Shown in pieces: positions 1 to 64,000 of a stretch of 64,000 nucleotides of DNA. The position numbers and the translations under genes were made by a program. The DNA is taken from contig OX597816.1 of assembly GCA_951406725.2 (NCBI GenBank), positions 110,174,001-110,238,000 on the forward strand, read 5' to 3'. Origin of the DNA: Octopus vulgaris. Taxonomy: Eukaryota. Under the pieces are notes generated by a model that made no database searches, was not told the DNA's origin, and worked only from the letters and a program-made list of their open reading frames with translations. Position 1 is the first letter of the stretch, and every line of letters begins with the position of its first letter.

Positions 1-273
1 CATGCACACGCAGGTTATATGACCAAACACAAACACAGACAAACATATAATTACACATTAAAACACGCACTTGTACTGTATGTGGGTACAGATATCAGAC
101 ATATACAGATATAAGATATATACACATGCGTGGGCACAACTCTATGAGGCATACTAAAATAAATACGCATATGTATATACATGTAGGTATACATGTTCAC
201 ACAATGAAACACACACCTGCTCATACACATATACACAAATGAACAAATCTAATATATGTATACAGATACAATT

Positions 274-278
274 ATCTA

Positions 279-344
<66 letters not shown>

Positions 345-368
345 ACTATCTATCTATCTATCTATCTA
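274..368. repeat. (TCTA)n microsatellite
   Basis: Read directly; similar arrays at about 5178-5284, 24128-24207 and 61245-61292. Confidence 0.95.
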
Positions 369-409
369 CGCACGCGCACACACTCACTCAGACACATATA
401 TAAATGAAA

Positions 410-720
410 GAGCCAAGAATCAAGACGTAGGAAGAAAGTCAGATTCAACCAATCCGTAATAAACATAAAAAAAACAACTTTCAAGATGAATGATGGCTTA
501 TTGAGGCGGAAGGCTGTGGATTTTTTTGTATCGAAATACGATGAACTAAAAAGAAAATGATAGGCAACAAGGATTGCCGGATATACGAATAAGAATACAA
601 GAATTAAGGAACGGGTTAGTTAAGATCCGGGCTACATATGTCTTATAGCGATCAGAACCTCAGAAGTAGAAAGTATCCAAGCGAGGTGTATACTGCAAGC
701 TAATCCTTAGGCGAAGGGCA
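410..720 (+). repeat. Dispersed ~300-bp repeat, copy 1
   Basis: Colinear with 54968-55275 (aatccgtaat, tgtggattttt, agaatacaaga, taagatccgggctacatatg, tatccaag). Confidence 0.85.
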
Positions 721-2585
721 TCTTGATATATATATATATAAAACTTACTATTAATAAAAGCCAGGGTGTTTTACGTTCTGGTATTTAAAACGAAACGCAA
801 CGCATCGTGGCTTTTATAAACAGTAACTTGTTTTCTATATCCGTGTCATCTATTTCTAGCCTTTCCTCTTTCTCTTTTTTCTCCCTTCGTCTCATTCCTT
901 TGTGTGTGTTTCTCTTTCTCTCTTGCCTGTCTTACTTCCATTTCTAGCCTTTCTGCTTTCCCTTTGTCTTCCTCTTCATCCTTTCCCCGTTTCTTTTGTC
1001 ACTCTCTTTCAACCGTTTCTCCTCTGCTTGTTGCTTACAGGTAACCCGTGGCCAGCGTTTCTTTGTTTCTCGCCTCTTTTACACTGGTGGCGTAGCTGAC
1101 GGGTCCTAAATTCCTTGTGTCCCACTGGTACACGTTTTGCATTTTCTCACCTTTCTAATCCTTTAGGATTAACTTCTAATCGTTATTCACCATACGTGTC
1201 TTTCTGGCCCAGGCGCTGTATTCTGCTCGTTTCTTATATGTTTCGTCATTTTACTTCACCCATCGTCTTAGATTACATTTATTCACTTTCGTATGTCCAG
1301 TTCTGCATCGCTTTTTATCCATGTACCATTTCCTCTCGGTCCTATATTCTCCGCACTTTTGTGGACACTGCCATCATGGGACACATTTCAGTTTTATCAT
1401 TAATGGCGCAAAACTGAGTAATACCAGTGCTTCATAACTGATGCAGAATTAGAGATCTTCTATGTGTGTCTTTTGCCTGTTTGTGCACTCAATATACGTC
1501 AAAGAGAGAGTAAGGGAGAGAAAGATGGTGTTACTTCGCATGCGACCTTGTGATATACAGCTATTAAAGTGAGAACGATTTTGATTCTTTAAAAATATAT
1601 ATTTTCGCACTTAAAATGAACAATAAAGAATGATGAAGCAAATTATTATTATATTTTTTTATCGATATCTCAATTGCATGCACGTTTAAGTGAATTAATC
1701 TTCGTCAGCGCAACTTCGAAGATAATTGCGTATTTACCATTACTGTAGACATATATTGTAGCGTTCATTTCGAAATTGTCTTATTAATAGTAGCAGTACA
1801 GCTATATCAATTAAATCAGATTTGGGTGGAACTGAAGAAAACTTTAGAGAGTATATAGAAACTCGTAGTTTCGTTTTTGTTTTTATTCTTAGCTAAAAGT
1901 CATACTAGATCTTCATTGTATGAGATGTATCTAATTACACTGGAAGACTTATTTTCATTTTAGATATTTGCACGACTGAGTATACTAGATTATGTCGTTA
2001 AAATATGTTTTCACTCTATATACTCATGCCCTGAAGAGCAACACGTTATGAAAATAATTTATTTATGCACTACAACAAAATGAAAAAAAATAATATAATT
2101 CTTCTTTAAGTGTTAGTGATCAAAATGGAACCGACATCATTTTACCGAATGTAATGCTGGAATCTATGCACTGGAAATATGTATGCAATGGATACGAAAT
2201 TAGATTACATACTGTGAATGCAATATAGATTAAGTTTGCGATAATAGTGTTTCTTAATTCGTCTTCTTTTACTGAAGTATAACAAACGTAACTATGAAGG
2301 AAAATTACTGCAACTCAATAGCAAAACTAAAAACATAAACATTAAAACTAAAAACATAAATTTTTAAAAAACCTAAACGTATTAAACATAAGTATATCAA
2401 TATCAGTCTGTCTCATATTTATGTATTCTAGAATAAACTCCGACAGATTCATAGAACAAATGAGGAAACTGTCTTGTAAAATCTAAGCAATAATAGTATT
2501 GCCTCTGAAAACAAACTTTAACCAGCAGCATGGAAAACAATGTGCACTTCTGAGTAAATCTATGCATATATGTGTGTACATATAT

Positions 2586-2587
<2 letters not shown>

Positions 2588-2659
<72 letters not shown>

Positions 2660-3124
2660 ACAAATTTATGCGTCACTTGCGTGCATGTATATAAATAAAT
2701 ATATATGTACCTGTGTGTATATTTGCATATATATACAAGCACACACACACACACGCATATATGTATGTATATATTTATGCATTTATGTATGTAAGTATAT
2801 GCATGTGTGTGTCTGTATGTGGCTGTGTTGTATGTGTACGCGTTTACACTTCAACTTTATTTTAGAAACTCCGAGGAAGCTAGAGAGTGACGCACAAACA
2901 CTCAGTGCTGAATACTGTATGACAGAGCTGGCTGTAAGCTAATGAAGATTACGTATTACCCGTTCCTGCCCATGTCATATATTTGATCACCCCCCCAACC
3001 AACCCACACGCACAAACACACTCAAACCCCCCCCCATACACACTCACACACACACACACACATATATATATATGTGTATATATGTATACATACATATTTA
3101 CATATGTGTACGTATATATATACA

Positions 3125-3178
<54 letters not shown>

Positions 3179-3231
3179 CATACATATATACATTTGTGTA
3201 TGTATATATACATATATGTATATATATATAT
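2588..3231. repeat. Compound (CA)n/(TA)n microsatellite region
   Basis: Read directly; similar compound arrays at about 10186-10470, 13196-13310, 17258-17405, 40777-40905, 49447-49620, 52879-53000 and 61483-61746. Confidence 0.95.
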
Positions 3232-3409
3232 AGATAAGAAAGTTTGTTTGGTAAAGCACGTGGGTGAATATATAAGAAAATAGTAAAGTGTGAAAAAACG
3301 ACAGAAGGCTTAAATGTTAAAAAATATATATATTTATGTCAAAATGTCTGGAGAATATTGGAAAAATTTTTTTTTCTTTCCTTAAAATGACATAATTTTA
3401 AAATTTTTA

Positions 3410-3449
3410 AAGAAATTACCGGTTTCGCGTGTAGCTTTTCAAATTTCTT
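3410..3449 (-). ncRNA. Minimal type-I hammerhead ribozyme motif, U3-A8 core variant
   Basis: Minus strand: aagaaat-TTGAAAA-gctacacgc-GAAA-ccgg-TA-atttctt, with 7-bp stem I, 2-bp stem II, palindromic stem III ACCGGT and a GUA site. Confidence 0.65.
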
Positions 3450-3909
3450 GTGACGTTATGTTTATATTGCATGGAGTTATCGTTGTATTTATTTTCAGGA
3501 GATTTCTAAATAAGGGGAGGTAGTGAGTGATTTCTTCCGGTGTAAGGGAGATAATCGCTTAAATTTTTTTTCCTTTTCCCTTGTTCATTTCTCTGTGTCA
3601 GTATGTTCGGATGGTTTTTCCCTTTCCCTTGTTAATTTATCTGTGTCAGTATGTTCGGATGGTTGAGTCTGGGTTTGTACTTTTCAATGAAGAATGTTTC
3701 CTTGTTCAGTCTCATTTGTGTTGATGATCCGAAAGCACATTGGTAAAATGGGAAGATTAAAAATTGTGGCAGTAGTTGCTTTGCGCATTTCTCAATGTGC
3801 TCACTAAAAGGTATCATTCCCATTTTACCAATGTGCTTTCGGATCATCAACACAAATGAGACTGAACAAGTCTCAACGATAACTCCATGCAATATAAACA
3901 TAACGTCAC

Positions 3910-3949
3910 AAGAAATTTGAAAAGCTACACGCGAAACCGGTAATTTCTT
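3910..3949 (+). ncRNA. Minimal type-I hammerhead ribozyme motif, U3-A8 core variant
   Basis: aagaaat-TTGAAAA-gctacacgc-GAAA-ccgg-TA-atttctt, the inverted copy of 3410-3449. Confidence 0.65.
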
Positions 3950-4081
3950 TAAAAATTTTAAAATTATGTCATTTTAAGGAAAGGAAAAAAATTTTTCCAA
4001 TATTCTCCAGACATTTTGACACAAATATATATATTTTTTAACATTTAAGCCTTCTGTCGTTTTTTCACACTTTACTATTTT

Positions 4082-4116
<35 letters not shown>

Positions 4117-4322
4117 GCATATGTATATATGTACTTATATGTATGTATATATATGGATGCAGCTATACGCACATACCTATACATACTGCTGTTTGGCTGG
4201 AGATATGAATGTCAAATATTCGTTTGTGTGTTCAAGTTCATAAGTGAACGTCAATTCGCAAGCTAACAATCGCGCTAACACACATAGACGGGCACACGCA
4301 CATGCGCAGAAACTCCCCCCCC

Positions 4323-4386
<64 letters not shown>

Positions 4387-4887
4387 ATATATATAAACAC
4401 GTATGGCATGTTTGAGTGAATGTGCATTACTGGTAGCTCTCACAAATATTTCTAGGCTTCTGAATTGCATTCATCATTAGATAACATTATTATCTTCTTT
4501 GATCAGAAAGGCAAACATCATTTTCTCATTACCTCACGAGAATTCCCCGCAAGCAAATAAACAGTGGTTGGTTCCGAATCAAACCGACAGACAGGTGTTT
4601 TACTAAGATAACAATACTATCATGAATGTTTGACATGAACTTTCACTTTCCTCATTCATTATCTATATTTGCCGTAACAATATCTCATAGTTGTCCGAAG
4701 AATGCCACGCTTCTGTCTGGTGATTAACAAGGGAAATCAGGCGCAACGTGTACATGTGCGTTTTCACATAAAACTGAACAAATAGGCAAGTATATGTATA
4801 TATGATTTCAAACAAATGTATGCGTTGTGTAGATTGTCTTACGAGGCATATACATTTGAATATACTTTTATGTGCCTGCGTGTGCGT

Positions 4888-4932
<45 letters not shown>

Positions 4933-5176
4933 GTACGTATGTATGTATGTATCTATGTATGTATGTGTGTATGTATGATTTTGATCATTATCCTCTTTTG
5001 GATACTACACGTAAGTCCCGAATGAATTGGGAAAGGAGATAAAAAGAGAAGGGAACACGGAAAAACAGACGCGTAACATTGAAATGTTCGAATTCTGACT
5101 AACCAGAAGTCACATATAATTATAGTATAAATGCTAGACCTGCTACAGTGTGTGCTCTTATGCCTTAGATTGCATG

Positions 5177-5285
<109 letters not shown>

Positions 5286-5446
5286 CTCTCTCTATATATA
5301 TATATATATATACCCCAGGTAAAATTTAGATTCAGATGAATATGGTACTTAAGTTAAAGGCACCAGAATTTAGTATAGCATTATCCATATAATTCAAAAT
5401 GGGGTGATTATAATAAAAATAAGCAACAAGGATATCCAGAGGTAAT

Positions 5447-5531
5447 GCAGTACGATCGTTTCATGCGACTCCATTTAATTGAACAATGCAAACATTACAT
5501 CAATTTGAAATGTAGAGCAATCTTCAGCTGC
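5447..5531 (-). ncRNA. Type-I hammerhead ribozyme motif with a canonical core
   Basis: Minus strand: gcag-CTGAAGA-ttgc...(long imperfect stem II)...gcat-GAAA-cgatcg-TA-ctgc. Palindromic stem III ACGATCGT, GUA site. It lies in a segment starting right after (TA)n at about 5313. Confidence 0.65.
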
Positions 5532-5757
5532 GTAGAAATATAAAATTTAGTTAATTCGAAGGATTCATTTGTATAGTTTTTGTTTTGATCCAAAATCATA
5601 AAGATGATAAGTAGACAGACAAAGAACATGTTTTATCAACAACATCACAGTTGTAACTGGGATTTTTTCAAAAGAAGACACTGCTTATCATTGATTATAT
5701 TTGTTATTCAGATTTACTAGTGGGTAAAAGTGCTCATTTTACAGCCTTCTAAACACA

Positions 5758-5820
<63 letters not shown>

Positions 5821-7311
5821 GTTATTCGCGCGTGTTGTTTGAATATGTGTGAATGAGTGACTAAAGACGGAGAATGAATTCAAAGTTCATATTTGTAAGG
5901 TTTCAAATATTGATTTATTTTCAAAATGGTAACTTAACCTTGGATGTCGACTTTAAAGTATTTTCAAAATATGTGTCTTTTTTCTTGCACTCTTTAACAT
6001 TACTATCTGAAGCCTATAACGACATGGCTTCTGACTTTGGACATGGACCAATTCTGTAATTAGAAAGAAATGAATGTTCATCCTCTTTGAAGCTATTCCG
6101 TAATTGCAAGCTGGTCAGGAGATGAAATGAAATATGACCTCAATATCGTGTGTTTTATTGCTGCCGATGTGGGCAAATCATGGCAAATATCACAAAGAAA
6201 AGCACTTTGAAATTTTTTTGATGAAATCTGTGGAGGAGAAACACTACCCATACACTTATAAAGTTTCCATTCTTTTTCTAACTTGCGATTTAGTGGGGTT
6301 CGTGGTGAAGTGAAAATTAATTCTCCCACTCAATATGGAAACCAATTATCATGTACTAAAGTAATCTGAACCATATTATGTATTATGTATTATATTATGT
6401 ATTCGATGACAAAATATTTTGAATGTATCCTCAAAATATCTGGCATTTTCTGTTACATCTGGAGTTACTACCCGTTTTCTATTTGATTTGAGTTTATTAT
6501 AGACATTGTTTAAATTTTAGCTACATCTAAGCTGCGTTTTGGGTTACATAATGTATTTGTAATCTCAATACAACATTTTCTAGTAGCAATCTTGCAAACG
6601 TATGTCCCTTGTGTAAATGTACTGGTATATTTTTCCCCACAAGATATTTAAAAATCAACTTGAATGGATGAGACTTCCTGATTATTGGTTTTGGTACATC
6701 GTTAGTGTCTTATACACTAGTCCAATTTCTGTTTTAGGTAAATAGATCTAGTTACTGCATATGCACATGTGTACGGAATTAATGTTTTTATTTATCCCAA
6801 GATGATACCTGAGGGAGAAGAATCATTACAGAAAGCATTTCATCCATGATGACTTCTCAATTGTAGAGTCCTGCTTTCGTCATTGAAGGAGAAGAATGTA
6901 GGAAATGCAATAGGCTCCCGACACGATTGTGTTGTTTATTATCATCATAAAAACTTACGCAATGATCGCTCAAATACAGCTTTCATAAATATGGCGAAAT
7001 TTATGAAATTGTATGGAAAACGCCTAGTAAGAGAAGTATGAAAAGAAAGCTAAGATAAGCGGAATAAAAGAAGAATGAAAGCATTGAAACGAAAAGTTAT
7101 ACATTTTTCTCTACGTTCATATCTATCTATCTATATATATATATATGTCTATCTATCTACCAGTCAATCTATCTATTTGTTTATCTATCTACCAGTCTGT
7201 CTCTCTGTATGCCTATCTGTCTATATGTCTATCTATCTATCTAACTATCTATCTATGCAAATAAACGAAACAGATTCATGCAACGGTTTAATTACATATA
7301 AGTTGATTTCT

Positions 7312-7835
7312 AGATAAAGGGGTAGTCCCTTTTTCTGTCATCAGTATAACATCACCCAATCAATGCATATAAATACGAACAAAATACATACCCATGAAAG
7401 AGAACAGCTCCACAGCGCAAACACACTGTTCCTACACACATTGGTTTCGTTGATTTCGACCCCGTGTTAATAACCATATAATTCAGCAGTTAATGATTTT
7501 GGTTTCAGTGAGATTATATATTTTAAATTTATTTTAAAATTGAGGGTAAAATCTATATTAGATTTTATCAGGTAATTAGCATGCAGTCAACCGGTTAAAG
7601 TTAAATTAATCGATTTATAAATGTGTATTAAGGGCAAGCGAGTACGTATACAAGTCGCTAGAAAAAGATGCCAATGTCTAAAATCTACCTTAAGATATCA
7701 CCATAAATTATAAATATGCGCCGTCTCGTGCAAATAAACGAAACAGATTCATGAAACGGTTCAGTTACATATCATTATTTGCATTGATTGGATTATGTTA
7801 CAGTGATGATAGAAAAAGGGATTACCCCTTAATCT
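7312..7835. mobile_element. MITE-like element with ~58-bp imperfect terminal inverted repeats
   Basis: agataaaggggtagtccctttttctgtcatcagtataacatcacccaatcaatgca (7312 onward) matches the reverse complement of tgcattgattggattatgttacagtgatgatagaaaaagggattacccttaatct (to 7835). Confidence 0.65.
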
Positions 7836-8284
7836 TGAAATCAATTGAACCTTTTCAGGAAACTAGTTCATATATTTTGATATTTAACATTTACTTTATT
7901 TTGGGGGTGGAATATTGATTTTTTTTCCCGCTAATGCCAACTGGCAATGTAGCTCGATCACCCAAGATATACGAGTTGCATTCTAGAAATTGTTTCACTG
8001 ATTTAGGAGAGAAAGTTACAACTGACTTAGATACATGTAATTATAGTACATCGTTACTGTACACCTAATAAACAGACGTGCCAGTTTTTCTTTAATTCCA
8101 AATTGAAGGGGACATCAGTTACAGCACTTTGAATACACTTTATTATGCTAAACACTGCCTGAATTGTTTTCAGAATGCAGTGAGGTCGTTCGGAGGCTCA
8201 CTATGCGTTAGCCCATTCTAATGTACTGCGCATAAACGCTACAGAAAATTAAGAAACGCTCGAGACTTCTTATGGATTAAATTT

Positions 8285-8720
8285 CTCTCTGGCGCATGAG
8301 GTTCAAGGACTGTAGAGAAGAGATGAGAGATGACGTGAGGTGAGAGAGAGAGAGCAGATGACAGAACATCAAAACTGGTCGAGCAAATTCACAATCTTCT
8401 GAATGATGACCAAACTGTGTCTTTGATGTCGATAAACATACATTTCTGAGTTGGTGCGGCAACTGCACACAAAATCTTTGATGAAGGGCTGAACTTGTAC
8501 AAAACTTATTCTCAGGGGGCTTAGTGACGAACACTCTGGAAACCAACTACTTGACAGAGATGAGCATTAAAACTGTTCCTCACTACACTTAAAGTCGAGA
8601 TGTGACTCCCGTGACTTTTGGTTGTATTCTTAGGTGAAGTAGAAACTCATAGTCAACTGTTTTGAAGATGAAGGAGATGAGTATCTTCACTTTGAATGAG
8701 TTTCATGGGGCCAACACGAA
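8285..8720 (+). mobile_element. Decayed mariner transposase remnant
   Basis: EMSIKTVPHYT*SRDVT(P)-DFWL corresponds to HPPYSPDLAPCDFWL. It shares DNA blocks (gtgacttttggttgt, atggggcc) with the 42.0-42.5 kb copy. Confidence 0.55.
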
Positions 8721-9319
8721 GTAAGGGGAAACCTACATCAAATGTATTGCAGTCAGAAAAGCATATATTGACAAAACGTAGAGCCATTTACTTGTTTGAA
8801 ATTGATAGATGCATCTCCTAAAGAATTTTGGAAAGGACTGGGATGCATCTTCTAAATGTACATGTGTTTGCGTGTGTAGACGTACAGATGCACTGGCGTG
8901 TTCGTTATGTGTATATATGTATTTCATCTCTAAATAGAGAATGATTGGCAAGGAATCTAAAACTCTACTGCTTTGGGAATGAAATTTCTTCTGATATATT
9001 TTCTTCGTTGCTATTTGATATGGAATACGTCAGAAATGCTGTGATGACTCTTTGGCGTATGGGAAATGTGTAATCACAGATTCAGCCGTTCAACAAACTG
9101 TAAGATAATTTAAATAAAATCATAAATGAAATGTCATTCCTTATGTTGTCTTATATTCGAATGTGCAGATGAAAGCGAAATTGGCAATCCCATGTGAGTT
9201 ACAGCAAGTTTCAGGATCAAGAAATGATAAAGTTGTGTACGACATGAGAATAAGATCGACTGCAGTACTAAAGTGTTGTTGAATTTATCTACCCACAAAT
9301 AATAATTATTTGTATTACA

Positions 9320-9805
9320 GACAGGCACAAGGCTCGACGTTTTGGGTTGGTTAGAGCTAGTCAACCCCAGTGTTCAACTAGTCCTTGTTTTATCGACGTC
9401 TGTGCTGAATTGGCACTTGTTCTATCAACTCCAGTGCTTCAATGGCATTTGGCTTATCGAGTCCGAATGGATGAAAGTATAAGCCGACCTCGGGGAAAAT
9501 TTGGCCTCTGAACGTAAAGCTGGAAAAACACTGCTACGTATCTTGTTATGCGCGCTAACAATTCTGCTAGCTCGCCATTTTCCACCCAGAAAGCATCCTT
9601 TCTATCATAGGCACAAGGACCGAAATTTTGTGGGAGGGGTCTACTCGGTTACAATGATCTCAATTCTCAATCGGCATTTCTGCAGTCGTTCCCGAAATGA
9701 ATCAATGCTAGGCAGACCTCGGTTGAATTTAAAGTCAACTCAAAACAGAAACAAATGCCGCTAAGCAGTTATCAAGCGTGGTAACGTTTCTGCCATGTCG
9801 CCGTC
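9320..9805 (-). mobile_element. Two adjacent older SINE copies (about 9320-9577 and 9593-9805)
   Basis: Both show ggcacaagg tails and attctgctagctcgcc / tttctgccatgtcgccg heads. The second is flanked by a 13-bp TSD TTCCACCCAGAAA (9580-9592 and 9806-9818). The first has a ~30-bp internal triplication at about 9360-9460. Confidence 0.8.
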
Positions 9806-10253
9806 TTCCACCCAGAAATAATAAAAAGTACAAACCATTAACTTCTTTCAAATATGAATGGATGGAGTTAAAGCATATATAGGAAAACGCTCTATCCAAT
9901 GTATTTTTTTTCTTACTTAGTCAACCATTTGCCTTATGCATGAAGTAATTCCCATTCATGTTCTTTGGATGTTGCCTGTTTACAATGATTAAGATTGAGG
10001 ATGCAAAATTGTGTGTATATATCAACACTACTACATTTGCTTGTGTTTCTGTCTGCTGGGTTGGGGTCTCTCTCTCTAAGTTCGCTTATCCACTTCAGTA
10101 AAACAAGATTTTTCTCTCAGAGAATTATTAAATATGCTTGCATACGCACACGAACCTCAACTTACACACACGGTCAAAGCGCATATACACACACACACAC
10201 ACACACACATATACAGAAATATAAATCTATATACATACATATGTATATTTGCA

Positions 10254-10305
<52 letters not shown>

Positions 10306-10323
10306 CACATACACACACACACA

Positions 10324-10363
<40 letters not shown>

Positions 10364-11689
10364 CACACTTACATATAACATGTACATATATGCATATATA
10401 TACACACCATACATATTTATGCACAACTTGCATACATACACACACACGCATTTATATATGTATGTGTGTATGTACGTTTGAGACTAGCTGTCAACAGACA
10501 TCGTCACAAAGTCTGCTTCTAGTAAATGGATTTTACCAATAAACAACAATTAGATGAAATTACTGAACATTCCTGCAACTTTGGAGAATTCACAATTCAT
10601 TGACAAATATCATTTGTTCTTGTTCATGTTGCTATTTTCGGCTGCATTATAAATATTATTCCCGTTGTTACTACTATATGGTTGTTATTGCTTTTGTTGC
10701 TGAGCTTAAATATAATTGTTGTCATATTTATTTTGTTGCTGACGGTGTTATTGCTTTCACTTCGAATCCCGTCTCTATTTCTCATTATACATTTTCTTTT
10801 GTTATTGTATTGTTATATTTAATTTTCGTGGATTTTTATTTCTGTTGCTATTGCTCCTATTAATATTACTTCCAATAATATATCTGTGATTCTTTTCCTC
10901 CGTCCTGTTGTGGTGCATCGTTCTTCTTAATTCGCTTTTGTACATTTTCATTTTTGTTGCCTACTGTCATTAACATAATTACTTATTCCTGAAGAAGAAT
11001 CAACAGCAGCAGCCTCCATAGAACTGGTAGCTGTCGATGATGTTGTTGGTGGTGATGATGTTGTGAACTTTGCATAAGTAGACGAAAGGGAGTGATGTAT
11101 TGCAGAAGAAAAAATGTAATGCATTAGATGATTTAGAATCTCATGGAACAGAATAATCTATGGCCTGGTTGTGAGATATTCAGTGTAGTATTATCGATTT
11201 AGTGAAATAAAGAAGTTATTCATGTTTATCTATATCCTTTTGCATTCATGTTGACAGTAAATCCTCTGTGAAGTCGCTTAACTACAATAAATAACAACCA
11301 ACGATGGCCGCAACATTTACAGTTCTTTCTTTTAAGAAAGAAGCACTGAAGTGTAACGAAGATAAGGTAGTCCATGATAGAACATAGATTATACTAAGTT
11401 TTAGTATGGCTTAAATCCATAGGATTTAGCTGACACTACATTTGTAAATGAAATATATTAGATACTTCAGATGAGCGTTAACATTCCTTATATTCATGTA
11501 ACATGAACGTGGACATTAAAAGAGTGTTTTAATACCTTATGTCTTGAAATTAATACAGTTTCATCGGTAACTCTTTATCCCACTATCCATTGACTGTTTC
11601 GGATTTATAGTCACGGTCAGTGTTATTAGGTGCTTAACTAGAGTATTTTTCATCTACCTTATCATATGTGATGGTATCAATAAATTACC

Positions 11690-12055
11690 GGACTAGTTCC
11701 GTAGCTCACCCGCAGATGGCAGCACAAAATTGCATGCGCGGTGAGAGCTAGCAGTGACTTTCATGAAGCTCTGTGCCAGTTGACACTGCTGCGTTTACTT
11801 CAGAAGTTGTGAAATTTGTGTCTTTACTAACACGTATCTGCTGTAGTCTGTAATTTTTGTCATGTACAGGAAACTGGAACAAGTAACTAACGTGACATTT
11901 TGCGTTAAGTCTGTCACAGAGACATTGAGGATACTTCGACAAGTTTACGTCGACAAGGCATATAGGTCGTACGTAATAGTTCAAGTGGTAAGGGCGCTTC
12001 AAAACCGGAAGAATATCTCTGGAAGGCTATGAGCGCCATGGAAGACCTGCCACGA
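11690..12055 (+). mobile_element. Decayed mariner 5' fragment
   Basis: About 11985-12050 reads W*GRFKTGRISLEGYERHGRPA, matching the mariner WxxRFxxGxxSLEDxxRxGRP motif. Confidence 0.6.
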
Positions 12056-12334
12056 GGGAATATACTTCACCTCGCTCTTTAGAATAAATATAACGACCAA
12101 CTATAAGGAGCAACTAATCTGATTCTCTTTATTCAAACTGTTACACAAGTGGAACATGCTAAAGTTCGCATGATCTTTGCCAGAATTAGTGTATTGGTCA
12201 TGGAAAGAAAATACCAAACAATAATTTATTATTAGTCTTCACACTTCATAATGTTCCTAATTAAGCTAGCATAGAATTTATTGCTGGTTTAAAGTTTAAA
12301 GATAGGTTTTTCGTGATATATACGACACAAAATA

Positions 12335-12595
12335 TCAGGTTATCCTATAAGTTCTGTCCGATTTTACCTTTTTAAAAATTGGATGAAATTTAATAGCATT
12401 TTAAATGTCTAATGGAATTAAAAATTATTTTTATACATTTGTGTACATTGAAGCTAATTAAATATTATTTTACAGAATAATAGAATTAAAATTTCTTTCA
12501 TTAAAACCCTTTCTAACATGGAAGTATCCAAAGAACGTTTCAGGCGCATAATGCTTTATGAGTACAAAAAAAAATGCTGCAGCCGAAGAGACTCG

Positions 12596-12690
<95 letters not shown>

Positions 12691-12895
12691 TTATGGGAAA
12701 GAAAGCTTGAATGAAAAAAACTTGCAGAAGATGGTTTGCAAAATTCAGAAGTGGAGATTTCAGCTTGTAAATAGAAGGAAAGAAGTTATAGATAATCAAG
12801 GAAAGTACATTGATGATTCAATTTCAATTAAGTATTACGTTTGATCACTTGTTTTCTGTGTTCAAAATTCGCAGAAAACTTATGGGATGACCTGA
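12335..12895 (+). mobile_element. Internally deleted mariner element with both TIRs and TA target duplication
   Basis: TA|TCAGGTTATCCTATAAGTTCTGTCCGATTTT ... AAAATTCGCAGAAAACTTATGGGATGACCTGA|TA. Retains the transposase N-terminus MEVSKERFRRIMLYEYKK (12518) and a C-terminal VIDNQGKYIDD, interrupted by (CA)n at about 12598-12688. Confidence 0.88.
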
Positions 12896-13193
12896 TATTA
12901 AACAAATGTTAAATGTGAGCTGACAAGCTGTAGAGAGCTAGACTAAATGCAAAAGTTTTGTCTAAAATATTTGACATACATTTTGGTGAGGTCTTCTGTA
13001 CAATGATATTTCACCATAAGTAAGGAAAGGAATTGGAACCATACTTTGATATTCGCCACGGTACGTTTAATTGTACATATTCATAAATAAATATATGTAC
13101 ACGATACTCGTATCACAGTGATAACAATTGTAATACAAGCCTACAGGACAATATCCATACATGTGTATATTATATAACTCTGTATAAGAATAT

Positions 13194-13313
<120 letters not shown>

Positions 13314-13455
13314 CAGTCATTTTAGTTGTTTTGTTGATGGAGATCCTTTCATACTCGTTCTTATTGATATCCTTTTAATCTGCATTATATTTCCATCGTG
13401 ATACAAATGAACGAAGCTTCTATTATATTTTTCTTCTCAATTTTCTTTTATTGGG

Positions 13456-13527
<72 letters not shown>

Positions 13528-16500
13528 TATATAAAGGTAGTTCAAGGAAGATAACTGGAGCTTAGAACAGTTGTTATTTATATGATTGACATGTATTGCG
13601 TCAAAATTAAATACTGACTCATGACACGTAACTCCTGGCACTTGATCCACATAGTGCCAACTGCCGATTAAAACCACATAGTTCTCTCTCTACATAAATC
13701 CTCTCTCCCTATGTATACACACACACATATACACACGCGTTCGCATGCATACACACACACACAAAAGAAAATGCACGAGTAAACATGCACACATGTACAC
13801 ACGCACACATACACATATACCAGAAGGTTAACCATTAACCGGAAATACGTAGCGGGAATGCTAAGACATTTTTGTCCATTGAACTTCCAGCCGCCAGCTC
13901 TTCTCCAATTGAATTTCCTACTTGCTTAATTGTTGTATTTGTATTCAATGGTTTGTGTTATCTCAGTGCCATCACCTTTCGTCCCTAACGGAGCCGTGGT
14001 ATATTGAGATTTGGTGTAAATCAAAGAATTACATGCAAGAGTGATTTATAATTGGTTTCTTCTATCTTTGACTCAAATTCTGTAAAGGATAGGTCAGTAC
14101 ACACTTAGAAGATATGTATAGATATTTGCATACCCAAAACGCTGACGAATTTTCATTTGCACTCAAAACCAGATATTCCTATCGCACTGTGTGAAAATTT
14201 GAGTAACTGGCTGTTATCTTATTATTAGGAAGACCGAAATGTGAGAGGGAAAGTTAAATTGGTTGAGACAGATTACGGTAGCATAGGGTGATCCTTACTC
14301 TGAATCCAAAGTGCTTGATTTTTCAAATACAAATGAATAATGATGTAGAATATTGTGTGATATACAGTGTAATTAAGTTCATCAAATAACTAAATTCGAA
14401 GATTTGTTTAAAGACGTATCACCTCAAAACTGAATTTTTATTAATTATCTGAAATTCATAAAATAAGAATAAATAACTATACATATTGCAGTCATAGCTG
14501 AAACAGATGAATTTATCGAAACATTTAGACGGTCGTGTTTTTCTACTAAAACACGTGTAAATACAAACTGTCAAGTACTTAGAAACGGGCATCATATGCC
14601 GTTCTTCACTGATATATTCTTCAAAACCTCAAGATGAAAACAACATACTTTGCGACACGAAAATGGGTCAATTATTGTATCTGAAAATCTTATTGGCATA
14701 CAGAAGAATCATCTATTGTACTTACATAATTGATATGCACTATACCATAACTTTGAAAAGCATTAAGAAATGCAAGAATAAAATACATTGTGTAATCCGT
14801 AGTCTATAGTGAAACCTTTCACAATATCAACCAAGAATAAAGGTTTAATTTTTCTCGTGTAGACAGTAACTCTTATGGTTATATATATATATATATATAC
14901 ATATATATAGTACCTGCATTATGGTTGCCGAATACTATCAAGAAATTATTAATTCTTATTAATTTTCTAGTTTTGCGGACCCAGATTTTCCCGACGTTCT
15001 TGCAGTTGCTGCTTTATAATTCTGGATGGAGCGATAAATAATAAAAAAAACATCACAGCTATAAATATCTTATTTTTCATTCAGAAATAAATTTAACGGT
15101 TTTCGTTCGGGTTTAGGAATTACTTAGATGTTCTCTCATCAATAAGGTGCTTATAACGTTATCTAGCTATTGAATAACTTTTCTATACAAGATTACCAGA
15201 GTTAAGATGCGAGCAGACCATCGCTGAATATGTTATATTCTATGTTCTTATAGTATCACAGTCATAATTGCCTAAAATAGGCTTAGTTAGATCCTCCATA
15301 TATTTATGTTTGATATTGTAGTGCAAAACGTATTGGTTTTTCAAATCTCAAATTTTAATTCAATATCCGTCAGCGTAATGCTTCAGCTTAGCAAACCCGG
15401 TAGTTTCTGCATTTTCTTATGATGCTATGTAAAGCAAAGACACGTATTGAAATAATATCGCCTTGAGAAAATTGCATATACGAAGGCACACTGAGTTAGT
15501 AAATTTTAATGTAGTATGGTAACACCTTATCATCGGTCAGCGGAAAACGTTAGCAATGGATTGAAAAGCACTATCATCGAAGTAGTTAAACATATTTCGC
15601 TACCTTTCAACTTGGGGTGCTACTCTGACAAGAGCATGTTATGACACACCAGTGTCTTGCTATCTCAAAACTCGTAATATATTCTTCTACATTGTCGTTC
15701 ATAGAACATTTGGGATATTTTCAGAAATAGCGAGCCCGGTGGTTATAGAACCACTTTTTGTCTTGTATCGATAAATATATAAAAATACAGTATGCCTATG
15801 TATATTCATTTCGGTATTTTGACGCAACAATACTAATATAACATTTTTAAAAAAGTTCTACTCCATATGGGAACATTGACGTTATGGGAATTTGTTATAT
15901 TGGTATTGATTTTATTGTGTCACTTCTTTTACAAATCATTATTGAATGTTTTTCATCATATATTGTTAAGAGTTATTGTTATTTTAAATTATGAATTTCC
16001 TTACTATTATATTGTAAGCTTAATATACTATATCTTCTGTTGTTTATTGAGTAGACCTAATGCTGAGAAAATAAAGCTACCAAAATTCATAGATGTGAAA
16101 GTTCGCAAGCAATAAATTCTGTTGAACTTGAGTGAATATAGTTATGATATAATCTTACTTGTAGAAAATAATTTAGATGAGCCAGTATTACGTATATGTC
16201 AGGTGTATTGTACTAATTAATTTGAACCTGCTTGACTTGGTAGAAAAATTTTGATATTCCTGTAACTGTATGGCTCGATGTATATGCTACCGTTCGAATA
16301 TATGTTACAGAGTAAAGCATTCTCGTGTAATAAATGTTATTTTCAATATTGTACAAATAAAATTTTGAGCTTATGAACAGGAGAGTAATAGCCACAGACA
16401 AAGAGAGTGTGTATGTAGAGCAATCATTCGGGTAAATATTTTTAAAAAAATGAGAAGTTATTTTATAGCAGGCACATATTTATAGATTGTGGGAGAGATA

Positions 16501-17357
16501 TACTCTCTGTCGACCCCAGTATTTGAACGTATGCGGTTTTATAGAAAGTATTACGATTACTCGCAAATGCGACTCAGAACATAGAATGCAAAGCGACTTA
16601 ACTGCTCTGTGTGTCTTACTTAAACCTTTGTCAAATATAGCCAATGTAACGAAGACACTGTTCGTAAATGAACACAAGAAGCACCTTATTGCATTTTCTA
16701 TTATTTTGAACTTCATAAAATGCGTTATGTATACGTCGGATAATATTGATGTGCATATTCATTTATAAATTTTCCTTATAAAAATTAACTTATTTCTTTT
16801 ATTACAAAAAAAGTACTTTCTTTCAAAAAACTGAATATAATAAGAAAAGATAGAAAATTTAGAAATAATTTAAAAAGTGATCAATACATATTGCTGTTAT
16901 CACAAGTGAATTTGTAATGAATATGAATAAAAAAAAACAAGATAAAAAATAAATTGTACTATTCTAATTCCAATTAAATATTCTCACAAAATTGGTACAA
17001 ACAAATTTGATAAAACCAATTAGAAAACTGACAAAGTATAATTAAAACTTTCCAAGAATAGGCAGCAATTATATTTCACACATATGTATTCATATTATGC
17101 CAAATGAACATATACTAATTATCTTCTTTGACTATCTGTGGTACAAACCAGGAATATTAATCATTCAAATTAAAATTTTCTTTCAACAGTCAAGCAGTAA
17201 TTTCTTTGTGGTTTCCGTAACATATGCATGTAATTTTCATATATGTAGATGGCTATACATATACAAACACAGACACGCAAACACACATGCATACATACAT
17301 ACATATGTATATGTATATATACGTACACACACACACACATATATATATATATGTATG

Positions 17358-17399
<42 letters not shown>

Positions 17400-20300
17400 T
17401 ATATAAACATACACACTCATAAGTATCTTGTCCCAAAACTATGCGTGTCTATATCCACATATATGTATATATCTATATGTATGCATATAAAGAGAGAGGA
17501 AAAAAGAGCGCGAGAAGAGAAGAAAGCAGAGAAGCACTCAGGCAAGATGACAAGTAGGTTGACTAGGAACTAGATGATGTCATTTGAAACCAGAAATCAT
17601 TATACAGATATTGAATTAATTTTTGAAAGTTAGTAGAAATATTTTTAAAAAATCTTATACACTGGTTAACGACCTTATCATATGCAACTTATATAACCAT
17701 GTGTTAGACATGTTTCCGTGCTTACAACAACAACAATAACATATATGTAAAGATTTTCTCCTAACTGAAATATTTCACAAACATCAAATGAATTTATATA
17801 TTTTCCATTTTGATGCAAAAACATATCAGTCAACAATGTAAAACATATGGATGGTATTTGTTTGATGTGCCGTGCATGAATTGGTGGATGAAAATATGTT
17901 TCTTGGCTTGAGAAAAATAGTTCAAACAACACAGAAAACATTTAACTGAAATATATATTGTCGCTCATAAAGACAATCGGCGCTGGCCATTGGCAGTTAA
18001 CATCAGAAATAATTACGGACTGATAGGGAGATACATCTGTGAGAATACAGATTGTTATCGGTATCGGAAAATGTGATCGGTCAAACACATTTGACATTAA
18101 GTGCGTTATCGACGTGACTGAAGCTCCTTAGTCGTTTGTCCTAGGTCGTCTCATGTCTAAAATGTGCGCCAAATAGTTTTAATAGGGGAACGGAGCTAAA
18201 TTCTAGAATGGTTAAGAAAACTTTGCTAGGATATTTTTGCCTCACACTTATTGGTCGACTATTAGACCGCTAAAGTGAAACTATGGAAATTTGTTGGTGA
18301 TGTTTGATCGAATATCCATGAATTCTATTTCGAAACTTCCAGCTCATTACATAAATATAAACGGAGCAAACCAATAACGAGAATTCACATAGAAGAGGCC
18401 AACACAAGAAGAAAAGAAAGCCGTTCACAAAAACTGAAAAAATTGTAGGAATTGTGCACTTTTTTCTTTTTTTTCTTGGGAAATGGTAAATGGAAATCAT
18501 TTTTTATGTTAAAATATACGTGCGAGTACACCTAATATGCCAGTGGACTCTTCTTTTGCTTCTGGTTACCAGTATAAGATGCCTGTTGTTGAATAATGTG
18601 TTATGTTTATGGGTGAAATTTTTGGGCATGGCAGAAGTGGAAGGGGAATGTTGTTGTAGAGGAAAAGACTCAATGAAAGCCTACATAAATCGATCAAATT
18701 TGACAGTATTAGGTTTCTCTGGAGAGTTGAAAACCATATATTTTTGTTTAGCTTTTAACACAGGGCACGGCCTAGAACAAGCCAAGTGCAAAGGATATTT
18801 ATCTGAATCGTTGCATAAAAATGCATGAGTCTAGATATTGATATCGGATGGATCAAAACTTTTAATCGACTGAGATTCGTTATTAACGGAAATAACTCCG
18901 CCATGTAATTTTTTAGCCAAGCCAAGTCGACCAATTGGGTAGACGAGGTCTGCTCTCTTACAGACGTTATTGTGGTTGGTATATATGATGGGAGGCGTTA
19001 GAGAAAGTGTCGCTACATAAACTCAAGTGAGTTATTCTTCACTAATTCTTTTATTCTTCTCAACTCATTCGTAATGAGAAAATTTCTTATCCCTAAAATA
19101 TCTTTTGGAGAAGTTGGTGAAAACGCGTCTGTTTAGACGTAGACATAGATCGAAAAATTTCTGACTTCATACTTTGATAAAATGTGGAGTGGAATGATAG
19201 GTAATCAAAGTTTTGACTTCAGTGCTGAAGGCAGGAGGAAAATCTCTGACTAAAAGATAAAACTGACGTGTAACTGAAGAAATGTTATTCGATGCAAAAT
19301 TGACTTAGGGCCGAGAAAACGAAACAGAAAGGTCTCCAGTATATAGGGATGAAACGAAGGATAACACAGATTGAATAGCTGGGCTATCACTATTTTCAGA
19401 AGAAAACGACGGGTAGGTGAAGTTGGAAATTTATTGGAAACATGCAAATGCAAGGATATGAAAAGAATAAATACTGGTTCTCATAGGGAACTCGTGAAGG
19501 TTCTGGATCAAATTAACTTAGATTCATTCATTCGAGTGAAGAGCCTAGAAGGGTGAATTTGACTATTATTTCGAGTTAGACAAGGGATACGCTTAAGCAA
19601 ACAGATTACTCATCGTCATAGCTTGAAGTAATAAGGGCTAGAGTGATAAGAATTGCATGTGAGGTGGCGTCTTCTGCTTTTGAATTTTCCTCGTTGCCGT
19701 AGTAATTGTGAAGAGTTGGTGTTCACACACTTAATGAGTTGGCTGGTTGTTTCTGAGTCATATATCGCCAAATGTTCTTGAGATGAATGTCGGCTATCCA
19801 ATTTCACGGTTTTACTGCGCTTCTCTTGAGTTGAGATCTATCAGTTGTTCCGTTAGTGAAGGAGAATGTCAAATGTCATCAATGTCGCAAACGGGTGGTG
19901 GATATTTGTAGTGCCGTGGTTGAATTTGTGAACGAAAATATTTCTTCGCTGTCTGATAAAAGATAACTTAAATCACACGGGCGTGTAACTGGAGTATTTC
20001 TTGTCCCACATGCAGAAGCAGTAATAATTATTGACTGGGAGCGGGAGTACAGAAAGTGCTCTCAGTACGGTAACATTAGGTCGACCCAATATATTCGAAG
20101 TAAACTGCACTATCTTCGTGGTGACTGAGGTCCTTGGTCGTTTGACCTAGGCATTCTGCAGTCTAAACTGTGCCCAAAATAGCTTTTAGAGGGTTTCGAA
20201 TGACAGCTACACACGTTCATGTCTATACATTTAATCTAAAATCATTATTTGAATCGTGTACATCGAGATGTCAAATGAATATTTACATAATCATCCTTTT

Positions 20301-20639
20301 CATACATAGTTCTCAAATCCTTGTATACTTGAAATTAGATTAATAAAGGAACGTACACCTGTTTCACAGGTATACATATCTCATTATGTGATTATTTTCA
20401 CTTTTAAACTATTAAATTGATTCACGTTATAGGACGAGGCAACTATCTACAATCTTGTAAATTCATGTTCAGTGACAAATGTTTATGTTAATGGCAATAA
20501 AAACACCGTGGCATATATTACATTACATTCCGTTCCAGATAGAAACGGGCAATTTAAAAAGAAAAACCTATTGCGTCATCTACCATTTAATCCAACATTT
20601 GTCCGCGAAATTAACTCCTTCCGCTGTGGATTTTTACGA

Positions 20640-20940
20640 GTTCAGTATTTTCTCATAAGGACATTGAACAATCCTCGTAACGAGCATTCTTCGACATTTC
20701 AGCTGCCCTTTATTTTTTTGCCAAGAAATTGTGTGTAAGAGGAGCCGCATAGACAGTCACTTTGCAAGAGCTCAGTGTGCAGGGTTTGTTTGCCGATGTC
20801 CCAGGTCAAATGCTTCTCTTTTCCTTACACATAGCTCGATATACTATCAATACCTAAATTACCTTGTCAAAAAATCTCGTTATCAGCGATGCTATTCCAC
20901 AGAAAAATAACGCTCAGCATCACCTACAGCCAAGCTTTTA
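20640..20940 (-). mobile_element. Possible decayed mariner remnant
   Basis: Minus-strand remnants VMLSVIF... and ...TQFLGKK resemble segments of the mariner catalytic domain; very degraded. Confidence 0.3.
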
Positions 20941-21719
20941 TTACCAGTTCGATTTCAAATAAATCTTGATTGAATATGACTTTGTTTTGGTTTTATTCAT
21001 ATATGAAAAGACACAGCACACATTTTCAGAAATATGATGTATCTTTAGCTTTGACACGACATTTTATAGTTATTACCTATCTCAACACAATATTCCATAT
21101 TTTACTGGACATAGATCTTATTATACGATTTTTTTGAATTATACTGTTTTCATTCAATTTATAAATAGATGGCTAATTCTATGTCTCGTTAATTTGATAT
21201 ATTTCCATTTATACTGGCAATTAGACTTTATTTATATCACTTTTTTTCTTCTGCATGGTTATACTTCAAGTAATTTTAGAACATTTCTTAGTCCAGAGAT
21301 TTTTTATGTTAGATTTCGTCGTAATATATTTCAGTTTAAATTACATTAATAACGAATAATAAAATCAAAATAATATATTATCGAAAAAATATTTAGTCAA
21401 CAAAATACAGGGGAAAGTAGACAATATTACAGAAGCTGAATATTTTCTAGTTTCTTGAGGCAATAATAGCGAGTGGTGTAGTGTAAAAATTGATGCACAC
21501 CAGCAAGTGTCCGAGTCAGTGATACACTCTCAAATCACGATGTAGCTCTTTTCCATTAAACATAGTAGTTCTATGCTTTGTTAAAATAAACAATGATGAA
21601 GTGTCTTTTAGGTGTTTTGATTCGCAAGAAATAGTTATGAGATATTCTTCATCATTATGTTCAGAGAATATACGGCAAAGGAAATCAATATATAGACACA
21701 TTCATTCGTTCATTCATTC

Positions 21720-21770
21720 ATACATACATACATACATACATACATGCATACATACATACATACATACATG

Positions 21771-21801
<31 letters not shown>

Positions 21802-21817
21802 GCATACATACATACAT
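21720..21817. repeat. (TACA)n microsatellite
   Basis: Read directly. Confidence 0.95.
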
Positions 21818-22041
21818 AGACACGCACACAGAGAAATACATATATATATGTATAAGTATAAACGTCCATATGCATACTGACACATACACGCACGTCCATA
21901 CACACACTTGACAACATATACGTAGTCACTCACTCACCCCCATTTATACATACACACTCATTTACACCATTCTCACATACATCCACATACGCTTAGACAC
22001 ATTATGTCTTTGGGGGACATTGTTATCGTTATTATCATCAC

Positions 22042-22737
22042 TATTAGTAGCTGGCCCCGTGCCCTCAGAACTGGCGATTAATTTTAGTATTTCATATATA
22101 AGTAAAGCACAAAACTAAGGTTTTAGTTTAATAATTCTTTTATAACCAAATTTATAATATACCTTTCAACCGCAGTCATTTTATATACTTCATACACGCA
22201 GGCAATGATTGCTTTCTCTAATGCTTTTTTTTTTGCATATGCATATGTTTGTGTAGGTGTGTGTGACTGTAATAATTATTTTTAACAAAATAGATAGAAT
22301 ATGGATGGTAAATCAAATTAATATACTTGTCAAAGTTATCTAGTGGCTCTCTTTTAAGAAGAGACATCCATCATCGTTTGTTACTGAAAGAACGCTGGTT
22401 CACACATACAAACTTTCACATACTTCCCTTGTACACACACAAACATATACTCACAAAAATTTGAAATGTTGTTTTGATTTTTCTTTTCAACGTTGAATAT
22501 TCACCTTCCCACCTCCGTTGCACACGCACACACACACATTCATATACTTCACTTTTACATACACAGAGATATACTCACACAGAGTTGAAACGCTGTTTCA
22601 TATTTCTTGCACAGTAGAATTCCATCATCCCACTACCAGTTTCCCATAACCCATTTCTTCTTTATTCACCTATCACCCCATCTTTTCCCGTTTATATTTT
22701 ATGACGGAGAAAAACCAAAGAGTATTTTCATTGTAGA
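22042..22737 (-). mobile_element. Possible older non-autonomous Helitron-like element with an internal ~125-bp tandem duplication
   Basis: Minus strand starts a|tctacaatgaaaatactc, with a decayed GC-rich hairpin and CTAR-like end near 22042-22077. Duplicated block tcacatacttcccttgtacac...gaaatgttgtttt (about 22417) versus tcatatacttcacttttacat...gaaacgctgtttc (about 22540). Confidence 0.35.
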
Positions 22738-22782
22738 TTATTATTATTATATTATTATTACTACTATTTATTATTATTATTA

Positions 22783-22875
<93 letters not shown>
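22737..22875. repeat. (TTA)n microsatellite
   Basis: Read directly; explains the poly-Tyr ORF. Confidence 0.95.
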
Positions 22876-22876
<1 letters not shown>

Positions 22877-23584
22877 CTCCAGTTCATTCAGTCTCTTTTT
22901 CCAGTTACTTCACCATGCTGGACCGTTGAACCATGTCTTCTCTCTCCATTTTTTATTCACTCTCCATTTTATTCCTATGGTTTTAACACTAAGAAAGGAA
23001 TGTTCTCAAATAAATTTAGCAAACACCAGAACGTAAACAAGCAAGACATATGAAAAGCAACAAAATATACAGATTAATCACACGTCAGGTTTCGTTGTTA
23101 CCACTTACGTAGATGCTCGCAAATCGTCAGTGTGATCGTCATAGCAAAATATAATTTGGAAATCTATACACGTGACGCTTGTATGAGATTGAATGTATAT
23201 ATAGTTCTACTAATTACATTTGGAGTTATATTTCAAATGTCTTCGTTTTGGCGCGAAAAATTACCGGAAATAATTCTGCAAAGAATAATTTTCATCCCAT
23301 CCCGGTATAACGACCCTCTATGCTTGTTTTCGATCGGTTCCCTTGTATGGCTCAAATATCCTGTTTTTGTTCCCAGCTTTAGCATTTCATAGATCCTAAA
23401 TTTTATTTTCGAATTTATGGGAGGACCCATATTGTCGTTGAATGCTCGAAATGATGGGTAGATAAACGGCCGAAAGCTGATTAAGAGCTCTTGGTCCGTG
23501 TTTTCTTGTCCTATTTTCTATTCTTTCTCTCGTCGTTTACGTATTTCATATTTGCACAGCTAGAGGCAACCTGTACCCATATAA

Positions 23585-23672
<88 letters not shown>

Positions 23673-24144
23673 GAGAGAGAGAGAGAACCAGAGAGAGATA
23701 ATGTATGTGTATATTTGTGTGTGTAGATTTGTGTTTGTCTTTTCTTCGTTGTGTGCCTCAGATTTCGATAGAGATGTAGCAAAACCGTCACGTTATATTC
23801 CTTGTGGAGCTCATCTGTTTCGAATATATACCACACCCAGCTGATGTTCACTGCGAGAAAGGGAATAAAGACAGAACGTAATGCTGTTCTTACTTTGCAA
23901 CCACTGAAAGATTACGTGAGCCTGGAAGATTTTAAACGAATTGACGGCATAAATGCCTCAAATCAGTTTGTTTAAAACTATCACAATTCTATCAAGTAGT
24001 CTATGCATGCTTATGCATGAATACAGATGTTTATAAGCATTTACAAATACTGGTGTAGAGACACAATTATTGATAAGGATAATTAGAGGAATAGACAGAC
24101 AGTGACACACACAGACTGAGAGGAAGACAGACAGATAGATAGAC

Positions 24145-24207
<63 letters not shown>

Positions 24208-27200
24208 CAGGCAGTTAGATAAATCGGTACATAATATCCCCAAACCACGCACCCACCTCCACATACGGAGTATTTATTAATTAGTTTCTCAGTATGAGTA
24301 CCAGGAGAAGGTATCTACAGTCTCTCTATGTTTTGGCTATCGAAGTAATCATCTCCCGCGTTAATTACGCAGCAATTTATACTTCTGAAAGTTTTGCAGC
24401 AGTGTATTATTATTTGCATATCTCACAGGAAGTCAGCGATTGTTAAAAAAATGTTGTTTTTCTTCCTGCCTAATATTTTGAATTAAGTGGCATTGTACGT
24501 TTCTATATTTGTTAGAAACTAATTCTCTAACAGATAACGAGTTTAAAATTGCTGGTCAACGTGTTGCAGCAGGAGATATTGGATTCTGTTACAGGAGTTA
24601 TTTGTTCATGGAATTTCCCAATTGTTTAATCTGTTAATGTCACGAACACCGCTGCCATCTCCACCGGCGAAAACTATATATTAGCTAATAAATATTTCTT
24701 CATTTAGCATTGTGAAATGGAAGACATATCAATATTTAATAACATTTCCGAGGCCATAGTTTCTAAAACAAATTGTCGTCAACATATTCGCGTGACCTGC
24801 AAGAATAACCAGCGAAATCTTCCTGCAACTACTTCCGACTCTTTCAAAAGAGGAAAGTGATGCCGAAACATTTATTCGTAAAGAAGAATAACAAAACAAG
24901 AGAGTGAGAAAAAGCATTATGTCAGATAAAAAAATTAATGGAAACTATTTCTAGAATAGCGAATCGTGGTAGGACGGTACACCGTCAAGAGAAAATAAAC
25001 ATTGATCAACACGAAGCATGAGAAAAATTTTAACGTTGCACTTTGCAGAAAACATCATAAGAGTATGCGGATAGGAAGGGATTGAATCTCAAAATTTACA
25101 CGCATATATTAAAATGACACAAAGTACAAATCTTAACATTAAACGAATGCAAATAATTGGGAAAATCGCCAAAAAGATGGTCTTGCTATTTGTCGTAGAA
25201 CAGCTGCTCAGGCAAAAGTGTAACAATTCCAACAACCATAGATTCTAGAACGTAATACACAGGCAAACACTTAGGAAACGAAAGCGTTGCCTATCGCTCT
25301 ACAAGAAATATCAAATTCTTCATTTCAATATCAAACACTGCAGCCTTGTAAATTGACTATATGGATAATATGGTCATCTATATACACTTCTTAGACAAAA
25401 ACTAGATGAGCGTGATATAGTTCTCCTTAATAGTCTTAAACAGCTAGTCATAAACAAGAACATTCAAAGTAGACAAAATGCATACCATATCTATAAAGTA
25501 AAATCATTAATGTATGGTAATAGTAATACACACCAATTTAATACAATTTTAAATCGTCGTAATAAAACACTAATTGCATCTCAATACTTTAGCGAATGAA
25601 ATCTACGAGATACAACTCATCATAGGATCCGTTCAAATACCTATTGGTGCCACGATAAATTATAAGGACCAAGAGACAGTGAAGAATCCTTGATGTGTAT
25701 AAATCGATGAAATAAGTGGAAGAGACAGACAGATCTTGAGTAGGCATTATGTACATAGGACGCACTATAAATAACTGCATTAAAAAAACATAAGCGAAAA
25801 GCATATTAATGTATTCATAGATATCACTACCAAGTAACACATTACAACTACAGCACACAAACAACGCTATCGCCAACGTGCGCACATTTTGCCGTTATTA
25901 GGAATCTTTTTTACCTTAAGCGGATTGCACACGTTGTCACGCATTGTGTTCGATAACTTAACCCAATAGTCACGAAGTCTCGTGAAGTGTAATGGGCACT
26001 GCATTCCCTACATTGAAAAGATAAAAACTCAGCAGTTCAGTAAAGCAAAATTAAGTGTGACTAGTAGGATAATTGTCCGTTAAAATTGCTACAGCAAACC
26101 ACATCACATATATTAACACCTTAAAATGATATATTAATAACAATCACAAGCTTTTATATGAAAATAACTTCAAGAAGTAATAAATAGAAAAATCTTAAAA
26201 TCGAATTGCCATAAAGTGGGAAGAATAAGGAGTTAATACTAAGTAAATAAACTTAATAAAACCCATATTCAAAGGAACACTCGAATACACAGAATGAATT
26301 CATAAAAATTATAGAACAAATAGAATATTACACATGCCAATTTAACTACTACTAACATTTTCAATGATTTTGATATTATTCTGTGGTTCAACTAGTAACA
26401 AAATTACTACAAATCGTGTATGAAAAATTTCAGAAATTAAAAAAAAATCAATATCCTAAGATGCCGCACTTATTAAGACTAATAGACCCGTGGAAATTCC
26501 ACAGATTGGAAATAATTAAATGGAAAGAGGACCTATTTAAGAAAGAGGGGATGATTTGCATGTTTATAGCATCCATTGTTTAACTTTCTTCAAATATTCT
26601 TGACGCTCATCTACATTAATTTTCTCATGTCTCCAACAATGTTGCCCTTTTCCTCTTTATATTATATCTTCTTGCTGTTCCTCTTTGATCCGTGCTCTAT
26701 ATCTGCCCATCCTTTCTCGGGCATCTTGCAACCGTGTTTCTTGTCAATCAAGTGTTTAGGCTAAATTTACCCGTATAAAGAAATATAAATTTCTGCAGCG
26801 AACAGACGCCATAACAAAATCAGTTCAATAAAAAAAATACTTTTCACTATCAACACACTACCGCAACTACCTTCATTACCAACACCAACACCGATATCTT
26901 CCCCCTCTCACTCTCAATATAACTGCCTCGCCCGTCCATCTCTCTCTCTACCTGTCTTTCTCTTGAGCTAACGTTTTAACCATGTAATTAAGTATTCCTT
27001 TCCCACCCCATCGCACACCGTTAATAATGCACTCTATTTCTCTCGTCACCTTTCTCTCTCGTGCTTCGCCTCTAACTTCAGCTGACCATGTGACCACTTG
27101 GCCTAAGTGTTTTAATATTAATCACCTTTCTCTACTTCCTTCTCTCTTCTTTCTTCACTGTTCCTTTTTTCTCTGTAACTCTCACTCTTACTCCTCCCCT

Positions 27201-28239
27201 CACTTACTCTGCCTCCATATCTCTAACTATCTAATGTATAACGGGAGAACGAACAAACAGATTATTTTATACATTACAAAAGAATACAGTGAATTTGCAA
27301 TTTTCTGAAGGGAATACTGCAAAGTTTTGGTTTGTTTCTCTCGGCCGTCTTTTTTAAACTATACCAACGCAAGTTTGCGTTAATATAATATTTAGTGTAA
27401 ATTCCTTCATCTGTAATACTATAAATTATAAAATGCCATGTATATATATCAAATTCAGTCAATGCTTCAGCTTTAACGCAAAAGTTTCAATCAGCAATTA
27501 ATGTCTTTCGAAATAAGTGAAATTGTGTTGAGATGAAAGTAGCGGTGTTTGTCGAAAGAAACCTGAATATTTAAAGAGCTTCAAGTAGGAGGTTTTTGTG
27601 ATACCTGAAATAAGTCAGATGAGGAAGAGCCTGGAACTTCTCCGATTTGTACAACCACAACTTTTATTATATTACCTCACAGGTTGAAATATGCCAGTCC
27701 ATAAAATAAACGGGGGAGAATGTGCACAGACACACGACAAAATAAAATCACACGCCAGAGGACTCTATCGAACCATTTGATATGGATTTTTGACATGAAT
27801 TTAATTACCATCGATCTTTAGATCTCTGAATATATATCTCATTGCACAAAATAACAGCTGCGATTATATTTACATTGGCATATTCTAAATAGTGAAATTG
27901 TCTCCCTAGTATAGCTCAAGGATGAATAAGTTGAACAAAGTTCACTTGTAAAATATACGACGTTTGAAATTGAAGATTTTAATGATATACTATTTCCATA
28001 CGATGACTAACATGCCTCTGAAATGGATATGTTTATGTTTTGTTAATCACTTGCAATGAGATGTTAATATCATATCAGGCACAAATAATGGAGAATACGG
28101 CTACGCATTTTAGCAGCAATTACTCTTATATCGTAATTTAATTAATTAACTTGTCTACTGGAATACACGACTGGAATTTGGTGCATAAATGAGTCTTACT
28201 CAGTTTGTCAAGTTTTTAACGACAATAACTACGTTGATG

Positions 28240-28970
28240 TTGATGAGGCTGGTGCTTGGTAACAGTGATGGTAGTTATTGCAATGATGTTAACAGATATG
28301 GTAATGAGAGTTGGTAGTCATGATAATAATGGTGCAAATGATAATTATCGAGTTTGTGTTAATGATGATGATGATGATGACGACGACGATAACGATGTTG
28401 AATATGATGACGCAGAAAATGATGAGGATATTGATATCGGCTTCAGTGTCAGTAAAGGTAATACTTATAATTAAAATGTAAGTGGACTTTGATTGAGAGA
28501 ATGTTAGTGATGATCATAGTAATTTATATACCAGTGGTAGAGATCATTCACCTGAAGTTGGGGAACGCATTAGTGTTTAAAGAATTCGGGTAGAAGTTGA
28601 TTGAGGCGTTAATGATGTTCCCTAATAATAATAATCACTTTTCGTGATGATGATGTTGATGAAGATGACGATGTTGACGACTACAGCGATAAGGACAATG
28701 ATGATGATAATGACGACGATGGTGGTGGTGGTGGTGTTGGTGGCGGTGAAAATGAGGGTTGCGGCGTTGTTGATGATGATGATGGTATCAATGATAATGT
28801 TGTTTGTGGTGATGATGGTGATAATATTAATAATAATGATGAAGGTGAAGTGACGACGTGGTCGATACAATTGATGGTGTTGGTATTGATGATGTTAATT
28901 GTAATGATCATAGTTTATAGAAGAAAGTAAAATATAGAAACCACTGGTGGCGTTTATGATGTTAGTAGTG
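28240..28970. repeat. Degenerate (GAT/GGT/GAC)n low-complexity tract
   Basis: Read directly; explains the poly-Asp/Met/Ile ORFs. Confidence 0.85.
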
Positions 28971-29509
28971 ATTGCAGCTTCATGATACAGCAATTCTAGT
29001 GTTCTTTTAAATAATGTCCCTCAGATATAATTTCAATCAAGTCAGTTACTGCAAAATAGACAAACGTTAGAATTCGACAAAACAAGTGATATTCAGTGTC
29101 GGAAAATTATAGGCATAACTCGTTCAAATTGTGTACTCAATTATTTAACCGTTAGAAAGTATAATCTGCTATAGAACTGTCAAGTGACGTCAAAAATTGG
29201 TGTTTAACCTTTCGTCTGCACAAATGCGTTTAAAATAGTTCATTCCATCGTGTAAACATTTTGTAACGCAGTTTGTATCAGTGCCAATAGCCTCGAATTT
29301 TATTACTGCTAACCTACTTTTAGACATAGCATGAATTATAAAAACCACCTTATATCTAAATGCATATGTAGAAGTAGTTGTAATTTCTAATGGAAAGAGT
29401 TGTAACAGGTAGTATGATTTCGGATTATAGTCTAAATTGGTTGATTCACTCTTATAACATTTTAAATCGGTCTATCTACTCAATGGATATCAACATAATA
29501 ATGTTATTA

Positions 29510-30304
29510 CTATTTATTTTTTATTCTTTTATTTGTTTCAGTGTTGCTGGACTGCTGGACTGGGTATCCAGGACGGCCTACGCTACCACCGTGAAAGGTA
29601 TTCAGTGGACACTGATGAACAAGTTGGAGGACTTGGACTACGCAGATGATCTCGCGCTACTGTCACATCGCCAGCAAGACATGCAAGATAAGGTAGTCTA
29701 CCTGAGGGAAACGTCACGGCAAGAAGCAAAAAGGCTTGGCAAGCCTTCGCTATTCTTCGGCTCGTATGGAAGTCCACTGTCATCTTAACTCGAACTAAAC
29801 TCCGCTTATTTAGTTCAAGCTTATAATCTATGCTTTTGTATGGCTCCGAAACATGGAGAGCCACCTGCAGTAACTACAAGAAGATTCAGACCTTCATCAA
29901 CAAATGCTTCCGGCATCTGAAGTGATTCGACCGAGTGCCAAACACCGACCTGTGGGAAAGGGCCAACCAGGAGCCCATACATGTTCAGATTAGACGAAGT
30001 AAATGGAGATAGATCGGACACATACTGCGGGAAAACCCCTCAAATGTGACCCGACAATCACTTGACTGGAACCCGCAGGGGAAAAGGAAGCGAGGACTCT
30101 CGAAGCAGACATGGAAGCGGAGCATTTTGGACGAGCTCAGGACGGCTTCTTTCGGCCTTACATGGGAAGGAGCCAAGAAATTCGCCAATGACCACAAAAA
30201 CTGGAAAACAACTGTTGAGGCCCTATGTTCCACAAGGGGCAAAAAGATTAAGAAGAAGAAGACTGTTTCAGTCATTTGACTGTGGCAAAACCGGAGCACC
30301 GTCT
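29510..30304 (-). mobile_element. SINE 3'-tail fragment interrupted by the RTE insertion
   Basis: Removing the RTE and one TSD copy gives, on the minus strand, acggtgctccggttttgccacagtcaaatgactgaaacaaataaaagaataaaa. This has the stem-loop CAGTC-AAAT-GACTG and resembles the 3' end of the LINE at 39.6 kb. Confidence 0.7.
29543..30263 (+). mobile_element. 5'-truncated, internally deleted and frameshifted RTE-clade LINE
   Basis: GIQWTLMNKLEDLDYADDLALLSH, LLYGSETW and TRQSLDWNPQGKRKRG motifs, an (AAG)n tail, and a 9-bp TSD TGTTTCAGT at 29534-29542 and 30264-30272. Confidence 0.92.
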
Positions 30305-31406
30305 GAGGAAAATGATTCACAAACTTCAAAAAGTAGAAGTATTCCTTGAGTGTTAAACAAAACAAAGACCTTGGATTAAATTACATTACATTACGTAACG
30401 ATTTCCTCAGATCATGCCTTGCTCAATTTCGCTTTAATTTTCCGTGCTTATAAAATAAACAGATATACATGTAACTGATCCACCCAAATACCGATCTGCA
30501 ACCAAATCGGCAAATATGATATTATTACGTATGATATTATTAATAAGCGATTAATGATATTATTAATAAGCGAATAATTAAGCCTGTAAATTAGAGGAAA
30601 AGGTAGGCTTCATTCAACGATCCAATCTTCATTGACTCCACATAATTAAACATCAAATGTCAATTCCTTTAGGCCTTCACGGAACCAAACATTTGTACGA
30701 GAACAATATATTGAATATGCATTTGTAGTTGACAAATTAACGTTGGCGAGATGCATGTCTAACACCTGCCGTCCATTTTCCAATCCAATTATGTGATATG
30801 AAGATCACTTAGTATTATTAAGAAAAACACAATCTTCTCCACCCCCGATCCCACGCTATAACATTAGCTTCTGCCTTAGGCACAAAAACAAAATTTCTTT
30901 GAGATTACTATTGACAAGTTTCATTAGAATTGTCTTTTTTTATCGAAAATACAATGTCAGGGTCAAGCTTAGATTTGAACATAAAATTACAGCATTGTAA
31001 ATATTTAGGTAGTCTATGGTTTCCAGGATATATTTCGCAACATGAAGATGAAGCCTCTAATCAGCTTATCATCGGTTTCTTAGACTGTTCTGTTAGTAGT
31101 ATAATACTGATAAAATAGAATTTATTCAGTAATATTCTCTTAGAAGTTTTTCCCCACTTAAATATCCAACTGCCGTCGTATGAACTTACTGTTATTGTGA
31201 TCATATAATATCATTCATATATATATATACAAATACATATACAAATACATATACATAAATACCTATATACATTCATACTTACTAATGTACAACAATAACG
31301 TCGAAAAACCGAATAATCAAATGCCATTCATATTCTCAGTATGGTTTTACTGATACAATACAATGAGCAAATTACTTTATACCAAATCCTCTTTCATTTG
31401 TACAAT

Positions 31407-32474
31407 GAAACGTTCGCGTAAAGCAGTGTTTAGGTATGGGCAGAATTTAGGATAGTTGAAATATATTTGTGACATATTTCAACAACTAAAAGGCAAATAC
31501 ACTGCAGTTATCTTGGAGAATAAATCTTCCCTATGGTAAAAATGTGTGAAAACACCGTTTCGTTCAGTGTCGCTATCTGTTAGGAATCTCAGACATCGAT
31601 GTTTCAAGGTATTTTGGCTCTCGTCAATGAGATGTAACAAAGGGATGTACCAAAGTGAGGCAACTCTGAAAGAATTTATAAAGCTGTGGATTTATGCAAT
31701 AATCCAGTCCATACATTCACTGATTTGCGCTAGTAGATGGCCCGATCGAGATAAACAACGAAACGTTCGCGTAAAGCAGTGTTTAGGTATGGGCAGAATT
31801 TAGGATAGTTGAAATATATTTGTGACATATTTCAACAACTAAAAGGCAAATACACTGCAGTTATCTTGGAGAATAAATCTTCCCTATGGTAAAAATGTGT
31901 GTGAAAACACCGGTTCGTTCAATGTCGCCAATTATTAGGAATCTCAGACATCGAGGTTTCGAGATAATTAGGTTCTCATCAATGAGATGTACCTAAGAGA
32001 TTCTTAACAGATTGCGACACTGAAAGAACCGGTGTTTTCACACCTTTCTTCAAAAGAGGGATTTATTCTCTACGGTAATGGCAGTGTATTTTCATTATAG
32101 TAGTTGAAATGTCACAAATATATTTCACCTAGCCACAATTCTGCTTATAGACTTTACTTCGTGCTAACAATTCGTTGCTTACCTCGATCGGGCGATCTAC
32201 TAGCGCAAATCAGTGATGGCATTGACTGGATTATTCATAAAGCTTTATACATAAAGTTTTAAAAGTTCGCTCAGAGTTGCCTCTCTTAAGTACATCTCAT
32301 TGACGAGATCCAAAATAGTTCAAAACATCGATGTCTAAGATTCCTTAACAGATTGCGACACTGAAAGAACCGGTGTTTTCACACCTTTCTTCAAAAGAGG
32401 GATTTATTCTCTACGGTAACTGCAGTATATTTGTCTTTAAGAAGTTGAAATATGTCACAAATATATTTCAACTA
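31407..32474. repeat. About 1.07-kb foldback built from ~350-bp tandem modules
   Basis: Direct copies start at 31407 and 31760 (gaaacgttcgcgtaaagcagtg). Orientation flips near 32000, and inverted-strand copies repeat at about 32001 and 32342 (ttaacagattgcgacactgaaagaaccgg). Confidence 0.9.
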
Positions 32475-33344
32475 GTTTAAATTCTCCTCTTTTATTTGTT
32501 TCATTGAGCTTAGTCGAATTCTTATGCTGATTTCGTAATTCGAAATTATATGTAATTAACTCACATGTATAGACACAGAGTAATTATAATTCATTACCAG
32601 TAACAGCTGCCATCTCTAAAACACCATGGGTTCTACTAAACATTTCTTAATTAAATAAATATATTTCCAATTTATCAAATATGACTTCTTTAAAACCCAG
32701 CTGTCTCCAGCTGTGAGAAAACATGTGTAAAGGACTGTGGCGTATCTATTAGTGCAACGGTCAGATATGAGATAAAATTTGCTTTTCACCCACAAAGGGA
32801 ATAAGTACCTACCCGAATTCTATTCTAGCTATTACTGAGATTCTTTCTCAAGCACTATTCCCTTGAAAAGGCTACTGCATATTTCTTTCATTTCGCTTTA
32901 CATTTATATTAATCTCCTGCAAGTTATCTTGTTAACGATATCACTATTCCACCAGTCAGTATTATGTACAAAAGAGCGGAAATTATAAGAATATCACTGA
33001 AATCCTCAACCCATCGTAATAACCCTTCCATCAAATTACATTCAAGCGCCAACCTTTATATCTTACTAAATGAGTCAAATATTTTCAGTCTCCTGCACTA
33101 TATCTCGATCTATGGAAACACTCCACAAGTTTTTTTTTTATTAATTTGTAGACGGTTATCTTTTCATTTTCATATACAACATTACTTAGATACTTGGAGG
33201 TTTCTAACGAAAGTAATGAAAGAGGTTGGCATAGCTGTCTTATTTACTGGCGGACGAGTAACAATTCCTTTTAATTAACACTTATATTATCGTTTATTGA
33301 TGTTAAAAAACGGAGGCAACGTACTGTAATTGAGTTCTTGATGA

Positions 33345-34270
33345 AGGGTTCTCTTAGCTGACGGCCATCTACACATGGTCACAAATTGTTTACGGTGATG
33401 CACACATTGTCAAGAGCAGTGTGCTCCGATGGACAGTGAAGATGAAAGGAATGGATCGGAGAATTGAAAACAATGAAAATCGGCATTTGATAACAATTAC
33501 CTTTGACTATAGAAAGAAATTAACATAAATTCAATGAACTGTTATGCGTGAACGTATGGTCACAGTCCATGAACTTATTGCACATCTGGGAGGAAGAGAG
33601 AATGCATTACAGATGGCAGAACAAATTTGATATAGCAAAGTGTTTGTGAAGTTGCTACCTCTGAGAAAAAGATGAACATATTCTCTAATGTGCTGAAAGT
33701 TTTCCAAGCAACTGAAGATATTTTGTCATCTCATGACAGATGATAAAAAATCGTCTTATATACATGATACACGAACGAAGGCGCAATCCACGACGCCCTA
33801 CCTCATTTCGTTTCCAAGGTCTAAAAAGGATACAATGTCATTTATTGACGAAGGAGTTAATAGTAAATAATTTGATTGAGAACAAGGGTGTATTCCTCTT
33901 TTCTTTTGTGGATAATATGGGTAAGGTGTGCACTTGGTTGCACATTGTGACCTTTTAATTTTTACAGAAGACATTAGAGTAAAGAAACCGAAAGAGACCT
34001 CGAAAACGATCCACATCCACCATAACAATGCGAGCCTATTCATATCTTTGGTAAAAGAACAAGCATTCTGCAAACTGGACTTATACTTTCACATTTAACG
34101 TACTGCTTGGATGTGACTCCTTTCTAATTCAATGGATGGGCAATCTTAGGAGACAAATATTTTATGACGCACTCATTTTAAAATTGGAGTTTTGAAAGAA
34201 GGTCCGAGAGTTGAGTACAGGTATGACTCAGAAATACAATTTAGTCGTATCTTCAAATACAGGAAGAGAC
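33345..34270 (+). mobile_element. Highly decayed mariner remnant
   Basis: Scattered motif remnants: LMTDD (about 33730), HIHHNNASL (about 34012, cf. LHHDNA.PH) and LDVTP (about 34107). Confidence 0.45.
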
Positions 34271-34668
34271 TCACTTAATATGCTCAGTTTAAACTATTTG
34301 TGCCAGTGATGGAAAATCTTAAGCATTACATTATGTTTAATCCTCGTATATGCAGCTGATCTCTCATCTCATTGAATTTTAGTTTTCTTCTCTATTCTTA
34401 GCGTGGGGATTGTTTTGCTGTTCTGGGAATAAAACATACTGTATCTTATAATTTACATACTAGTAACTTCTCACAGTTCATTAATATAATGAAGATAATA
34501 TTAAGTTATTTCATTCTGTACAGAGCTATCTCTATAAAGGAAGGCTTCCAATTGATAATGTAATCAGAGCTAAATTATCTCGGGATATTATATGAAATAG
34601 TCATACATATGTAAGGAAGATGAGAAAAGTCAGTCACGAATAAGAAAACCTTAAACTTTGAGATCATA

Positions 34669-35547
34669 GTTCTTCACTCGTTTATTACTGTTGTTATTTA
34701 AATAAAAAAATAATTAACCCATGTCCATTGTCCGGAGATTTTTCGTCACACATCTGTAACCTCTTCAGCGAAACTTTTCGTTTTCGCGTGTGCTTTTGTT
34801 TCACTTACTCCATTCTGTTATTCTAAGGTGTGTAACCTTATGTGTGCATGAGTTTCCGTCCGTGTATTTGTGTGTGTGTGTGTGTGTGTGTGTTTGTGCA
34901 TGTGTGTGTATGTGTCTGTGTGTGTATGCTTGTGTGCGTGTCACTATCCTTAGCAGCAGTATGGCCTTCCTCTCAGCCCCATCCCCTCATCCATTTTGCT
35001 GCTGCTGTCCTAAGACCCGAAAATGTGGTACAGTTCATGTATCTTTCAGTGTTTGTGTGTTCGCCCACAGTGTTGTCATCAAGGTAGTTGTTGTTGTTAT
35101 TGCCATCGCTGTTATCGCTGCTGCTGCTGTAGTTGTTATTCGTGTTGTTGTGACAACGATGGTACTAATAACTCCAACGATGGCAACACCATGGACGAAC
35201 ATATAAACACAGAAAGATGCAGAAACTCTACCTTGTCTTAGGACAGCATCAGCATAATAGGGTGAGAAACTAGGGCTGAGGGGGAGATCACAATGCTGCT
35301 AAGAACAGTATCACACACACAGGCATACACAGACATACACACACATGCACACACAGAAACACGGATGCAAATGCATGTGCACATAAGGATAAATATCTCA
35401 GACGAACAGAATGGAGTAATTGGAGCAAGAGCACACACGAAAACGAAAAGCGTCCCTGATGGGGTCACAGATGTGTGACGAAAGATTTCCGGATAATGGA
35501 CATGTGTTAAAATAAGAAAATAGAACAGTAATAAACGAGCGAAGAAC
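34669..35547. repeat. About 880-bp diverged foldback (palindromic) element with hammerhead-like motifs in both arms
   Basis: Arms are reverse-complementary along their length (e.g. catgtccattgtccggaga / tttccggataatggacatg; gctgtcctaagac / gtcttaggacagc), with the centre near 35100-35160. CTGANGR-stem II-GAAA at 34723-34772 (-) and 35452-35501 (+). Confidence 0.85.
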
Positions 35548-38500
35548 GAATATATATATCGTGTGTTTATTTGGTAAAAGAAAAGTGACCATCACGAAAT
35601 ACAACAATATCTGTTTCAACACACGATTTCCCATTAGGAATCTTTCAATACAAATTGATAAATATAATATGAATGTCTTATATAGACCAAATACAATTAT
35701 CTTAATTTTGTCAATTTAGTCTTTACATTCATCGATATAATTTCAAAATTTTGAGAGGTGCAATTATATCTTTTTTTTATATAGCAATGAAGAATTTTTG
35801 CCTTAAAGTTTCTCTTTAATCTTAACATCTTTTTGTTTAAAATGAACTGCTTTTCTCACGAGCCAATAAATAATTATTTACATTGTCTTTCAGAATTTAG
35901 CTAACGTTAATTGATTTTTAGGTCCTTGGTTTCAGGTTACAAAAAATGGCATATATAATGTATTATAAAATGTTTTTATATACCCCCAACACACACATTA
36001 GTATATAACCGAATAATTTTTGTTACAAGGGAAATATAATTCGCTCTGTGCTGTATGCTTAACATATTTTGATATGCGAAATTGTTTAAAAGTTTTCATA
36101 AATATATTGTGATATTTCGGGACGCTCATCTTCTTTTTGCCAAATAAACACACGCACCTGATATTTGTTCTTCACTACAGATTATTATCGTTATTATACT
36201 ATGTCCTTTGTCTGGAAATGTTTTGTCACACATCTTGTGACCCCTTCTGCTACTCTTCATCCAGAGTACCTCCTCTTGGCAAAAGATAAACACCATCCCG
36301 TGATATAGCGATATCTGTTTCATAAAAGGGTTTCAATATAGAAGTCGTACAACGCAAATGCATAAAACGTAACTTCATTAAAATATTTCATCAGATAATA
36401 TTAAATATTTGTAGATTTTACATGTTGATATTTGGTTTTATTATAACTGACAAAATATTTTAAGACATATATTTTGTAGAATTTATCTGAAGGTTAATTA
36501 TTGTGATCACTATTTTTTTACTCTGTAAAATGAGCCCGTCATAAAAAGAGAAAATAGATTTTTTTTTTCTGCAGGTCACAAGGAATTACTGGGAAATTGA
36601 TTTATTCTACTAAAATCTCCACCACATAGCTGCAGTTTAATGAATGGGACGAGTAAAAGAAAAGATAATTCACGTAAAAATGGACTGATGTAGAGCTAAA
36701 CCACAAAATCAATGAAAGTATGACAATATCACACAGAAAATGGCTGTTCTCTTCTTTCAAGCTCGTTAATCATTATTAGTGATCAGTTTTATTCTTACAT
36801 ACTGATCAAAATATAATGCACGGTTTGGTAAGCAGCTGGTTTCCCAACCCGGTTGAACCGTAGACAAATGTCTTCCACGACTCATACATACATACATACG
36901 TATCTTTCTATTAAAATGTTGTCAATAGAGGAATCAGAGACATGGTTTCACTTCAACCCAAAATGTTCTCAGTTACGAATATTAATTCGTGACCATGTAG
37001 TCTGACTTGAAGGAGTCTAATGTCGCGTAACTTACCTTATAAATGGTTTTGATCTTCAAATATTGCAGTCTCGGAATGATTTGCTTTAATGTCACTATAG
37101 TTTATTGATATTTTGTTATTGAATTAATTAAATTCTTGTAAAGACGTTGATGTCTCTTAGATACCGCATAAGCACAAAACAGATTTTGCATTTTATGCTG
37201 TTGTGCACACAAATTCAACAACATACTCAACCATACATAACATAGTGACGCATACGTGCAAACACACTCAGGCACATATATTCTGAAGGGGTTCAAAACA
37301 AATAAGTTTGTAAAGGAAATAACTGCTGCTTGAATATATATATGAGCAATCATTGAAAAAAATATCTATTATAAGATCCACTTAAGACGTCCTTTCGTTC
37401 CAGAGTGTTAAATACTAGAGAGGATAATTAAATAATCGAAGTACGTTTGGAGGCTGCAGATGCTGTGAAAAAAATAATGACGCTAACAATGGCCATGTAG
37501 ATAGGATGCCAGCCGCAAAATTATGTACGAAAGTAAAATTTGAAGTATTAGATAAAATACTAAAACCCAAAAGAAATTTTTAAAATACAAAAATGTTAAT
37601 TAATTCTCATGAAGTTTGAAGTAGAGAAGAAGGAGATGAACAAATAAATGAAATAATGTAAAAAATGATGAACGGAAAATTTTCAAATGAATTTAAAGAT
37701 GAAGTAGTTCCTTTATTTATTTTAAAAATATTGTGTGGTGTAAATGAATAAAAGACATTTGAATGGCAAGCTAAAAGAGAAAATGAAAAAATTCAGAAAA
37801 TATTCTGCTGTACTTTTCTACTTCAAGATTAAATTGATTCTGATGGAACAAAGTGAAGGGTGGAATTAAATCATTGAAAAGTATTGGCGACAAGTGAGTA
37901 GGATAAAAATGAATATTCTTCAGTATAAGAGCATATGCCATGGAGTGTGACTCTATATGAATGGAGTGCATGCGTATGTGTGCAATAAGTACGACGGAAT
38001 GTGCACAGATTGTTAGACAAATAAACACTGAGGGACTCACTCAGTCATACACACATATACATATATACACTCACACTCACACTCTCATATTCCCAAATGT
38101 GCACGCCTGTGTCATATACATAATTACACATACGTTTTGCGTTAAATCTGTCTCTTATTTCTTGATAGGATCCTACGAACGGCGCCATAACATATCGTAT
38201 GTTTTGTGGATTGCAGAACCCATCCTCGTCCAGGTCACCTCACGAGACACAGGAATCGAGAAAATGAAAGAAGAAAAGAAATTGAAGTAGAAAGATAGGA
38301 TGTGAAAAATAAATAAATAAATATATAAATTTAACTTCCTCTGAATCAGAATGCTACATTATTTACCAAAGGAAATTTATAAAAGGCGGAGAGTATAGGA
38401 CGCATATTGTCTCAAGTGCTAGGATCTCTGACAACGAGATGTTGGTGTATATTTACTAGAATCAAGCTTGTGATTTTTCCTCCTTTACGTGAATCCAGTA

Positions 38501-39102
38501 AACATTTGCATGGATAATGATATGCATGTATATTAATCTTGTCATGGATAAAATCTTTAGATACATAAACCCATCTAGGATTTAATTAAACAAATCATGA
38601 CACAGTTATAAGATGAGTATTATTGTAGCTCATATTTAATTCGCGTAGTTAACTCGACCTGACGTGAATGATGAAAGAATAAACAAGCGTATAGATACCG
38701 GAAATTGTGTACTGACGATGATAAACAACACGAAAAACTGGAAAGAAATTACAGAGAATTAATGGATAATTTATTGAGATTTGGGTTGAAAAAATTAAAG
38801 GTTACATCCTTGAAGAGAGAAAGTTTAATTAAGGACACGAACGTCACGCTCAATAAAGAAAGAAAGATGAAAGAATTACAATAATCACAGTCTTTCGGTT
38901 AATTAGGAATCAATTAATTAGATAGTGTTTAACACGTACAAGGCATAAAAAGGGGTAAGCAGCAAATATCAAAGAAGATTTAGATTAATACGGAAACAAA
39001 TCTAAATGCAAAAAATGATGTAATAGCTATCAATGCTCCAGCGAGATCAATGATAATTAATAGTTTATACTGTTCTCAGCTAGTCGTTAAATTAATTACG
39101 TA

Positions 39103-39325
39103 GGCTAGACAGAATAAATAAAAGAAACGTTTAAATACCGGGCGAAATGCTTAGCGGTATTTTGTCTGTATTTACGTTCTGAGTTCAAATTCCGCCGAGG
39201 TCGACTTTGACTGCCACCCTTTCGGTGTCGATAATTTAAGTACCAGTTGCGTATTTGTGTCGTTCTAAACGACTGGCTTCCTCCCACAAAATGTCTAGCT
39301 TTGTGCCTAGAGTAGAAAAGAATAT
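39103..39325 (+). mobile_element. tRNA-derived SINE, same head and core, alternative 3' tail
   Basis: gggcgaaatgcttagcggtattt...gagttcaaattccgccgaggtcgactttg...ttgtgcctagagtagaaaaga. Confidence 0.85.
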
Positions 39326-39588
39326 AAATATCAAACATTAAAATAATAACAACTATACAGTTTTGTCTCTAGTAAGCCAAAAGTTAATACAAGATAGAGA
39401 ACGAAGCCCTGGGCATTGTAAAAATATAATACAAAGCAGAGCAGTAATTGTTCAAACAGTAAAATTTAAACAAACATTTAAGCGTTCATATAATTTATGC
39501 TAATCCGTATAAGAGAAAGAAATTGATTCAGGAGGAGAAAACCATGAGGGATCATATATATGATATGAGAAAAACCAAGGGAAACCAT

Positions 39589-40478
39589 ATTGATTTTGAT
39601 TTTGATTTTGATTTTGATTTTTCCAGTTTCAGCTAATGAGCTGTGGCCATGCTGGGGCACCGCCATTTGGTTTGCTACACGATTTTACCTCACGGATGCT
39701 TTTTAGCAAACGCCATCTGATGCATGAGAGAGTTCGATGCAGCTGCCCTCATCTGCATCTCCTGCCGTGAAGTTGGTTCATCCGGGACACCTGACAGGAA
39801 GAGATCCAGTCCTACTTTAAAGACATCCGCATCTACACCATGCAGGTCCCTCAGGTTCTTCGGGAGGATATTGAAGAGCTGTGGGCCTCTGAAGCCCAGG
39901 CTATCACAATATCTTGTCCTACATCTTGATGGCAAATTTGGAGTCCTTAGTACTACGCAGTGGCGTCCGGTTCTGGCATTTGTGTGACTCTCGATGCCAA
40001 AGTCTGGGACAAGTCCTTCCAGAATCTTCCAGATATATATTATGGCATATCTTTCTCGCCTACGCTCCAGGGAATAGAGCTTTAATCTCTTGAGTCTTTC
40101 CCAGTAGCACATATGCTGCACAGAGGCTATCTTCTTCGTGTAGCTTCGTTGGATCGCCTCAAGTTCTGTGATCAACTTGACACTGGATGGTGACCATAGC
40201 TGAGAGCAATAGTCAAAGTGGCTTAGGACAAGTGTCTACCAGAGGACCATCATGGTTTCTTGTTCTCTTGTTCTAAAGGTTCTAAGAATCCAGCCAGCCA
40301 GCCGTCTACATTTCATTGCCAGTTTAGCAACATGTACATGAAAGGTCGCGTCATCACTCATGTGAATACCCAGGTCACGCACTGATTGTGCCTCTAGGAT
40401 TGCAATCCCTCCGTGTCCAGTGTATTCATTGGGTATTGCATTCAGTTTTGCATGCTGATAGTATAAAGCTTGAAACTT
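39589..40478 (-). mobile_element. 3' fragment of a second CR1/L2-group LINE family
   Basis: Frame reads KFQAL...VRDLGIHMSDDATF...GWILRTFRTR...(one stop)...HFDYCSQLWSP...LEAIQRSYTKKI...YWERLKRLKLYSLERRRERY. It ends in the stem-loop CAGCT-CATT-AGCTG and an (ATCAAA)n tail at 39589-39621. Confidence 0.9.
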
Positions 40479-40486
40479 TATATATA

Positions 40487-40542
<56 letters not shown>

Positions 40543-40545
<3 letters not shown>

Positions 40546-40773
40546 AAAAATAGTCAGGGTAGAAAATGCTAAAATAATTTTATGAAAAACATTTCAGTGC
40601 CGGTTTCAGATATTGAGACTTTTTCAACTGTAAGTATGGAAAACAATAACATTTTGGAAAAATTATAACAAAACATTTTTTTAAAGAATATTTGCATAGT
40701 ATTCAAATACAAGGGGCATTTCCTTGTTTCTGTCTGTCTCTGTCTCTCTTGTTTACTCTTGTGCGTTCAAGAT

Positions 40774-40776
<3 letters not shown>
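40543..40776 (-). mobile_element. Penelope-like pseudo-LTR fragment with a decayed U3-A8 hammerhead (40592-40633)
   Basis: Minus strand: ttacag-TTGAAAA-agtctcaatatct-GAAA-ccgg-CA-ctgaaa (U16.1 changed to C). The segment is bounded by (TA)n runs on both sides. Confidence 0.5.
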
Positions 40777-40827
<51 letters not shown>

Positions 40828-40862
40828 CACACACACACACACACATATGTACACACACACAT

Positions 40863-40902
<40 letters not shown>

Positions 40903-40904
40903 GT

Positions 40905-41116
40905 ATAAAAATGTCTAAGAAATTTGAAAAGCTAAACGCGAAACCGGTCTTTCTTCTAAACTATGTCATTGTAAGAAAAAAATTTATAATATTCGTCAGA
41001 CATATTGACTTAAATATATATTTTTTTAACCTTTTAAAACAAGCCTTCTGTAGTTTTTTCACTTTTTACTATTTTCTATATATTCAACCACGTGCTTTCA
41101 CAAACCAACTTTCTTA

Positions 41117-41120
<4 letters not shown>
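40905..41120 (+). mobile_element. Diverged copy of the 3.2-4.1 kb Penelope pseudo-LTR with hammerhead (40917-40955)
   Basis: aagaaa-t-TTGAAAA-gctaaacgc-GAAA-ccgg-TC-tttctt followed by sequence colinear with 3950-4090 and with the reverse complement of 3232-3270. Flanked by microsatellite. Confidence 0.75.
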
Positions 41121-41152
<32 letters not shown>

Positions 41153-41759
41153 AACATGCCATCAAGAGGTCACGCAAGGCTATATTCATAGAAAGCTTCA
41201 AATTGAGAGTAACATTGATAACAGGAGAAGTGTATTGTTGTCTAATAAGCAATATATCGGCAATCACATTCAAAAGCAAGGTTTCACAACACAAGGCTGA
41301 AAAGGCACAAAATAGGGACAAGGATAGGATAAATTACTTAGATGGGACAAGCAGTGCATTCTTTGTGAATTCTCATTGACTATGTAACTGGCTCGAAAAT
41401 GTCCTCTGAGTATTACCTAGCCGTGTATATGAGTAGAATATTATATAACGAAAGTCAAAACATTTTGAGGAAACAAAAAGAACCTAAATTAGTATTAAGT
41501 AGAGCTAAGACATATATAATTCGAAACAATACAGACAATACTTAAAATAAAATATAGTCATAGCAGATCGGACATAATTTTCTAGAATATAAAACTGAAA
41601 CTTTGCCTAGTATTGAAAATCAGTTGCACTGGTTATGCTAGTATAAATTTGATGTTTAGGGAAAAAGAGAACGTATATACAGAACAGATGAGGAATCAGC
41701 TAGTAATTCACTCGTTTTATAAATCTGGATTTCTAATTATTAGAAAATGTGCGTAATTC

Positions 41760-41985
41760 ATGAATTGTTTACATTATTTATATTTGACAGATATTTGTCC
41801 CCATCATTGTTGTTAGTACAACGTTTCGGCTGATATACCCCTCAGATTTCATTAGGTGGCTTGGGGAACCTGGGTTCTCATTTGTAAGGTATTTGTCGTT
41901 GTTATTATTATTATTATTCAGGTCACTACTTGGAATCGAACTCGGAATCTTGGGGTTAAGAGCCCAGGCCCCTGACTGCTTATGG
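41760..41985 (-). mobile_element. Short element with a tRNA-like head followed by a decayed hammerhead motif
   Basis: Minus strand: anticodon-like arm ggg-CTCTTAA-ccc, B-box GTTCGATTCC, an (AAT)n linker, then cac-CTAATGA-aatctgaggggtatatcagcc-GAAA-cg-TT-gta at 41817-41858. Confidence 0.6.
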
Positions 41986-42009
41986 ATGAAATTGTATGAG
42001 CCATGCATC

Positions 42010-42490
42010 TGTTTTTCACTCACCTGGCAAAACAGGTTCTTCAAGAAGCACATGACGATCTGTTTCGACTTCATCGGCGTCATCTAAATTTACTGCGTTC
42101 CCTGTGGGAAGACGGTCAACAAAATGTACTTGTTGGAGGTTGTGAATGAGTTCAGGAAACTATCCCATTGCAAAAGCCACGGCTTTTCTATTCAGGTCCG
42201 TGGTATCTAGTATCTTCAGCGGGACAATGCACTAGTCCAGAATTCCCTCCTGGTAACCGGCTACGTGACAGAGATGGGTATCACAGCTGTCTCTCGTCCT
42301 TCCTAGCATCCAGACCTTGCCCGCTGTGACTTTTGGTTGTTAAACTTCACAGAAATGAAGGAAGTGGTAACGAGTATCCTGGATACCTTTACTTTGGTGG
42401 ACTTCTATGGGGCCTTCACAGGGTGGCTTGAGCACTGCAACAGGTTAATTGAATTCAGAGAATACTACTTTGACGGAAATTAGTATTTTC
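42010..42490 (+). mobile_element. Decayed mariner transposase remnant (catalytic domain)
   Basis: GKTVNKMYLLEV...YLQRDNA...VTGYVTEMGITAVSRPS*HPDLARCDFWL, matching the DD34D region. Confidence 0.8.
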
Positions 42491-44159
42491 TACTTCTTTG
42501 AAATTAATATTAATATATGTCTGTCCTGGAAAGGTTTACTAGTAAGGTATCACCTGCAGTAATGTTAATGCTTTTCATAGATGTATTTCTGAATTTTGTT
42601 GTATTTCTTTAAAATATGTAATATGAAATGAAGAAAGGAAAACACTACATGGCAGTAACCAGTACTTTTCAGTTCCAGTATATGCCTATGTTACATTTAG
42701 TTAATATTTTTATTGTATAAATAGTAAGTACTTTCATTTCAATTTACTTGCATACCTTTAATCTTTTGGTGATTTTCTGTTTTACCAAGGATTTTCCGTA
42801 GTTGACATGGAAATATGGTAATTCAATTAACGATGCATTCCTCTGTACCACCCTAATAACTGAGAAATCATTATTTATATTTAACATATCGTTATTAGAT
42901 TTTACTTCTACTCTAATGATATTCCGATGAGCTTGGTTGACTTTTGTCATTATTTACTGAAAATATTTCTTAGGCTTTGTGTTTCTTTTGACACATACAC
43001 ATTATTGCTTTTCATAGAATTTCCTCATTGTTGACCAAGTTTGTTCCATTATCATCGACTTCCATTATTTTGTATTTACATGCATAGACAGGAAAATACA
43101 TTTATGTTGAGGTTGAACATTTGGATCATTATATTCGTGGACGTATATGCTTGCTTATTTCTTACGTTTGATTTTATATTTGTTATTGTTTGCTCTTAAC
43201 AATACTTATTTTGATGTTAGTTATGTCGCGAATGTTATATTTTACTTTGAGAACTCATGCGCTACACATTTGTTTATTGTTTTGAACTAACCGTTTTACA
43301 TTGGAAAAGCTCAGTGTGCAAAACATAAACATAGATATTTTATATATGTACACATACATACACAAAGGCACATGTACATGCAGTATATTTTGTTCAGATG
43401 CTTTACTGGTCTATGGTAAATTATATGCAATCTTTATATATTCAGTGCATGCATTTTGTGGTATATTTCCATTTACCTGTGATATTTGTTTTCGCATCGT
43501 TATAAATTTGCTTATATTTCTAAGGTCCTCTGTTATTTAGCTTTTTCTCTATATAATGCATTATTTCTCAAGGTCTAATACAAAAGTGTGTTCTTGTTTC
43601 AACTCATCAAGCATTTATATTGTTGAATAGCATGAGTGAGAAAAACACACTGTTATTATATTTGAATCCCTTGTTCTCCTTGTTGTCTTCCTCGGAATTG
43701 CATAAATGGTAGCATAAAAAGTGGGGCTTCTGGAGAGCATTAATATCTCGTGCAGAATATTACACCTGATTCTTGTAGAGTAACAGCTTCGTACTGCGAT
43801 TCTGTTTCTATTCGTACGCCTCATAACTGACGTGTTAGTTTTATTTTCTATCGTTCAATTTGATTTAATTACATCTTATACGTTCGTTTCGATGATACAT
43901 TATAATTTGATTATATAAAGAATGTATTTTGTGCATGGCCACTACGCAGGAGGCATGAAATAAGTAATCTTCGTAGTTGCAATTATTGTTGTTCGAATTG
44001 TAAAACTATCTGCGGTTATATTTTACGTTTCTTTTGCATTCAACAATGCTATTGATTTTTTTTATTTACATCAAAGGGTACTCCTAAAACCTATGGTGAA
44101 ATTCACGTGAGCGTTATATTACCTAATAAAGTGCAGAAATGATTTAAAATAGCATAGTA

Positions 44160-44800
44160 ATAATTTCCAACGTAGGCACACACTCAAAAATTAGAGAACA
44201 ATCGATTATACCTACTTTCGTAGTAAATCTGTATCTTATTCACTTCGGGAAAGTGAATAATTAAATAGTGCCATGCGTGAATTGAACTTGTAGGTAAAAT
44301 GTCATAGTAAATATCGCAAAAATGTTTCACCGGCTCAAACTATTATAATATAAAGCAAACTTTTAATTCTAACTTTGGTGCAAGAAGAGAAATTTGAAAT
44401 GAAGCGTAAGTCACTTATACGGTCTTCACTATGTCACTGGTATTTTTCATCCAAATCAGAAACCTGAAAAGAAAAGATGACCTCAGCAACATGTAAACTC
44501 AGAAGGTGAGGGGCAATTCAGAACGATTGCTACAAAGCATATGTACAACATTATTATGATATAACCAACAAACAACACAAATAGTTCTTTCTGATATAGG
44601 TATAAGGTCAAGAATTGAAGGTAGAAAAGTTAGCCGATATCATCTTAATCATTAACTGCTATTTAAATTTATCGTTGACCATGGAAAAATGAAAGGTATC
44701 GTTGATTGTGGCAGGATCTGAAGTTACAATGTAAACCGACGCAACATATAATTCAGGGTATTTATTCCGACGCTCTAAAGATTCTGCGAACAGATCGCAA
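44160..44800 (-). mobile_element. Three tandem, heavily decayed SINE copies
   Basis: Recurrent tail (taggcaca / tggtgcaag / taggtataagg) and core (gacctcagc..aactcagaa) remnants at roughly 200-bp spacing. Confidence 0.5.
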
Positions 44801-44992
44801 GACAATATAAAATATAATTTTTTCTTCCTTTTTATAGTTAGAGGAGATCAATGAGATTAATCCTTGTTTTTACACGACCAGTTACCATTAAAAATCATTT
44901 GCTCTTATGCTTATTCTTCGTGACATTCAGTGTTAAATTCTTTCGTTAAAACCTAGTGATTGCAGCATTTCCGTACGCTGCCACTCGATATT

Positions 44993-46899
44993 ATTAGTTA
45001 GTTAGTTAGTTAGTTAATTTGGCTCAAAAGCAAATAGCAAGGCCATGTAGGGGGACATGGAGTTAAGTACAGGGTGGTGTTCATGAACAAAGCGGTCGTC
45101 GGCATCTTCACCATCTCGTCTGGCAGCTTGTTCCACGGATCCGCAACCCGGACGGAGAAAGCTCCTCTCCTTCGATTGAGATGAAATCGTTGCAGGTAGA
45201 GCTTTTCGGAATGACCCCGCAGCCGACGCTCCGGAGCAGGAGTGAAGAACAGCTCTTTCGAGAGGTTACACTTCCCGCTTATGATGTTGTAGGCGAGAAT
45301 GAGATCACCACGGCGGCGGCGTTTTTCAAGAGAACAAAGGTCGAGCGTCCTCAGCCTTTCTTCGTAGGACAAATTTTTGAGACCATGAACCATGCAGGTA
45401 GCCAGCCTCTGGACTCTTTCGAGGTGCTGTATGTCTTTGAGGAGATAAGGAGAAGAGGCTTGAATCCCATACTCCAATATGGGTCTCACCAGCGTGACAT
45501 AGAGTGGCAGGAATATGGCTGCTGTGAGCATTCCGAATGACCGTCGAATCAAGAACAGAATTCCGCGCGCTTTGTTGGCAGCATGGACGCACTGGGCCGA
45601 AGGCGAAAAGGAGGAATCCACCAAGATACCCAGGTCCTTTACCTGATCGGTCCTCTCCAGCAGCAGACGACCCGGCTCGAAATCAAGTTGAGTTGCAGGA
45701 GTAGAGCCGACAGGCAGATGACAGCACTTTGACACGTTCAGACACAGGTCCCAATCGTTAGACCACTTCCAAATTTGGTGGAGGCATCGACGAAGATCCT
45801 CTATACTACCGCGAGGAGCGACCAGTTTGATATCGTCGGCAAATAGAAGGGTGTGTTGCGTGAGGTCGTCGGGCAAGTCATTTATGAAGACTAAGAACAA
45901 CAAGGGCCCAAGCATTGAACCTTGAGGCACGCCACTGCTCGCACTGGAGACGTCGGACCGCGAACCATTAACTTGAACTTGGAAGGAGCGATCTGAGAGG
46001 AAGGCACCAACCCATCGTACAATATCCGGATGGAAACTATATGCTTGAAGCTTGACAAGTAGTAGGCGGTGGTTTACCGAGTCAAAAGCTTTGGCCAAGT
46101 CCAATAAAACGATGTCAACAGCATCACTATCATCGAGGATGCGCGTCACCAATTCCTCCATTACTAGTAAGTTGGTCAAGCATGATCTCTTCGGCACGAA
46201 GCCGTGTTGGGAATCAGTGATCGAGGCTGTGTTTAGGAGGTGGAGCATCATACTTTTCTTAAGGATGGTTTCGAACATCTTGCTGATTATTGATGTAAGG
46301 GAAACCGGTCGGTAGTTAAGCGGGTCTTCGCGGCTCCCTTTCTTGAAAATTGGGCAGATTATCGCTGTTCTCCAGTCTGCAGGTATAACACCCGTCGCCA
46401 ATGACATATTGAATAGTCGTGTTAAGGGCTCGCAGATGACCGGAGCCAACGCTTTGATAACCCGTGGGTGTATGCCGTCAGGGCCGTGACCCTTGTTGAC
46501 ATCGAGGCCTTGAATAACACGTTTGACTTGGTCCCGCGTGATGATCAATCGAAGCATTGGAGGTACCGATCTATCAAATGGAGGGGGTTCACGACCATCA
46601 TCTTGTTTGAAAATAGTTGAAAAAGCCTCGGCAAATAATTGACTCTGTTGATAAGGGTCCTCAATCGATACGCCTGTTGAGTCTACCAACGTTGCAATCT
46701 GGTTGTTCAAGCGGGAATTCCGCTGGATATGGGCAAAGAAGGTTTTTGGATTGCTACTGGCATTTGCCGCGATTTTGTATTCATAACTGAAGCGTTCTTT
46801 CTTTTCAATTTTATTATTGGATACTAAGCGCTGAACTCTTATTTGTCGGTTCAGAACGTGTTGGGAGGAAGTATTATCTCGCTTGTAAAATAATCGCAA
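44993..46899 (-). mobile_element. 5'-truncated CR1/L2-group non-LTR retrotransposon (LINE), apparently young
   Basis: Open RT frame, 3' (TAAC)n microsatellite tail at about 44993-45016, and visibly higher GC than the flanks. Possible 6-bp TSD GATATT at 44987-44992 and 46900-46905 (weak). Confidence 0.93.
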
Positions 46900-46914
46900 G
46901 ATATTGATGATCAT
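45010..46914 (-). CDS. Reverse transcriptase portion of LINE ORF2; endonuclease missing, and the ATG probably lies in flanking DNA
   Basis: 634-aa ORF with GPDGIHP, NYRPVSLTS, QHGF, DLAKAFDSV, SGVPQGSMLGPLLF, FADD, KDLGI, VRPILEY, LERVQR and YEERL, typical of CR1-clade ORF2. Confidence 0.92.
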   Translation of the reverse strand: MIINILRLFYKRDNTSSQHVLNRQIRVQRLVSNNKIEKKERFSYEYKIAANASSNPKTFFAHIQRNSRLNNQIATLVDSTGVSIEDPYQQSQLFAEAFSTIFKQDDGREPPPFDRSVPPMLRLIITRDQVKRVIQGLDVNKGHGPDGIHPRVIKALAPVICEPLTRLFNMSLATGVIPADWRTAIICPIFKKGSREDPLNYRPVSLTSIISKMFETILKKSMMLHLLNTASITDSQHGFVPKRSCLTNLLVMEELVTRILDDSDAVDIVLLDLAKAFDSVNHRLLLVKLQAYSFHPDIVRWVGAFLSDRSFQVQVNGSRSDVSSASSGVPQGSMLGPLLFLVFINDLPDDLTQHTLLFADDIKLVAPRGSIEDLRRCLHQIWKWSNDWDLCLNVSKCCHLPVGSTPATQLDFEPGRLLLERTDQVKDLGILVDSSFSPSAQCVHAANKARGILFLIRRSFGMLTAAIFLPLYVTLVRPILEYGIQASSPYLLKDIQHLERVQRLATCMVHGLKNLSYEERLRTLDLCSLEKRRRRGDLILAYNIISGKCNLSKELFFTPAPERRLRGHSEKLYLQRFHLNRRRGAFSVRVADPWNKLPDEMVKMPTTALFMNTTLYLTPCPPTWPCYLLLSQIN

Positions 46915-47293
46915 ATTGAACGCAGGTATAGTTAACGAAATTATCTATGAAATAAATTTCAGATTAATAGCATTTGCCCCTAACAGAAATGTTCTAGCAA
47001 ATTTTCGAGAATGATTTTTGGGTGTATTAGTGTTAGTTTGCAGCAGTAATGACTTATGAGGGGTGCATTATCTGTGTGAGAGATTACACTACAGAAGAAA
47101 CCCTTTTTGCAGATTGGAATAGAAAATTGCATAGACGTTAGGGAAGACAATGCAATCGGAATTATAGCTGCGAAAATATCACATGATCAATATTCCACGT
47201 GCATTGCATTGTTGGGTTTAAATGGACATTCTCGGGACAAAAAGGGAGCATAAGTCGTTTGATAGCCCCATATATTGTGACTTATCAATTACC

Positions 47294-47526
47294 GGCGGTG
47301 AGCTGGCAGAAACGTTAGCACGTCGGGCGAAATGCGTAGCCGTATTTCGTCTGCCGTTACGTTCTGAGTTCAAATTCCGCCGAGGTCGACTTTGCCTTTC
47401 GTCCTTTCGGGGTCGATAAATTAAGTACCAGTTACTCACTGGGGTCGATGTAATCGACTTAATCACTTTGTTTGTCCTTGTTTGTCCCCTCTGTGTTTAG
47501 CCCCTTGTGGGTAGTAAAGAAATAAG
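47294..47526 (+). mobile_element. tRNA-derived SINE, well-preserved copy
   Basis: GGCGGTGAGCTGGCAGAAACG head, B-box GAGTTCAAATTC, core gccgaggtcgactttgcctttc...gataaattaagtaccagtt. Near-TSD tgtgactta(t/g)caa at 47276-47288 and 47527-47539. Confidence 0.9.
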
Positions 47527-47999
47527 TGTGACTTAGCAACAAAATTCCAAACTTGTATGTTCCTGAGCAAAATACCTTTGCGCTATCTTTTTGCTCGTCA
47601 GTCCTTCTTTAGATTGTTTCCGGGACTAGTGACTCTGGAACACATAATTTTAAGGCCTTCGAGAATGTTGAACATGCTATGTGGAAGGTTGCTATAACAT
47701 ACCAAATAGGAAGGATCGCTTAAACATTACGGGAAAGGTAGTCAATGATTTTCGATAATTTTCCTATTTGTTTTTCGTTGTAAATAACAGAATTGTTCGC
47801 TACCGTCTTGACATTCAACAGCCAGAACTAGCTGCATAATAGGAATCACCATAAGTCTAACCTCAATGTATACCTTCCTTTAACAATAAAATGACATAGA
47901 TTAGGATATAATTTCTTTTTCGTTATTTAAAGATAGTAATATGCGCTGAATAAACGCACTTTTGGGGATTGCTTTTTTCGGAATTATACGCTTGAAGGG

Positions 48000-48900
48000 T
48001 TGCAATGGTAGTTTTAGTGATATTTACAATATTCAGTGATTCTTTAATAATATACCTATGTTCATATTCTGTGTTTAGTATTTGAACTTCAATGTCCCTT
48101 ACGTTTCGAAACTTTTCAATTTGGCTTTCGATTGAATCACGAATTAGTACAGAAAGCCTAGTAGTTGTTTTTATGTTTTCTTAAGAATGCCCATTATCCC
48201 TTAGAATCTACATACTGCAGATCATAAAAGTTTCTTTAGCGGCAGTTTTCATTTATCTGCATACATTTTAAAATAAATGTAGGCAATATACCACCTATTT
48301 CTTCTGATACACGCCGATGTTACCAATGTAAGTTATCTAACTTAGATGTTTCATTAATGGATTCATTAACTCCTTCTCTACTTAGCATTCTGCTTCAGAA
48401 TATATTGCTGGTTGTTCTTATTCGGCAATGCAGGGACATTTTCTACTGTTTATTATTCGTTCAATCTCCCGTATCGATTTCAGCTTTTAGCGTAAAGTGT
48501 AATTCCAATGTTTGTTCCAATATAGCACGTTTAGAATTTTGATTCCTATCATATATTATTTTCATCTTTCAATTTTTAATGTCAATAGTATTACTTTGCC
48601 TTACTTCCAATGCACGTTTCGTTCAAAATGTGTTCGAGTTTTTTCGTTATAAGTCGAGTAACTTTCATCTAAATTATTTTAGATAACGTTTGTGAAATCA
48701 ATGGTCCTTATCAAATTTTGAGGTTCATTGTATCACGGCTGGATTATATGGAGGAGTAAGAATATATTCGAAATATTCCAGTTTTTATAAATTTACACGA
48801 CATTCAATTGATCGTCTTTTTTATTGTTTCGGTATGCATATGGTGTGTGCCTGCTTTTACGTTACATAGTCAATTTTTTAAAGCAAGTTGTTTTGTTTTT
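48000..48900 (-). mobile_element. Very old CR1/L2-like RT remnant
   Basis: Minus-strand remnants in the expected order: IRTIDFTNVI (cf. YRPISLTSV), VTSA-VYQ (cf. VTSGVPQ), KMYADK*KL (cf. FADDxKL). Confidence 0.4.
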
Positions 48901-49447
48901 CAGTTAGCATAGCTTTAGATCTAGATATGATTCAATCTATCGGATTGAAGCTTTAGCATATCTTCTGTCATACTAGGGCAGTAAATATTTTCAACTTTTG
49001 TTTCAATTCCATTGATTTTACTGTGAATCTTAATATTATATCATTAGTATCATCCTCATTACTATTGAAATTGCTTTTATAATTAATGTTGAAAAATGGA
49101 ATTACAGTTATAGTTCAATTTCACATCTTTTACCTTTACACACAAATAACATTCCTGTTGAAATAAACGTTTTGGAGTTTCAGAATAATTAGATTAAACA
49201 CAAGACATACTAAGAACAGATTATCCTCATCATCATCGAAAGGATGTGAATGGTTTCTCAAAAATTAATGCGTTGTTTTTAAAAGAATTTCAAATGAAAT
49301 ATAAGTAATGGTTTCGGTAGATTTTACAATAATTGACATATTTCGTACGTAAAGATATTAATTCTAAATCCCTGTATATATTCACCTACTTCTAAACTTG
49401 TAATTAACGATGGTTCCTTATTTCTTCTCACACTTTAGCGTGACGAT

Positions 49448-49529
<82 letters not shown>

Positions 49530-50259
49530 TATGTATGTATATGTGTGTGTATGTATATGTATATATATATATACATATATATATATATAAGTGTGTGTGT
49601 GTGTGTGTGTGTATGTATGAGGGCTAAATAGATAGTGCAAACGAGTAAGTACAATAACTCCATGTTAACATTGCTTGTTGTTGAAGCGGTAACATAGGAA
49701 GCTCTAATTTCGGCTTGATTCATTTTGGAGGAATTGATTAATTGATAACGAGTAACAGGAGCGGTGGTTATTGCTGCGATGTTGAAGGAATAGTATTTCA
49801 CAGTATTTTATTAATAGCTCTCACCAATGTGACAGGTTTTAATTTAAAGTTCGTGATCAACTTTCTTCAATATAATGTAATTATCTCGTGTTAAAGAGAA
49901 ACCTGACCAGGAAATGGTCCAATATCTTCTCGTTCCTAAGTCACTGAAAGGCATTGGTTGATGATGTGCGACAAGTATCAATTACATTTGATGAGTCATG
50001 ATGGCTTTGCTGGATAGCATGTTAGCATTTTGTTTCAGGTGTCATGAGGTCATGTTCTATCAATAGTGTTATGCTCATCACTTTATAAACGTAAACTTAT
50101 TCTATCTTCGGCTTACTTACATAATGTAATTTTGAAAGAAAGAAATCAGTGGTATAGCTCAGTGGCGAAAATTTAATTTAGGGTTGTTTGGAAATGTGTT
50201 GTTAAGTTATAACTTTCTCGGAATCTCAGGCTCTTATTGCTTTCAATGTTAGTGCCACA

Positions 50260-50412
50260 AAGAAGGAGAAGCAGTAGAAGTAGAAGAGGCAGAAGAAGTA
50301 GAAGTGGCAGAAGAAGTAGAAGAAGAAGAAGAAGAAGAAGAAGAAGAAGAAGAAGAAGAAGAAGAAGAAGAAGAAGAAAAAGAAGAAGAAAAATAAGACG
50401 AAAACGAAGAAT
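50260..50412. repeat. (AGA)n microsatellite
   Basis: Read directly; explains the poly-Arg ORF. Confidence 0.95.
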
Positions 50413-50661
50413 GATAAAATATACTGTTTTTTTCCCTATTTGCTCTGTCTATGTAGGTAATTTATATTTAATTCCTTGACTCAGTAATGTTATGAACATC
50501 TCTACTTAATCCACCCTGATGTCACTAGTGCGATTCGTTTTAACAAGGTACACGAAAGAATACCCTGTTAGTTATAATTCTACAACAACTTTGCTAGCAC
50601 TGAACCATATCTTCATATGAATTCATTTTATTTACAAATGAATTATGATGTTTACAATAGC

Positions 50662-50876
50662 AATCCTTTCTACTATAGGCACAAGGCCTAAAACTTGGGG
50701 AGAGGGCTTAAGTCGATTACCTCGAACCCAGTACTCAACTGGTTCTTAATTTATTGACCTTGAAAGGATGAAAGACAAAGTCGACCTCGGTGGAATTTGA
50801 AGTCAGAACGTAGCGACGGGCGAAACACCACTGAACATTTCGTCCAGAGTGCTAACGATTCTGCCAGCTTGCCGCT
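50662..50876 (-). mobile_element. tRNA-derived SINE
   Basis: Full-length reverse-complement match to the 47.3 and 39.1 kb copies, with a flanking tttacaata duplication. Confidence 0.85.
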
Positions 50877-52879
50877 TTTTACAATAATAATTAGAACAGG
50901 CACACAATATTTTATATGCTCGTCATATTTTCCGGCTATTTTATCTTTTCAATTGCTACTACTCATCTTTATAACTGTATTCATTGACTTAATGAAAAAT
51001 ACTTTTCTTTGATCCTGAAATATTTGTGCGCTGAATACACGATAAGGGAAACACAAATGACTCCCGATTACGATCTTGCCGGATTCCAATTTCTACACCA
51101 TAATCACTAACATTTACATTCTGATCCGTTTATATATTTATATATTTACATGTCATTTATATCGGCATAGATGTATTAATTGGTTTCACACAGAGAAATG
51201 GGTTGCCGCAAGTACTTAATATGCTCTCAGAGACAGATGGAGGTAAAGATTATCTTAAATCTTTATAATTCAACAGCTGCAGGAAAACAAGTTTATTTCT
51301 TATCTCCGTAAAATTTTTCTTCGTGAGGGAAACAGTGGATACATTCATCATTTCACTTGTCTTGAAACTTATTTACTAACTTCAGTATATAAAATATGTA
51401 AATATTCATATGCTTGATATCATCACTTCCAACTTAAACACATGTGTAATAATGTACGCTTAATTGAGTTGTATTCTTTTTTATAAATGAGTTATTTTTA
51501 GTGATTGAGGAGAATGAAATTATAGCTTGGCAGATAAGGCGTAACCCAATATGTTTATCATTAGTAAGCATCAATTTAAGTAACATTTATATTGATAAAC
51601 ATTTTCCTCAAACTACTCTGACTGAATCTGTGCGGTTGAAAACTTCCGCAATATAAAGCTTAAAAGATAGAACACTTATTGTAGTCGATGAAGTGCCGGC
51701 TATGCTTAAAGCATAGCCATAAAAAAAGTCCTCAATGTAACACATCTGCTAGGATCATACTGAGAATAGACCTAAATCACTTTAGGATTATATTATTCTA
51801 GCTTACCGTTAAACTGGAAATAATGTTGCGTGTGAAAGATATATTTAGCCTATACATTAAGGGGAATAGGACACTTCACTTATTACTGCCTTTGCAATAA
51901 ATTCTTGAGGATACCTCAGAAAGATTACTAGATCTGCTAGAAAGAATAGCCAGATCCTATGTATTACACTACTGTTTTCTTTAAAAAGGGTACATTAAAA
52001 AATGAAATGCAGCGCATGTTGTGTAGATTAATGGTGGATTGCTCACGAAGGGGAACGTCTTGAAAATATCTTCGATCAATCACGGTAGTTCTGATATAAC
52101 GCAATAAAACCGCCTTGCTCAAACTAAATTAACAAATGATATTCGATGGTGTGGCATTTATTTACAACTATTTCTGCAAAATTGATTTCTATCTCATCAA
52201 GTTTTAAGACATTAGAATATTCCATACAAATAATAAAGAAAACATGCCATAACCGTTATAATCGGAATGATAATATGAATCTACTGAAATATTATTGAAA
52301 TACTGAGAATACCAAACGAGATATACAGTAAATAACTTAATTTTGGAGCATCTTGAGACTGATCCGTATATCAGATTTCATGTACCTCAGTAATTAAAAT
52401 GGTTCAGTCATTCTGTTTACCAGTTTTTTGAAAGTTGGCAGGCAACAACTGTCACGTCAACAGCACAAGCAAAACACGTGTTCTAGATTTTGATATAACA
52501 GAATAAAATAGCTATAAAACAAACGAACATCTAAAACAGCCACAAACGTAAAAATTTCAAACAAAAATGAAAATAAAAATAAAACAACATAACAACACTA
52601 ATATGGTATAAAAATTAAGGCTACCAAGCACAAAAACAAAACAACAGTAAAACAACAATTACAACATCAAAAGTGTGCAACGATCAGTAAACAACAAACT
52701 CATTGGCAAAAACCATAAAATGAACAAGGCCAACAGTAATAGCAACATCAATAAATGTATGTAGTACAGAAATCAATAACAAAATATATTTATTTATTAT
52801 AACTGAATAACAGATTGACTTAAATACTTAGGGACCGGCGTATCTACTTGCTGTGCGAAATAAATACACATAGACAGGC

Positions 52880-52910
<31 letters not shown>

Positions 52911-52943
52911 CATAGATATATATACATACATATATATATATAC

Positions 52944-52993
<50 letters not shown>

Positions 52994-53728
52994 ACCCACA
53001 CGCACACAGATACAGATGTATATGTAATCACATATGCATATGTGTATTTGTGTGTGTACATACGCACACCCACACCCACAGACACATATTTCAGTGTATG
53101 TATTTATGTGAACAGTAACTTCAAACAATTCTGATCACACACCTGCCATTTCAACATTACTAATAACTGCGCGAACAAAGTACGGAGACAATTTGTAACA
53201 CCACGAAAATATTCTCAGACAAGGTCTTCACGAGAACGTCACTGTGACTGTAATAAATTTGATAGCTTGGCATGGCTTTAAATCATGAGATTTATTACAA
53301 CTGAAGCACACTTTGAATAAAACGAATATTTGAAAATTCCTATAGGAGAACCGTTTGGGAAATAGTGTATTCGTAAATAGTCGAATGTTATTTGTTTACT
53401 TTCCGACGCCAAATATCTCTAGCTTTCCATACATAAATTCACACTTATACCATGTATATCTATAGGGTTGTGTGTGTGTATGTGCGTGTGCGCGCATGTA
53501 TATATGTATGTTATTCTGTATGTGAATGATTGTATTTGGAAAATAGACTGGCCAGCGTTAATGGAAATTATATTACATTAGCATAATCTTAGTGTATTGT
53601 ATCTATAATTGATAATGTGTAAATGCTCATTTGCAAATGCATGCATGCTTTCATTCACTGGGTTTCAGGTATGAGTACAAATATATTTGATTATATGTAT
53701 GTATGTATATATATATATATATATATAC

Positions 53729-53930
53729 ATCTATAAAATAATATGTTACATTACTCAATAGTCAAGATAAAACTCTGAGTTTCAGATGCCGAAGTGGAAA
53801 TCCACAAGACCATCTCTTCGGTTATCTGGCCATTGAGTAATGTAACATATTATTTTATAGATAAATTTTCTCTATTTACACAATATTGAGGTCTCTTTCT
53901 TTCTTTTGTTATCTTACTGTTTTTACCAAT
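53729..53930 (-). mobile_element. Penelope-type fragment: hammerhead-like motif (53765-53827) closing a long hairpin
   Basis: Perfect 31-bp inverted repeat at 53729-53759 and 53832-53862 around agataa-CCGAAGA-gatg...catc-t-GAAA-ctc-a-gag-TT-ttatct. (TA)n on both sides. Confidence 0.55.
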
Positions 53931-53949
53931 ATATATATATATACATATA

Positions 53950-54815
53950 TAAATTTAGATAAGTCTGGTTTATAAGATAACCCTGGGTTTCACGTCCATA
54001 AAGCGCGTAGCATTACGGCGTATCATCAGATCAGAAACCTGTTGGCTTATGGCCTCTCTAGAGAGCGGCTTCTCTAAAAAGATCGAGGAGGAAAAGATCT
54101 CGCTATTCAATGTCAACAATAGAGGATTGTCTCTCTATGGCTACAGCTCATAGATGCCCTTGTTATCTTGTTGGTCCCAATGGCGCCGGCACAAACAACA
54201 GTGGCAGCAGCAACACCAACACCAACTGACCGAGAACCGCCAACAACCGAGCACGAAGATACATATGTTGCTCCGGTAACACAATCAAGCAACACTCTCC
54301 AACCACAGACCTTCCTTTACAATAGTTGAAAGGAGATACCTTACGTTATTAGCCAACCATGTACGGCAGTTGAAGTACGAGGGATTCCATACATAATATC
54401 ATGGAGAATCCTAGAAAATCCAGGCCCCTACATAAACGGGACTAAGAATTGTAAACTGTGCATAGCAGAACGGGCGAGGATACGGAAGAAGTCCCCTGCC
54501 TCGGGGACTCATATAATCCGGGGACTCCCATAACTCCAGAACAATGGTCTTCGGACCGTGCTCGCATTTCTGGAAATTTGAAATTCCTGCTAAACACACG
54601 AGATAGTAGGGTCATTTACGATCGATAGCCATAGTGTGACATTGTAGTTGACATTGTGTAGCGTTATCCTTTCCTCAGCTATTTTCTACAGAGGCCACTC
54701 GCTTGAGAATCTATAAGACAATAGCTTTGGGATCTGATGATACGCCGTAATCCGTATCGCTTTATGGACGTTAACCCAGGGTAATCACATAAACCGGTCT
54801 TATCTATCTTTATTT
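53950..54815 (+). mobile_element. Penelope-like element 3' fragment with diverged inverted pseudo-LTRs
   Basis: About 54325-54590 translates (one frameshift) to LTLLANHVRQLK..IPYIISWRILENPGPYINGTKNCKLCIAERARI...NSRTMVFGPCSH, a Cys-containing PLE GIY-YIG C-terminus. Inverted arms at about 53952-54170 and 54598-54812. Confidence 0.8.
53976..54032 (-). ncRNA. Type-I hammerhead ribozyme motif
   Basis: Minus strand: gat-CTGATGA-t-acg.ccgtaa...ttatgg.acgt-GAAA-ccc-a-ggg-TT-atc. The sister copy at 54731-54786 (+) has CTGATGA and a GUA site but has lost GAAA. Confidence 0.65.
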
Positions 54816-54967
54816 ATATATAATGTTCTAAAACTTAGTATGCTTGTTTTTCGGATTTATGTTTTACCGATGATATATGTGCACACACACACAAACACAC
54901 ACACACACGCACAAACACACATACACACACACACACACACACACGCACACACAAACACACACACATA

Positions 54968-55275
54968 AGCACCAAGGATCGGGGTGTAGGATGAAAGCTA
55001 GATTCAAGAAATCCGTAATAATTATAAAATACAACTTTCAGGGACAATTGAACAGAAAGTTGTGGATTTTTGCCTAACGAAGTACGATAAACTGAAAAAA
55101 GTTATTATTATATTTCACGGAAGTCGACCGAGGTTGCCGGGTATGCGAATGAGAATACAAGAGTTAAGGAATGGAGGAGATAAGATCCGGGCTACATATG
55201 ATCATAGAGAGCGGAACCTCGGAAATAGTAAATATCCAAGTCATATACCGCAGGATACTCTTCAGGCCAAGCGTG
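54968..55275 (+). repeat. Dispersed ~300-bp repeat, copy 2
   Basis: Colinear with 410-720; both copies follow a CA-rich microsatellite. Confidence 0.85.
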
Positions 55276-56044
55276 TTTTGATTGAATGAAAGTTTACATT
55301 GTCGCTAGGAGGAACTTGTTAACATATGGAAGAATCGATTACAATGTGTATAGAGCACAGCAAGATTGGAAAATGTAAATATAGAAATTAGAAATAAAAA
55401 AAGAAATTAAGAGGAATAAAACGAGAAATGTGAGGAATTTGAGCAAGTTCATTTGACCGGTAGTATTCAATAGGGCTATTTTGTCTGAATCACAAAGATT
55501 AGCAAGGGAAGTGGTTTTTCAAAAAAAAAGAAGATATGTGGAGGAAAGAGGGTAAGGAAATATTTGTAGTCAAGGGGGAGAATTAACTATTCATGAAATA
55601 GTATTGGAAATGGAAATCAAGAGAGAATGGAGAAGAATTGTAGCGACTACTACTATCAATTAAGGAATGTATATTGTGGTGTGTGGTATTGGAATTTAGT
55701 TATGATTCTTTGTTGACCTATTGATATATCTCACTGATTGAATTGCCTCTTCGCTTATAGGCACATATATGTGGGCCTGGAGGGGACAAGTGTTTCACTT
55801 CGAACATTTCTTATTATCATTTGCATAATATGGCGTATGTTTTTGTATACATCTGTGAATTCATCCAGCTGTGAGAGTATCATAATATAGCTGAAAGTTC
55901 CTCGTCTTCAAAGTGATCTTAACTGGGCTCGTGCCGTTTCTTTGTTCCATCTGCCAGAATTTGACCATAGTGCATCTGGCAATAAAAAATAATACCAGTC
56001 ATGCATGCATGCAAACTTTTGAGGTTTCTTGTTTTATGCATATA

Positions 56045-56849
56045 CTAGCAGCATAGCCCGGCGTTGCCCGGGTATGTAAGAGCCCCTAGTAGGCAACGAT
56101 TAATCCCAATCTAGTCCTTTCCCTCTAGGGAACGAAGGCGCATGTGTAGGTTTCAATGTCTTCTCTTCACTCCCAAATAATTATCAAACAGCTATCGATA
56201 ATTCAACCCAGCCTATTCCTACCAGGAAGAAATGACATTCGAGACTTTACCCCCAACACCGCCACTTCTGCTAATAGCTGCTGCAGCCGCAAGTTATTCG
56301 AATACTTTTTTTGTTTACACTTTCTTTATAACTACCACTCCAAACGTTTTAACCTAAATTTTTGACGTACCCTAAGGGTCCTCGGACGCTACTTACAAAC
56401 TCTTGGTTTATTATAAACCGCTTTTGTCGTGTGCATCAAAAAACCTTTTCCATTCGTTTGTTCAGTTTGGTCACTTTTGACTTTTTCGTTGTTCTCACTC
56501 ACATTGCTGCCCGCTTTTTTGCCGTTTTCGTACATTTTTATTCATTCTGGGATACTTACCCCACGTGTTCCGAGAGTTAAAAAGGTCGAGTTGCGTCCCC
56601 TAGACAGTCTGTAGAAAATGTGTTGCGTATAGAAAGCTTAGATTCCCGACCCATGTCTAATTTATCGAATTTTTTTCAGAACTGGGGAACTTTTCAAAAT
56701 TTTCGCTGCGCTAGTTTGAATTATGACATTGGGCTATGTGTGTGTCAAGTTTCATCAGAATCGGTTGAAAGCCGTGGTCAGGGTGAGGGTACAACCTGAC
56801 AGACACACAGACACACACACAGACAAACCGCCGTTTATATATAGAGAGA
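56045..56849 (-). mobile_element. Non-autonomous Helitron with both termini intact
   Basis: Minus strand begins A|TCTCTCTATATATAAACGGC followed by a GT/GTCT microsatellite. It ends in the hairpin CCCGG-gcaacg-CCGGG, then 8 nt, then CTAG|T. Inserted between A and T with no TSD. Confidence 0.85.
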
Positions 56850-56949
56850 TAATTTAGATTTAATGCAAATAGTTTGCAGGAAATTTTCTGTTTGCATATT
56901 AGCATCTCAATTTCGACAGTAAGTATCTTCTAGAGGTATGGAATATTAC

Positions 56950-58250
56950 TGTAAACGACTACCAGTATCGTAACTTGTGAACTACATATAGTACGAGTGT
57001 AGCAAAAAGCTACTGGCCACTAAAATGATTAATTCAATTTTGGCTCTGCCTGCGTCCTCCCGAAATACAGAACTCACTCTAAGTTAGATTAACTCTCCTA
57101 GTGAGTAGCCATTGGAAATTATGCAGTTCTTACATCTGAATCAGTATGTCGTGACTCATTATTATATTTATACGAAGAATTGTAGAAAGTGGCACAACGC
57201 ATTGCAGTCTGCCACTGGCTGATGATTCCCTGTCCTGGATGATAGATATCAAGCAAATTGTTTGCAACAACTTTGGAAATTCTGGTTCACATTACACCAG
57301 GATTTTCAACGCCCATACCATATTCATTGACACTGCTATTTAATTAGCTGTTCAGGAAGGAGTTTTTTGCTTGTCTGCACCTTCCTCATTTTGGCATGAA
57401 TTCAAAGGAGAACAATAACATTATTCTTCAACACTTCTGGTGAGATAAGATTGCATTGAACGAACACAAATCCATGCACAGCTAGTTTTTACACTAAGTT
57501 CTCAAACGTCTACCCTCGAAGGACGAATCAAGCTAGTGTTCATGTGTAAAATGCGGCGGTGATTCCCAAATTTACGCATATGATTAAACTTAATGGAAAT
57601 ACAAAACAGTCTCAAAAGCATTTTACAGATCATAAATTCTACGAACAGGCCCTGTCGTTGGTTACATTTCTCCAGCACTGCAGCTAATATGTAACAAGGA
57701 AAGTGTAAACTGTACTCGATTCATGCGGATTCACGCTTCAAACATGGTGCGATGAATTGTATACCAGAAACTTAACCGCAAATATTCCAAATATTAGAGC
57801 TACCATATTCATCAACGTAATTTTTGAAGCTGTCAATTTTTGAAGTTTACGTTCCAGGCTTCCTCGCTTCTGTCGTGCACGTTTAAATGCCCCTCATACG
57901 GATGTAGCAAAAGTACTTCATAATCACTGCGAAAATATTTTCCGTGGTCGAACACATTATCCTTTATTGATTTTATGAGGACAGACCGAACTTCACGTAA
58001 ATTCAATCTCTTATGAAATGGGCGACTGAAGATATTTTCTCAAATTTCTACCATCACTACATCTCAAAAAATATTTACACCGATTTAGGCTGCTGATTGA
58101 TGTGTCATCTCCACTTCTGCTTTAGCACTGGCACACCTTTATAAGGTATGTGCCATACCTGAAGGACACAGTTTGATTTCTTGAGCATTTTAAATTTACG
58201 TCTGATGATTTGATATTACTAACATCGGGCTCGGAAAGTACTTTTAGATA
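56950..58250 (-). mobile_element. Possible ancient LINE ORF2 remnant
   Basis: Ordered faint remnants: FDH (about 57945, cf. APE SDH), GIISQWQTA/VVPL (about 57190-57230) and FREDAG (about 57055, cf. GFRxGRS). Confidence 0.3.
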
Positions 58251-59499
58251 TCTAATAAACGATTGTACGGAGTTTAGCAGTTCTTGTGTATGCAATACGA
58301 GAGCCAGTTGATGTTTACTTCGAATTCAAGTCAAATATATAATGAATAAGCTCGTAAACTATATGCGACATATATGTCTGAAAAGCCACTGTGATTCTAC
58401 ATGTTGTTGGTAGTGAGGTTTTGCTGATATACAGCGAGTGGACAGCTCTCACTGTAGCTGGTGGTCCCGGCAACCAGACCAGACGATATTCATCTGCCAA
58501 TGGTGTGAACATCTATGCCATTATGTACCGTGTGTCCATATAAGAGGCTCTCTCAAACAAATCTTCCACAGTAGGATGGATATAAAGATTGCATATACAT
58601 TGATAATTTCAAGTATAATATCAATAATAAGGTAATTATGCCGAGTAATTCTAAATTGATTTAATCATGTTTAAAGTCCATTAATCTATCACTGGCAGCT
58701 ACTATGGTATTTTCTGCTTGAATGTAATGAGAAATATATATCAATGAACAAAATGAAAATAAGATGGTTCATTCTACTCTTCGTAACTAAGAAAATGTCA
58801 GCTTTCCCTATAGAAAATAGGACCGAGGCATGATTCATTTGCAAATATCAATCGCTGAAAATCTAACAACACGAAAACAAATAAGCCTAACAACATAAGT
58901 CATATGATATGATGTCGTATACATATTTCCAACATGCAGAAAAAAGAATCGTCAATATTATATAATCAAGCCCAATGTATTTGAGTTTCTAATAAGTTTC
59001 GAGTTTAACATAGAAAATATATAATAGATGCAGATCGATTTGCATAAACAAAGCATATTCTAAATAATTATCTGAAAATTATTTGAAACGTATGATGCAA
59101 CAATATGAAAAAAAACAGCGATGCTGATACTGAACAACGCTTCACCAAAATGTTGTAGAATATTTTAAATATAAATATTAATTAAATTATAAGTATAGCC
59201 GATAGACAGAAAGGGCAAATACAAGGAAAATAAAAGGGGCGAGGATAATTTGATGAGAAATAATTATTCGTATATTACACTGTTCCAACGAATTAATATT
59301 TTTTCTGTCGCATAATGCATGGGAAATAAAATAATAACACAAAAAACAACACACGCAATTTATACTCTCATATATGCGGAGTGCAGCGATTTAGAACTCG
59401 CCAATTTACTAAATGTTAGCAAAATATGGATCTCGAAACCTCTAACGGGTAGGTTTCAATTTTATCACAGAAAATTAACATTGCAAATCCTCGAACACT

Positions 59500-60290
59500 G
59501 ACAGGACAGTTCACTTCATATAACGGCTTCAGGAGATTCCGATGATGATGCCAGAGATCAATGAGTTATATTCAGGTTTTAGAATGAACAATCACGAATG
59601 CGGCGCAAAAGAATATTACACAGAAACCGTATGTACTTATAAGAGGAATGCCTGGAATGTCACTGTAAAACCGTTTAATCTGTGTTGAACGATAATGTAA
59701 CATGGGTAAAATCCCCTCACTAACAGGGTATGCTTCAATCAGGGACAAATATCTAACAATGGAAGTAATTGTATGCAAATAAATATTATATCCCAAAAGT
59801 GATGCACGCTAAGTTTCCGGCGACTGTCATGATTATAGGAGGTCTGTGTAAGACGATCATATCACGTCACCTTACGTATTTCCACGGGGATTTACAATGA
59901 GTGCTATCGAATACTTTGAGATGATGAGGACACTTCTTATGCTCTGGATGGATGATGCACGCAGTAGACGGCAAATGTATGTTTCAGCAAACCTCAACCC
60001 CTTCTCAGCAAAAACAAGAATGGGTGTAAGACAATATTTACTACCATGTAACACAATATATTTTGGCCTCTAAACTCGCCTTAATCATATTCCATGTACT
60101 ATTATTTTGATATACTTTTTGGAAGGCAGTCTAATCGAAAACCTCACACTTTTTGAGCTACATTCATTGTCGACATTATCTAGGCGGTGTTCGAAGTGAA
60201 TGAAGACCAGTTAGTGCAAGTATGTCAAGAAACCCTGTCCCGCGTTGAAGCAGACATCGAAGTTAAAGGCAGATTTAGAGAATTTGGAAA
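59500..60290 (+). mobile_element. Decayed maT/DD37D-type Tc1/mariner transposase
   Basis: PKVMHAKFPATVMIIG...IEYFEMMRTLLMLWMDDARS..MYVFQQTSTPS..QEW...FWPLNSP resembles TKFPASVMV...YVFQQDSAPSH...WPPNSPDLNP (with frameshifts). Confidence 0.7.
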
Positions 60291-61244
60291 AAATCTTTAT
60301 CAATTGAAGCAAGGCAAAAAATACGTTTTCTATTTTCAATTTTTTTACACGTAGATTTTTATTATTATCAGGGACAGGTGCATATTTTTTCTATCAAAAT
60401 GTTCCTGGTGTTTTCATGGAATAGAGTTATTTTAGTAAATTCCAAAATATTTTCTGAAATGCATTTATCTCTCTATATACATTGCTATAAGTTATGATAC
60501 TTTAACTTCAACTTTCAAGTCAAACATTGGTTAATAAACCAATAAAATGTCTCCGCCCGCCATGATTAGGTGGGTATACTCGGCTCTGTGTATACTCAAA
60601 TTACGTGCTCTTGCGTGTGATTTAGTAATCCGTAACAGAGCAAGCACTATACAAAGACTTGTAAAATATAGTTGAGTTTAAATCTCATTAATGACAAACG
60701 AGAACTATTTTAATCAGTGTCGGGCAATACTTTGAACACTAATACAGAACTTAGATATATCGAAGATTACTTAGTCGCAAAATGGACGCACATGTAGTCA
60801 AAGGTATTGCAGCAGGTCGAGAATGCGATCTCCATATGAATTATGGCATGTTTTGAAGAGGTGTGATATGTTTGGATTATTTTCGTGTAAGCTGGATCAT
60901 TAATATGTACATCTGCTTCATTCCCAGCAATTATATTTACAAATTTTCCTGACTGATTACACTGAATTTTTATAATCCCCTGAACATAAATATGATGGTA
61001 GTCTGTGAAAAAGTGTGCTTAAGTATGTGTAATATGTTTCTCTGCTGAAAGTATATATTACATTGAAATATGCAATGATCTCGGGAAATAAGCATCTCCT
61101 CTCCTACCACACATTTTTACACTGACATACTTGAATTTCTCTCTCTCTTTCTACCACTTTATCTGTCTCTCAATTTCTGTTTCTTTTTTTGAATACATAC
61201 ATACTTAGATATGTACAAATATACACACAGATACATATGTGTCC

Positions 61245-61283
<39 letters not shown>

Positions 61284-61480
61284 CATCTATCTATATGTAT
61301 ATATATCTGTGGTCGTTAGCTGGGCGCGTTGCTCATAAGCTGATTGGGATTGTTGAAGCGTCGTTGCTTTCATGAGTAGTGATTATTATTTCGCTAATAA
61401 AAGAAGTTGGTGTAACGCTCTAAAGAATTCTGTCATATTCTCGGTTTGCTTCCAGTTTAGGTTGGGCGTAAAGTATCTCT

Positions 61481-61550
<70 letters not shown>

Positions 61551-61667
61551 TTATGTATATACATATATAAAAGAAGAAAAAGAAAATGGAGATTGGGAAG
61601 TTAATTGTTTATTATTAACTGAAAATTAATCATGATCCCTTCCAGCTGTTTTAATTAATATTCGAAT

Positions 61668-61710
<43 letters not shown>

Positions 61711-61711
61711 A

Positions 61712-61749
<38 letters not shown>

Positions 61750-63186
61750 TTGCTATGCATTATATCGTAATAATTGTCCATGAAATCCTACGCAAAAAAG
61801 CACAAATTTTGTAAGACATGATCATCCAAATCTAGTATTAAAGCGATCCTACATATTTTAACATGTATACGTATAACTACCTTATATTGTCTTTGCTTTC
61901 TCGAAGGCACCATGGGCTGGAATGGAAACCGATTACGCTGTAATTTCAAGTTTGCAGTTCAGTAACATTGATGCTTCCCAGGAGACTCGAGTTCAAAATA
62001 TGTAAAATATTAAGTTACAAAAATAGAAAACTTGAGTTTTCATTATACTTTCAGGTGCACCTTTTGGCCTCATGTATTTAGCTATAATGTCATAGGTGTG
62101 CAATCTAATGTAAATATAGCTAAATATATAGATGCTGCATTACATTCTCCTTTGTGTCATTCTTTAATTATGCTAATTCCGATTGATATTATTTTATTTT
62201 TGCCATGAAATGTTATTGAAAATAAAATATTCTATTTCGATATAGTTAAGAATAATGTTTTTACCGGACATTTTGAAATTTTTTGCACAATTAGAATGAA
62301 CATGAATGATGTGTAGGATTTGAATTGTAGTAACGCAAGTGTTAATTTCTTCCAGTTAATATATCTTGCGAAGGCTTATGCTCTGACATTTACATAGCTA
62401 TGCCTTACATCTTGCTATTTTCACATTTTACGTGAAGTAGCATTGTTATAATACCGAATAACATAAATCGGATAATAACTACATATTTTCCATTTTATGC
62501 CCGTAATTATTTCATTTTAATGGCTATCTTTCCAGTGGAGTGATGTACTTTTCAACCTATAGCTCGTTCCTTTCAAAATAAAATGGAAATTGCATTATTA
62601 CGCTTATATTTAGGCCAATTGCATCAGTAATTTCTATTTCATACGAATTTTACTACGCTTTTTTTTATCACACTATATTTTATCATTTTACATATTTTAA
62701 TTCTTGTTCATGATATTAGTTAATTAGTCTTAAACTGTCATCGTAAAAATGCTATTCATGGAAACATGTCATACGTTTTGGAATTACTTTTAACATACTT
62801 TTGGTTTTAACACATAGAAGTCCTTGAAAACAGCTTAGGCTTCCGTTTGTCAGTTGTGGTTAATAAAATACAGGTGTGATATGGTAACTATTTGAAATAA
62901 TGGGAATTATTATACTCCTTCAATGTATCACGCATCAGAAACAACTACAGTTACACTCCAAAACCTTGGAGATAGACGCACATAAAATGTGATGGGGTAG
63001 AAACACAAATGCCCTCAAAAGGGTAACATGTAATAGGGTTCAAAAACTGAATGTAGTCGTCAAAGTTTAATTTATTGTACCGATTTTCTACTAATGTTGA
63101 TCTATTTACCGTTCAACATTACCCACATAAAATGTGAGATTTCCAATCTTTTCTATATATTACTAATTAGCAACCCAATAAATGCA

Positions 63187-63292
63187 GTAAGTTGACAGAA
63201 TCGTTAGTATGCCTGAAAAAATGCTGGGTGTCATGTCGTGCGTAATCGCGCTGTGAATTCAAATTCCGCTGAGGTTAACTCTGCCTTTCTAT
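63187..63292 (+). mobile_element. 5' half of a SINE
   Basis: gtaagttgacagaatcgttagtatgcc...gaattcaaattccgctgaggttaactctgcctttc. Confidence 0.7.
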
Positions 63293-64000
63293 GGTACTCA
63301 AAAATATTTCGGTATTTTGTAAGGAGATGAACTAAGGACTGTGTGTCTGAAACGGCACGGAACGTCAGAATGCGATCGTGCTTTTGAGTTAACTATCACA
63401 GCTTACATTCTCTACTATGCCAAATATATGTTTATTAAACATATGAATGTGAGTTTCTATACACATTTCTATAGACATACATATTTAATATAAAAGTACT
63501 TAATCTAGCAAATTTGTACTCAGAAAAATTGCTTCTGCAAGAGAATTCACTAAATGAAAATGAGGAATTTTTAATGACACAGGAAAAACATGCTAACAAA
63601 AGTAAAATTTTATAATTATGCATCATTGTAATGATATTTTCTTTTCCTAAATTTTCTTCAAAAATATTTTTTCCATAGCAAATCGGTGTTTCTATAAATT
63701 AACATAATTATACATTCGGTAATATCAAAATCCATCTCTATATATTTAATTAGTTAGATTTCGTTCAAATTAAATTAAACACAAAGAAACGAAAAACAGT
63801 AATTCAAACAATTATAGCATTACATCTAAACATTAGGCGGAAATTATTTAGATTTCAAAAGCATTTTAACTATATATATATTCACTAAATTTTAATCTGA
63901 TTTCAGTAATTCTTTCCAGCGTTAGAAACAAGACAAACAATTCCATTTTTTCTATAGGTCCCTCAAGTAAAAACAAAAAAAATATTATATATTATATAGC

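Follow-up and report, generated by a model that had tools for sequence, protein, structure and literature searches.

A minimal type I hammerhead-shaped motif with an inherited U3-A8 core in Penelope-like elements of Octopus vulgaris

The insertion at 3226-4090 and its carrier

The stretch of Octopus vulgaris DNA analyzed here (the window: 64,000 nucleotides of contig OX597816.1, assembly GCA_951406725.2, forward-strand positions 110,174,001 to 110,238,000) contains four hammerhead-shaped motifs in which TTGAAAA stands in place of the usual CTGANGA. A descriptor scan located them at 3411-3448 (-), 3911-3948 (+), 40592-40633 (-) and 40918-40955 (+), and none turned up in any of 60 simulated versions of the window (second-order Markov). 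The initial annotation had reported four such motifs, at 3410, 3910, 40592 and 40917; all are present with positions 3 and 8 changed, and the 40592 copy indeed has stem I and II sequences unlike those of the other three. Given that the motifs at 3410 and 3910 are inverted arms of one insertion, the window contains three insertions and not four samples. The features are the following.

3062 to 3236, no strand: AT-rich microsatellite flanking the left end of the insertion, its target (repeat annotation of the window)
3226 to 3819, minus strand: left arm, a Neptune-like Penelope element's 3' end (blastn to the full element L094; open reading frame)
3410 to 3449, minus strand: identical hammerhead motif on the inverted arm, in one insertion with the 3910 motif (descriptor scan; arms 3363-3485 and 3874-3996, 98%)
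3817 to 4090, plus strand: right arm, endonuclease fragment 3817-3870 joined across an internal deletion to pLTR 3874-4090 (blastn; fixed ends)
3910 to 3949, plus strand: minimal type I hammerhead motif (descriptor scan; 46-mer in 30 of 30 fetched loci)
4084 to 4154, no strand: (TA)n microsatellite next to the right end of the insertion, likewise its target (repeat annotation of the window)
40592 to 40633, minus strand: U3-A8 motif of Penelope family B, with U16.1C and a damaged stem II (descriptor scan; alignment)
40917 to 41119, plus strand: pLTR fragment of a family-A subfamily, with the motif at 40917-40955 and a GUC site (descriptor scan; blastn)

The full 40-mer at 3910-3949 (+) recurs, identical, at 3410-3449 (-). 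Its core UUGAAAA corresponds to U3 U4 G5 A6 A7 A8 A9, with U3 at 3917 and A8 at 3922, and is accompanied by a 7-bp stem I, a 2-bp stem II, GAAA, a palindromic ACCGGU helix III and a GUA site with A17 at 3942. Both copies conform to NUGANNA...GAAA...UH with a Watson-Crick 3-8 pair (U3-A8, GAAA, GUA). Among the 150 listed of the window's 160 matches to Rfam covariance models (E up to 10), there is no hammerhead family; the Rfam matches are microsatellite look-alikes of miRNA models, and the minimal shape of the motif as well as its core may be the cause. Contigs from four public runs have no listed difference at 3917 or 3922, and such contigs cannot show ends or strand.

As read from its sequence, the 3226-4090 insertion is a truncated, internally deleted pair of Penelope 3' ends in a TA microsatellite. 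The left arm comprises a remnant of the GIY-YIG C-terminus (approximately 3632-3819), the pLTR and the longer end, about 190 nt beyond the cut site, while the right arm terminates 148 nt beyond it. Copies of the carrier family, family A, have two fixed 3' ends, one 148 nt and the other 190 nt past the cut site. Public contigs have loose ends at 3819 and 3874. Since the two motifs lie on opposite strands of a fold-back, a dimer in cis is impossible for this copy. A 48-bp tandem duplication at 3567-3664 in the left arm spans the endonuclease stop.

The 30 best genomic matches to the 3910 motif region are 100% identical (rounded) and all hold the same 46-mer. In full family-A copies, the motif is found in the pLTR, about 170 nt past the stop of a reading frame for reverse transcriptase (RT) and GIY-YIG endonuclease. 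In L094 and L097 this frame encodes 811 aa, with a CX4CxxC linker in the L094 translation; Pfam recognizes RVT_1 above its cut-off (E 2.8e-7) and GIY-YIG below it (residues 712-759, E 0.067). Family A thus presents RT followed by a C-terminal GIY-YIG, a CX2-5CxxC linker, a pLTR, an inverted 5'-truncated arm, a tail and TA targets, all shared with the Neptune and Nematis EN+ Penelope-like elements (PLEs), which likewise have a 30-40-bp tail at one end and a hammerhead close to the 3' terminus (Craig et al., 2021, PMC8557442). The label Neptune-like refers to domain order and features and not to the placement of a clade in a tree.

What sets full family-A copies apart from these relatives is an ORF1 of 450 aa and a -1 overlap. 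ORF1 (625-2112 in L094, also in L097-L100) has no Pfam match and overlaps the RT frame (1938-4373) in -1. A slippery heptamer, T TTT TTA, lies at 2043 of L094 and is unchanged in the 9 loci containing the heptamer, and the first Met of the RT frame is residue 191, well downstream of a conserved N-terminal motif at 58. Programmed -1 frameshifting is likely in this endonuclease-bearing PLE; a figure legend in PMC8557442 (Fig. 1) mentions a frameshifted ORF1. In two other loci (L140, L145), the 5' part of a family-A element adjoins the end of a family-B2 element, consistent with Penelope elements inserting side by side.

The remainder of the window holds related and unrelated repeats. The 40592 motif has C at position 16.1, where T occurs in 35 of the 37 aligned family-B rows; family B retains the conserved U16.1 and this copy, lacking it, has decayed there. 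The 40917 motif is without base 1.1 of stem I, a trait common to other copies of its subfamily (L067, L093). Two further U3 hammerheads, absent from the initial annotation, lie at 31586-31633 and 31941-31988 (-). They are of type I, with a U3.G8 core and a CAUCGAUG helix III, and belong to family R, with 711 candidates genome-wide. Both are carried by a tandem-plus-inverted repeat of about 353 nt at 31402-32464, which is old (~77% identity). An open LINE-type reverse transcriptase frame of 644 aa occupies 45010-46944 (-), with a hammerhead-like word without stem I on its opposite strand at 46301. A LINE RT remnant, at 39690-40553 (-), is interrupted close to the place where the pLTR fragments of families B and A and the TA microsatellites lie (40479-41140).

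The 3-8 pair across the genome

The genome was searched with a pattern that left C or U free at position 3 and A or G free at position 8, held the ACCGGU helix and required no pairing. It returned 11,118 matches, against 121 for a control. C3-G8 accounts for 154 of them, C3.A8 for 263 and U3.G8 for 365, leaving by subtraction 10,336 of 11,118 (93%) with U3-A8. The C3.A8 count is partly non-hammerhead, as 27 of its first 100 rows (hand count) are one LINE-derived word, like that at 46301 of the window, without stem I. Searches for CUGANGA were expected to miss the U3-A8 class, and a census confined to that form would indeed count only 154 of the 11,118 motifs here, so that descriptors of the published style need the U3-A8 form.

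Family A has 1,533 matches with T3, and A8 is present in all of the first 100 listed. A slightly narrower pattern found 3 family-A matches without T3, all with A8, of which only 1 has C3. Of the 37 aligned family-B rows (one empty row set aside), 35 have U3 and all 37 have A8. U3 and A8 co-occur in the consensus of both families, and U3-A8 is an inherited family consensus, not decay. The two families are less independent than had been supposed, both being Penelope elements, with endonucleases that share about 52-55% identity where copies align best. U3-A8 probably had one origin given this relatedness, and families A and B may share it by descent.

Departures from U3-A8 have also been amplified. 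First, the U3.G8 version of family A has 164 exact matches, hence at least 164 young copies, which form two subfamilies, about 98% identical within each and mostly also without base 1.1. In a pLTR tree built from 35 rows (of 85 candidates, 47 spanned the region, and 12 of the 20 rows belonging to the window's subfamily were left out) and rooted on one family-D copy, U3.G8 groups as one derived clade (98/97), whereas an endonuclease tree rooted on the distant family B places the root inside U3.G8 and needs 2 changes. We prefer the rooting of the pLTR tree, under which U3.G8 would be derived within family A, but the matter is unsettled. With regard to a possible ADAR-type origin of the changes at 3 and 8, between 1 and 17 changes fall on the stem branches, and A-to-G is not clearly in excess among them (2 A>G among the 10 changes of the U3.G8 stem branch).

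Second, family R comprises U3-A8 in 25 of 37 rows, U3.G8 in 10 and other states in 2; C is found at position 4 in 7 of 37. Third, family E, which lies outside the window, consists of non-coding tandem units of about 359 nt with one type I hammerhead each (386 matches), and is likened to the animal non-LTR retrozymes (PMC7229834; bioRxiv 10.64898/2026.07.22.740005); the 3910 motif, in contrast, lies in the pLTR of an autonomous element and is not a retrozyme. In a hand count of the first 100 of 386 rows, family E has C-G in 42, U-A in 52, C.A in 6 and U.G in 0 (Fisher p 4e-22, calculated on copies that lack independence). Of the 57 collected copies, 47 entered a tree (187 columns, core columns removed; among 10 partial copies left out, 6 have C-G and 4 U-A), which separates U-A from the rest at 100/97, C.A at 97/87 and C-G at 93/77, such that each state occupies one side of a branch and 2 changes suffice in total. 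Under a midpoint root, with no independent rooting, U3-A8 appears ancestral and C3-G8 regained through C3.A8. Family E provides the best covariation evidence found.

One fetched locus (L178, G000:C4:80857199-80857949) is a three-unit tandem array of the 360-nt retrozyme of family E with the C3.A8 mismatch core in every unit. Among the fetched copies of an older motif family with a good stem I (L187-L190), three have C3.A8 and a more distant fourth has C3-G8.

The U3.G8 clade of family A, the C3.A8 clade of family E and family R run counter to strict covariation. On the evidence of these copies, at least three lineages have transposed with a 3-8 state that is not Watson-Crick (U3.G8 in families A and R, C3.A8 in family E), and to call U3-A8 fixed, as the initial annotation did, was an overstatement. 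Its proposal of a selected covariant core in place of decay holds in part: the inherited U3-A8 consensus and the covariation of 3 and 8 in one retrozyme family speak for it, and the amplified U3.G8 and C3.A8 lineages speak against strict selection.

Stem pairing and predicted folds

Helices I and II pair with differing sequences across families. In the first 30 matches by position, stem I pairing averages 5.1 of 6, vs 3.3 when shuffled and 2.7 when arms are swapped between families, and stem II pairing averages 2.97 of 4 vs 1.34 shuffled; 0 of 2000 shuffles reached values as high. These 30 matches come from a handful of families, hence they are not independent, and in family A stem II has 2 bp only. 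The predicted monomer fold of the motif is no better than those of shuffles (z -0.04), and the predicted 3910 dimer forms an intermolecular ACCGGU helix at -15.5 kcal/mol, that is, a short palindromic helix III.

The predicted folds bring in a second partner for U3. Pairing of U3 with A17 extends stem I (-4.0 vs -2.3 kcal/mol), and the minimum-energy monomer and dimer are both predicted to hold U3-A17 instead of a free core, the dimer combining this pair with the ACCGGU helix. A17 is present in 6,512 matches, 63% of U3-A8, in several families, a few of which dominate. A C3-G17 pair stacked on helix I has been put forward as a trap for the ribozyme (Kalweit and Hammann, 2013, PMC3884650), with a rate loss of 8- to 100-fold in hammerheads of full length and of at least 300-fold in minimal ones (PMC3884650). 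The U3-A17 pair has the same 3-17 geometry as those trapped hammerheads, but an A-U pair is weaker than C3-G17, and 'A17' has 0 occurrences in the accessible text of that article. As U3-A17 can pair like the known C3-G17 trap, slow cutting is predicted, and we infer that U3-A17 would slow cleavage. No treatment of U3-A17 or of mismatch lineages was found in the literature covered on the 3-8 pair; Lunse et al. (2017) may contain one.

Proposed role, alternatives and significance

Taken together, 3910-3949 has the shape of a minimal type I hammerhead and an inherited U3-A8 pair; located in the pLTR of a young Penelope-like element, it probably cuts the RNA of the element only slowly and only as a dimer. 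Two motifs, provided by tandem pLTRs about 3.9 kb apart or by two transcripts, would base-pair by way of their ACCGGU palindromes, giving helix III, with U3-A8 replacing the C3-G8 tertiary pair. Cleavage after N17 would then trim tandem or read-through transcripts to unit length, and U3-A17 pairing would lengthen stem I and lower the cutting rate. The fact that U3.G8 and C3.A8 lineages also transposed suggests that selection on the 3-8 pair, real as we infer it to be, is weak, and that activity is low. Against this reading stand the genomic copies that continue intact through the cut site, the short 2-bp stem II, the amplified U3.G8 lineages and the predicted folds in which U3-A17 takes the place of a free core. 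No pile-up of 5' ends at the cut site was seen, in loci chosen by searches containing the whole motif and thus biased.

Several published hammerheads resemble this arrangement. The U3-A8 swap is not new, having been in print since 2011-2014. Natural U3-A8 core covariants were described by Perreault et al. (2011, PMC3088659), who cite Przybilski and Hammann 2007 for their in vitro activity; the 3-8 covariation is the same, with several scattered examples there vs thousands of retroelement copies here. Approximately 1,300 Penelope hammerheads were later found with a descriptor dedicated to U3-A8 (Cervera and De la Pena, 2014, PMC4209133); in the supplement, the row S. mansoni(4) has the UUGAAAA heptamer and Saccoglossus 1 is a U3.G8 PLE motif. 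The minimal PLE motif of Schistosoma cleaved weakly as a dimer and not as a monomer (PMC4209133). The minimal hammerheads of Cercyon Penelope-like elements, in Schistosoma mansoni, are likewise of type I and located in pLTRs, with U3-A8 and with opposite-strand pairs 100-700 bp apart (PMC4209133). In the octopus motifs, unlike those of Cercyon, U3-A8 predominates (93% of the ACCGGU class), GUA sites occur commonly, Neptune-like elements are the hosts, helix III is a 6-nt palindrome and stem II has 2 bp in family A. Naiads are reported to have spread without canonical hammerheads (PMC8557442).

A first alternative, which we judge unlikely, is that the family-A motif derives from an active hammerhead whose cutting is no longer needed, the pLTR merely carrying it along, or another role, for example dimerisation of the RNA or binding of protein, keeping it in place. 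Such relaxation would suit the young amplified lineages with U3.G8 and without base 1.1, the 6,512 of about 10,336 U3-A8 matches whose A17 can pair with U3, the 2-bp stem II and the monomer fold that resembles its shuffles, and functions other than cleavage are allowed for in PMC4209133. The U3.G8 clade and the spread of G8 in family R fit weak selection, but also fit no need for cleavage. A relic would nevertheless hardly be expected to leave families A and B sharing the core and GAAACCGGUA when blastn otherwise matches nothing significant between their 3' regions apart from TA runs and short AT-rich words, nor to leave stems that differ between families yet pair; moreover, C3-G8 was apparently regained in family E through two AT-to-GC changes, and U3.G8 is itself a possible pair.

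The reading of the initial annotation, a strictly selected and fully active compensatory core in which an unpaired 3-8 would be lethal to the element, seems highly improbable: the 93% share of U3-A8 and the 3-8 association in family E (the Fisher p of 4e-22 on non-independent copies) favor it, but at least three lineages with mismatch or wobble states have been amplified (U3.G8 in families A and R, and C3.A8, including the three-unit tandem, in family E). Independent decay of CTGANGA after insertion under AT-biased mutation is scarcely credible and is rejected because of the copy counts, for even if both changes are GC-to-AT transitions in a window of about 34% GC, near-identical young copies all have U3-A8, the single C3 match among the 3 non-T3 family-A matches has A8, and the remaining G and C bases of the core are retained.

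We thus return to the slow, dimer-dependent hammerhead as the preferred reading. The U3-A8 swap itself adds little, having been published, with the heptamer already known in a Penelope element. More tentatively, these elements could possibly constitute a living record of compensatory ribozyme evolution, in which U3-A8 passed to C3-G8 by way of a transposing C3.A8, and to U3.G8 in a sister lineage, most U3-A8 motifs being self-trapped by U3-A17. If this were true, Penelope hammerheads would be tuned for slow cutting, and the natural series would allow cleavage rate to be tested against transposition. The amplified wobble and mismatch lineages, together with the predicted U3-A17 trap, provide natural variants for asking whether, and how fast, Penelope hammerheads must cut.
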